DNA of 63,395 bases, counting the filler, from Reticulomyxa filosa (lineage: Eukaryota > Protista > Foraminifera), in NCBI GenBank assembly GCA_000512085.1. It is 13 parts of 13 records of this genome, joined end to end, with 100 filler letters (N's around TTAATTAATTAA, not from the genome) between each part and the next. Parts side by side here need not be neighbours in the genome. Positions count along the whole stretch, not along the records: positions 55,734 to 61,128 come from ASPP01016115.1; 12 more parts are not named here. One strand, 5' to 3'. The position numbers were made by a program, and so were the translations under genes. Numbering within the stretch: the first letter of the stretch is position 1; each line of letters opens with the position of its first letter. Of the stretch, positions 1-63,395 are shown one piece after another. Below the pieces are notes generated by a model. The model saw only the letters and a list, made by a program, of their open reading frames with translations. It was not told where the DNA came from and ran no database searches.

Positions 1-1024
1 TTCATCGATCGAAATTGATGGTCCATAATGATCATTACGTGGAATTACAAAAAAATATCATCGACAATGGGGAGGGGGGTTAATTGTTACAACGAAGTCT
101 CTCAATGCTAATGTACGTATTAGTTTTTTGAGCTTTTTTTATTAGATCATGTTTTTATGTATTTTTTTGTTACTTTATTGTGACTAAATAAGGAAGCAAG
201 CTAAAAACTCATTTCAATTGCAACAAAACCAAAATTTCTAAACATTCCAAGGGTGGGAATCGGATTAGCAAATATAATGTTTGCTGTTTTAAGTTTTGGT
301 CTCTTGTCAAAAAATACAGTTTAAAAAAAAGGACTACTGTAGAATCCCTAACAGTGGAGAGAAATCAGCTTAATGAACGTGGACAAGGTTTGCAATTGGT
401 CCTTAAAGTCAAAATCCTCCAAGAAAGACATGACACCACAATTTGGACAAGTGGCGGAAACTCTACAGCGACGATTGGGTGTGCGTCAAGACCGCAGAAT
501 ACTTGAAGCTGGAGGTACATTGAAACTAACAACGATGACAGATTCTAAAAATTTTGCGCAGCTGGACGAGCACAATAATAAAAACAGCATTGTGACAAAG
601 AGACACCACGAATCGGCCTCTTCGCATATCTTTTTAAACAAATTTGTAAACAAAGCCACATTGGGTCAAATCGCAAAAGGCTATTCTATTACTAACAATC
701 TTCGACACGCCAATTTTGACAACAACACACCTGTAGACAACGATGATGTGAACCAGCAGTCGACGATCTGACAATGCAAGATCGTACAATAAATTACTAT
801 AATTATGCACACTGCTCAAGTATCCGTAACTCTTCTATTATAGTCAATTCAACTTGATTATTGATGAAAAGGTGTTTTTTTAAATATACTTACATATTAC
901 GTATACATATGTATACATAATGTACACAAAAACATACCTATGTTAATTATAATCCCTTTTTAATTTATTAAATTGCATATCGATTTTTAACAACTTAAAA
1001 AAACAATCTGTTGACTTTTTGCAG

Positions 1025-2450
1025 GTGTGATCAAATAAAGACGATTAGACAAATTCAATATGAAAGGTGACAATGGTAATAACTACTCTACCACCAAAGA
1101 GGGCCATGGCTTGTTTATCACAAGGAAAAAAATTATCAAACAACTCACAATGAAGAAGTCTTCTTCGAAGTGAGCGACTGTGTCTTGCTTAAAGACAAAA
1201 TCACGGGTCAATCTCAGCTTTTTTCTTTTCACATACACATTTTCTCAACTTTAAGCGTCTCAAATTTGAGTATATCCAAAAAGAATGTATATAAATATAT
1301 TTATATTTCCATATTGGACAAGCCGCCATGTTAGATATGCTAATTGTAAGATTGGAGCCACTTGCAAATGGTTTGAAGGGCAAAGGTATAAACACTGAAA
1401 AGTCTTTGTTTTATTTTGAATAGAAAAGAAGAGAAGAGAAATGTAGGATGTATTGACAAGACATTCTTATTTGATGATTGAATGAAAAAAAAGATACTTT
1501 GAATGCAAATCGGGATGCGGCTACTGTGCATGCGTCGGCGATGTGAACTTAATAGTGAAAACGTGTGCAGAAGTGCTGAAGGGAGAAACCCCCTGAAGAA
1601 CTGGATATGGAACCTCCTTCGAATTATCAGTCGACGGATAGATCGGGCGTGGTGATTACCAAAGACAAGAATGCGCAAGACAACGAGTTTGAATTGAATA
1701 ACCAGTTTACTGCCATCAGCAAAGATGGAGTTGAATCAAAACTAGTTATTGATGTGGACAGTATTATCATGTTGAAGAATGGAGTTGAGATATTATTATT
1801 ATTTTTTTGGAGGGGGGGAACACACATTATTTTATAAGAACATTTTGGATTGAATTGCTTTGAATTTTTTGGATTGTCAGATACTCTGGGCGAAAGTACA
1901 TTAACAAAGTGTTCCTAATTGGAATTGCAACATTGGTGGCCCAACGGAGGTGATGGGAATGCAGATAGCAAAGAGTATTTCAAATATCAGCATGGCTATT
2001 CGCGAAATGACATTGAAAGAATCGTGGGGCCCCTGTGACGAGTCTTCAAACAGCTACCAATTGTCAAAGATCGCGTGAAGCATATTCGACGGACAGACAG
2101 GAGTGATTCAGTTCGTTGGGACCACGGAATTTTGCCAAAGGGACAATGATCGGACTCGAACATTGACGATGTGATCAAACGCGTGCGAGTCGAGCACGAT
2201 GGTGAATATCTTCCCCTTTCGAATGTGCCACCTGCGATGCAAAAAGCCTCGGCTGTGAAAGTCGGTGATAGAGTCATTCTCAACACCAGGCGACATTAGT
2301 AAGGTTGTATTTATGGGGTCGGTCAGCTTTGACGACCGAAAAATGTTTTGCATTTTGTTAGATAATTGGTTCGCCCAACGGCCACGACGGGAACTGTGGA
2401 TGCCACGCAACACTTTGTGGCGCATGAAGGAAGAAATTGTACAATGAGAC
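1025..2450 (+). pseudogene. Decayed multi-CAP-Gly repeat protein gene
   Basis: Frame-broken CAP-Gly-like pieces recur: LDKFNMKGDNGNNYSTTKEGHGLFITRKKI (~1045-1140), KRYFECKSGCGY (~1490), LELQHWWPNGGDGNADSKEYF (~1920-1985), KDRVK..DGQTGVIQFVGTTEF (~2065-2135), KVGDRVIL..KVVFMGSVSF..LLDNW.PNGHDG (~2260-2400). Many stops and frameshifts. Confidence 0.6.
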
Positions 2451-4739
2451 CAAAATGATAACCAAACAAAAGAATGTGAAAAGCAACAAGCGACGGAATT
2501 CGATGGAATTGAAGCCTGTCAATGAAGACGAACCAAAGTCTGTTCAAATATATCAAGGTGATAATCGAATGTTCCTGATTTGTCATCCAAACACCACTAC
2601 ATAAGAAACATCCATTTCATGATGACCAATCAGTTATAACTAGCATTACCAATTATTTGCAATATGCTTATGAAGAGATTTACAGCAACGAGTTAAATAC
2701 TTTCTCAAAATTATAGCATTGTTTTATTTTCATCCCATTTTTTTTTTTTGTCATCACAACGTATACATCTCTTTTTTTTTTTTGTTTTGCTTGGGAATGA
2801 CTAAGATGTGAAAGAGACCAGCATAACGTATAAATACAAAGAACTTTCAGTATTATTTGTGTTGGATGAATAAATATAATTTATCTCAATACACATCTCA
2901 TTTATGAATTGCATTTCACAATTCGAGTGTCAGACCACATTAAATCACGTATGCCGACCCATGTGGTACACTACCACATCGTCGAACGCATTTGGCATGG
3001 TCAATGGCTACTGTGGAGGGAAACTAAAACAAGAGGCAAACATATAACAAACGAATGATCCAGATGGACGGCAATGGAAAATCAAGAGAAAAATATTGAT
3101 TGGGTTGTTGGCAACTGGGATCCGTTCTTTGCATGGTGTGTACACTTGACAAAGACAAACATATATATACATATATAAAGTGACACAGTTGTCGAGAGAA
3201 GAGAGTGAACAGAAATTAAAACGCTTGCCGTTTCTCTTCCTCGTTTTCATCGCAGCGTTCATACGAAACTTTGAGCAATGTGCTGAAACACTATGTCACT
3301 CCAAATTAATTGGTTTTGAAAGTTTGGAGTCTATGTTTAAATATATGTGTGTTTAGTCCATATTCCTGATTATACATTGCTTATTTGTTGGTGAAAAAGT
3401 AGATAGACAAAAGTACCTCTCAAAAATATATTGGCAACTGAGAAGAATTGATTATGTATAAATACGAAGAAATAGTGGTAAATAAATATCAGGAATAATA
3501 ACAAGTATCAAAACAATTCATTGACATTAGTTTCACATGAATGTATTTAATTTTACAACGACACCCGAATTAATCCATCATATGGATCGTCAAGCGAGCG
3601 GATTGACGGTGTTTGGTAAATTTTTAATTACTATCAAAGAATCTCTCTCATGCGTAGGGAGTATCTGTTCTGTCATGGCTCCTTCACATTACCAACAACT
3701 ATTGGTGATGATGAGTTCGATGAATTGCTCATTGAATTAGGTCAATATCGATCAGTTGTGCATAATGTTTTTTTTATATATACATTTCTTCATTGTGATT
3801 ATGCACAACACTAGAATCTATTAACATCAATATGGGGAAAAAAAAAAGATTTGTAAAAAATTAAGAAATAATGGAATGGCTTCCGAATGATAGAACAAGT
3901 GCTTATTTTGATCTCAAGTGTTTCAAAAACAAAAAAATACCATGTAGTAGCAAGAAGAAAAGAAATCGGCTTAACGAAAATTGGATTGTTTTAGAAAATT
4001 GACTGAACCCTCATGCACCACTTGACACGACTGTGGAGTTGGAATGATTTAATCTTGCCCAAACCAACAAAAACTATTGGCGTAGAAGATAGAAAAACAA
4101 AAACACAATAAAAATTGAGCAAAGAAGAAGAAGATTATTATTATTATTGACAACATGTTTCAAGTTTTTTAAAGCTGACAAATTTTGAAATATGTCAATC
4201 ATCATCGCGATGAAACTTTGAAGAAAATGAACAAAAAGTCAATTACCACAACATGGAGAAACACACATAATCTCTTATATTAATTGTGACATGGAAATGT
4301 CAAGAATATATCAAATACGTTTGTCATCCACCACTTCTAATCCGAAGTATGATGATTGCAAACTTTATTGTCGAAAAGAAGTTATCAAACATTGAGATTG
4401 TAAAGTGAAAAAATGATTACTGATATATATTTTCGCCATTATCACTTTTTCATGCTTTTAATTTTTTCACAATCCTCTTTTTTCTGCTTTTTTTGAAATC
4501 TTTTGTTAATTTTCGTAGCTAAAGAATTTGCACTTCCAATCACTAATATTACTACCATTTTTGTTTTTGTTGGCTTAATTGGGTTTAGACTCTACTTTTT
4601 CTTTATCGTCTTCTTGTTCCTTTCTGTTTATGCATTTTTCTTATTATCTACTCCTACATAATGACAAGAATCAATTCCTATTTCGCACAGTCGACGCTTA
4701 ATCATGGCTCTTTAAGCATTTATTGTTTTTTTTCTTTAT

Positions 4740-6332
4740 ACAATTGTCATTATCGCTGGGAATTCGCTGCAGCACTAATGACAATGTAAACAGCAAAAAG
4801 TGTCCATCCGCATTCCAATATTCCATTGATACATCTTGGAATATCTATTAAAAAAGTTCAAGTAACATATATCACACATATAAAATAAATAATCAATATA
4901 CGTATACAGATATTGTGTAGTTATTGAATATGTACATAAAAAAAAAAAAAAGCATATAAAAACTTTTCAAGCAATGGGCAAACACGAATTATAACGACAG
5001 GTAACTGAAAAGAGGACAGGCTCACAAACGATCAACCAAAATAACAGTAACTCCTTTGGAGGCCTTGTAAATGCGATTTTCAATTTCAATGATCACTATT
5101 CCAATCAATTATTCTGTTATTTTAGGACAATTGACTGATTTGGGAGAAAATTGGTATCATTGAAAAGGTTCGTCCCCTAGTGTTACCATTTTTTTTGAGT
5201 GATGGTCTTGTCAATAGTAGACCCTTCCACGTTTCGAGTCCGAGCGATTCGGTCTTTTTGGTAGCCAAACAATTCGTATCCACAGCAACTATGCTTATGA
5301 GATGAGATAGAGAGATAGAGAAAGAGGGACTCGATTGCTGACATAAAATGTTGTCCCAGTGCCACCAACACATTACCAATATTCAAACTTTTTTTCTTAA
5401 TTTGATAAATAATGGGGCGACTTTTGAATCGTCGATCCAATTATCTGCTGGCATGATGTTGCTTTTTGCGACAAATGCGCAATAACATTAGCTCTTCCAT
5501 GCACACCAAATCAAAGCAAATCGTAGAATATAGCAACGGCACCTAAATATTGTCGCGCAAAACATCAGTCCAATATATTGAAACAATTGACAAATAAGTA
5601 AACGATGGCATGGACTGCATTTCGTTGTTGTCACTACAAGCATCACTGGTGCTGCGCTTGACATTGTCACATTTGTCAAAAAGCTTCCATTATGTGAAAT
5701 CAGTCCATGAATAATAGTGCGCAAAGCCACTATTCGCGGGTGTGAAGAGCCATTTTATAACTGAAGCAAAATTAATAGACAGTAATTTTTCTTTATAAAA
5801 CAAATCCAACTCGGTATTCTCTGAATCGTCTTTCTGTTCGTCATCATATCTTCCCATCTTCTTGTTTGCTAATGATATTGACTTGAGTTTCGTAAAACTC
5901 ATCCACCAAATTGAACCACGATATCGGAAGAAGAGTTCCGTGTGAGAGTGTCTTACTCGATCATTGTGTGTAATCATTTATTTCCTACAACATCCGCATT
6001 CTCTTATTGTTTTTCATTCCTTCTACCAATCCAGTTGCTGCTGTTGTTGCAATACCGCAATATCGTTTCCATTTTAAGCGTTATTGTCATATCTTTTTTT
6101 TCCCTTTCTTTTTGATAAGTTTGTATTCGTTTGTAGTTGGACACCACCAAGATCCAAACTATCGGCGATTGAACTGGGATAATTTTTTTCAATTGCTTCA
6201 ATGCCATTATATAATTGGTATTTTCTAAAATACCAAATTCATTCGATCTTGTCACCACTGTAACGAGAGACACGTTTTGGCCTTGGATAATGGTTGTTGC
6301 TGGAATTCTCGCATTCATCACAAATGCGCTCG
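4740..6332 (-). pseudogene. Decayed gene, possibly ceramide/sphingosine kinase (DAGK-like) family
   Basis: Broken ORFs with CVGGTGTTFYV (GGDG-like), ISIVAVDTNCLA (IPxGxxNxLA-like) and EYWNADGHFL (WNxDGE-like) in the expected order. Confidence 0.4.
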
Positions 6333-6432
6333 NNNNNNNNNNNNNNNNNNNNNNNNNNNNNNNNNNNNNNNNNNNNTTAATTAATTAANNNNNNNNNNNN
6401 NNNNNNNNNNNNNNNNNNNNNNNNNNNNNNNN
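6333..6432. other. Artificial contig linker (N44-TTAATTAATTAA-N44), first of 12
   Basis: Identical 100-bp linkers with stops in all six frames at 6333-6432, 8186-8285, 19902-20001, 22060-22159, 23595-23694, 33678-33777, 37695-37794, 40140-40239, 42144-42243, 46443-46542, 55634-55733, 61129-61228. Confidence 0.99.
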
Positions 6433-6814
6433 GATAATATTCAACCAATTCAAATATTAAGTATTAAGGTTGAAATTTCATGCTTCATTCTCAAAATGTG
6501 TCACTAAATTGATCACACTTTTTGATTCACTCCAAAAAAAGGCCACTTTTGTAAGATTTATATAATAATCCAGTATGACACCAAACATTATAATAGATTT
6601 AATTTTTATCGGTTTAAAAATATAAAATAACACTAAGCTGGAAATATGCCAAAAAAAGGCTTCGTCACCTTCAATAAATCAACAAGCACAATCGAACAAT
6701 GAGCTATTACCTCACTTAAGGTATAAAAAACTACAGAAAGCAGAACTGACCAGGCGCAGCCTAAGCAACAAAATTAGGAGGAGAATAGACAATTTAAAAT
6801 AAAAATTGTTTTGT

Positions 6815-7600
6815 ATGGACTCCATTTTCTCGCCTGAAAAACGTTTCATTACAGAAGGTATTGAAGATGTTATTCGAATTGATCAGACAAAGGTTGGTTT
6901 GTCAATGAATCTAGTCAGCGAATTATGTAAACTGACTTTGGAACCGAACACAGATTAGAACTGCGATCTTTTGATCTGTCATTGGACATTTTACCTCACT
7001 GTACCAGCTCACCGAAAATCAATTTACATGGAACGGAAGTGATTGTAGTTATAAAACTTGAGACAAGTGAGCCAAATGCGAGACCACATACATTGGAAAA
7101 ATAAATTGTTCTGTTTTATAATATTGTTTGTCATTCATTTTTTTTTTTAAATATATTGCTTTTTTCAAATACAAAAAAATAATAAAAAAAAGGGAACTGG
7201 AAAAATTACTGACATAAATGAAGTATAGATCTGATATATGAATATGCACAAAATATCTGTGTTGGATACTTTGGATCGATTGCGTGATGCTGTCAAACAA
7301 TGGCAATATATTAGACGCATTATTTTTAGGATATCACGCATGTATACAATACTTAGAATTGACATACGTGGAAGTGTTAAAGCATTACGATTGTTTAGCA
7401 TACAGTTTCGTACTTGCATTACTAGTCTTTCGTGGTGCGCTGCCACTAGCTCTGACTATGTATGTCTATGTTTCACTCCAGGATCCGACTCAAAGCCAAG
7501 TCTAGTGTCAATGATATTGATATTTTTTCATCTTGGTCACGTACGAACGTGCAAATGGACGTCGTCACCGGCTCCAAAAGAAGTATAGTTTTGAACGGAG
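6815..7600 (+). pseudogene. Exosome subunit Rrp42 (EXOSC7)-like pseudogene
   Basis: MDSIFSPEKRFITEGIEDVIRID (Rrp42 N-terminal EKxFIxxGIxxxxRxD), KYLCWILWIDCVMLSNNGNILDALFLG (RNase PH CWxLxIDxxxLxxxGNxxDA) and LPLALT..QDPT. In-frame stops and shifts. Confidence 0.65.
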
Positions 7601-8285
7601 TCATGATCAAACTATCGGTTATCGCATATTGATAACAATGAAAAGATCTTGAAAAAGTGATGACAAAATTGATCCACCAATCCGGCCCCAAATTCATTGG
7701 CAAAGTCGTCCGTTGTAAATTTTGACCAGTTGATCGTGCAGATAATAATCGGGGCCCAACTACCACAAGCAATAGCTGGACATGATATGTGGTGCTGGAA
7801 CATTCCTAAAACCAAGTTCATTGCGTCTTGCTTATATTATCTTTAAAGTTGTTTTCGCATTGTCGTAAAAACTCGACGAGCATTTCCTTTGGTCGCGAAC
7901 TGCAGTCACGTTGTTGGAGCAATAACTTTGAGCATACGTTTTTTTATTCTTCATCTGTCGACGCATCTGAGATCCTCCATGCGCAGTGCCAAGCAATCGC
8001 CTATGTGCTAGTACATTTGCAACAGCACACGAATGATACCAGATTGGCGGTCCAACAAATGTGTATCCAACAGTCCAATGGCGCACAAATGTTATCACAA
8101 AGTCACGTGTCCAGCGAGTCGATACAATTGCAACCACAAACGCCAGCTTGGAACGAGCACACTTCAAAATACAGTAGTTTTTTTTNNNNNNNNNNNNNNN
8201 NNNNNNNNNNNNNNNNNNNNNNNNNNNNNTTAATTAATTAANNNNNNNNNNNNNNNNNNNNNNNNNNNNNNNNNNNNNNNNNNNN

Positions 8286-8936
8286 AGGTTGCATCTTTTT
8301 TAAAAAAAAAAAAAATTTATTAAAAAAAAAAAGTGCAATCACCTGAATACGCTGCTCTTCCGTTTTTTTGGAATCCAATAGCTCTTTTTTTTTTTTTTGT
8401 GTGGACTTCTCTTGTTGATAGGCCTTGGTTTCTTCCGAAACAGTTTCCTTCATTTCGAAATATGGTTTGAATGTTTTTGCTTCATTTTCGTCAATGTCAC
8501 TCTCTCCACTCAAGTAGCTTAGGTCGAAAAAACAGTCCAATCCATCGTTTACAAATTCTTGCTTTTTCCAATATTTTTGACTCTTGTCAAATCCCAACTC
8601 TTTTTCCAAATGTGATATTTCGTTTGCAAATGGGTCGTCGTTTTCCTCTTCTTTTTTTTTTTTCCTTTTGGCAAATGCTTGCGACTTTTTCTTACGCTTG
8701 TTGTCTCCTTGATTTTCAAATCTTTTCTGTGAATCTTCTTCTTCTGCTCTCAAGTGCTTAAATTTTCCTTGCTTGTACTTGCCATTTTGATATTTTGGCT
8801 GCGGTGCTTCTTGGCTTGGATTTGCTTGTTGCGCCCAGTTCTTTGAACGTTTCATTTTACGCAACACCTTTCTCTTTTGTTGTTTATCCGACCGTCGGTC
8901 TTGTTTTCTATCAAATCTTGTTGGAATATATGGCAT
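8286..8936 (-). CDS. NOM1: Nucleolar MIF4G-domain protein NOM1/Sgd1-like, N-terminal part (truncated by contig end)
   Basis: Basic N-terminus followed by EISHLEKELG...EFVNDGLD, matching the NOM1/Sgd1 EIxxLEKKLG...xxDGL motif. Confidence 0.6.
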
Positions 8937-9667
8937 TTTGTCTTGATAATTATTTATGTCGATTAAAAGGGGGTTTTTATTATAGACCCCAAACAAGGTC
9001 GTTCAAAACTCTCTAACTCGTCAGAAGAGAAAAAATCAAAATATTCCAACTTTTATATTTAAATGTTCTTACTTTGGCTAAACCCAAAAAGAGCGAGTAA
9101 TACGACCAACTTATATTTTTGATCAAGAAAACAACTGTGTAGATCGGCTTAACCACCATTGTCTATGCCCGAAGACGGATAAAAAGAACTGTATGCACTT
9201 TTTATCCTTTTCCCTCATTCTTTCGCATTTACCGCAATATCTCTTAACAAAAGTGCAAAAAAAATTCAAAGAAAAAATAATTGCCAAAATGAATTCATTA
9301 GAACAAGACCTTTTTGTTTTTTTCCACATAGGTACAACAAACTATTTCATAAATAAAAAAAAATTGTTTCAATTTTATTAGTAACAATAAGGTGCAAAAC
9401 GATACTGCTGCGCAATATTAACTCTGAGAATCGTAAGGTATTTGAAACTTCGTAAAAAAAACAGACCAAAGAAATTTAAAAGAAAAAAACACTTCAAAAG
9501 GCAACGACTCAAATTTGAAGCGTTTGTTACTTTTCCGAGTTTTTTGTTATTGTTAAACAGTTCACAGATGTGTTAAAAAACCAGTTGGAAGTTAATGTTT
9601 GGAAAAGAAAGGCTACCTTTAGCAACAGTAAGGAGAAGTGAGAACAAAATTTTGCTTAGTCACCATT

Positions 9668-10384
9668 TCATTTAAGTGCAGAAGGTCCTGTTTCCAACTT
9701 TGGAATGGTGATTGTTCCTGTGCCCCTGGCAGGACCATATGCGAATTGCAAGTTGATGTCTTGTGGTTGCCCTGGATGATGCGCTGGATTATTGTCTACT
9801 AAGCAAATGCAGTACGTGCAAGTAAGCAATTAGAATACGTGGATAAGAATGGGACAAAAAAAAAAAAAAAAAAAAAGAGGGGAGAAGTACGTAAAATCGA
9901 ATTCTCCTTTTCATAAAAGTTTCTATTATAACTTTTTTTTCCCTCCCTCCCTAGCCTCTTAAAAAAGAAAAAAATGTTAACCTGTGTCCATTGGCCTCAT
10001 GTTTGGTGGTCCATGATGAAGACCAATACCGGGGTGTGGCTGGAAGAAACCAGGATGCCCACCGAGTTGTGGGGGTTGGCCGAATGTGGGCGGCATCATT
10101 GGATTAAATGGTGGCATGGGATGCATAGGTAGTCCAGGAACCAATGGCTGCGCGGCAGTAGGTTGTGCGGTAGAAACATGTGGTGACACGACTTGAATTA
10201 TCACTTTGCCCATTCCTGGAATTATCACTCCATCTTCTCCGCTTAATATTTCTTTTTTCAAAAATTGCATGTAATAAGCTCTCACATTGTCTTGATGACG
10301 ACGGCCAGACATGTGCTGCCTTCGACCACTGAACGAATCATGAGTTAAATACACATCGCAATAATCACAAAAAAATCGCGGCAT
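9668..10384 (-). CDS. SNRPC: U1 snRNP protein C, 2 exons
   Basis: MPRFFCDYCDVYLTHDS..RRQHMSGRRHQDNV U1-C zinc finger and Pro/Met-rich tail. An intron at 9799-9981 (GTTAAC..TTAG) gives an in-frame last exon ending GPSALK*. Confidence 0.95.
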
Positions 10385-10933
10385 ATCAATCAATTTGCTA
10401 ATTAATCACTAAAACCCCTTTTTTTTGTTCAAAACCCTAAGAAATTTCTGACATTCAATTTTGGGCTTGCAATGCAGACAATTTCATTGTAAAAAAATTG
10501 TAAAGAAATTAACAAAATGGTGGTCACTTATTCACGTTTCAAATAAACCGAAACAGCTTGACATTTAACAAAAAATTGTACTACCTCAACAAAAAACAAA
10601 TAGAAAAATATCTTCGTCATATTAGCTTTAAGAACTTCAAGTCAAGTGAGAGAAAGGTCAACAATTTATTACATTAATCTAAATACTGCTGTAATTTCGA
10701 TCACTGCGCTAACAATAGTGTATCGTATACTATATCATATTAGTATAATTGCAATTTTAACCTTTCTCGTATCAATGCAATTGCTAAGTGCGTAAGTTAG
10801 AAGAAACTCGAGTACAAGTATGCGACGGATTATCATAAACAAGAAAGTATTGTTCAGTTTTTCTTTTCGATATTTAGAAAGTGACAAATTTTATTATGAA
10901 TAAACAACATCAGAACATATTTGAGTAATAATA

Positions 10934-11164
10934 TGTGTGACGTCTGCTGATAAAAGATTACACTAAAGGTAATACGAAAAATTTCAATCAAAAAGATATC
11001 TGTTTTCGATAAAACAAAAGTAAATTAAGTAAATGAAAGATTAATAACACAATAAAGAAAGAAAATAAACAAAGATTGAAGAAAATTTGTGGAGAAGTTT
11101 AGCCCACTTGTGGATCCTCAACTCTTCCAGAATTCAGCAATCTATAGTATTGACTTGCCATACA
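10934..11164 (+). mobile_element. Dispersed ~230-bp repeat, probable solo LTR (copy 1)
   Basis: Aligns end to end with 48647-48869. TGT...ACA termini, internal AATAAA, flanked by AATA on both sides (possible 4-bp TSD). Confidence 0.6.
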
Positions 11165-11461
11165 AATATCTGTTTTCGTTCTAAAACTATATTTTTTGTG
11201 ATTATACTGTTTTACTCGTTAAAAGAAAAATATTTGAAAAAAGACATAAAAAAAATTTATAATGACAAACGAAATAATCACCCCAAAAATGTTGTTGATG
11301 AAACAACACAATAACTAAGTGGAATGAAGAAAAAAAAACAAAAAAACTAAAAATATCATAAATTTGCCAAGTTTTGACTTTTTCATTAAGAAAAACTAAA
11401 ATCATTGAAAAAGAAAAATTTTGTGACAAATTTCATTTTGACAAAGAAAAACACATATTAG

Positions 11462-11685
11462 TGTAAGAGCTGTTGCTGCAGAAGGAGACTGCACTAAATG
11501 TAATACGAAAAGTGATAAAATCTTTCGAGCAGATTTTCAACAACTCAAATTAATTTAAATAAAGAAAGAAGAAATGGCAAAAACAATAACGAAAGAGTAA
11601 AAGGAAAACAATCATATCCAAAAGACAATAAAGCGATTTTATACTGTTTTTCTTGTTATTGTTATTATCTAACCATTTCAACACA
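11462..11685 (+). repeat. Related LTR-like repeat
   Basis: Starts TGT and shares the core CTGCACTAAATGTAAT(A/T)CGAAA with the other two copies. The 3' end is uncertain and no TSD is seen. Confidence 0.35.
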
Positions 11686-12068
11686 AATTGTCCATCTAAT
11701 TTAATAGTATTGTATATTCACAAATAAATTTATATTCACTTTTTATTGTATGATAAGAATAACAAGCTCTTTGTTTATCATTTCCACAAATAAGGATTTC
11801 GTGTTTGTATAGCACACATTAAAAGTTAGAAAGTTGAATTTGCAGCTCATTCAAAATTTCAAGAGTCTATTGCTCATGCTGTTAATGTTAGGAACTGAAG
11901 TAGTTTATTTTTTTTTTTGTATACTTACAACTTTAAAAAACTCTAGAGGTTGCCAAAAGTGAATTATAAAATCCAAAAGAATAAAAAAATAAATATTTTC
12001 CATAAAGAACTCTTTTACATTTAACATTTAAAAAAACATATTAAAAACCATAGTAGAAACTTGGAAAG

Positions 12069-12312
12069 TCACAGCGCAGCAACGCCACCATTGTCATAAA
12101 TGTAAAGAATTGCATCGGAAGGATTTATTCCAGGAACAACAGTTTGGACGAAACGTATGACGTCTAAAGGATACGTCAATGTCGCGGCGGTGCCCCGGCC
12201 AAGGCCACTGCAATCAGTCGTTCACATATCCAAACGCGCTGATGGCGATCGCGTCATTCACTACCTACGCTTCGTACGACACAACTATACGTACGGAAAC
12301 ACTTGCAGTTGC
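12069..12312 (-). pseudogene. Mitochondrial carrier (SLC25) gene fragment
   Basis: GC-richer island reading QVFPY..VSYEA*..ERLIAVALAG/(shift)TAATLTYPLDVIR..YIYDNGGVAAL*, containing the carrier signature Px[DE]xx[KR]. Confidence 0.7.
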
Positions 12313-12587
12313 ATTTTTTTTTTTTAATTGTAACCAAATCATGCGAAAATTTGAAACTTGCCATTTTCAAAATTTACATTTTTTCCCAATTGATGCCAAA
12401 GCAGATGCCTCGTAAAACATGCCCGACCACACTTAAAAATTATAATTATCTCTTTATCGAACAAATTACAAGAGTTCTCAAACAACTGAAAAAAAATAAT
12501 TAATTACATAATCAACATAAAATTTAATGTCAGAGGAGAATTAAACCTTCACAAGTACACGTTACAATACGAAAAAAAGGATTTTTC

Positions 12588-14753
12588 TCAATCAGAACTA
12601 GCAAAATATTGAGCACAGTCAATAACAAATCTCCCCAACATATCTTGATTCTGGCCATGGTTGGTGACGTCTTGTTGGGAAGCTCCACACAATGGAGCAA
12701 TAGCATTCGCAAGATTAAATTGGAAGCTATTAACAGGTTGTTGTTTGGGGTCATACAAAAATGGGGATTGGCCCGTTGGCACGTCAGGTAATTTGGTCGG
12801 ACAGTCGTCCCTTGGATATTCCAAATTCAACATTTGCTCAAAGGTCAGAGCAATATCTTCTCTGTCATTGTAAGGTGGATAGTCAGGTGAGAACTGTTCT
12901 CTTATAGTGTGTGGTAATGAGCTATGCGAATATTGTGACAAAGACCCTGGATCTGGACGGTCACCCACACTTCCTTTTTGGATATACGGAGACACCAATA
13001 CCGCCGGAACTCGGATACCATACCTTGTGAAATTGAAAGGTGGGTAAACATCCTCTGCAACACGACCGTCAGGACTAACAGCAAGCGGAGGGGGAACTGA
13101 ACGAAGAGAAAAAAAAAGGGGAATAAAGTGAACACACGAAAATGTACATTTTTTTAGGAAAAATAAAAAAAAACCGTGATCAAAAAATCCGCCATGTTCA
13201 TCATAAAAAATAAGCAGCAAAGAGTCTTCCCACACTGGTGATTGTCTCAGTGATTCATAAACTCTTTTCATTAATTTTTCTCCATTGGTGACATCATGAT
13301 CAGGGTGCTTACATTGTATTTGTATTTTTTTTTTTAATGGCACCGAAATAAGTAAATAAAAAATTAAACAAAGACAACATTTTTTTATTTATTAAAAAAC
13401 CTCATCAGAAGCAGGAAAATCAGTTAATGCAAAGTAGGCAGGATCCAACCAACTATAAACGTGCATCCACAACAATCACACAAAGAGCAACTGCATAGCA
13501 GTGCGCAAGCGGAAAGGCGCAATTTGAAGTAAAAAAATGGATATGATGACGCGTAACACAATTTAGTCTTAACCTAAAGAGAGGCAAGTCACCACTGTTT
13601 AAATCGACAAAAAATGTTTCCATCTGTCGAAATTTTCTCGGGAATTTTCTTGTGTATTCCACGTATATGGGGCTGGGTGCTTGCTCATAATACACACGCC
13701 AAGTGTTGTTTGTAAAGCTTATCGTTTCATCCAGCATCTTTTCATTTAATTCATATGTGCAACAAAGGATAGGAAAAATGCAACCAAATAAACTTTTTTT
13801 TGAAGTCACACATAAAATACAGATAAAAACGGGGTAAAATCCCCCTTTTTTTTTTTGCACACAAAGCAAAAATTAACCTGAAATACATTTGGCCCCACAC
13901 ATCCGGCGATCAGTCTATCTGCAGTATTATCCCCTAATCCAGAAGATGTGGCCATCCATGCGTACAAACGATTGGGATCTGTCGGTCCGGGGACATCACA
14001 GTACCAACGATCATAAACACCAAATTCATTGGCCAGTGTTGTTATAATCGGCACTGCCGAAGGGTCAAAGCATTGCATTATTATTGTTCCGTTGTCATTC
14101 ACTTTTGTGTCTTTGAACGCGTAATCATAGACAAATCCATTCTTTAAAAATAAAAAAAGAAACAAACATCAAAAGGAACACTAAGCAAAAGGGGTTAATT
14201 TTTTTGTACGTATACGTGATGCGTACATTTTTATGTATGTTTTTTTGACGAGGTTATTGTACGATTGAACACACACATAATAGTCTCAAATACCATTGGG
14301 GGTGGCCACACATCGTCCGAGCCAAGTCCAAATAATTGAGTTGTCGTCCCAGGAATACTGTGATCTGGATCCCCGGGTTGAACATATACTGCGTTGCTAT
14401 CAACAAAAATTAAATCTTCATTTGGGTATTGTGGGTTTACTGGATTGGAACAATTGCTTCCAAGAGACGGTAAACAACCATCGATCTCACTTCGATTCGC
14501 ACGAAGATAGCCCAACATATGGTCTTTTGTGTACATATACATGCATATGTTTAGTTATTGGGTTACCATTTCCACCCCCCCTTTTACTCTCATATCACGA
14601 ACCAAAGCTTCTGTTTTCAAACATGATGGCAATAACATGTTTTATTCGTCCTCCAAACATTGGCGGCAATCCATCTTCGTCATTCAAGTCAGTTTTTGTT
14701 TGTGCTCCAAATACTGCTGCTAATAAACAGCTTGCAATTAGGATTTTTCGCAT
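12588..14753 (-). CDS. Secreted phosphoesterase-family (non-specific phospholipase C / AcpA-like) enzyme, 7 exons
   Basis: Signal peptide MRKILIASCLLAAVFG; spliced motifs IKHVIAIMFENRSFDHMLG, VPGPTDPNR, SDEHPDHDV, YDEHGGFFDHVPPP, RYGIRVPAVLVSPY, YSHSS. Confidence 0.92.
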
Positions 14754-15487
14754 TTTTGACCGCTTTCTTCCCAAAAAATTTCGTGCTGCACAAACTTTAA
14801 TACAAAACATTTACGTACCTCTTTTGTCATGGCACTGATTTTTTAAAAACCGTATCTAATGATGAAATCCGTATCAAACAAAAATTCTCTCATAAAGAAG
14901 GGCTGTGATAACAAAGCTAGGAATATGTATAAATCAGAAAATTGTACTGATGCCACAAATTGGGTAACGAAAAAACTCGTCAAAATTGTCACTTTATAAA
15001 AAATGTTAAGCTGATGATTCAAAAAGATTAATTTATTTGTTTATCATAGCGTCGAAAACACAAAAAATAACAACTTGCCAAATCATACCCTGCGAAAAGG
15101 AGCGTATTTTTATTTGGACCAAACTTTTTTTTCGATTCACAAAATAACACAATGAAACATCAATTGGCTAGTATTTGTAAAAAAAAAAACAGAACAAAAC
15201 AAACGAAAACATGATGACAATAAAAAACAAACAAAAACAAGCAAGACACACAGCAATGTCTACAGTTCCAACAAAAACAAGTCTTTTGTCTAGTTTCGAA
15301 CAAAAGATCTTCAACAAAAAAAACAAAATGCTTGACTAGAAAAAAAACAAAAGTAAAAATAAGCAAAGCTCAAAACAAATTGAGAGAGAACAAAACACCT
15401 CACCACAACAATTTCGTTTTTTTTTTTTGACATGGACAGATAAAAAAAGAGTTAATAAAAAAAAACAAAAACAAATTTTTTGCTAAG

Positions 15488-15518
<31 letters not shown>

Positions 15519-15567
15519 TTGTACATGTATATGCAATATTTAATATGTGTTGGAAAAATTGACTGTT

Positions 15568-16914
15568 TCAAACAGAGCTCTGAGGTCCAATATTTTGTGA
15601 AGAAGACGAATCAGTGGTAAGTATAGCTCGTGATTCGCCGCTAGTAGGGACGCAGTTCGATTTGGTTGGCAAACGCTCTCTGCTTCGGGTAGATCTAGGC
15701 AAAGGCAACTTCGTACGTGACTGTTTGATTTGTGTGGTAGCACGTTCTCGTTTTTCTTGTTTTCTGTATTCATCCAAGCGATCATCATCATCGTGGCATT
15801 GCTCGCTCTTAGAAATGTCAAGTGCAGCATCCAAAGGCACGCGGCAAACTCCTTGCGGAAGGAGTTGTGAGAGTGAACTTTGCATTAGTGTATATTGCTG
15901 TTGCAGCAATTGTGTTTCCTCTTTTTCAATGTCCTCCAAGCTGACGTGTTTCAAAATGAAAGGATGCGTACACAATGTGTCGCAAGTCAACCTCTCTTTC
16001 GGGTTCAAATGCATCAATGCTTTTACACACGACACTGCCTCTGCGGATATGTCATCCCAATGGGGCGTTGGAAAACGGTATTGCCCCCGTATTATCATGC
16101 CATACATTGCACGGATTGACCTTTTTTTTTTTTTGACGATTTTTTTCGTTTTTAATTTTGCAATAATGTGCCCCCCCCTTTTTTTATTTTTTTTTATTTT
16201 ATCATTATTCTTAAAAAAAAAAACACACACACACATCAAAGCCATACGTGGAATTAAATGGTTGATATCCAGATAACATAATGTACAAAATAACCCCCAA
16301 ACTCCAAAAATCTACTTGGAAACCGTACTCCTCGGAACTCAGGACTTCAGGGGCAACGTAATGAGGAGTTCCGCAACAGGTGTGCATGAGGTGAAGTTCT
16401 GGCTGCAGTTTCAGGTAATGGGCCAAGCCAAAGTCCGTGATTTTGATTTGACCATCTTTGGCGAACAGTATATTTTCTGGCTTCAAGTCTCGGTGAACTA
16501 CGCAGTGCTCGTGCAAGTATTTCAACGCGCGAGCAATTTTGCATACGACTTGTGCTGCTTTTTTTTCGCCAATCGCTTGTCTTTTACTTTCAACATTTGA
16601 TCAAACAAATCCCCACCTTCGCATAGCTCCAATACAATTTTCACTTTTCGACGATCCTCAAACACGTCCACCGCCTTTATCACCAATGGGTGTTCCATTG
16701 CTTGCAAAATCTTTATCTCATATTTCAAACCGACCAACTCCCTTGGTGTCAGATTTTTTTTGTCAATTATCTTCACTGCGAATGCTTGCTTCGGATCACT
16801 CTTGCGGTAGCACCTCTTCACTACTGCAAACGTTCCACTTCCTATTCGATCTCCCGTCACATAGTAATCATTGAAACGCGCAGATACATTGCCGATCGCT
16901 GGTTGATTTCCCAT
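15568..16914 (-). CDS. CAMK-group Ser/Thr kinase (CaMKI-like), predicted N-myristoylated
   Basis: GSGTFAVV, AVKII, HRDLKPEN, DFG, CGTPHYVAPE. One intron (~16112-16246) and a 1-nt frameshift near 16565 in a homopolymer. Starts MG. Confidence 0.9.
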
Positions 16915-17374
16915 TTTTCTTTTCCTCCAGGATTTTTGTTTTTTATCAAAACTTCAACTCTATCAACTGATTCACTTCCCCCCCTGTTTTGGAAAAAACG
17001 CTTCAGAGCTGGGCCATGTCGAACAAACTGTGTTCTTGTGTTTTAAAATAGTGTTTCTCAATTACCTTTATCACACCCTGCTTTAAACAAAAATAATTTT
17101 TTTTGGAAGACAACGAAAAGAAACAGTCTTTATTCACTTTTTTTTCTCCCAAGAGTGCCAAGACAAAATGTGTTGTGTTCTATATTTTAAATTAGCTAAA
17201 TGCTGTTTATTTTTTGTTATTTTGAAGCTGATTGACCTTTGACTAGACAAGTTTTTCGTGATACCCCTTTTGAATATTTTTTGTTATTTGGCTTGAGGTA
17301 TATAGTTCGTTAGCAGTACAGGCCTTTTGGTTTGGCTTATATGCTCTTGAGGTGAAATCACTGAGCAAGAACAT

Positions 17375-18529
17375 ATGGCGGGGGAATTTCGGCACTTGGA
17401 GCTTTACTCGGGTATTGGTGGGTTTCGGTGTGCTTTGTCAGGAGTACTGTCCAACGTAGTATCAATTGCAATTGACAACAATGAAAAAGCAAATGAAACG
17501 TATCACTACAACTTCAATGATGTTGTGCCTAAACGAATAAATATTGAGCATTTAACAAAAGATGACATTGAAAAGATGGAGTTAGATCTGCTGACCTTAT
17601 CACCTCCTTGTCAGCCTTATACTCGTTTTGGCAAGCAACTTGGAGTGAGTGACAATCGGAGCAACAGTTTACATCACGTAATTTCGTTGTTGTCTGAGCT
17701 TGACTCAAAGTGTTTACCGGGTTATATTTTATTAGAAAATGTAGTTGGCTTTGAAAACTCTGAGTGTTGTAAAGCATTTATTGAAATGTTGTTATATCGC
17801 AAGTACCTTTTTCAAATATTCATCCTTACTCCAACTCAAATAAATATTCCAAATACGCGAAACAGAGTGTACATTTTGGCAAAACGAGAACAGCATCACA
17901 AACAGACATCACTCCATTTTCCGCTCCCTGTTGAATGTCAATCGATGGATCTAAAATGGAGCCAGACTTTGGAGTGGAAACAAAGAGAGCAATTTTTATA
18001 CCGATGTGTACCAATCCACGTTCACATGAACAAAACAACGGTAACCATTGGAGAGACTCTATTCTTGCCACATACAGGTTGTACAGAAATTCAAGTAGGA
18101 ATTGCCAATGAGCAGATCGAATTGCCACTCCAACTGTGGCAACAAAAGTTTGCGGATTATCGCTTTAGCATAGCTGCATTGGACTCCCAAAACTCGGAGT
18201 GTTTCACTCAACACTATGGAGTCCATCTAAAAGGTACAGGCTCTTATTTTTTTTGTGGGGAAAGTAAACTTTTACGGAGCTCTTTGAAAAGAACAGAGCC
18301 TCTTATGAGTGCCAACGAGCTTCCATTAGTCTATGCAAAGGGCAAGGAGCTCTCTCAGCTTTGTGGTCAAATTCGATTCTTCTCTCCAAGAGAAATGTTG
18401 TGTCTGATGGGATTTCCAACCACCTACAAACTGCCTCCAACTCTGGGCACGCGATCTTGTTACAAATTGATTGGTAACTCGGTTAATGTGTCCATTTGCA
18501 AGATTCTCTTAAAACACTTGTTGTCATAA
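17375..18529 (+). CDS. TRDMT1: DNMT2/TRDMT1 tRNA (cytosine-38) C5-methyltransferase, intronless
   Basis: LELYSGIGG (motif I), SPPCQPYTR (IV), ENV (VI), PNTRNR (VIII), the DNMT2-specific CFTxxY...GTGS, RFFSPRE and YKLIGNSVNV. Confidence 0.95.
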   Translation: MAGEFRHLELYSGIGGFRCALSGVLSNVVSIAIDNNEKANETYHYNFNDVVPKRINIEHLTKDDIEKMELDLLTLSPPCQPYTRFGKQLGVSDNRSNSLHHVISLLSELDSKCLPGYILLENVVGFENSECCKAFIEMLLYRKYLFQIFILTPTQINIPNTRNRVYILAKREQHHKQTSLHFPLPVECQSMDLKWSQTLEWKQREQFLYRCVPIHVHMNKTTVTIGETLFLPHTGCTEIQVGIANEQIELPLQLWQQKFADYRFSIAALDSQNSECFTQHYGVHLKGTGSYFFCGESKLLRSSLKRTEPLMSANELPLVYAKGKELSQLCGQIRFFSPREMLCLMGFPTTYKLPPTLGTRSCYKLIGNSVNVSICKILLKHLLS

Positions 18530-18737
18530 GCTTTATTTTAAAACGTAACAATTCGCAATATTTTTTCATTTTTTATTTGTTTGATTTAACATTGATTAAA
18601 CAAAAAAAAAAAGTGCTATGCTATGGAGATCAAAAATTCAATATTTTGATACACTTGCAACAATTACTTCATAAAAAAAAAAATCGCAAAAACAATATCA
18701 ATAACAGAAATGATTAGTTGAATTTTAAAAAATAACT

Positions 18738-19860
18738 TTATCCCAAAACTTTAAAATGACTTACATCCCAAAGGAATATTTTAGAGTCATCTTCTTTGGA
18801 CTCTTCAGATTCTTCCGAAATTTTGTGTTCTTTGGCCTTTTCACTTTCTTTGGGCTTTTCGCTTTCTTTGGATTTTTTGGGTTTGTAGCGTTCTTCCTGT
18901 ATTCCTTGGAGATGATCCTTTAGTTCTTTGTTACTAAACTTGAATGCTATGTGGTCAGCTGCTTTGACGACATGTGGAATTCTGACAGCGTCTTGTGTGC
19001 TGTCGAAATACAGATGGCACAAATGTGACGAAAAAGTTTGTAGCGCCCTCTTGCCTTCTTTGTCTTCTTTTTCTTCTTCTTCGTCTTCGTTTTCTTTATT
19101 TTTTGTTTCTTTTTTTTTATTTATTAGCTCCATTTCATCTGCAATGACAATATATCGGCTTGGAATGGAGCCACTGTCTTCCTTAGTTTGACACGAAATC
19201 AAAAAAAACTCGTGATGCTTTCCGGAACTATGTCTTGATCAACAACAGTGCCCGGGACTATACCTTGTGGGGAGTGGAATCTCGTCTTTACTCTTTTTTG
19301 AACGATAATGAATTCAATTTTGCATTTTATTTTTTCTTCCTCCAATACTTTACGCAAGCTGCAAACCTCTTCTTCTGCAATGGTTTCGAGTTGTGATTCA
19401 GAGACTCCATCCCTAAAAGTAGAGCCAGGTCAACAATAACAACAAACAAACAAATCACGCTAAAGCGAGTATAAATATGGTCAAACTTTTTGACAGTATT
19501 GTCCTTCCTCCCTCATTTCGAACCTGTAAAAGAAAATTTGTTCTGGATATTTATCGTTGCAGCTGCGAAATTTTTTTAAGGCTTTTTTGAAATAGAAAGC
19601 AATTGTTTTCACCAGTTCCACCCCCATCTTCTGGTATCCAATTATCTGGTGAAGCTTTACCATGTCGGAATCGTAAGTGGACGTAAACGCAACCACAGAA
19701 CTTTTCGTCACACGATTGTGACACACATCCATGCCAATGACCATTTTGAACTGACTGAAATTGAGTCTCTTATAGCAATCGTGCGTCCAGTCAATTTTCC
19801 AAGGGACCCAATTTGCTTTCACTAACAAGCTATTGATGCAGCGATACAAACATAGCCGCA
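18738..19860 (-). CDS. Argonaute/PIWI family protein, PIWI-domain C-terminal part (5' end lost at contig end)
   Basis: VPW..MVIGMDVCH, FFYR|DGVSESQL (intron 19413-19523), IIVQKRVKTRF, PGTVVD, FFLIS (1-nt shift in the A8 run at 19201-19208), LCHLYF..AVRIPHVVKAAD. Confidence 0.93.
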
Positions 19861-20001
19861 CGCGTCGTCTTTGCAAAATGTTCTTTTTTTTCCCCCCCCC
19901 CNNNNNNNNNNNNNNNNNNNNNNNNNNNNNNNNNNNNNNNNNNNNTTAATTAATTAANNNNNNNNNNNNNNNNNNNNNNNNNNNNNNNNNNNNNNNNNNN
20001 N

Positions 20002-22011
20002 CTCAAGCCAAAGTCGGATATGACAAGTTGTGTATCATCGACAGGATGGGTACACAAGATGTTTTCCGGTTTCAAATCTCTGTGAATAATGCCAAAGCTA
20101 TGTAGATATTGCAGCGCATCCAACAGCTTCCAAATGATAATTTTGGTCACCTGTTCCGAAAACACTTTTGGCTTGCCGGGCCTTTCGGACCATCGTTTGA
20201 ACAAGTCTCCATGCTCCACTAACGCCATGATCATATAAATCATCTTACGATCCTCAAACACGTCCAACATATTGATGATATACGGATGCTTCACCAGTTT
20301 CATAATGGCGATTTCATTGCGAAGTGACATTTGCTGACTGGCGTCCACTTTGCTCTTTTCCACGACTTTGATCGCATACTTTTTGTTCGTTTTTTTATGC
20401 GTACCTAAATGAACCACACTAAAATGGCCTCGTCCCAATATCTCCCCAATTTTGTAATAATCATCCAGCGATCCCGTCGACGCTGCTCTTCGCAACACTT
20501 TCACCCATTCGTTGCGCTCTTCCTTCGTTCTCGTGTATTTCCGCAACGGCAGCGTATCAGCATTGTTGTGTGGTGGCTGCAATTCAATCCCAAAGTATTG
20601 CTTCGACTTATCTTTGGCACGTGCGTAATTGTCATCAAAAGGCTCAATAAACCATCCTTGCACGAAGAACACGTCCGAGGCCACCCTGTCTTCGTGGCGT
20701 TTGAACGTATACAGCTTTTTGTCCTCCAACACGTAATAGCGTTCCACCAAAATACCTGTGTTCCGTCCAATCTTGAACAACGGGCCACTTTTACGGATCG
20801 AAGGCTTGGCGTGGTTGCGCGAAATTATGTTGTTTTCCCATTGCTCGTGGTGTTGCGATTTCACGTTGTGCTTTTCAAGCTCTTGGCCGCATTGCATACA
20901 AAACTTGATTGCCAGTCTCGGTGCGGGCCATCTTTTTCAAGTATCAACACGTCCGTAGAGGCCGACGCTACTTCTGGTTCTTTCCGTTCCGTTTTTTGTG
21001 TCGTGATTGCCGCATCGCTCGTGTCCTCGGCCAAATGAACCTCCCCACCGGATGTGCGCGCCGAGCCCAAAGACTGCGGCACTCCGGTTTGTGTCGACGT
21101 CGAATATTTGAACCCACATGCGCCGCACATGTACACGGTGTAATACTCTTCATACACTTCCTGCTCATGCAAGTCCATTAGTTTCTCATGCAATGGCAAC
21201 AGCCCCGGAGGAATAAAACTTTGCAGTGCCAAAGCTTTTTCTATGCGTACAAGTTTGTGTGATAGATACGTGGTGACACTACACTTATACAGACACATAA
21301 GTATATGTACATATACATATATATATATACATATTTATGTAAATAATATATGTGATCATCCCTTTTTTATTATTGGTTAAAAAAAAAAAAAAAAAAAAAA
21401 GTAGTATTGAAAGTGCACTGACTTCGAGGGGAATTGTCACCGCGATTGTGAAAGTATGTCGGTCCAGGTGATGCCGACGGTGCGTCAGGACTACTGGCGT
21501 GAGTACTTGCCGGTGTGGTGATATCCGGAGACACGGCGGACAGTCCACCGGCGCCTATACCGTGTGAAAAGTGAGCGTACTCGCCTTGGAGGAATTCTGT
21601 CGGGTTGTCATTTTCTCTTTTTTTCTCTTCTCTTTCTTTTTCATTGTCTTTGCCGTGTTCATCTTCGTTGTTCTTTTCCCATTCTCTCTCTCCGTCTTTG
21701 TCCCTCTCTTTGTCTTTGTCTTTTTCTTCGTCGTTGTGCTGGATCTGGTCGTCATTGGTATTTTCATCGGCAGGAATAATGCCATCCATCAGATGCTTGT
21801 CAAACACGGAATTGAGCAATTCCATCGCTTCTGGGTTCCTTGTCACCCATTCGCAAAATTGAGCACGGCTAAGTTTTTCCGTATTTTCTTGGTCCAAGTG
21901 CAAAAATGCTTCGTCAACCAAGTTGTTCACTGTTTTTCGCGTTCTTTCTGCCAATCGAAACATATCTTGGGTATCATTCACTGGATTCAATGTCTTATTT
22001 TTGTTAATCAT
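20002..22011 (-). CDS. EF-hand / CxxC..CxxC / PH / CAMK kinase protein (CDPK7-like architecture), partial at both ends
   Basis: EF-hand-like EAFLHLDQENTEKLSRAQFCEWV; CGAC...CMQC; PH domain KSGPLFKIG..ERYYVL..EERNEWVKVLR; kinase GRGHFSVV, HRDLKPEN, SDFGL. Intron ~21241-21422 and a 1-nt shift near 20909. Confidence 0.85.
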
Positions 22012-22165
22012 ATTATTATTATTATTATTATTATTATTATCATTATTGTTATTATTTTGNNNNNNNNNNNNNNNNNNNNNNNNNNNNNNNNNNNNNNNNN
22101 NNNTTAATTAATTAANNNNNNNNNNNNNNNNNNNNNNNNNNNNNNNNNNNNNNNNNNNNTTTTTT

Positions 22166-22201
<36 letters not shown>

Positions 22202-22249
22202 TGCGTGCGTTTTTTTTTGTTTTTTTTTTGGTGACAAAAAAGATGTTTT

Positions 22250-22940
22250 CTAAAGGTACGCATACAAAAAAAAAAAAGAAATGTGTGTTTGTTGCCAGAT
22301 GTCTTCTGTAAACCTGAATGCTTTACAATCATGTGCGACATCTTTCCATGGACCTGTGAACATGTTTTCACACTCAAATTCGATGCTTTTCCAGTTTGTT
22401 TGGAGAGAATCCAATCTGTCGATAATTTTATTCCATGAAACCATTATCTCGGCAAATAAGTCTTTCACGTTTTGTGCCCATTTCACGATTTGACATATGA
22501 TCTCTTTCGTCTTACTGATTTGCTCAGTGATACTTTTTTCTCTGAAAATCTCTAGTATGTTTTTATTTGCGATTAATTGCAACTTTCGTGTAATATCAAT
22601 AGCTGTTTCAATTTTGCACTTGCTCGTTGATTGGTCCTCGATAAAAAATTAGTTTCCATTCCAACGTATCCTTTATTGCTTGCTGCAATCTGGCTTCAAA
22701 CTTTTGTCTTTTTTGTTTGAAGTAATCTTGAAAAAACCATATACCCCCTCGTGATTTGTTGATCACTTTTTCTATCTTTTGTAACAATAACACGGATTGA
22801 ATCAAGTCGCTCTGGATTGTCTCCAAAACTTTTAGCTCCATTTCCGAGTTGCCACGCTGCTCAATCACTCGTCTCGTGGCCGCAAGCCTTTCTACATTTT
22901 CCTCTTCTGAAAAATGGTTTGAAGAAGCCACTTTGGTCAT
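22250..22940 (-). CDS. Hypothetical helical/coiled-coil protein
   Basis: Two consecutive ORFs join through a 1-nt shift in an A-run near 22612 (EQVQ/IETAIDITRKLQL). No family recognised. Confidence 0.55.
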
Positions 22941-23798
22941 TATTAAACTAAATTGTAAAGAAGAGAGCAAAAAGAAAGAAGTTGTTTGATTGTTTAGATT
23001 GGGAAGGAATGTTTTTACTATTTGCCTTTTGAAGTTGAAATTTATTGCACTGTGTCAAAACTGAGAAATAATGCATTCCTTTACTATAAGTTAGTTGGTT
23101 TTTTCAGAAATGAACAAAGCACACTCTTGATTAAAACTTCTTTTTTTTTGTTTCTCCTACAGTAATACATTCAGCTAACTTATGTTCATAAAATGTCCCA
23201 ACGTTTGTAACACCAGCATTCATTTCTTTTCTTATTGAGTTTTTCTACTTTCGCAAGAAGAGCAAGGAAAGAACAGGATGCCAAACGTATAATTTTGCTT
23301 GCAATTGAATGACAAAAAAAGAAAAATTTTGAAAAGAGACTGTTTCGTTGTTTGAACAATAAGATTTTATTTGCCCCAAAAAAAAAAAAAAAGGAATAAA
23401 CAAATAACAAAAAATATCACACTGTTGTCACAAGACAAGTTTTTTTATTAATAAGCTAAGGGTGAACCCTAAACGTGGTTCACTGTTAGTTTGCATCAAA
23501 CTAAACATTGAAACACTTCAAAAATATTTTTTACCCCACTCACTTTGTAAATTTTACAAAAAAAAAAAACAAAAAAATTTCAAATGTACGAAGCNNNNNN
23601 NNNNNNNNNNNNNNNNNNNNNNNNNNNNNNNNNNNNNNTTAATTAATTAANNNNNNNNNNNNNNNNNNNNNNNNNNNNNNNNNNNNNNNNNNNNTTTTTT
23701 TTTGCGCCAAAGTTTGTACAATTTTTCTTGCTCTGTTTATTTTTTCTTTTCTAAAAAAAAACAAGCAAAAATAGTGAACACAATTAAAAGAAATGAAA

Positions 23799-24443
23799 TT
23801 ATACGTAGATTGCTTGTATGCTATGTTTATCCAATTCATCTCCCGATTTGTCGATATCATCATTACTTGTAGGAGAATGATGTCGCTGTCGTGATTTTTT
23901 TTTGAGATTGTTTGTTGGGTTGTATGTTTCCAAAGATTTGGCATTGTCATCATTTTTCATTAATGTGTCTATCAAATAATCGTCTCCAAGAATTTCCAGT
24001 TCTCCCTTACTTTGTTCGCCATTTTTGCTGTTGTCATTATCAATGTGTGATACACATTCAGCCATCTTTGTATTGTTTTCCATTTCCACATTGTTCTTGT
24101 CCGGTTCTGTTCTGGGAGACTGAGTTGCCGATTTAAAGGTCAATTCAGGCGGATTTGTCTTCAGAAAACCCTCGGCCAGCACAAAATCACATATTCCACA
24201 TTGCAAAGCCAGTAGCGTATTTTCAAATGTGCACTTTGGACAAATTTTGTTTTTGTTTCGAGAATCGTTTTGGCTCGGGGAACTTGGCCTCTGCACAACT
24301 GCTTTTGCTTTTTGAGGAGAAGGGCAAGGACGATTGCATTGACAACATTTTTCTCTTTCAAAAGGATTTTTCAGGTTACACAAGGCACAAGACCAGGTCT
24401 CATTTGCAGAAGAGACAATATGATTCAAGTCCGATTGAGACAT
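23799..24443 (-). CDS. Protein with two RanBP2/NZF-type zinc fingers, probably 3'-truncated
   Basis: WSCALCNLKNPFEREKCCQC and KICPKCTFENTLLALQCGIC (TF in the second finger is the ubiquitin-binding NZF signature). Confidence 0.8.
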   Translation of the reverse strand: MSQSDLNHIVSSANETWSCALCNLKNPFEREKCCQCNRPCPSPQKAKAVVQRPSSPSQNDSRNKNKICPKCTFENTLLALQCGICDFVLAEGFLKTNPPELTFKSATQSPRTEPDKNNVEMENNTKMAECVSHIDNDNSKNGEQSKGELEILGDDYLIDTLMKNDDNAKSLETYNPTNNLKKKSRQRHHSPTSNDDIDKSGDELDKHSIQAIYV

Positions 24444-24768
24444 CAAACAACAGAACGTACAGTCGTCCCCTGACGCACAGCTACTAAAGAACAGCCGCAA
24501 CTAAGCAAAAACGAAAAAAAATTACACTACTTTAACAATTTAAGAGCTGTAAAAATAGATTTTAGCATAACGCTAGCACAAAAATCAATTATTCGTATTA
24601 AGTAATATTTTTTGCATATTTAATTTGTACAAGCAATTTTAGTTGAGAAATGGGTGACAGCTTCAAGCCTTGGATTCAGTTATATTGTGTTGGCGTAGAA
24701 CCGAGTTTTTTTTTGAGCTTGTTTTTGTTGTCGGAGATATCTGCAGTTGTTTTTAAAAAACTGATAAT

Positions 24769-26622
24769 ATGAGGTAAATACATTTATTTCCTTTTCTTTT
24801 TGTACAATATCTCAGTTAATACACATGAAACATACTAAAGCGAGGCACCAATAGTGTCACAGTCACCGAAAACCAACAACTCAATTCAATATTTTTTGTC
24901 TGCATTGCTTGGAACCGGAAGCAATACGGACACGAACAGCACAAGTACCACGACAGCCACAACTGCAGTCGACACCTCAGCTGAAGTAAAAAATGACAAT
25001 ACAAAGACAGAAGACAAGCCGTCGAGCAAATCACAACCATATCACGTATGCGGTCTTCGAAGTCGCAAGATCCGCCTGGAAAAGAGTGCCCCTTTAAATG
25101 GTAAGTAATTCTTTTTGCTTTCTGCAAAGTCTATATCAAAATATAATGAAAACAAAAAAATGTAGGACGAAGCTCAACGGTAACGACAATACACTATCCA
25201 TTGCGTGAAAAGGCAGAAGAAAACACGATTGCAGCATTAAAGAAGGAAATAGTGGAAGAATTAAATATTCCGGCTGGTTGTGAGATGAAATTATTTTACG
25301 GGGGTACCGAACTGGGAAAAGATTCGCACATGTTGTCGTTATACGTATTGGAACAAGAAAGGGATTTGCTATTTGATCCATACATTGTCGTTGCTTTGCC
25401 GGAAGGCCGGCTGGTGAAAAAAGAACCAGCTGCAGAAGAAACGAAAAAGGAGGAGGAAGAAGAAAAAAAGGAAACAAAGCCCATTGCAACTATTACTTCA
25501 GCGCCTGTAATTGTTCCTTCAACAAATTTGGATAGTGCCTTTCCTGATTTGGTGCAAATGCTACAAAGAAAATTGGGTCGATCAAAACCAGTTGAGAAAC
25601 AAAAGGGGGGAGGGTAAATATAAAAACATACGTATAGAACGTATACAATACATACATGTGCCTTTTGACTTTAGCTTCCCCCTCCAGTCCCGATAACATT
25701 GGAGGAAAAACTGAAGTATTATAACGCGTTTGAAATTAAGTTTATGAAAACAAAAGATCCCGTTCACTTGGAAGAATGCGATGACTGTTATGTGCTACCC
25801 GGCTGCAACCATGGTATATGCGGTGATTCGCTCTACCTTTATGCGATGAATAGTGTGAAAGATAAGAAGGAGTGTTGGATTCGCTGTCCGCATGTGCTGG
25901 AGGAAAGCGCAAAGATTTGCGGTAGAGTAATTGACTTTATTGTGGTCAAGAAAATTTTGTCACATTTTTTCAGAAAAAACAAAGACAAGACTGATTCATT
26001 CAACGAAGCATTAGAAAATATGTTCTCATTGGAAGTCACGCTGTGTGAAAATTATTTGCATGAACACTATGATGTTCAAAAGTTTTGTCTTCGCTTTTTT
26101 TTTTGGTGAATTTATTATTCGCATCTTTTTTTTTTTTGCACTCTTTGCCTACGTAGATGTTTCCAATGCAAAACCGTGTTGTATCGTCAACTAAAACCCG
26201 ACCGAACCGCTGATATCCAATTTAGGTCGTTATGTCCTGTGTGTACCAATGACAAAGAATGGGACCATGAAGAAAAAAATAAAACGCAAAAAGTGGAAAA
26301 AAGAAAATCAAGTGTGTTTGATCGTATATTTTGTGGGACAAGCACGTCCGAAAAGGTGGAAGATACAAGTAAAGAGAAAAATGAACTATCAAAAGAACCG
26401 GTGAATGAGACAACGAAGGAACCATCAACCGTATCTGTAAGTGCGCCAACTATAACATCCTCGATAAGACGGTTAAGTCTAATACAACTATTTACCGCAC
26501 AACCAGTTGTAACCCAGCCAGTCGAACAGCAAGTTGTACCGCAACAGCAACCACAAGAGCAGCAACAACCACAAGAGCAACAACAACAGCAGCAGCAACA
26601 ACAGCAACAACAGCAACAACAA

Positions 26623-26654
<32 letters not shown>

Positions 26655-27394
26655 ACAACAGCAGCAGCAACAGCAGCAACAGCAGCAACAACAGCAACAA
26701 CAGCAGCAACAGCAACAACAGCAACAACAGCAAGACCAACCACAACTGCCGCAAATTCCACAACTACTACTACTGCCACAACTGCCACAACTGCCACAAC
26801 AGCAACCGCAACAGCAACAACTGCAACCGCAACAACAGCAAATCGTACAACCAGTTGAAAATACCGCCGAGAAAAAAGAAGAGGTTAAAGCACCAGAAGC
26901 ACCGAAAATTCAAATATCGCCATTCGATTATTTTTTCTGCTGGTCTTGTGGAAACGAATGGAAAGATCCCACCGCTGATTTTTGCGGTTTTCCAGAATGC
27001 CAAACTCGTACACGCTCTGATATTATATCTCTTTTAGCGACTTGTCCCACAAAAAAAATTGGACAAGTAGATGGTGTTCCAGAAATTAGGGGATGTCCAA
27101 GTTTTGTCTTTGTTCAAAAACATGAAACACTGAATTTAAAGTTCACAAAAAACACGGTGCATGTGTATAGCTTGTGGTCAAATGGTTAATCACACTGAAG
27201 CATGCAAGCATATGACTTGCCGATGTACGGCTGCTTTTTGCTTTGTTTGCATGAAGCCGAAGTTAAAAACTGGAAATTGGCAGTGCGGGGGTTCAAGTGA
27301 CGTCTGCCCGGTATCCAAACGCCAAACCCACGAAGACCTTCCTGCCGGAAACCGATCGGTTGTAGCTTTGTTCTCTCTAATTGACAAGAAATAG
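24769..27394 (+). CDS. RBR (RING-IBR-RING) E3 ubiquitin ligase with N-terminal ubiquitin-like domain, 6 exons
   Basis: ATG AG|intron 24774-24840; Ubl TIAALKKEIVEELNIP..KLFYGGTEL; degenerate RING1 CNHGIC..IRCP; IBR CFQC..CPVC..FCWSC; RING2 CPTCGQMVNHTEACKHMTCRCTAAFCFVC. Confidence 0.88.
26578..26733 (+). repeat. CAG/CAA repeat encoding 52 consecutive Gln
   Basis: 156 nt of mixed CAA/CAG codons in frame within the RBR gene. Confidence 0.95.
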
Positions 27395-28561
27395 ACTTCC
27401 TTGATTTGGCAGAAGAAATTTTTTTGTGCAAAAAAATTTGTATTTGATCCTTTCATGTTTTTGTTTCTTTGCTTTGATTTTTGGTGTGTTGATTTTTGGA
27501 ACAACGCGGGATGCAAAAGAACGGTGGTTTCATCGTTTGGATCGAAAAAGGGGAGGGTAAGGAATAACACGCTAGATTTTTGGCTTTGATGAACTAGTCG
27601 CAAAATTTTGCTCTCGAATCTTTAGATAAATTCCTTTTTTTGCAATTCTCCGTATGACAAACCGATAACTCCATGTTTGGGATTGTTGGTTCTCATACTT
27701 GACTACTTCTCTTGCTTTAGATAAGTATTTTGAACAGTGTTTGGACTGCTCAACTTTCCAGTTACACGTTATCTTTGAAACACGTTTGCACGGTAAAACT
27801 ATAAAAACGTTTCAAATGCAATAATTTCAAATGAATCAAAAAAGTATCAAAAGAATGATAGCTTCATTTGTTTTTCTTATGATTATTAGTCCTTGCAATT
27901 GTTCCTTAAAAAGAGTGAAGCAAGCTCTCAAGGAATCTTGGAGCCCTAGTGGGTTAAACTTTCACGGTTACAACATTTTCTCTTTTTTGTTTTTGTTGTA
28001 TTCTTTGTGATTTATTTTTATTTAATTAATTTAATCTTACTGAAATTTTGTTTCTTGGAACAAAATCCTTTCGTATTACACTTAGTTGTAGCTCTCTTCC
28101 TGCACCAGATATATAGATTTCATTCTAATTGTTTGTGTCGCTGGGACTGTCAATGGTTCACTGTTTTACCAATGATTCAAGTTTATTTACTATTGGTATA
28201 TTCAAATTCCAAAACATATTCAGTTAAATCTTTATTTTGTAGTTTTTATCTTTAGTCTCTTGTTGTACAATAATATTTCTGGAAAGGTAATATTATTTCC
28301 AATGATTGTCAAATTTTTACAGAAAAGATTTTTTTATGAAAATAAAATGTTACAGTCACACAACCACAATACTCTATATTCTTCAGCTTTTCGAAAATTG
28401 TGTATCTTTTAAGATATTCAAAAAAGAAAATATTTAGAGCATATATTATCATTAAAGATGTGTTGATTGCACTAAACTAACGTCAGCAAATAATAATTTA
28501 GCAACTTCATACGTTTGTCAAAAAAAAAACTTTTTCTGAAGTAACGTAAAGAAACCATCAA

Positions 28562-29695
28562 ATGAAAATGATTCAATTTGTTCCATGGATTTTTTACCTA
28601 TTTCTTTTGCCTGGTCTTTGCGCAGGTGAGTGTGCATTTTTTTTAGGACGGTTTGAAGTTAGAAGAGAAAACAGCGCTTTTTTTCCTTCCTTCCATAGTA
28701 TATATAGCCGATCCAAATGACCCAATCTGCAAACAACCAGTAGATATGATGTACATTATTGACGACAGCTGCGGAGCACAAATGAATGCACCCAAATGCC
28801 ATCGCTTGAAACAGCACTTAATTGATTTAGCGTTTCATTTTGATGTGGGAAATGATTTGCACGAAAATACTCGCATTGGCATAGTAACATTTACTCATCA
28901 TCCAAAATCGCAACTGGCTTTATCAAAAGGGACAAATATGCATGCTATTATCAACGCGATTGAGCAAATAGATTGCACTCAAACTGACACATCTAAAAAT
29001 TTGGGATTGTGTTAAGTTTTTTTAAATTAAAAAAGTTCTTGTTGTATGCATGCACATTAACTTTTCTTGAGGGACAGAGAGTATGCATTTTTTTTTAATA
29101 AGAATTTTTTTTGTTTTGTACCTTTGGGAAAAAAAACAACAGTGGAAGCTGTGAAAAATGCAGCAGCAAGTTTGAACAATAATTATCGATATCTATCGAA
29201 TGGAGATTTATTTAAAGTGAACCAAGTAGTGATTGTTTATCCTCTTTGTGATTGTTCAATGAATCGTACGTTGTGCAGTGGTCAAAATGACAATGCAGAC
29301 GAGATAAAACGACAATTGTCCAACAAACAAGTTATAATATATGTTAGTGGTCACATGACTGATGCCCAAGATTACAGCTGTTTGGTTTCACAAAGTTCAT
29401 CGGATGACCACTTATTCAATAATCCAACGTGCGACACTTTGCCTTATATTTTTGATGGTCAAACTCTAGCGCTGTCCACTTGCAAGGGTTAGCTTAATTT
29501 GTTTATGTTATTCTCTATTCATATTTTTCTTTTTCTTTTTTTTATCAAAAAAAGAAATTGCACAACAAAATACAATAAGCACCTGAAATCGCTCCTCTGC
29601 CTCATATTATTCATCGTCCAGAGCATCACTGGTGGTATAGTCTGAGCAGTAGCAGCAGTAGTAGCAGCAGCAGTAGCAGCAGCAGTAGCTATTAA
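28562..29695 (+). CDS. Secreted Cys-rich von Willebrand A domain protein with poly-Ser tail, 4 exons
   Basis: Signal peptide MKMIQFVPWIFYLFLLPGLCA; CKQPVDMMYIIDDSCG; TRIGIVTF; last exon ..HRPEHHWWYSL-S15-Y*. Confidence 0.8.
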
Positions 29696-30467
29696 TAATT
29701 TACCAGAATTTAACAGAATAATTTTTCTTTGTTCTTTTTTTGGGTGAAAAGGGAAGAAAAGTTTGTCAATTAGAGGCTTTGTTTTGGGTATGGGGTTGTC
29801 ATGCTATCTATTTTATGTTTGTATTCTTGTCTAGTCTTCTCAGTGACTACAACATTTTGTTTTTCGTAATTTATACGTTCCTCCATTATGCTTTAGACAA
29901 AAAGTTGTTTTTAATAAACTTCTTTTGTTGTCATGTAAGATGAAGTCTCTGCGTATATTTCTCTTTTTTGGGTTTCAAACGAATATATCTTTAATCTATC
30001 ATTCTCTTTGTTTTAAACAGTCTAATTTAAATTAGTTTTACATTTATAAATTGACAAGGAATTAAAAGCCACTCTGTTGTTGAATTTTTGTAGTTGGAAG
30101 CTTATGGTGAGTAAAATGTTACTTTCAGCAACTATCAATCTCCTTTATCTAAAAAAACATTTAATTTTTAATAACCAGCGGTGGAAGGTGAAACAAGTCG
30201 AAAATGTAATACGAAACGTTTGCTCTTGCGAACAAAACAAGTGAGGGAAAATTTCCTAAAATTTTATTATTGCAAATGCCAAGATAAGCGATAAATATTG
30301 TTTTTTTTCGCTCTAATCGATCCACCGAATCTATCAAAAAATTAAGTAAATATTCCTTTTTTTGGTTCGTGCTCGATTGAAATTTCAAATTCAAAATTAA
30401 AAGAATATTAGGTTACAAAGAAGAAACAAAAACGAAGGTAAAGCTTTAATAGTGTATTATATACCGG

Positions 30468-32858
30468 CTAATCAGCAAAAATTTTTGTATTAGAGTCATC
30501 GGTTTTGTTGTTATTAGTTGTTTGTTGTGCATGGATATCATTTTCATCATCCTTGTCTTCGTTCTCCTCTTCATTGTCATCCTCCCCAATGATATCTCCG
30601 TCGCCCATATCATTGTTCTCAATCACAGGACGGGTTACTGCTTTGCCAAGCCATAAGTTCACAGGCACCCTTGTCATCTTGGAGCGTTGAAACATTTGCA
30701 ACTCTTTATCACTATCGTCATCGGACTCTTTCTCTTCAGCTGCAGTGGGTTCACTTTCAATGACTTCTAAATCAGCTCCACCATTGGTTTGCGATATATC
30801 TTGTCGCAACAACTGTCTTTGATGCAAAATTTTGCTCAATTCGTTTGCCAACGAGTATTTGACAGCAGAAGAAAAGCCAATTTTATCCTCCCATTCATTT
30901 TCCGAGTTTTTATCACAATTTTTTTCCTCATCTTCGATCGGGTATTTCAGATCAGATTCAAACAATTGTTCACCATCAATCCATTTTTCTTTTTCTTTTT
31001 GTCTTTCTCTTTCCTTTTCATCATTAACTTGTGTCAATGCCCTGGCTTTCTCTCTTGCTTGCTGTCGCAAAGCAAATTCAGGATGATTGAGCAATTGTTG
31101 AGTCAACTTACCTTTAATTTTCATCAATGCGTTCATATCGCCCTCTTCATTTTCTTCATCCTCTTCATTCTCATATATATTTTTGCGCTTCGATCCAATG
31201 GAACCAATTCGCAAGTTTTCTCTCAATTGTTGTTCATCTTTACAACGCTTTGCAATGTCATTTCTCAAATCCATTAATTCGAGTAAAGTGTCACGTTCGG
31301 CATAGATACGATTCAGAATGCCCAAAAACAACGGAGGAGGGCCTATTTTGGACACATTTGAGGCGGAGTGGTATGAGTTATAACAACGAGTTACTTGTGA
31401 CTGTGATTGTAATTGCTGTGATGTATCATATTTGTATTGTGAATAGAGAATATATAATTGTGCATTTAGTTCGTCAATTCGATTTTGTAAACGGTACAAC
31501 TGATCCAAAATCTTTTTAGAATTTTTTTGATTGTCATTGATTTGATCTGTTGAATCAGCTTTTATATCAGTATTTGTCTCTCTCCAATCTACAAATTTCC
31601 ATTTCCATCGAAAAGGAACAGAATCAATAGACTTCTGTTTTGCATTTGTGGAAGAGACATGGATCAATTTCATCTCTTGTTGAAACTTTGTTAAGCCCAT
31701 TTGTGTTTTTAATGTAATACAGTGACCATAGATCCATTCATTTAATTGTTCCATTTCATAATTCAATTGATAACAATAACAATAATAATTAACATAACTG
31801 TAAATCTTGTTCCATATGTGGTTGCCATTGCTGTCATACACTTTGGATAGCCTTCGACACATACACTCAAACCAAGTTTGGCGTGCCCATTTGTAATCTT
31901 GACATATTTGTGACCAATTTTGTGAGCTGGCTATTTCTTCATACTGACTTGAGCTCTGCCCGTCATCGTCTGGGGATGATAGAGATATCCCTGACATTTT
32001 TCTTAAACATCCCAATTTCAATATCAATGGTTGCAAGACTTGATTAAAAATGTATTTTTGTTGATTTTTCACAAAGTTCATATCATAACCACAGTTTCCG
32101 GAAGCTTTCAATACTGTTGAGTTTTTTGATTGGGTGTCACCAATCGTATTACTTTGTGTTTGAAGGGAAGCATTTGCTTGCTGTGACAACTGCTGATCTA
32201 TTGTGGAAAAGATTTTCAAATATCCGTCCAATTGTTTATCCAAAAACGCAATACAGTCATTCAAATGAGGAATAGATTTGTCAAATACTGTGCCAAGTAT
32301 CAATCGATGGAGGTATACATCCAACAGCAATACAGTACCATTCACGCATAAATACCACCAAACATATGTGATTAAAATATGCCACAGGTCAAACATACAC
32401 TCGTTCTGATTAGATGAAATGATCATCATCAGTCCAATATAGGTGATAAACACTGGCAAAAGTGAGCCCAAACTTATATCTTTATTTCGAATAAGTAGAG
32501 TCGGGGAATCTGTTAGATTCAAATCGTTTTGTTCTTCAAGTGAATATGTTGTCATTAATTTGTTCAGCGTGTTCAGTTGCGATTCGTAGTAAATTACTGG
32601 AGAATGTAATCCACATCTGAAATATAGTGGACAGGCCCAATACAACAACAGATACCATTCTTGCAGCAATGCTACTTCATACTCTTCTTCCAACCCTTTA
32701 CAAATTTCTTTTGACTCTTCATCTGTATTTCTTGAAGCAAAATATTGAGCAAAGAACGGATCATTGTTTTCTATTCTTTCTAAATATCTCAAGTAAGCTT
32801 CATCTTCATACAAGATTGCAAGGTTTTTCCCATTTGATATGTCATGTAGGGAAGCCAT
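30468..32858 (-). CDS. ~800-aa membrane/coiled-coil protein, tentatively vezatin-like
   Basis: Long intronless ORF with two hydrophobic segments, a coiled coil and an acidic tail. ILYEDEAYLRYLE, EQLFES and LANELSKIL resemble vezatin terminal motifs as I recall them. CDS solid, family tentative. Confidence 0.6.
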   Translation of the reverse strand: MASLHDISNGKNLAILYEDEAYLRYLERIENNDPFFAQYFASRNTDEESKEICKGLEEEYEVALLQEWYLLLYWACPLYFRCGLHSPVIYYESQLNTLNKLMTTYSLEEQNDLNLTDSPTLLIRNKDISLGSLLPVFITYIGLMMIISSNQNECMFDLWHILITYVWWYLCVNGTVLLLDVYLHRLILGTVFDKSIPHLNDCIAFLDKQLDGYLKIFSTIDQQLSQQANASLQTQSNTIGDTQSKNSTVLKASGNCGYDMNFVKNQQKYIFNQVLQPLILKLGCLRKMSGISLSSPDDDGQSSSQYEEIASSQNWSQICQDYKWARQTWFECMCRRLSKVYDSNGNHIWNKIYSYVNYYCYCYQLNYEMEQLNEWIYGHCITLKTQMGLTKFQQEMKLIHVSSTNAKQKSIDSVPFRWKWKFVDWRETNTDIKADSTDQINDNQKNSKKILDQLYRLQNRIDELNAQLYILYSQYKYDTSQQLQSQSQVTRCYNSYHSASNVSKIGPPPLFLGILNRIYAERDTLLELMDLRNDIAKRCKDEQQLRENLRIGSIGSKRKNIYENEEDEENEEGDMNALMKIKGKLTQQLLNHPEFALRQQAREKARALTQVNDEKERERQKEKEKWIDGEQLFESDLKYPIEDEEKNCDKNSENEWEDKIGFSSAVKYSLANELSKILHQRQLLRQDISQTNGGADLEVIESEPTAAEEKESDDDSDKELQMFQRSKMTRVPVNLWLGKAVTRPVIENNDMGDGDIIGEDDNEEENEDKDDENDIHAQQTTNNNKTDDSNTKIFAD

Positions 32859-33056
32859 TTTATTAAGAATATTGTATATCGTCCCTTTTTTTTTAAAAGT
32901 TAAATTGGTTGCTAAAACGAGGTGCACTCAAACATTACTTCACTATTTATCTTATTTCTTGCTTAGCAGGATAAATACTGTATTGTTTTGTAACGTGAAA
33001 CGCCTTGACGTCATTCTAACTACGTTTCTGTACGTAGATAAACGCAAAAGAAAAGT

Positions 33057-33590
33057 ATGTCTTCGGAAACTATTCAAGTTTTTGCAAGAATCCGTCCACT
33101 TGATCGGAAAAAATCCAGGTGTGGAGGCACTGCAAATTATGGAATTGAACAAGCATCCGATGAAAATAAACTGCAACAACTAAAACTAACTTGCCCAAAA
33201 GATGGGGCTGGCGGATATGTTAATAATACTATTGAAAACTATCAATTTCATTTTCAGCAAATCTTTAATATGGAAGCAAGCCAGGTTAAAAAAACTTAAT
33301 TTGGAACGGGAGAGCAAAAAAAAAAATAACTGAACCCAAAAGTGACACAAAAGCAAACAATACAACAACATTTAGGACGATGTATTCAAGTCATTAGCTC
33401 TCCCTGTCGTAAACAATGTGATGGAGGGTTACAACGGCACTGTATTTGCATATGGGCAAACAGGCTCTGGTAAGACATTTACAATGACAGGGGGTGCATC
33501 TGATTACGGGGATAGAGGATTGATACCACGCACCATTGGTGAAATTTACCGAAGGATGGAGGATGCAAAGGATCACACCTATTCTGTGAG
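33057..33590 (+). CDS. KIF6: Kinesin-9 family motor (KIF6-like), N-terminal part
   Basis: ETIQVFARIRP, GYVNN..ENYQFHF, GYNGTVFAYGQTGSGKTFTMTGG..YGDRGLIPR. Intron 33285-33376. Confidence 0.88.
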
Positions 33591-33777
33591 GTACAAGAGA
33601 TATATCTCGTGTGTGTTTTTTTTTTGTTAGATGGAGAGGAAAATGCGCAAGGAAGATCGAAAAGATTTTATTTCAATNNNNNNNNNNNNNNNNNNNNNNN
33701 NNNNNNNNNNNNNNNNNNNNNTTAATTAATTAANNNNNNNNNNNNNNNNNNNNNNNNNNNNNNNNNNNNNNNNNNNN

Positions 33778-34144
33778 TGTTGATCATGGACTCCAAGATG
33801 ACATACCAGCATCATATCAATTATGTATATGGAAAGGCAGCGATGAAGTTGGGATATTTGACATTCCCTGCTCCTACAAGGGCATTCGACCCAGTATATA
33901 AATTGCTTTACACAACAATTATCAGCCCATCATTGGAGTATGCATGCGCATTCTGGAACGGAGCAGCGGAATCGCACAAACAACGGCTCAACATGATCCA
34001 AAGGATTGCGATGTGCAAGATCCTTGGGGTGATGAATTCGACAGCATATGATATCACAGTTGCCTCCATTGGAACTAAGAAGGCAACAGTAAGAAATGAA
34101 GATGCTCCAGAAATGTGTCAGATGGTGCAACAAGTTCTGTTCTA
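33778..34144 (+). mobile_element. Non-LTR retrotransposon (LINE) RT thumb-region relic
   Basis: DSKMTYQHHINYVYGKA..KLLYTTIISPSLEYACAFW..RLNMIQRIAMCKILG. Confidence 0.85.
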
Positions 34145-34652
34145 ATTTTAATAATATTTTTGTAAATTAACTTCAAATGATATGTAAGTAACATTCAGTA
34201 ATGAATTAGATACACTCACTATGTTACTCATTTATAATTTAACTATTATTATCCTTCCTTACTAAAAACAAAATTATAGTTTTGTCTAGTCGATAATGAT
34301 ATTTTTTTGTATTAACTTATGAAAGAACAAATTGGAAGAGATGTATTTATAATTAATTTTCATGTAATAGTTGCATGTTGTTTAATTCTTGCACCATTTT
34401 ATTTAATTAGTTTGATTTTACTTAGATGATAGCTTGAGTCAGTTATCAGCTGTAATATATATGAATGCATGAAATTGGGTCTATGATAACTAAACATTTA
34501 CGACATCTGGGATGTTTTCGTGAAAATGCAAATATTTTTAAAAATAGCCCAAAAGTTGGACAAAGAACTACGTTAGCTAGCAAATTTTAAGGTTGTGGAG
34601 TACCCTAAACTTTGTTGCGTTTTCAAGATTTTAAAGTCTTTAAACAAACACA

Positions 34653-35355
<703 letters not shown>

Positions 35356-36176
35356 CGCACTAATAAACAACTAAAAATTAAAATTAAAAACAAAAACCAA
35401 GCCAACAAAGAAATGTGCCCAGTCCATTACTTTTTGTTTTGAGTTGCTGTTTTTGTTTTTTGTTTGTTTTTTTTGGTTCTCAGCTTTTATTTTTAATCCT
35501 CAGAAACTAACGAAGTAGATCTAGGACTATGACTTAGCGTTGAGAGAAACGCTTTTTCATGTATCGCATTTAAGTGCAAGAAATGCACAAAAGACTCTTT
35601 TCTCTTTTTTTTTTAGGGGGAATCGTTTTTTAACAGACAGCCACAATTTTTTGAAGGGGGTTAGTAATCTTATCTTAAAAATGTGATTAAAAAGATTCGT
35701 TGGGCTGGATTTTAGGAATACAATCAAAACAATTCAAGTTTTTTGCGAAAATGCTATTGAATTTTAATTTATCCAGCAGCTTTATTTGCTCGTGGAAAAA
35801 CAAATTAAACTAGTGAAAATCAAACAATTTGTTTCCAAAAAAAAAAATTTGGATTCAATTCAGTAAAGAAAATGAACTAGTTTTTATTAACAATTGTAGC
35901 CAGTTTTAATATTTATGAAAAACAAAGAGATTTTACCATGGACGATTGATATTTACTAACTAATAATTTGAAATCGTCCATTTATGGCTAAACCTACTGC
36001 AATTGATCATTTGCCTATTCCTCGAAGCGGTAATCGAGCGAAAAAAAAAATCAAGACAATGTGAAAATTACCAAAAATAACTTGTTGGCTAAAAACAAGT
36101 GAAGAAAATAACAAGATGCGAAACAAAATGATAATAATAATAAAAAAAAAAAGGAGTGAAGAGGGGAGAAGTGAAA

Positions 36177-37335
36177 TCAGCTCGATGATTGAACCAAATG
36201 AGCAAAGAAGGTATTGTCAATAACAATTTCATACGCAGAGGACATGATGATGCCAAAATTAACCCAAATGGACATAATATTCATGCACAACTCTTTGTCT
36301 TTTTTGGTAATTTTAGTGTCGCTCAAAATGGAATAGACAACATTGACATACATAGCTCCTCCTAACAAGCCCACATAAATCATCCACACAAATTGTAGCC
36401 ATTGTGGGAACCAATTGTATTCACAATGGAAATGCCACAAAACAAAGTTAATCCCTTGGAGTGATGTTAAGCAAGCCATTCCAATTTGATCAAATTGCAC
36501 CAATGAAATACTACTTCGGCTAATGAAAACACCAGCCTGGTAACATAAGGCCAATACCACATAGTCACGATTTTGCACACTGTCACTTTCATGTACATTT
36601 GCAATTTGAGCCAACCCCACGGATACCACGTATTCAAAAAAATACACTAAGGCTAACTATGGCCCCCCCCCCCGCACATACATATACATATATATAAATA
36701 TTTTTTTAAAATAATTTTTATTTATGTTACAGCAAACTGAAAGTGAGAGAAAGAAAAGACAATCCCCCCACCCAAAAAAAAAAAAAAAAATTCTATTTCT
36801 TCTTTCAATCCTACCATAATGCAACGTGAGGCAATGGTATTCCAGCCACGTTTTAATTGAATTCTGACTGCTTCTGTCTCCGTGGTTATTGCGATTTTCC
36901 TAAGAATATGTCGTCCATACGAACACACACACAAACAATCAAATGAAATAAATAAGAATAGCTATTTCTTTTAAATAAACAAACAAAACAACAGCAAAAA
37001 AAATGGACAAACCTCACGTCTTTTTTTCCTCCCTTTCCCCTCTCTTTTCCGATGTGGGATGTGATTGTTAGTTTATGTAAACGTGTCAATGGAAATCTAA
37101 ACTCAGTCACTTCAGTGCCCAGGGAATCGTGATCAAGTAGACTTGGATCGTTCATCGCACGCAGACCTTTGCCATAAGTTATTTGTCGGCGCAAAGGGGA
37201 CCGCCACGAATACTCTACAGCTATTGCATAAATGACTGCAGAAGGTACCATTAATAAAAATATTGTCCTTTTTTTTTTTTTTTATTAAAAAATGAATATA
37301 TATGTCCTTGCACAATACACATATACACATACACC

Positions 37336-37366
<31 letters not shown>

Positions 37367-37694
37367 TTTAACTCATTTGAAAATTTGAATATCGACTGCA
37401 ACAGCAAGTACATTCCGGCACCACCCACTCCAGCCATGCCAGTGCCAGACGACCTTTTGTTGTTGTTGTTGTTGTTGGATTATTGGTGTTTTCCATAGGT
37501 AGGATTGACATAACTGCGTGAATAAGCATGTGACGAGATAAAAGGGAGATAGAGAGAAAGAGGGAAGGGAAAAGAAAAAGGGGAAATACCAATCTAACAA
37601 AATAATAAACAAGATAAAAAAAAGAACAATTACAAAATACAATGAAAAGTAAAAAAAAAAAAAAAAAATATCTTACCATGCCCCACTAATTTTT
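36177..37694 (-). CDS. CLN3: Battenin/CLN3 (Btn1) family lysosomal transporter, 5'-truncated, multi-exon
   Basis: GTGMAGVGGA, YFFEY, YQAGVFISRSS, LQGIN, GLLGGAMYVN. Confidence 0.92.
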
Positions 37695-37914
37695 NNNNNN
37701 NNNNNNNNNNNNNNNNNNNNNNNNNNNNNNNNNNNNNNTTAATTAATTAANNNNNNNNNNNNNNNNNNNNNNNNNNNNNNNNNNNNNNNNNNNNGTGTTT
37801 TTCTCGTAGTCATGAAATTTGCCAATCTTTTTTTAAACTATTTTTGATATTTTCCTTTTTTTTTGTGCCGAAATATTGATTGACAACCATTAGATGAAAA
37901 TTCAATAACAAGAA

Positions 37915-38644
37915 GAGCAAAATTTGGTGGTTGAAGAATTTTAGTCTGGTCATGTTTTGGAGCATTATGAACAGATTACGCTTGCAATGTGGAAGGTGGA
38001 GTAAATACTGATATGTATAAAGAACTTTCTAACGAAATGCTAAGAACGTTAATTGCTGCTTAGAAAATAAATATAATTGGATTTTCCAACAAGATAATAC
38101 AACATGTCATAAATCGGAAAAAATTATGAAATAGTTAAAACAAAAAAATAAAAATAAAAACAATGAACTTTACTCCAAATTCAACTGATTTAAATCCAAT
38201 TGAAAATCTTTGTTATATAGTAAATACAAATATTCACAAAAAATGATCATTTAATAAAACTGAATATCTTTGGAATCAATTCGAAACATAATGTGAAAAA
38301 ATAAAAACAAACAATTGTAAAACCTTAATAAAATCTATACCAAAGAGAATACATGCAATTAAAAAAGCCAAAGGAGATTTAACACGTTAGTAAACTTGAA
38401 TTAAATTTTAAAAAACGAATATTATTATAATCAGGCAACCACAAAAAATTTTTTTAGATTAAAATTTTTTAAAAAATTAGAAAGACTTAATAAAAAACTA
38501 AATTCAAAATGATATTTAAAAACTACACAATTCGTAGATTTTTTTTTTTTAAATTTTGATTAAATGCTGTTTTTTCGTGAAGAAACACAATAATCTATAT
38601 AAGATGGCATTTTAGGTGTCAACTTTCTTTTTTATCCTACTGTA
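37915..38644 (+). mobile_element. Tc1/mariner transposase relic with probable right terminus
   Basis: KFGG*RILVWSCF, FQQDNTTCHKS, PNSTDLNPIENL, LIKSIPKRIHAIKKAKG. Downstream end ..CCTACTG-TA at 38636-38644 fits a Tc1 terminus plus TA target site. Confidence 0.85.
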
Positions 38645-38719
38645 CTTTATCTCTGTTAAAGGTTACTATAGATTTTTAACAACTCCAAATATTATTCTTA
38701 ATTTGTTGCTGAAGAATAT

Positions 38720-39110
38720 AAATTATGTTATATATTCTCTAGAGAAATCAACAACTACAGCATAAATTACTTAATAGAGTTTCTTTTCCAATATATGCCA
38801 ATTTAGTTTATGTTTGTCAAATTTCTTGGAAATAAACTAAAACTTCATCGTGAATTTGAAGTAATTTAGCACATACAAATATGTCTGATGCATCACAATG
38901 TACTATAAATGAATCATTTTGTTTTAGATGACTTAATAACTGTGTATTTTCAATTACTTTTTTCAGTTTTGCAAAAGCGTCTTCATGAGTAAATCCAATT
39001 TTCACTTCATATTTTTCTGTCGTAATTTTGATAAATATGCCGTCAGATTTGCAATATTTGTAATAAATATTGCAATCAATTGAACTAATCCTACTAATTA
39101 CTTTTTATTA
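38720..39110 (-). mobile_element. Ty3/gypsy pol relic (RT-RNase H connection)
   Basis: EDAFAKLKKVIENTQLLSH..SFIVHCDASD..AKLLQ, preceded by GLV..FITNIANLTAYL. Degenerate. Confidence 0.8.
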
Positions 39111-39355
39111 CAATGTTTATGTATTTTAAATATTTTTTCCACATATTGAGTATTTGCACTAATTCAATATGCTGAAATCAAATGTTCCAAGAATACTAAT
39201 TTTCTTTGAAGATATCAAAGGAATTATGACGAACAAAAAAAGGAATATTTTCAACATAACAAAATATAAATCCGTGACTTTAATTAACTTTTGTTTTCAG
39301 TTCAGAAAAAAATATTATTTACAAGAAAATAACAAACAATTGAAGAAAAGTACAT

Positions 39356-39766
39356 TTATTTGATAAATTCTAATTTTTCAAATGCAGCCTCATCGAAAAA
39401 ATATGCGGCAATGACATTCCCATTAAACATTCTTCCTTTCAAACTTTCTATACAAACTTTTGCGTCAACAGCTGTCTGATATTCCAAAAACACACGTCCA
39501 CAACCATTTTTACCTTTTTTTGGAATGACAACAGACAATAATTTTCCATATTTCTGGCATGTATCAGTAATATCTTCCATTATGTCCTGATATTCCATCG
39601 GATCTTCCAATTCTGATTCTTTGACCATGTTGAGTAGCATTATGACTCGTGAGCTTGTGTGTTGTTCGTGAGCAGAGTGGTCACTTGGGTTGTCTTTAGG
39701 TTCTTCACTTGCAGCTGACGATTCTTTTGTATTTACTCGAGCAGCGGTGGTAGCATCTGTTGCCAT
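39356..39766 (-). CDS. U2AF65-type C-terminal UHM (RRM3) domain protein
   Basis: RVIMLLNMVKESELEDPMEYQDIMEDITDTCQKYG..VVIP..GCGRVFLEY..LKGRMFNG. Confidence 0.85.
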   Translation of the reverse strand: MATDATTAARVNTKESSAASEEPKDNPSDHSAHEQHTSSRVIMLLNMVKESELEDPMEYQDIMEDITDTCQKYGKLLSVVIPKKGKNGCGRVFLEYQTAVDAKVCIESLKGRMFNGNVIAAYFFDEAAFEKLEFIK

Positions 39767-41524
39767 TTGTAGAGTTGCTTGATTTGAAATTTGAACATTT
39801 TTGGTTCGAACCTCACTGTCACTTTTTACCGTTTGCCAACCTTAAAGAAAACTAAGTTACTTTGAACTGTGAGTAGTCTTGCTTCAAACCAAAGAGGCAC
39901 GAGGCTACTAACAACAAAAAGAGATCCTTTTGAAATTGGGTTAAATATTCATTTTGCATATCACTTTATTTGCATTTTTTTAGCTTTGCATTCGAAATGT
40001 TGTTTTATCATTCACATAGCACTGATTTTGCCATATCTATTCTCAAATACAAAAAAAAATTGAATTATCCCAATCAAATAGAAAGAAATTTTTTTATTTT
40101 ACATTTGTTAACTTTGATTGTGAATGTTTATTTTTTGAANNNNNNNNNNNNNNNNNNNNNNNNNNNNNNNNNNNNNNNNNNNNTTAATTAATTAANNNNN
40201 NNNNNNNNNNNNNNNNNNNNNNNNNNNNNNNNNNNNNNNCATTGGAATTCGAAACAAAGTGAGTCAATTGAACCACAATATTACTTCTTCGGCAACAAAA
40301 AGCAGTCAATATTTGAACGCATTTTAGAAAGTATATTGATAAATGTGAATTAAAACTTTATAATATTATTGTTTTCACTTTACAAATATACATAAGTCAA
40401 TATAGAACGTATAAGTTATAAATGTTGAAAATCAATATGATTGTCAATTAACTATTTATTTTTCAAATATCTAATTATATGCTCGCGTGAATTGCAGTTG
40501 GTCAGTTTCTACTTCTTTAAACATTAAGTACTAATATGACGTACTGACGTTTAAGTCTATTATATAGTTGAGCATTCTTTTATTTTATTGCTTGTAATTA
40601 TCAATTAGTGTCTACTACAACATGTTGCAAAGTTTTAATATCTGTATAAACTGTTTCAAAATTGTTTTAACATAATCAGTCAAAAAAAAATTATTTATTA
40701 TTTAAAAGTTTTATTCATTGAAAAGATTGTACACATCAATCAAAGTATTCTGCAATAAAAAAACAAAACTTATAAATCAATAAAAAACTCCATAACATAT
40801 CGTGATAATATCGGTCGATAATATGTTAATATAAAAATTTGCAGTTTATTATAAATGCAACGTACAAATAATCAAGTTGATATAATGTTCCATATTGAAG
40901 TCTAAATATACTTCTTTTATTCTTGGATATCTTGCTTGATTGACTTATTTGAAGAATAAACTAAGCAAGTAAATAAAAAACAAAAAAGTATAAATAAAAT
41001 GTATTTAACATTTTCAATATTATATATTGTGCTTAACATTAATATATGCATTTACAATTTATGCAAACAATAAAAGAACTAATATTTTTTGTGTGAATAG
41101 AAAAGCATACATTATCACAAAAAGCAATCAATGTTTATATCGAAACTAACCTTGGTTGTTTGACTGGTTTACAAACAGTACAATATGCGTTTTCTTTTTA
41201 AAACAATTCGTTATGTGTCAGCAAGAAGCGTTGTATGAGACAACATCATGCTACTATGTCTTTTTTTTAATTAATAACAAAATTGACTCGACGAAAAAAA
41301 AACACTACGAACAATTTTTTTAAGGGGGTTGAAAGATACCAATGCACACATAAAATAAGTGGGACAAATGATGTTGAAAACATACTCTGATCATTAGTGC
41401 TGATGTTTTTTTTTCAAAAAAATTGCGAGTGATAAAACATACATTCAAATCGCTTTTGTTTTCGAAAAGAACTTGAGTCTCCTCTGAAAATAATAATTTC
41501 TCCTCAAATCGAAATCAAGTGACC

Positions 41525-42115
41525 ATGGAAAACGAAGTTCGCAAGTTGAGTAGTTTGTCTTGTTGCAAGAAAAATGATGAAGTAACTAGGAATGAACAAA
41601 GACTGATGACGTTTGACTGGGGGGGAACACAGAGAAGACCGACTGGTGTGTTTGGGTTGCACAAATTCCTCGAGATCGAATGTTTTCGACACAACGAAGG
41701 CGTTATTGACGTATTTGACAGACCACAAGTTGGTGGAGCCATTTGAGGTTGAAAAGGTAGAAATAATTGAGAGTCATCACATTGAGATATTATTTGGAAG
41801 TGAGATCTCAGCGCAAGTGTTTCTCCTAAAATTTTTGAAAAACGAATTTCATCACAAATACTTTACATTGATGCCGTTTACAATGAACGTCCATGAACGC
41901 AATACTCATAACACCAACAATCATAACAGCAGCAATAATATCAATAATAGCAATAATAGTAATAATAATAATGTAAATTGTCACGGGATGACCAACAACA
42001 GTTGTTTGGGAGACTACCACTTATTATCAGAACAGCAGCTGTGTGTGTTAAATTTGTGTGTCCAGAAGCGCAGTCGAGATGGTAAACGAAGCGAGCATAT
42101 CATACGTCGATGGAG
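41525..42115 (+). CDS. Hypothetical protein with Asn-rich tract, partial
   Basis: ORFs 41525.. and 41613.. probably join at the G-run near 41620. No family recognised. Confidence 0.45.
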
Positions 42116-42329
42116 GTATTTGGGTGTATTATATGTGTATACANNNNNNNNNNNNNNNNNNNNNNNNNNNNNNNNNNNNNNNNNNNNTTAATTAATTAAN
42201 NNNNNNNNNNNNNNNNNNNNNNNNNNNNNNNNNNNNNNNNNNNTATAAATTTTTGTTGATTTGATTGACAAAAAAAAAAACAATGGATTGGGGTAAAAAA
42301 AAAAAAAAAAGGATATAAAATTTGGCTGG

Positions 42330-42829
42330 CAGTTCACGGGGTCGCGTTGGTGCTCTACATAAGTGCGTTTGTAGGGCTGAGTATGTTGTTTGTGAATCGC
42401 CTGTTGTTTCTTGCGACACAAAGGGCCAATACCATCTTTACCCTCAGAAGTGATGCCAAAGATACCGAGCTGAACGAACAGCAATCCCAACTGGTTGGGG
42501 TCATGACCAAACATTGCATTTTGACTCAAGCCACCTTGTTTACAAGTTGTGTGTCTGCCATTTTGTCATTTTTTGGCTCTTTTTTAAATGAAGACTTCAC
42601 TAATTCGGTATTGGCACCCGTGGGGATCATTATGTCCGATCTCAACATTTGTTTCAATTTGTGGTGTCTCTATTTCCAATTTTCTTTTGCGCGAAAGTAT
42701 TATCACTTTTGTTGCAATCGTGGAGAAACTTTTGTTCGGAAACAACTTGAAAAAAAAATAGTTGCTACCAGAAGTAGCAGCAGAAATAAGATCTTTCAAC
42801 AAGTTCAACAGGAAATTAATCACAAATAG
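42330..42829 (+). CDS. Last exon of a 7TM/GPCR-like membrane protein (three C-terminal helices)
   Basis: Three hydrophobic helices with a long loop after the first, then an amphipathic helix-8-like segment with CC (FARKYYHFCC). Confidence 0.55.
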
Positions 42830-43250
42830 AATTCATTATAACATATATAGACTTTACCAATCAGAGAAGGGGTTTTGGAAACGATTTTGGAAATTAATGA
42901 AATTGCGGGTTGTTAGTGTTTTTTAGTCCATCTATAAACAGACTGCTCTTTGTTTTTTGTAAGTTCATTTGCTTCGATGGTTGTTTGCTGTCCTCTTTTC
43001 ACATTTTATTTTTCTGCTAAGTGTTCGAAAATCTTGCTTCTTGAAGTAATCATGTGAGTGTACTCACTCTTCGTAATATTAAAGTTACACTTTCTGCCGT
43101 GCTGTACCTCTTAAATACAAAATGACATTAGAAAAATGTCCATAACTTGTCCATAACTATCTAGTTTGGTGGTAAAAAAAAAGAAAGCCTTAAACTAGCC
43201 TAGGGGGCTTTATTCGAAAAACTTTTGCCTTCAGCGAATCTGAATTGCAA

Positions 43251-43907
43251 ATGTCGGCACTAGTTCATTATTCAGATAGCTCCAATTCTGAAACAGAAAT
43301 TGCGGATGATAAGACAACATCAAAAGTGGTTATGACAGAATCAGTGAAAGAGCTAACAGAAACGTCTCTTCGCAAACGCCAGCGATCGCAAATGAGTGAT
43401 GACAGTGACGTAGACAAAAGTGAAAGCGACGATGGACATGTGGGGCCATCACCAACCAAACGTCGCAGAAAAATTGTGATATCCAATAGAGACTGTAAAT
43501 CAAATATCCTGGAGCTCCAACTCTCCAATGTTGGGAGTGACAACGGGAGTAGTAGTATAAACAACCAAGCAAATAATAAACAGTTGAAAAATGTCGAAGT
43601 AGAAATAGAAGCGCAATTTGATAAACACAAAGACAAGTTTAATGATGAACAAAGAGAAAAAATCGAAAATAAAAAAATATTGAAACAATTGCACAATATG
43701 GAAATGGACCGGGTAAAATATGCACGATTGCTTATTGCAGAAAGTACAAATAAAGTTAAGGACCCCAAAGAGGAGCATAAAAAGAAATTTAATACAAAAG
43801 AGAAAAGAAAGAGAAAATTGGGCCAAGTAAACAGAGATGGTAGTGTTGTAGAAGAAGAAAAAAGACTTCTCCGACAAATGACTGGTAAATATATTGGCGG
43901 TCAATAA
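43251..43907 (+). CDS. Conserved hypothetical, probably nuclear protein
   Basis: N-terminal LVHYSDSS motif, NLS-like KRRRK, C-terminal KEKRKRKLGQ..VEEEKRLLRQ. Confidence 0.75.
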   Translation: MSALVHYSDSSNSETEIADDKTTSKVVMTESVKELTETSLRKRQRSQMSDDSDVDKSESDDGHVGPSPTKRRRKIVISNRDCKSNILELQLSNVGSDNGSSSINNQANNKQLKNVEVEIEAQFDKHKDKFNDEQREKIENKKILKQLHNMEMDRVKYARLLIAESTNKVKDPKEEHKKKFNTKEKRKRKLGQVNRDGSVVEEEKRLLRQMTGKYIGGQ

Positions 43908-44526
43908 CAAGTGAACAAACAAACTCGGATAACACACCATGATTCGACTCAATATCCATTTTGAGATAAATCAAAACAAAGAAATACAAAAATAAATCAC
44001 TTTGCTTATTTGTGTGTTTTATTGATTATTCCATTGTCTATTGTTTCAGTTTTGTCAATTTGCACATGTACCTCACTCCCTCGTTAGTTTGTTTGTTGAG
44101 TTGTGTTTATCTCCCTTTGAGGTGGAACATTGCAAATAAATTTTTCGTGTTTTTGAAACAAACACTCTTTATTGTCTCTTGTTTTCAAATAGCATAAACA
44201 ATAAAAAACTCTTTTTTTTTATTACTCTAATTGCAAGTTTTTTTTTTATAAAGTTCAAGTTTGGGCGGTTACGCAAACAAAAATCTCAACTCCCCTATGT
44301 GAACTTTACCACTTTATATGCCTCCAGTTTTAACTGGAGCTCACAAATATTAAAAAATATTTGGAAATATAGTGCATTGAACAAAGGTTGATCTGATTTT
44401 TGATTTGAAACTGAAAGACGTGGATCTAAATTTTCGGAATAGAGTTTGCATAAAATTAATTCCTTTCCCCTCCCTGAACATAACAAAACATAAAATACCG
44501 ACTCACCTAAAAACAAAAACAATAGT

Positions 44527-46417
44527 TTAAGCATCGTGCCAGTCCTGTGTCAACATCCAACAAAAAGTGCCATTGTCAGCAAACAAGGCTTTAACAGGAC
44601 GATGGCTTTGATGTTTCCCACTAATTGTGGCCCAATGCTTTTTAAATTTTGCAATGTGCAAATTTATAAAAGGCATTTGAAGGCCATATGTTTGAGTGAA
44701 GTTGTACCGATAATCGTCGTACATCATAGAAAAGCAACTGTGATGACCAGGAGTATGTACAGCATAAATACTGTCTTCCAAAGTTTTGTCTTGAAACACC
44801 CACTCAGTTTTGATGTCCAATTTTTTCAACTGCTTCCATTTGGCCACTCCCACCCAGTATTTGGAATGTCCAGAATAGGGATAAAGTTGAAAATGTTCGT
44901 TTAAAGTGTCGACAAAATGTAACCATACAACGTGGGCCATCAAAGGGTCCAACAAGTATTTACCAAACAAATTTCGTTCGATGATACATTGATGTCTTTC
45001 CAGGAACAGTTCATATTCATTGTTGCAGTCCCATTTTTTTTTTCCAAAATCGTGCGTATATTGTGGTTTACTATGGGAAGGGGGAAAAAAAAAGTGTTAC
45101 TTTCCTAAACGAACAAGAGTTTTAAACAAACACAAACCAAAATTCTTCAAGTGGTTGGGTGAGTTGTTCATAAGTCATATCAATCAAAGGTGAATTCCAG
45201 TCAAAATCGGATTTGGACGGAAGCTTGCAATTTTGATGTCGATATGTACAAGTAACACCGATGTGCCTACGAAAGTAGATCCAGTTTCGATGCGGGCTCA
45301 AACTTATCCACTGGACCAATTGCTTAACACTGCCACTGTGGAATTGCTGTGACAGCTTCAATGTGTCACTTGCGGCACTGCTGTTGATTCGCTGCGCCAT
45401 TCGATTGTCGTTGTCTTTCCAGACATTAATGTGGTGCATCACATTGTACCAGGGGTTGACAAATAGCCATTCATCAATATCGATCAGTGTCATCCATCGA
45501 CTTTCAAATCCAAATCTTCGTATGCACGAGTTCTGCTGCGCATATTGATAATACAAAAAATCGTGCGTCCATCGAACGACACCACTGACGGCCCATCGCA
45601 CATACGTCACTTGGTTCCTCGCAATGTAAGGTGCAATCGTATCATAAATCACTGTGTCATGTTCCGCGTCTCGATTGTGCATGTGATCGTAAATATAAAA
45701 GTGATCAAATTGTTGATTGTGCAAATGGAATTCCAGCCATTGTTCCAATAGCTGGTTCAATTGGCCAAAACGATCACCTTTCGGATGCACTATTATACAG
45801 GCGGTTAACCTTCCGTTGATGCACAAAGAACAAACAAATTTTTATTAAATGATCGTCTTTTTTTTTTTTTTAAAAAAAAAAAGACGAAGGAAACGTTTTT
45901 TTTTTTCCCTCACTCTTCGCAATCAACCAAAAAAAAAAAAAAAATACATGTGCTTTGCATGGCGACGAATATGTGCAATATTTTGAACAATGGCACGATT
46001 TTCATCGGAAGGAATGCGGACCAAATTGAAGCCGATTTGGGGTGGATCATGTCGGAAAATGGAATAAGTGCCTGTCTTTACATTGTGATTGATTTGGGAA
46101 GTACTACACACCGGGACGATGGCACTGGGTAAAATGTCGGCGTTTTTCCGGTCTTCGGAAGAGACATTGCTTCTGTTATTGTAAGCGTACAAGATCGGCC
46201 TTGGGTCAAAGATCTTCACGCCCACGGACGTATACGAATGTGAGGACAAAATCTGTTGCTGCAGGCGAGACACGTTTCCAAGATATTCGTCCAATATCTC
46301 CACCGACTGGCTTTGAAAATAGTACAGCACCTCATTGTCGAGCAAGTCACAAATCACCACCACATAATCTTTTTTATGCACTTGCTGGGGGTTTTGTGTT
46401 CTAATTTTGCGACTCAT
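44527..46417 (-). CDS. Glycosyltransferase family 92 (DUF23)-like, multi-exon, probably 5'-truncated
   Basis: LEQWLEFH..FDHFYIYD..PYIARNQVTYVRW..QYAQQNSCIRR..SRWMTLIDIDEW (DxD). Confidence 0.85.
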
Positions 46418-46542
46418 AATAGTGGTGCCTTTTTTTTTTTTTNNNNNNNNNNNNNNNNNNNNNNNNNNNNNNNNNNNNNNNNNNNNTTAATTAATTAANN
46501 NNNNNNNNNNNNNNNNNNNNNNNNNNNNNNNNNNNNNNNNNN

Positions 46543-46566
46543 TTCCGGGTTTTTAAAAACCCGGAA
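46543..46566. repeat. Perfect 24-bp palindrome at contig start
   Basis: TTCCGGGTTTTTAAAAACCCGGAA is its own reverse complement. Confidence 0.9.
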
Positions 46567-46699
46567 TTCAAACCCTTTCGGTTCCAATTTTCCAAGAGAT
46601 CACTCATGTTTGGAAGTGTCCATCCGTCGCGAATTATGTCTTGGCTCAATTTCCGATAATCGGCTCAAGTGCGTAATGAGTCCCTTTTCTTTTTTACTA

Positions 46700-48550
46700 A
46701 TAGAACATTTGCAGCAAATTGAGAACAGTTTTTCCGTATTTTCTATATATTTTCTAATTCGTTAACTTGCTTTTACATCCTCTTGATACATATTATTGAT
46801 ATGATATAGCTTGTGTTTGATATGTTTTGTCATATGCTTTAATTCCAATTTCATTTTGACGTTTGGTATTTGTCCATTATCGAATGAATTACTATACAAT
46901 TATCTAAATTTTGTTTATCAACTTTGTATCGCCTTTTTTATTTGTAGTTCAATATATCTACAATTTTTGCACATTGTTTAACACTTGTACTTTGAATGGT
47001 TGTTCTCATACTACATTATTGCACTACATTTTATTCTTTAGCTAAGCACATTATGTGACCCTAGAGTTGATGTTGAATTATTAATATTCAATTTTTCTTT
47101 ATTCTTGGAAGTTTTTCAATATATATCATCTGTTTCGTCACTATAAACAGATTACTCCAAATCTTGCACTTCCAATATTTCGTCATATTGTGCATGCTCA
47201 AATTGTTCATGCTCCAACCTCAACACTTCTAGAAATTATGATGCATATTTGGTACTACACAGAAGCTCCTTAAACATTGATAGTCCTTTATCCTTGACGT
47301 CCTTTAGATTGAGTTATATTTTTTCTTGTAATGCAATAGATCCTCCTGATGCACCACAATGAATGTACGCGAATCCTTTGTTATCGAATGTATGTATTTA
47401 CTTGCAATAACGTCAATCAACGCATATATCGATGCAAACCTATCTACAATTGCGTTTATTGTGCAAATTTCTTTAGTATATAATCCAATTACAATTATGT
47501 CTGGTTTTTCCATCACTTTGTCGACATCAAGCATTTGAAGTACTTGCTCAACTTTTATTGGTCTAGCTGCTGTTTGATTACACATAATTTTTTTTTGTTG
47601 TTTGGACATACACTTTGCTTGTGATAATGTTCGCCTCAATTCCAACACTAATCGTTCCAATAACGGTTAATGTCTTGAAGACATTGTATTGCTTTTTGTC
47701 TTTCGCCACTTGCTCTTTGTAGTTGTAACATAATTGTCTTGATTCTGCAAATTAATACTATTGTATTGTTCATTATATATTATTTATATTCTTATAACAC
47801 CATTTTTCATTAACTGTAAAACGATTGTCTATATCTGACGTATTTTTCTGCATATAATACATTTTGTTACCTTTTGAATATCTTTAATTAGTATCGTTTG
47901 TTCTAATTTTTGTTTTCGTTCAGTGTTGGCGAATTTTGTTCATACACCAGTCATATCAAGATTCCAACAAATAATTCTAGTAATGCTTCTATTAACCTTT
48001 TATCCGAATGTTTAACCTATTCCTTGCTGGAACATTACATTCGGTCCCGTATTCTAGTTTCATTACCTCGTATCCGAATGTCGAATATCCAGGTCTGCAC
48101 TAACATCATTTCGTAGTTGCACAACATAAGGTTGCCCAATCAGTAACTGTTTTGTACAAAGAACACTTAAGTCATACTTGGAGTTAATTTAACAGCACAT
48201 TGTCTTGATATTTTTGCGCTCCAACAGTTATGTTAATTTCTTGACCTGTTCATCCAATATCGACAATTACTTCTTTACGATATGTGATTATTGACTTCAA
48301 TGCCAACAACTGACGACATCCCATATTGCTTTGTCTGTTCTTATATTTCGTTTCAACTTGATTTTCATTATGTGACATTTCAATATTAAGTTTTTGTTGG
48401 TGCAAATGCCTGTTCATCAATAATATTGACTGTTCTTGGACGCAGATTTTTGCAATGTGCAGATAACCTTAACATGGAGAATGCATCTAATTCATTAGTC
48501 TAACAGTTTCTCATATTTCCGACAGATTTTGTTTAAACGTTTGAGAATTC
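46700..48550 (-). pseudogene. Decayed coding-like region of unknown origin
   Basis: Coding-like composition with few long homopolymers and only short broken ORFs (e.g. 47304-47660). Confidence 0.3.
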
Positions 48551-48646
48551 ATCTTTGCGATTTCTTCTTCACTCAACAATGTATTTTCTGATTGCTCTAA
48601 CGTCATTTTTTTGTTTTTGTTCGTTCGCTAAACAGTTTGTGCCAAA

Positions 48647-48869
48647 TGTGGGACGTCTGCCGCTGATAAGAAACTGCACTAAATGTAATTCGAAAATGTT
48701 TACTCAAAAAGAGATCTGCTTTCGGCAAAACAAAAGTAAATTAAATAAATAAAAGATAAATGACACAATAAAAGAAAGAAAACAAACAAAGTTGGTGGAG
48801 AAGTTTAACACACTGTGGGCTCCTCAGTCCTTCAGAGTTCAGCAATCTATAATAGTGACTTGAACTACA
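48647..48869 (+). mobile_element. Dispersed ~225-bp repeat, probable solo LTR (copy 2)
   Basis: Colinear with 10934-11164 (GACGTCTGC, CACTAAAxGTAAT, AAAACAAAAGTAAATTAA, GTGGAGAAGTTTA, TTCAGCAATCTATA). TGT..ACA ends; no TSD. Confidence 0.6.
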
Positions 48870-49261
48870 AATCTTTAGATAGTTATTCGATATTTATTTT
48901 GTTTTGTTTTTTATTGAAATATTTTCAAATTTTTGAAAGGCTATCTTGTGCCATTGAGTATGTACTACTATACCGTCAGTCTATTGTAATAGAATTCTGA
49001 AAGTATACAAGTTTGCCTCAAATACAACATTGAATTGTCAATAAAATCTTTGTAAGAGTGAACCGCAAATAACTCCGTTTGGCATGAAAGAATAAGTTTT
49101 TTTATTTTAAATAATAAGAATGAAACCGTTTTTGAATGCAAAGAAGTACTGTGCCAAAGTGGACAGTAGCGTAGTTCGAGAAAAAGTGTTTGGTCCTTTT
49201 TTTGAAGAAATTTTTTTGAACGGACTTTTGCAATCAAATTTGACAAGTTCGTCGATCGACA

Positions 49262-50392
49262 ATGGGTAAGCCAATCCGCGCACAACGTAAAGGTAGAGGA
49301 TCAGTCTACCGCTCGCACAATTTTCATCGTGTTGGCGCGTCTCGCATGAGACGATATGACCTAACCGAGAGACACTCGCAGATCAGAGGAATTGTGAAGG
49401 TTACACTTGCATTTTTTGTCCGATAAAAAATATGTTTCAGAACCATTGTTCAAAAAACTTTAGAAAATTTTACACGACCCTGGAAGAGGCGCCCCAATGG
49501 CTTTGATTCAATTCAAAAACCCAATCAAGTATGTCCTAATTTTTTTGAAGCGCATTTGCGGGGAAAAAAAAAGCTATTGACCGCAAGCTTAAAGAACGTG
49601 TGTTTGTGTGATTTTATAGATACCGAAAACAAGCTATTACCATCGCCGCTCCAGAAGGCATGTACACAGGACAATATGTTCGATGTGGCAAAAGAGCTCC
49701 TTTAGCTGTTGGCAATATTTTACCTGTTGGAAAATGCCCAGAAGGTATTATTATTTTTTTGACTTTTTAGCATTTGTTCTTATTTCAAAAAAAACCCCTT
49801 TTTCAAATTTATTTTTTAAAAAAAAAAAAAAGGAACATTGATTTGCAATTTGGAAAGTCGCCCAGGTGATCGTGGATCTTATATTCGCGCATCAGGCACA
49901 GTTGGATCGATAATTGCTCAAACAACCTCAGGCAAAACAGTCATCCGTTTACCTTCAGGCCAAAAAAAAGTTGTAAAGGGAGTTTGCAGAGCAATGGTCG
50001 GTGTCGTCGCTGGAGGAGGTCGTCCTGAAAAACCAATCATGAAAGCTGGTCGTGCTTATTGGAAAGCTAAAGTTGAGAAATTTTTGTAGGCGATTTTGCG
50101 CTGATGAGGGAAGAAGCACCCAATAAATCGAAAAATTATACACAATCCATTCGCACGCTTGGTTTAAAAAAAATAAATAAAACAAAAAAATAATTAGGCA
50201 AAACGAAGAGGATGGCCAAAAGTCAGAGGTGTGGCAATGAACCCAGTAGAGCACCCTCACGGAGGTGGCAACCATCAACACGTTGGCAAACCAACAACAG
50301 TCTCTCGAAAGACAACTGCTGGTCGCAAAGTTGGTCTCATTGCAGCCCGCAGAACTGGCAGAAAGTCAGGCACAAGTGCAAAAAAAGATTAG
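49262..50392 (+). CDS. RPL8: 60S ribosomal protein uL2 (L8), 5 exons
   Basis: [64 protein letters not shown]. Confidence 0.98.
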
Positions 50393-51386
50393 AAACTGTA
50401 ACAAAGAAATTGATTTTTGGGGCTGTCTCTGGTTTCTTTTTCTTTTTTTTTAAACAAGTTGAATTTATCAATGAAAATCGAGTCAGTTTACTATTTTTTT
50501 CCTCAATCCTTCCCATATTTAGACCAGACCCCAGCCAAAATTGTGTAGTGACTGTAACTTGATTTTAACTTGACAATTTTATTGTGCTACACATTTCAAA
50601 CTTCAATAATTAAAACTGCTAACAATAAATTTGTATTAATTTGTTGAAGGCTGCATAGCAAAAGTAGATAGTCCAAACAAATTGAAACTAAATTACAAAA
50701 TATTTCAGACTCAAATTTCTAGATTCATAATTGTTCATTTATGTGCTGCAATCGAGTTTTCTTTGAATATCTATTTACTAATTACACCATTTTTGTTTAT
50801 GCGTACCGAATGTAAATCCTTTCGTGGCTTTATGTTTTTGTTAATTGCAAGAAAATTTTGTAGTCGATCAAATCTTAAAAAAATTTCAACATATTGCGGA
50901 ACAACTGGACAATTGCAAATTTTAAAAGAATTAATTTTTTATACAGAGAATTGCTTATATCGAACTACTCTTTAGACATCAATATCATTTGTTAATTTAA
51001 AAATTACAGAAAATTCATAATTGCACTCGTTAATTGTTTTTGATATCTGTTCACAAGCTGTCATTATTCTGTAATATTGATCCGTGTTGCCAATGTAACA
51101 TATCTTATATTTTACAATAACGATAGTTTTTGCACACTTGGTATTTTTGCAGAAACCATATATTTGTTTTGTTTCTATCTCACATGACGTCCTAACTGTT
51201 ATCTGAGACGAATTTTTTTTTCAAAGACAAGCTACAACGTTCGAAACTACAGAGTTGTTTGACCTTGTCAGCAAGCGAGGAAAAAAAGGGCATCACAACT
51301 AGCCAGGTTTTATTCGTCACTATCAAATAATTGAGGAAGGAAAAACATCGTCACAGAACACCAGTTTAGCGGAAAATTTTTCATAG

Positions 51387-53548
51387 ATGGCATACAACTG
51401 GTTCCTCGTCTTAGTTGCCGTCGGCCTAACCGTCGGCCTTCTTGTGGGTATTGGGGTGATAATGGTCTACTTTGGCCATCCTGATGACAGTGTTGGGGCA
51501 TGGATTCCAAAAGTAATTGTCGTTAAGTATTTTTTATAGTTAACATTTCTTTTTTTTTGGGTTTTTTTTTTTGGGTGATGCCCCTGACCTACCCCCCCTC
51601 TATATGACTTGTAACCCCTAAACATAGCTGCTATCGCTATACTTTGCATGCGCCAATGTGTTGTTATTACCACTGGATGTTGCTAACGCACAAACGGCAG
51701 GAGGATTGAATATGAACCTTGCATGGGAGTTCGCTGTGTGGGCGACCGCGATCTTGTTGTTCTTTATCATTCCATTTGCCTACTTTTATTACGAAAACGA
51801 CAGCGACCCGTATGTTCCTTTTCTTTTTTTTTTAAACGTATAAACAAGGAAAAAATGGGGGAAACAACAAAAAAAAAAAGGGATGAACAAAAGGGTTGTT
51901 GGTCATCACAAATCTGTGAGGGTGTGAAATGGGCAATCGGCTTTTTAGGAGTATTCAGCTTGGTATTAATATTGATGTGGGCATTTTTGCATCAAGCAGA
52001 TTTGCCAGTGACCTATCGAGGTTTTGCTTGGAACTCACCTGATTTACGAGTACATCATTCCATAACGGAGAATATTAAAGACGGAACTTCATTTGGCTAC
52101 TGTGTCACTGCTGAAGGGGTACATATCTGTTTATTCGTTCGTTTGTTTGTCGGTTTATATTTATTTATTTTTTTATAATATATATATATATAGTTTTTTT
52201 TTATGGAAAAATGTGATTGTTGTGATGGGGGTGAAAAAAACATTGTTTAGTGTGGGAAGAAACATTTGACGTTGCATGTCCAAGTTACAATTGGCGTGTT
52301 CTTGATGGCCATGTTGTCATTTTTGGGATGGTTTTTGTTTTGTGTATTTGCGGGCATTGGATTGGTCGCATTACCAATTGATTTGTTCAATTCGTGGAAA
52401 CATCGTCCTAAACCAATCCCATTGGATAAATACGCCGAGGAAAAGAGAAAAATTGGACAACGCGCAGCCATGTTGAGAGAGGCTGGTAATGAAATTCGAA
52501 AGGACGAACTCAACGCATTGGGAAGAAAAACCTCCCGAAAAGAAAAACGAGAACTGACTGAAACTTTCCATCGCTTTGAAAACGTTTTGTTTTTGTGCTC
52601 AAAAAAAAAAAAAAAAAAAACAACAAAACAACCGTGCACATAATGCAATGTATTTAAACACACTTGCACATTATCTTTACACACACATACACATACACGA
52701 TAGGCGGTGTACATGTTGAAACGTGATTATTATCATTTGGAAGTTGCTTACAAATTGAGAGGAGGAAACCCATTCTGGTCCTGGATCAAGTTTTTGATGG
52801 CATTCATTGGGTGAGTTGTTGTAAATTTGTATTTGTGAAGTTGTTGTTATTGTTGAAAGGGATGAAAGTAAACGTGTGTTGTTTCTCACTCATTTGTCAC
52901 GGCAAACAGGGGATCGATGTCATTGATGTGGATCATCCATATTGTATTATTTATGTTGCCAAAAGAGCCAGTAACACCATTTTTAAATAATTTGTTGACG
53001 AAATTGGACGTTCCTGGCTTCCCATTGTTTGGTGTTGCTTGCTTTGCCTTTTATACCTTTTGGCTATTTGTGGCCGTGTTGAAAGGAAATTTCCGCTTTG
53101 GCTTACGCTTTGCACTTTGTCGTGCTTATCCCATGGAAGTAAACAACACTTTGATGAACGGTTTCTTGGCCAATTCTTGGTTAATGCTTTTGTGCTCTTT
53201 TGTCGTAGTCCAATTTAGTGCTACGGCTTTCCCAATCTATGCCAGAGATTCCTCTGTTGATCTCATCTTTGGAACTCAAATTCAACACTTGCGCTTTTTC
53301 AAGTATTTCTTTGAGACCAAAGTATTCTTGTATGCCATGTTGCTGTTCGTCGTTGTTGGGGTATGTTGGTCTTTTTTTATTGCTTTTCAACTTCTCAAAT
53401 CGATGTGTGTGACGTTTTTGTGACTCAGATATTCTGGATGTGCTTGAACCCTCGAAATGAATCAAAACAAGTTGAATCACAATTGAAAGATATCATGAAA
53501 GGAAGAGTGGAAGTCAGACGTAAAGACTTGGAGATGATCTCCAGATAA
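51387..53548 (+). CDS. LMBR1/LIMR family membrane protein, 7 exons
   Basis: YFGHPDD..WIPKVIV, VLLLPLDVAN, IPFAYFYYE, GWFLFCVFAGIGLVALPIDL, KGNFRFGLR..YPM..TLMNGFLAN. Confidence 0.9.
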
Positions 53549-54828
53549 TAAAGATAAATTTTTTTTGAAACAAGACACAAAGAAAGGACATTCGACTTGC
53601 AAAACAATGTCGACACCAGGCCCACCGAAAAAGAGGATTTTTGTTTCCTTTATTGAAAAATTAAAGTGGTAATTTGGGAAAATTGTTTCAATTTTCCGTT
53701 TAATTTTTTGTTTTGTTTAATGCTGTTGTTTTTCCCTCTTGTGACAAAAGCTTTTTTTTGTTTTGTGCTGTCTTGTTTTTGTGTTTTGCCGTGATGAATG
53801 TAAAATACCTGAGAAGGAAAGGGAAACTAAACAAAAACAAAAAAAAAGCATTTGTTTTTTGTTGCCTTTTTTTAACCGACTATTCGTCTTTCACTTGCAT
53901 TGCCAAGACAGATCGACACAAATAAAACATCACAAACTGATGAGTTGAAGGACTTTTTTGTTGATGTTCTTCAGAAAGATAATGATTGCAAAACTCGTTA
54001 TTATTTTAAAAACAAAAGCGACTAATAACAGTTATACAAACTGAACACGTGCAAAAAAATGTAGTCTTTGCAAAGGAAAAGATAAGTATCCGGCCTTCTT
54101 TCAAATATTCAAATAGCCTCATTGAAAAGTATGAATAAAAATTCAACCAACGAAAAAATTGTTCGTTAACAAATTTAAAAATAATGAAAAGCATACACGA
54201 ACAGCAAATTTATAATCAATTTCTACTGAAGCTTTCATTTTTTTCAGAATTACTCAGGTTAATACTAAAATTTCCAATAATCTGTGTAATACAATATTTT
54301 CCGTTTGGACGTTGCGTGTTTAAAAATGTGCGGCTGTAGAATCATATTGTTCTCTGTTTACCTTTTCATATGATATAATACACAAAAACAACTAAATTAC
54401 CAGTAAACATACAGTCTAGCTGTGGCTTGATTTTTATTGCGTTCTGTCTTTCAAATAAGTTAAAGACAATTTTTGTGCACGAAAATTCTTAAGCAACTAT
54501 TTTTTAAAAACTAAAAGACGTTGTATCTGATCACTTCAGACAATCTAGTTCAAACGTAACTTTTAAAAAGTTTATGTTGATGATAGAGGTTTTAAAAATT
54601 TTTTTATTATAGAATATTAGAATCATAAAAGAATTTTAATGAGTGCGTATTCGCAATTTATTGGGTTAAGTAATTAAAGTTTCGTTCCACCTTTTTAAGT
54701 ACAGTTATCAGGGAAAAAAGAAGCTACAACATTTTAAACAAACCACTGGCAATCTGAAATAATAAAAAAAGATAAAAGTTTTAGAAGTGCTTTTTTTAGG
54801 AGTTTGTTGAAGTAGCCTCACAATCAGT

Positions 54829-55528
54829 ATGAACATTCGAGATTCCAGCCTTCCAAATAAGGCCTATATGATGAATGATGCCATTTTTTCTGGAAATGGA
54901 ATGAACACGCAACAACACCATATGCAAATAGGTCGTGACAGCGTGTTAGATAACTCCCTGACAACACAAAATGATCTTACTTCGAAGAAGTCAATCAGTC
55001 ACAGCAAGTACGATAGGAAATCTTTGTACGATCTCCAGCAAGCCATAAAAAACAAGCACATAACAAATGTGGCATCTTTCTTGAAGTTTGTTCGGCAAAA
55101 AGCACCACCTGCTGAAAGCAGTACCCAATCGAATGTCAACAGCACAACAGAAACAGTGGATTACGGACATAAATCACTCAATTGTCAAAACGGTGATTGG
55201 GATCTTAAGTCAACTTCAGAACACGATAAAACGATGGGGCCATCAAGTAGTCAAACAGGGAACAGTAGTCCCATTCGTTATGACAAGCACACAAAGAAAT
55301 TAGTACATTGCACGGTTGGGCTCTCTGAATTGCGAATGAGTTGTCTGAAAGTATTAAAAGGACATCGACAAAGACCATCCGCAATGGATTGGAATCCAAC
55401 CAATGGCGATTTGGCCAGCGTTTCGAGAGAGGGTTTATTGATTTTCTGGGATACTTTGACCGAGTTTAAAAAATATGCAATTTTGTTAGACTGTGAATTT
55501 GTTATGACCGTCAGGTACAGTCCTTCCG
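54829..55528 (+). CDS. Divergent G-protein beta-like WD40 protein, first exon (truncated by contig end)
   Basis: KVLKGH..AMDW..LASVSREGLLIFWD..KKYAILL..FVMTVRYSPSG parallels the first WD repeats of G-beta (RTLRGH..AMHW..LVSASQDGKLIIWD..KVHAIPL..WVMTCAYAPSG). Confidence 0.75.
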
Positions 55529-55600
55529 GTACGTACACATTCATGTACAAATGATTATCAAAAGCAACAGTACCACCATATTGAAGGGGTCTTTTTTTTT

Positions 55601-55633
<33 letters not shown>

Positions 55634-56924
55634 NNNNNNNNNNNNNNNNNNNNNNNNNNNNNNNNNNNNNNNNNNNNTTAATTAATTAANNNNNNNNNNN
55701 NNNNNNNNNNNNNNNNNNNNNNNNNNNNNNNNNAATATTTACACAATAACTTGAAAATATTTAAAAATCTTTTTTATATGCAAATACAAAGAAAATACAA
55801 ACTGACAATGTCAGATAATTGATCTTGATATTTTCATTGCTGACAGGCATGCTATAGATGGCCAATGATCTGAATGTAAGCATTGACAATCTTATACAAA
55901 TTTGCTTTGCGACTATGACTACAGCTTCGATTTGTAATAATAGATAATATGTTCATTTAGCTTATTAGCTTTTTATATTTTTTAACATCATATGCTCACT
56001 TTAATATATAGACAACTATTGTATTACACAAACTTGTGCTGTGAATTAATATTTTTCATATATTTGTCGATTTATATCACAGCTAGTAATCTAGAATCAA
56101 TTATCGCTGATCTATGTTATGTGATAATACAAGTATTATTTGATTTAATCAATATTTATTGTTCGTTATGATGCTGAAAATAATACATTGCCTCTGGATA
56201 TGCGCTCATGATTATACTGCTGCAAAGATTTTATCTTTTTCATAACCCCAAAAAGATATTTGCCAATAAAGTTACTGGTGTTGGATACACTTTTTTGTTA
56301 TCAGTATCGAGCGAATTCGCTTCGCTGCTTAATCACAACATTTTTATTCTATTTGTCACTGTATACTACTTGCCGTTTGAGCAAAATATATTCGCACATT
56401 TTTTTGTTGAAAGTATTATAAAGTCTTGTCGTCACGTGTATAATCGTTGATGTTGTTGTTGGATCCTCATTCTGTGTTAATATATTCTTTGAAGTTACTA
56501 GAAAATCACTAAACTCTGATGTTGATTCTATTTGGAACATTTTTTGTTTGAACATAATTCACAATAATCACCAAAAAAAGACTATGCTAGTTGTTCCCTC
56601 GTTCACTTTTGCTTTGCAAAGAAAACAAGTGAATAAGTGTAAATATCTAATGAATTATTAATTTGTAATCTTTAAAAATTTAATGTGGCCAATGTGTACC
56701 ACTTAATTCTAAAAAGAGAAATAATGTTCGTAGTCTTTAGACAATAATAACACAGAATAAAATTGAAAGAAAAAAAACGAATGACAGCAATTGGAAGGAG
56801 CTTATCCTTGTGTGTGCAGTTTCATGAGCATATGCACATACACTTTGTCATCACCCTCAAAAATCTGTAAAAACAAAAATTTATACTTTTGAATAATATC
56901 GTTTGTTTGATCGTAGAATAGTGC

Positions 56925-57797
56925 CTATGACCCAATGAAACCTTTTCTTTCTAATAGCATAAAGGAATGCTTTTTGACAGCCGCAGCCATTTGGGTATGA
57001 ATGCTATTAATGCCTTTTTTTGCAAATGACAAAAGTTTCTCCATTTGTGACAAGGGGAGAACGGATTGCATTTCCAGTGTGACAATCTCTCCCGAATTTG
57101 GCATCATAGCCACCGTCACAATCCCATTGCACATTTCAAGTCCACTCTCATTCCCTTCCGATATATTGGTAGAAGAATATGAACTGTGTTTCGATAAATT
57201 TTTTTCTTGCTGATTTAAGTCGACAATGCCTTGCAATCCACTGAACATTATATGATCTGTTTTAGCTCCTGTTTTATTTGTTTGTTTCAATGATCTCGTC
57301 GATTTTGCAATAAATCCGGCCGAACATGCGACAACATAATCTTTCATACATATTCCAGCATTTATCAATGCCAGACAGGCTGCATTGATTGCTGCACTAT
57401 TGATATCACCGTCATTCGTTAGTATTTCAATGCAAATATCAATACTCGATTTTGCGTAGAGATTTGTCATTACTGCACATTGAAATGTTTGCGCAATTAA
57501 ATCACCCAATAAACGATCCCTTCGACGAAATTTATTGGCTTGGCGATGGTCAGACTGTGAAAATTCGCATGACTGTACACGACATGTTATTGTCGCCCCG
57601 TCTTCATTCACTCGGGCTGCTTTTGTACTTGCTTGACGGGGGCCAAACACTGTTGCTATCACGTGAGTTGCACCCAGTCGGAATTCAGCACTTCCATCAG
57701 CATGAGGAAAAACACATAATTTGCACTCTACTCGTCTTACTTCATGAGGTCGACGACCATCTTCCCTCAGACCTGATTCTGACAGAGATGTTGCCAT
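56925..57797 (-). CDS. RRP41: Exosome complex component Rrp41 (EXOSC4), intronless
   Basis: GLREDGRRPHEVR, ADGSAEF..GAT.VIATVFGP, SSIDICIEIL..DG, AAINAACLALINAGICMKD, DLNQQE. Confidence 0.93.
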   Translation of the reverse strand: MATSLSESGLREDGRRPHEVRRVECKLCVFPHADGSAEFRLGATHVIATVFGPRQASTKAARVNEDGATITCRVQSCEFSQSDHRQANKFRRRDRLLGDLIAQTFQCAVMTNLYAKSSIDICIEILTNDGDINSAAINAACLALINAGICMKDYVVACSAGFIAKSTRSLKQTNKTGAKTDHIMFSGLQGIVDLNQQEKNLSKHSSYSSTNISEGNESGLEMCNGIVTVAMMPNSGEIVTLEMQSVLPLSQMEKLLSFAKKGINSIHTQMAAAVKKHSFMLLERKGFIGS

Positions 57798-58385
57798 TAT
57801 ATTGATTTTTTTTTACCTGGTTTTTTCCTATTTTTAAGTAAAATTAGTGTCTGTTCACAACTTTTAGTTATCCGCCTAACAGCATTTGGTATACAGTTGT
57901 TGATGTTTTTGAAAACTATCTTTAACGTTTGCAAAACAAAAAATGGATACTTTCCATTTGGTTTTGACAATAATATAAAGGAAAATCCTTTTGTAGATTA
58001 AGAAATATTTGTCACAGTAAAAGCATACATCTCTACACCTCGAAAAAACTGCAGCTGTGATGTTAGAAAATAAATTAGTTATTTGTGAAGCTTTGTTTTT
58101 AAAATTTCTATGTCAACGAAAACAATAACATATTTTTGATAATGTATGGTTATGCTTTTGATCGTGAGTAAAGCTGTATGTAACAAAAAAAAAAGAGACC
58201 ACTAAATAACATTTGCAATTCCGTTGAAAATGCACGAATAAATTTAAACGCATATGTTCGTGTGACAACAGTATGCGTTATTTCTTTTCTTAATCGGTGA
58301 AAAAACTGGTCAAAGTGGTTACAATTCTGTTTTTTTGAAGTCGCTCTTTTGGAAGAGAGCAGGTCGAAACAATTGTATTGATAAA

Positions 58386-59893
58386 ATGGGCAATTGCTAC
58401 GATAAGCCAGTAACAGCAAACGCGAGTCTTTCTTCAATCACTCCTACTGACTTTCGACTGCCTAAAAGAAGTTTTGGAAGCGAAAGTACGGGTGTTGTTT
58501 ACGGTGATCGAAGAGCGACTCAGCCAACAGAAAATGATCACTATTCCAACGGCCTAACAACAGGCAGTGTTAATGAGAGTACTCATATGGCTCGTTCTGA
58601 ATTCAACCAAGAGGCAGCCACAGTAATTTACCAATTTTGGGTGGAGCACATTCAAAATCTGGCCAGCGAGGAAAAAACAGTTAAATAATTTTATCAAGCA
58701 CACTTGCACATAACTAAAAAAAAACTAAAAAACTACAGACAGTTGCTGTGACCTTATATGGACATTTGTTTTGTCGTTTGGGTGAATGTCGAGAGATTTT
58801 TTTGAACCGCGGCCCTGTTGAGCCAGTTGGATTTGAACTTTTAAATAGTGTACGTTGCAAACGTTTTTTTTTTTGTCTTTCCAAACAGAATACATTTTTT
58901 AGGTGTTTTTTTTAAAAAAGATTGGACATTTAATATTCTTGGTGAAAAAGAAGAGAAATGCAAAAGTGCAAATGGGAATGGCGAAGCTGAGAGCGTTTTA
59001 TGCGGAGTATGGAATTAAGTACAAGTACTACAGTTCTTTTTTACAGGCATTGCACTGTACATTTGAAGGCTGTGGTCATAATGTATATTCATTGCGAGTC
59101 AAGTTTTGCTTGGAAAGTATCTTTACAACTGCGGCAACAATGATCACAGGAAAGGATTTCTCGACCTTGTTCCGTGATCGTGTAGCTGATTTTTGGTCCT
59201 TGGAATTTTTGGATTCTTTGGATATTTGTCTAGCTCATCCCACAAGGGTTTTTTTTTTTTTTTTTTTGTGCGCAAATTTTTTTTTTTTATTCGTAACTTG
59301 TGTATCTTTTTTTTTTGTGGGATGTATTTGTACTTTTTCAGGACGCGAATATTTTGATCGGTATTTGCAGCAATCATTTTGTGAAGAGTATATGCACTTT
59401 TTACAAAGATTCATGGTGTTTAAAGGGCTAGCATCCCCACAAGAAAGGTTTGAGAAGCATCAGAAATTTATTTGATCCATTTCAGTTTGGGTGCAGGAGA
59501 GTTCATTGATCTTTCGGATAGACGGCAAATCGAAAAAGTTTTGTACATATTCTCATATTCAATCGTTTTCTGTTTCAACGTATTCTTTTTTTTCTCCTTT
59601 TTTAAACACAAAAGCCCAAACAAAAAACGGGGATAAGATACAGCTTTTTTTTTCCTTTCTTATTTATCCCTTTGAAAACAAACTAGTTAAAGCAAGATCT
59701 GCAACACTTTAAAGAATGTAGTAATGGGAAAAAATGTGCTTGCGACAAGGCCAACTCACAGTGCAATATTGAAAGTACTCTTCTCGATTGTGTTTATGCA
59801 GATGTCAAAAACGACATTGAGAAAAACATTTGGCCGCAATTTGTTAGTGCCATTCTCTCCATCAAAGAGGCCACAAGACCACAAATAATTTAA
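58386..59893 (+). CDS. Predicted N-acylated globin-fold + RGS domain fusion protein, 5 exons
   Basis: Exons 58386-58679, 58739-58849, 58921-59247, ~59341-59537, 59687-59893. MGNC start; globin pattern (IYQFW..LYGHLF..CREIF..LRAFYAEYGI..YSSFLQAL); RGS pattern (LDICLAHP.GREYFDRYLQQSFCEEYMHFL..ASEIYLIHF..IDLS..LLDCVYADV..NIWPQF). Needs two 1-nt corrections (~59247, ~59455). Confidence 0.78.
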
Positions 59894-61228
59894 CTACATA
59901 ATAGTCATGTGTTGATAAGTGCTTTCAAGTATTTGAAAAATGTTGGTGAGGCGAGGAAGAAAAAAAAATTATGAATGTACTGTTTTCTTTGAATTTTTTT
60001 TTCTTCTTTTCTCTTTCACTGTAACAAAGCTCATTTCAACACATTTGTTTTTTATTATTTGCTCGTTGTCTTTTTTTTATTCGTTTTGGGTATATTGTAT
60101 TTGCTTCCATTAAACTGTGGATATCCAAGTACACGGAAATTGTTTTGCATAGATTATATTGACTTGTCATCCTTCCACAGTTTCTGACATGATCGAAAAA
60201 AGAACCAACTTACGAATAAGAGCTTTTTTGTCTAGAACATTTACATCAATGGATGGTGCAACAAAATCTTTGTTTAAATCTCAATGTTGTAAGAAGTAAT
60301 TCAAAATGCACACGATCACAATATAATTGTGTAAAAAAAGATAACACTGCATGAATGCAAGAGAAGCTATACATCCGTTCCAGTCACAACACTTGTGTAA
60401 TCTGTTTTTTTTTACGTTCATAGGATGAGTTCTGCACATAAAAAAAATCTGCAACTCATGCGTTTCTATAGTTTCCGTTTTTACATTTTTTGTTCATATT
60501 CTGTGTTACGTTTGTGGCATTATCTTTTTTTTTGTTTCTTATTTTTCTCATTTACAAACGTTTATATACGTATTACACTTTAGTTGTTTGTTTTTGAAGT
60601 TCTTTCTTATGCAATTACATTTTAACACAACATTTTTCTTAGGCCACTTACTACATACATTACTAGGCAATTATATTGGTAAACTTTTGTCAGTAAAATC
60701 GTGTTCAACCTATCACAAAAAAGTCGTCTAAATCACCCTGCAAGCATTTGCAATTTTATCCATGAAAGCCACAATATTTTTCAAAATAATATCTATAAAT
60801 TGTGATAAATCAAAGAGCGTATTCGATTTTTAATAAACGTTTGAAAACTACGAAAAAGTTTGTTTTGCTAATGATGGATAGTGGCTTGATTTTTTTTGTT
60901 GATCACAGTTTGGTTTTTTTATTTTTGTGCGTAAATGATGTGTATTTTATGAATGATGCAAGTTTGTTTGTTTTTTTGCCGATATTGTCGTATTGTTGTT
61001 ATTGATATTAGTTTGCAAGTTAATTTTTATTTTATTGGTTTTGTGAATTATCAAAGCTTTTAAAGCTGAACTTTGGCGTTTAACTTTTGTTATTTTATTA
61101 TTTATTTTTATCAATTTAATCAACTGTANNNNNNNNNNNNNNNNNNNNNNNNNNNNNNNNNNNNNNNNNNNNTTAATTAATTAANNNNNNNNNNNNNNNN
61201 NNNNNNNNNNNNNNNNNNNNNNNNNNNN

Positions 61229-61608
61229 GATGATGATGATGTCTTCGCTTTGCTGCTTTCTGTCGTCACTTTTTCCGGCTTTTTTACCATCTTTGCATTT
61301 TTGTCGACATTCTCATTGCTTCGCATGTTCGCACGCGGAGACAACTCTTCCTCACTTGCTTCCTCTTTTGCTGGGTTATATGTCATTGATGTGTGAACTG
61401 TGTTGCTTCGCACACGCTCATGCTCGCGCTCACGTCCACGCCCTCGTCGCTGCTCTTCGCTTGCTTTTGTCGCTGGCGCGACTGCACTGCCTTTATCGCC
61501 TCTTTCCGGCTTTTTCAATGGGGAAACCTTCGACGTAGAACTCACAGGACGCGTTTTGGCGCCTAGTTTGTCAGGCTTTTTTCCTGAGAGACCTGGGCGA
61601 TTGCTCAT
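61229..61608 (-). CDS. Low-complexity charged N-terminus of an unknown protein (truncated)
   Basis: GC-richer ATG-initiated ORF running into the linker. Confidence 0.6.
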
Positions 61609-62771
61609 AATGTATTATTTTGCATATATAAAAAAAAAAAAAAAAAAGGATCTTGTCTTTTGAACCTTTAAGCGAAAAGTCAATATTTTTATAAAAATCT
61701 ATAGCCTTATGTTATTATAATCCCAAAAAAACTTATTTTTCCTTTGTTTCAACGTCTTTCGCTCACTCTCTTTTGGACCTTGTCAAGTTTTGTTTTGATT
61801 ACTACATAGGCAATATTTTGACTGTATCTCCTCCTTGAATTTTAAGTATTTTGTAGTAGACAATTATATAAGAAATATTGTCGCAGTGAAACAAGGAAAA
61901 GCAAGCTGTAAATTTGCAGTTTTATATGTGGATTTTAATAATTGAATAAAAGTTATGAAAGTGCTATCACTTTCAAATACTTCACAACTCTCACTAATTC
62001 ATAAATAACTTTATTTTTTAACAATGGTGTTTGTTCTTTTCTTTTGAGGAAGTAAAGCTGTACCAAGTTTTTTTGAAAAAAAACTAATTACCCATAATTC
62101 CAATAGACAAGATGACATCAAGATAAAAGTGCGATTATGGCTACATCAAAGCAAGGCTAAAACATTAGCACAAGAATCACAAAGGCCTTGGAAAGTTGCC
62201 GTCATCAAAAGAGGAAGCAACGGATAAAATCTCGAGTTATCGAGGTGTCTCTGGTCCAAGGACCAGAACTTAACATTGGCCAAAGAAAGCACCAGTTGGC
62301 GAGTTCTTACACGTGGTGCACTTAGCATTAATGGAGAAGTTTTAGAAGATGCAAATGGTACAACAAGACGTTGCTTAACGAAAATATTTGGAAAAGATAA
62401 TTTCCATCCCTGCGTCCTTGCTTGTACTTACCACGCCCTAAGAAAAAAAAAAATATTATCACGTGCCAGAGTATATAAGTAAGACGACGATAATTAAAAA
62501 CAAACAATGTGCGCAACTATGTAATAAGTGGTTTTTGAGAATTATTTTTTTGGGTATCTCGGTTCTCTTTTTTTTCTTGTACCCCCCATTATGTCCCCTT
62601 TCAAAAAAAAAAAAAAGTTTTTGTTTGTGAAATGAAATCTAGATTGCAAACCAGAACGACATACCTTTTCGGAACAAACATTGGCCAGGTCTTATTTTAT
62701 TTCGTTGGCCTTTTTCTATGCAAACTGGTGGCTCATAAAAAAGTGCGGTTGAAGCCTTCAATTATGGGCGT

Positions 62772-62954
62772 TTATTTCTCGGAACAGAGGAATTTCTTGG
62801 AGATTACACTTTCTGGCCGCATGACTTTTTTGACCTGCTTTTTAGTGGTCCTCGACACAAAGGGAGTCAACAACATGAGGTTGAGAACCACCAAGAACGT
62901 GCCCACTGTTTTGTGCCGTTTACTCAATTTGTTTTGATTTAAGGCACGGTGCAA
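62772..62954 (-). pseudogene. Possible 60S ribosomal protein eL34 pseudogene fragment
   Basis: KLSKRHKTV/(shift)VLGGS..KKQVKKVM resembles eL34 RLSKxxKTVxRxYGGS..EQKIVKKVL. Confidence 0.4.
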
Positions 62955-63395
62955 CTATTTTTAATGAATTAACTTTTTTAATGCATTTCTAAATGCGAAT
63001 TTTTTTTTGAACAAAATACAAATGCGAAAATTCTGTGCAAATAATCCATTCATCATTACCAATTAATTTTCAAGCTATTTTCGAAAAGCAATTTCACAAA
63101 CAACCAAAAGTTTTTGACAATGTTTGTAACCGAGCTTCCATTTGTTTTCGAACCTTTACAAAAAAAAAACAACAGACATAAAAAATTAACAACTAATTTG
63201 CCATTTCTGTAAATCGGTGATGCAATCCAACGTTGCCATTACGTCACCACACTTCACAGTCAATTAGCATCATACTGCAAAACACATCCAACACACACGC
63301 TTACTGTCGTATACCCCGTGCTAAAACTATTCAAACTCATCATGCAACGCTCTCCACAAATCATTGCTCCTGAAAACAGGTGCATATCGCACCAA

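What the first reader, a model, noticed from the sequence alone, without database searches (positions are those of the whole stretch)
58386..59893. Membrane-anchored globin-RGS fusion: candidate heme/gas/redox-sensing regulator of G-protein signalling
Seen: splicing five exons gives MGNC.., a ~70-aa linker, then a full 3/3 globin helix pattern (A: EAATVIYQFW; B-CD: VAVTLYGHLFCRLGECREIF with B10 Tyr and CD1 Phe; E: EPVGFELLNSIGHLI; F: MAKLRAFYAEYGI; G: YYSSFLQALHCTF; H: YSLRVKFCLESIFTTAATMI). An RGS box follows directly (LDICLAHP.GREYFDRYLQQSFCEEYMHFL..RFEKASEIYLIHF..GEFIDLS..R..I..LLDCVYADVKNDIEKNIWPQF). The ORF track splits it into unrelated pieces. Known: RGS domains are GAPs for G-alpha, and globin-coupled sensors link heme ligands to output domains in prokaryotes. 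Inference: this is a eukaryotic globin-coupled sensor whose output is G-alpha deactivation, plausible for a protist living in oxygen gradients. I am not aware of a characterised globin-RGS architecture. Caveat: two single-base corrections are needed, so this copy could be a young pseudogene.
Basis: partly seen in the sequence, partly recalled or inferred. Interest (0 to 1): 0.9.

Follow-up and report, generated by a model that had tools for sequence, protein, structure and literature searches.

The report
Foraminiferal globin-RGS fusion gene, divergent copy
This Reticulomyxa filosa gene belongs to a real family, found here only in foraminifera and in no paper searched, that fuses a haemoglobin-like domain to a G-protein regulator (RGS) domain, but this copy has lost the haem-binding histidine and its reading frame is broken twice in the assembly.

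Summary
The piece is Reticulomyxa filosa contig ASPP01016115.1.

A family profile built without R. filosa sequences matches solved globins (Hell's Gate globin I, E=5e-18) and RGS domains (RGS18, E=6e-14). Predicted structures confirm both folds: TM 0.87 and 0.80-0.86 for an intact homologue, and Z 14.7 to 3s1i for the target's globin region.

All labelled members come from six foraminiferal genera. They usually start with Met-Gly, which suggests myristoylation. No paper searched describes a globin-RGS architecture.

This copy is atypical in three ways:
- With two sister paralogues it has Tyr instead of the proximal His F8.
- It has Asp where RGS4 has the G-alpha-contacting Asn128.
- Its RGS-coding part carries two frame breaks (59245-59248 and 59457/59458) that three paralogues lack.

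The globin is of the flavohaemoglobin/neuroglobin type, not the sensor (protoglobin) type of bacterial globin-coupled sensors. The exons are otherwise as well conserved as those of the paralogues. The breaks are therefore either very recent or assembly errors, and no reads could be listed to decide.

Verdict: the architecture is genuine and interesting at family level. A gas-sensing role for this copy is unlikely.

The parts
58386..58679 (+). Exon 1: start Met-Gly-Asn-Cys (candidate N-myristoylation/palmitoylation), about 70 aa low-complexity linker, then globin helix A (FW motif)
   Evidence: Translation. The Met-Gly start is shared by most full-length family members. It scores 16.6 bits against the family HMM. 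The equivalent N-terminus of homologue P0006 is disordered (pLDDT below 30).
58680..58738 (+). Intron 1 (59 nt, GT-AG, phase 0)
   Evidence: The junction is gap-free against transcriptome homologues.
58739..58849 (+). Exon 2: globin helices B to start of E. Tyr B10 is at codon 58757-58759, and Phe CD1 lies in the ...EIF motif
   Evidence: The alignment to Hell's Gate globin I places the Tyr at the B10 position.
58850..58920 (+). Intron 2 (71 nt, GTACGT...AG, phase 0)
   Evidence: The database model ETO17725.1 uses a wrong acceptor here, which adds 6 residues.
58921..59247 (+). Exon 3: globin helices E-H, the conserved linker helix and RGS helix 1. Tyr replaces the proximal His F8 at codon 58999-59001
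   Evidence: It scores 107.3 bits against a family HMM built without R. filosa sequences, the same as the paralogues (105.7-114.6). phmmer found 26 true homologues. The F8 column is shown.
59245..59248 (+). Frame lesion 1, at the exon 3 donor. The target reads ACA AGG|GT where the paralogues read ACN G|GT, so exon 3 ends in phase 0 but exon 4 needs phase 1
   Evidence: Loci L002, L003 and L004 all show the phase-1 junction.
59248..59341 (+). Intron 3 (94 nt, GT then a T18 run ... CAG). It stays open in frame only because of lesion 1, and the database model reads through it as 32 junk residues
59342..59537 (+). Exon 4: RGS core helices. Asp replaces the RGS4-Asn128-equivalent Asn at codon 59508-59510
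   Evidence: Pfam RGS E=0.051 on 59344-59457. The part upstream of lesion 2 scores 45.0 bits against the family HMM. Residue mapping is through the RGS18 alignment.
59457..59458 (+). Frame lesion 2: one base of the Ala codon (GAG AAG [G]CA TCA) is missing relative to the paralogues. The upstream frame then hits TGA at 59473-59475
   Evidence: The database model skips about 38 nt here as a pseudo-intron.
59538..59686 (+). Intron 4 (149 nt, GT-AG, phase 0)
59687..59893 (+). Exon 5: C-terminal RGS helices (...NIWPQF... motif), a conserved tail and the TAA stop
   Evidence: It scores 30.5 bits against the family HMM, as do the paralogues (25.7-30.6).

Best explanation
Window 58386-59893 is one of four Reticulomyxa filosa paralogues of a family found here only in foraminifera. 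Its members are N-terminally acylated two-domain proteins. A 3-on-3 globin of the flavohaemoglobin/neuroglobin type is joined by a conserved helical linker to an R4-like RGS domain.

Shown:
- Both folds, the fusion on single transcripts in other foraminifera, and the restriction of labelled members to Foraminifera.
- The subclade position of this copy and its residue changes.
- The two frame breaks.

Inferred for canonical members (His F8, Asn at the RGS4-128 site): the protein sits on a membrane through myristoyl-Gly2 (plus palmitoyl-Cys in some). The ligand or redox state of the haem changes how the RGS domain engages an activated G-alpha. This would couple O2/NO/redox status to heterotrimeric G-protein signalling. 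I put about 35-40% on that mechanism.

This copy belongs to an R. filosa-specific trio in which F8 became Tyr once and was then kept through further duplications, and in which the Asn128-equivalent became Asp or Glu. A Tyr-ligated haem would be locked ferric, as in haemoglobin M and myoglobin H93Y (established knowledge). The trio is therefore most likely a neofunctionalised module, either non-gas-binding or haem-free.

In the assembly this copy's RGS half is interrupted by two frame breaks. I put about 55% on real, very recent lesions, which would make it a young pseudogene or a truncated globin-only product. I put about 45% on assembly errors.
For: - Identity of the contig and the annotated gene.
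- Family: phmmer with exon 3 found 26 true homologues in 1.84 billion proteins.
- Domains: Pfam Globin and RGS are both above gathering in P0005, P0006 and P0011. Of 28 members, 17 match Globin and 21 match RGS.
- Profile against solved structures: 3s1i E=4.9e-18, 3wfw E=7e-15, RGS18 E=5.9e-14.
- AF2 model of P0006: residues 84-382 are confident. It matches RGS8/RGS16 at TM 0.80-0.86 and 3s1i at TM 0.87.
- Target globin region model: pLDDT 80.8. The top 50 Foldseek hits are all globins. VIA gives Z 14.7 with 131/131 residues of 3s1i aligned at rmsd 2.3.
- Taxa: Reticulomyxa, Nonionella, Bolivina, Ammonia, Globobulimina and Elphidium.
- Tree: the R. filosa clade has support 100/98 and the Tyr trio 99/98, sister to the His-bearing P0004.
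- F8 and Asn128-site columns.
- Lesions against intact paralogues.
- Constraint: dN is 0.2-0.4 with saturated dS between paralogues, indicating long-term constraint. Per-exon HMM scores equal those of the paralogues.
Against: - Direct Pfam scans of the target exons or of ETO17725.1 give no Globin hit, and RGS only below gathering. Assignment of the target therefore rests on the family profile and on an MSA-guided model that contains a 6-residue annotation artefact.
- Of the three RGS4 contacts named in PMC8252600 (Asn128, Asn88, Asp163), the whole family keeps only the first. It has Leu or Tyr at the Asn88 site and Asn at the Asp163 site, so GAP activity is uncertain even for canonical members.
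- There is no biochemical, expression or read evidence for any member. No sequencing run could be listed.
- Both lesions amount to one G too few in a G run after AAG, a pattern also expected from homopolymer miscalls.
Confidence: 0.75

Rival explanations
1. Young pseudogene or truncated gene. Both frame breaks are real. The spliced mRNA would run out of frame after exon 3 and stop about 29 codons later, giving at most a myristoylated Tyr-F8 globin-like protein without an RGS domain, or no stable product.
For: Three paralogues and the neighbouring RNase PH gene, about 4.3 kb of coding sequence from the same assembly, have no frame break, while this gene has two within about 215 nt. The breaks lie in short G runs, where sequencing miscalls are uncommon. 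The target also uniquely has Arg for the otherwise conserved Gly in the L-G-x-x-H motif. The intron 3 donor (GT followed by T18) is unusual.
Against: Exons 4 and 5 downstream of the breaks are still open in the correct frames and score like the paralogues against the family HMM. In a 33% GC genome an unconstrained 68-codon frame would rarely stay open. Any inactivation must therefore be very recent.
Confidence: 0.5
2. Intact, expressed gene. The two breaks are assembly or homopolymer errors, and the gene encodes a full-length Tyr-F8 globin-RGS protein like its sisters RFI_04280 and the split model on ASPP01025321.
For: Both breaks are explained by one missing G in a G run preceded by AAG. There is no other decay. 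The R. filosa assembly is described as highly fragmented, with truncated gene models (PMC5784254). All four paralogue gene models in the database are mis-spliced.
Against: Repairing break 1 by one base implies an extra Arg codon that no paralogue has. No frame errors are seen in the paralogues. No reads were available.
Confidence: 0.42
3. One reading: this very gene is a working haem-based O2/NO/CO sensor whose output is GAP activity on G-alpha.
For: The fold and the architecture are right. Tyr B10 and Phe CD1 are kept. The N-terminal acylation motif is present.
Against: The proximal His is replaced by Tyr and the conserved Gly before it by Arg. The Asn128-equivalent is Asp, and the Asn88-equivalent is Tyr. 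The frame is broken twice. Tyr-ligated globins (Hb M, Mb H93Y) hold ferric haem and do not bind O2 reversibly (established knowledge).
Confidence: 0.06
4. Not a globin at all: a helical domain that resembles one by chance in front of an RGS domain.
For: There is no direct Pfam Globin hit on the target. Helical models can reach Z of about 13-14 by chance, according to the tool's own note.
Against: The family profile hits solved globins at E=5e-18, with the B10, CD1, E and F8 motifs in register. Seventeen members pass Pfam Globin at E of 0.001 or better. All of the top 50 structural matches are globins covering the whole chain.
Confidence: 0.02

Closest known systems
Prokaryotic globin-coupled sensors (HemAT, DosC/YddV, AfGcHK)
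   Same: An N-terminal globin is followed by a C-terminal signalling output domain. The logic is the same: the haem state controls the output.
   Different: Those use the sensor/protoglobin (S) globin lineage and MCP, GGDEF or kinase outputs in bacteria and archaea. Here the globin is of F type (Pfam Globin scores above Protoglobin, and the best PDB hits are Hell's Gate globins). The output is a eukaryotic RGS domain, and the protein is lipid-anchored rather than soluble or transmembrane.
Hell's Gate globins of Methylacidiphilum infernorum (HGbI 3s1i; HGbRL 3wfw, a globin fused to a Roadblock/LC7 domain)
   Same: They are the best sequence and structure matches to the globin domain (E=5e-18, TM 0.87, Z 14.7). 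HGbRL is also a chimeric F-type globin. Its partner domain family is linked to GTPase regulation (from memory, not tested here).
   Different: They are bacterial, have His at F8, and have no RGS domain and no acylation signal.
R4-type RGS proteins (RGS18, RGS10, RGS2, RGS8, RGS16, RGS4)
   Same: The RGS fold is shared (TM 0.80-0.86), as is the profile match (E about 1e-13). Most family members keep the Asn128-equivalent. Membrane targeting by N-terminal lipidation is also known for RGS4 and RGS16 (from memory).
   Different: The Asn88-equivalent is Leu or Tyr and the Asp163-equivalent is Asn throughout the family. In the target the Asn128-equivalent is Asp (contact list from PMC8252600). No animal RGS carries a globin.
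[quoted passage not shown]
   Same: It is a globin whose oxidised (ferric) state regulates a heterotrimeric G-alpha subunit (PMC4842972). Neuroglobin is also among the structural matches.
   Different: It is a stand-alone globin that acts as a GDI through its own surface, not through a fused RGS domain. It is a metazoan protein.
Globin X and other N-acylated membrane globins
   Same: They have an N-terminal Met-Gly (plus Cys) acylation motif on a 3-on-3 globin, which places it at a membrane (from memory; globin X is listed in PMC7475203).
   Different: They are single-domain and metazoan, and have no signalling output domain.
Haemoglobin M (F8 His to Tyr) and myoglobin H93Y
   Same: They carry the same substitution at the proximal position as the target and its two sister paralogues.
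   Different: Those are pathological or engineered single substitutions. Here the Tyr arose once and was kept through later gene duplications.

Membership tests
Globin (Pfam PF00042, 3-on-3 fold) | Profile match above the curated threshold | tested here: inconclusive
   Target exons and ETO17725.1 give no Globin hit. Homologues P0005, P0006 and P0011 score 25.5-36.0 bits against a cut-off of 22, and 17 of 28 members match at E of 0.001 or better. The target links to them at 107 bits on exon 3, and the family profile hits PDB globins at E=5e-18.
Globin (Pfam PF00042, 3-on-3 fold) | Three-on-three alpha-helical globin fold | tested here: met
   For the predicted model of the target region (pLDDT 80.8), all top 50 Foldseek matches are globins, and VIA gives Z 14.7 with 131/131 residues of 3s1i at rmsd 2.3. 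The model is MSA-guided and includes a 6-residue annotation artefact.
Globin (Pfam PF00042, 3-on-3 fold) | Proximal histidine F8 as haem iron ligand | tested here: not met
   The target has Tyr (codon 58999-59001), as do P0002 and P0003. The other 24 aligned members have His in the L-G-x-x-H motif, which aligns with L-G-R-R-H of 3s1i.
Globin (Pfam PF00042, 3-on-3 fold) | Haem binding | not testable with these tools
   This needs expression and spectroscopy.
RGS domain (Pfam PF00615) | Profile match above the curated threshold | tested here: inconclusive
   Target exon 4a scores 14.4 bits and ETO17725.1 scores 18.2 bits, against a cut-off of 23.9. The paralogue P0002 scores 29.7 bits, homologues score up to 48.8 bits, and the family profile matches RGS18 at E=5.9e-14. 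The target signal is split by the frame break.
RGS domain (Pfam PF00615) | All-helical RGS fold | tested here: met
   This was tested on the intact homologue P0006 only: RGS8/RGS16 at TM 0.80-0.86, rmsd 1.7-2.4. The target's RGS half was not modelled because it has no unbroken reference.
RGS domain (Pfam PF00615) | G-alpha switch contacts equivalent to RGS4 Asn128, Asn88 and Asp163 (PMC8252600) | tested here: not met
   By the HMMER alignment to RGS18 and the target alignment, the target has Asp, Tyr and Asn at these three sites. Most family members have Asn, Leu or Tyr, and Asn.
RGS domain (Pfam PF00615) | Uninterrupted coding sequence | tested here: not met
   There are two frame breaks, at 59245-59248 and 59457/59458. 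They are absent from loci L002, L003 and L004.
Globin-coupled sensor in the strict sense (S-family globin plus transmitter) | Sensor/protoglobin-type globin domain | tested here: not met
   Pfam Protoglobin hits are weaker than Globin and below gathering. The best solved relatives are F-type globins, phytoglobins and neuroglobin.
N-myristoylated proteins | Gly at position 2 after the initiator Met, conserved | tested here: met
   The Met-Gly start is present in the target and in most full-length members. Actual acylation cannot be tested here, and residue 6 is not the preferred Ser or Thr.

The most novel reading that the evidence does not exclude
Foraminifera have a lineage-specific family of membrane-anchored, haem-globin-regulated RGS proteins that wire O2/NO/redox status directly into heterotrimeric G-protein signalling. 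This would be relevant to their life in hypoxic, denitrifying sediments. The R. filosa Tyr-F8 and Asp/Glu trio, including this locus, would be a neofunctionalised branch with a ferric, Tyr-ligated or haem-free sensor and altered G-alpha engagement.
Probability: 0.3. Interest if true: 0.85.

Novelty: new variant of a known kind. Interest (0 to 1): 0.62.

Why it matters
Chimeric sensor globins are well known in prokaryotes, where they feed chemotaxis, c-di-GMP and kinase pathways. No paper in the searched library describes a globin wired to the eukaryotic heterotrimeric G-protein system through a fused RGS domain.

Foraminifera thrive across steep oxygen and nitrate gradients, and several of the genera that carry the family (Nonionella, Bolivina, Globobulimina) are low-oxygen specialists. 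A haem-controlled RGS would give a directly testable molecular route from gas or redox state to motility and behaviour.

The R. filosa trio with Tyr at F8 is a natural experiment on what a globin sensor becomes when the proximal ligand changes. For this locus the practical message is narrower. The database protein ETO17725.1 is an artefact that reads through an intron and skips a frame break, and the gene may be dead.

Tried and rejected
- Exon-by-exon Pfam found no globin and only a weak RGS hit. The pieces are too short to decide.
- phmmer of exon 3 against PDB sequences gave only chance-level hits (poxvirus A16 and others, E of 0.03 or worse). I rejected them.
- P0007 and P0008 from the representative search are repeat or low-complexity proteins (Y_Y_Y and similar). 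I rejected them as composition artefacts.
- P0042 (Galdieria, globin plus PF13902) is unrelated apart from the globin.
- The look-up of sequencing runs listed no run, so read laying was not used and the two frame breaks could not be checked against reads.
- Brute-force enumeration of the annotated splice model timed out. It was replaced by direct mapping of ETO17725.1 onto the DNA.
- The ESM Atlas feature search and shape search returned only RGS-only clusters and no globin-RGS cluster. This is uninformative, because only clusters of 50 or more members are covered.
- dN/dS between paralogues could not be computed because dS is saturated.
- The Reticulomyxa genome paper (doi 10.1016/j.cub.2013.11.027) is not held, so the sequencing chemistry of the assembly could not be verified.
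I used exon references, the database model P0001 and parts of it, and intact homologues instead. The target's RGS half therefore has no structure model of its own.
- Alternative splice sites that would rescue the frame at intron 3 were looked for by eye and none is canonical. Skipping exon 4 would be in frame but would delete the RGS core.
- tRNA and Rfam scans of the piece were empty.
Full report
**Source and gene model**

The piece (window 55734-61128) is the whole 5,395-bp contig ASPP01016115.1 of the Reticulomyxa filosa assembly GCA_000512085.1. It carries two genes:
- An intronless RNase PH-domain gene on the minus strand (56928-57797; Pfam RNase_PH E=2.6e-28).
- The gene in question on the plus strand. 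It is annotated in the database as ETO17725.1 / X6MXB5, 'hypothetical protein RFI_19592' / 'RGS domain-containing protein', 446 aa.

**Checking the observation**

Reading the DNA and translating by reference gives five exons:
- Exon 1: 58386-58679
- Exon 2: 58739-58849
- Exon 3: 58921-59247
- Exon 4: 59342-59537
- Exon 5: 59687-59890, with the stop at 59891-59893

They are separated by GT-AG introns of 59, 71, 94 and 149 nt. The introns are clearly more AT-rich than the exons (GC 0.22-0.29 against 0.37-0.44). In alignment A1 the separate exon translations abut without gaps against intron-free transcriptome proteins of other foraminifera. The junctions are therefore supported by homology, not only by splice consensus.

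- **Lesion 1 (59245-59248).** Exon 3 ends ACA AGG|GT in phase 0, while exon 4 starts GA CGC and needs one carried-over base. The three paralogous loci all read ACN G|GT ... AG|GN there, a phase-1 intron inside a Gly codon.
- **Lesion 2 (59457/59458).** One base of an Ala codon is missing relative to the paralogues (GAG AAG [G]CA TCA). The upstream frame then stops at 59473-59475.

Mapping ETO17725.1 back onto the DNA shows how the database model keeps an open frame:
- It adds an unsupported upstream exon.
- It uses a wrong acceptor for intron 2, which adds 6 residues.
- It reads straight through intron 3, giving 32 Phe-rich junk residues.
- It skips about 38 nt around lesion 2.
It is an annotation artefact.

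**Is it a globin-RGS protein?**

Exon-wise Pfam gave only a weak RGS hit (E=0.051) and no globin hit. phmmer of exon 3 against PDB sequences gave only noise. An exhaustive phmmer of exon 3 against 1.84 billion representative proteins then found 28 hits. Two of them are repeat artefacts. The rest form a coherent family.
- Several members pass both Pfam thresholds: P0005, P0006 and P0011 score 25.5-36.0 bits on Globin (cut-off 22) and 36.7-48.8 bits on RGS (cut-off 23.9).
- Of 28 aligned members, 17 hit Globin and 21 hit RGS at E of 0.001 or better.
- A profile built only from non-R. filosa members (A2) matches solved globins: Hell's Gate globin I 3s1i E=4.9e-18, 3ubc E=2e-17, and the globin of the Roadblock/LC7 fusion HGbRL 3wfw E=7e-15.
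- The same profile, in its second half, matches RGS18, RGS10, RGS2, RGS8 and RGS4 at E of 1e-14 to 1e-11.
- An AlphaFold2 model of the intact Nonionella homologue P0006 is confident over residues 84-382. It matches RGS8/RGS16 at TM 0.80-0.86 and 3s1i at TM 0.87.

For the target itself I folded the globin part of the database model (P0001:110-294; pLDDT 80.8). All 50 best Foldseek matches are globins. VIA-align gives Z 14.7 with all 131 residues of 3s1i aligned at rmsd 2.3.

The target's exons score against the A2 profile as well as those of its paralogues:
- Exon 3: 107.3 bits against 105.7-114.6.
- Exon 5: 30.5 bits against 25.7-30.6.

**Distribution**

Every member with a source label comes from Foraminifera:
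- Reticulomyxa filosa (4 loci)
- Nonionella stella
- Bolivina argentea
- Ammonia sp.
- Globobulimina turgida
- Elphidium margaritaceum

The rest are unlabelled environmental contigs. A profile search of the 5.8-billion-protein collection added only further close relatives. The ESM Atlas showed only RGS-only clusters. Species carry several paralogues, and the tree shows at least five subfamilies. Full-length members almost always begin Met-Gly, often Met-Gly-Asn-Cys, followed by about 80 disordered residues. This points to N-myristoylation, with palmitoylation in some, and hence membrane attachment. That is an inference.

**What kind of globin and what kind of RGS**

The globin is of the flavohaemoglobin-like (F/M) type. 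Pfam Globin beats Protoglobin, and the nearest solved relatives are Hell's Gate globins, phytoglobins and neuroglobin. It is analogous to prokaryotic globin-coupled sensors, not a member of that lineage.

The HMMER alignment to 3s1i puts the family's conserved Tyr at B10, Phe at CD1 and the L-G-x-x-H motif on the proximal His.

On the RGS side, PMC8252600 names Asn128, Asn88 and Asp163 of RGS4 as the three critical G-alpha contacts. By the alignment to RGS18, the family generally has Asn, Leu or Tyr, and Asn at these sites. Only the first is strictly kept, so classical GAP activity is plausible but not assured even for canonical members.

**What is special about this copy**

- **Proximal ligand.** In the F8 column, 24 of 27 aligned sequences have His. 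The target, RFI_04280 (P0002) and the ASPP01025321 gene (P0003) have Tyr.
- **Position in the tree.** The four R. filosa genes form one clade (100/98). The three Tyr genes form a subclade (99/98), sister to the His-bearing RFI_01537.
- **RGS contact.** The same three genes have Asp or Glu at the Asn128-equivalent site, while RFI_01537 keeps Asn. Both 'functional' residues therefore changed together, once, and were then kept through two more duplications. These duplications are old enough for dS to be saturated while dN stays at 0.2-0.4. That looks like neofunctionalisation under constraint, not decay.
- **Expected chemistry.** From established knowledge of haemoglobin M and myoglobin H93Y, a Tyr at F8 can still ligate haem but locks it ferric and abolishes reversible O2 binding. 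The alternative is a haem-free globin fold.
- **Further changes.** The target additionally has Arg for the conserved Gly of L-G-x-x-H, and Val at the E7 position.

**Are the frame breaks real?**

For real lesions:
- The paralogues and the neighbouring gene, about 4.3 kb of coding sequence from the same assembly, have none, while this gene has two within about 215 nt.
- Both lie in short G runs, where miscalls are rare.
- Mending lesion 1 by one base implies an Arg codon that no paralogue has.

For assembly error:
- Both breaks equal one G too few after AAG.
- All downstream exons remain open and score like the paralogues.
- The assembly is known to be highly fragmented, with truncated models (PMC5784254).

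No sequencing run could be listed, so this stays open. I put about 55% on real and very recent lesions, and about 45% on errors.

**Mechanism**

- **Shown:** the folds, the fusion, the conserved helical linker between helix H and the RGS domain (consensus), the acylation-type N-terminus, and the restriction to foraminifera.
- **Inferred:** in canonical members the haem's ligand or redox state is relayed through the conserved linker to change RGS engagement of activated G-alpha at the membrane.

Two analogues make this plausible:
- Ferric neuroglobin acts as a GDI on G-alpha i/o (PMC4842972).
- The closest bacterial globins include HGbRL, fused to a Roadblock/LC7 domain. That family is linked to GTPase regulation (from memory).

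Rhizaria can have large G-alpha repertoires: Bigelowiella natans has more than 30, according to PMC5784254. I did not verify G-alpha genes in foraminifera.

**Novelty**

Full-text searches found no description of a globin-RGS protein. I searched globin + RGS + foraminifera, globin + 'RGS domain' + chimeric, Reticulomyxa + globin, and RGS + domain architectures + globin. A 2020 review of globin diversity mentions neither RGS nor Rhizaria. Subscription literature is not covered. Automatic annotation already tags some members with both Pfam families.

I rate it a new variant of a known kind (chimeric/sensor globins). It is interesting at family level. This particular locus is a divergent and possibly dead copy.

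**Limits**

All target evidence is by exon reference or through the imperfect database model.
- The target's RGS half has no model of its own.
- No expression, haem or GAP data exist for any member.

Noticed in passing
window 56928-57797 (-): An intronless 290-aa ORF with RNase_PH (E=2.6e-28) and a weak RNase_PH_C domain. It is probably an exosome RNase PH-like subunit, transcribed divergently from the globin-RGS gene with about 590 bp between the two start codons.
   Followed up: partly
L003 1186-2794 (ASPP01025321.1); L004 1501-2960 (ASPP01001535.1); L002 1501-3118 (ASPP01003886.1): All three paralogue gene models in the database are mis-spliced. The L003 gene is split into a 275-aa 'globin' model and a separate 183-aa 'RGS' model. 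P0002 and P0004 contain translated intron segments. The underlying exons are intact and match the family profile.
   Followed up: partly
window about 59056-59058 (His in the L-Q-A-L-H motif of exon 3); column conserved in alignment A3: A nearly invariant His in globin helix G is kept in all members, including the Tyr-F8 trio. It sits at about position G12 by the alignment to 3s1i, where other globins have a hydrophobic pocket residue. Its role is unexplained; it could be an alternative haem ligand or a structural residue.
   Followed up: no
F8 codon 58999-59001 and Asn128-site codon 59508-59510; same columns in L002, L003, L004: The loss of the proximal His (to Tyr) and of the RGS Asn (to Asp or Glu) co-occur in the same three R. 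filosa paralogues. The fourth paralogue keeps both. This suggests the two domains changed function together.
   Followed up: partly
window 59249-59268 and elsewhere (for example 58856-58866, 59278-59290, 59312-59321): Long T or A homopolymer runs (up to T18) fill the introns and flanks of this contig. Such runs are error-prone for some sequencing chemistries and may matter for judging the assembly.
   Followed up: no
PDB 3wfw (hit of profile A2): Among the closest solved globins is HGbRL of Methylacidiphilum infernorum, a globin naturally fused to a Roadblock/LC7 domain. This is a possible bacterial parallel of a globin coupled to a GTPase-regulatory module.
   Followed up: no
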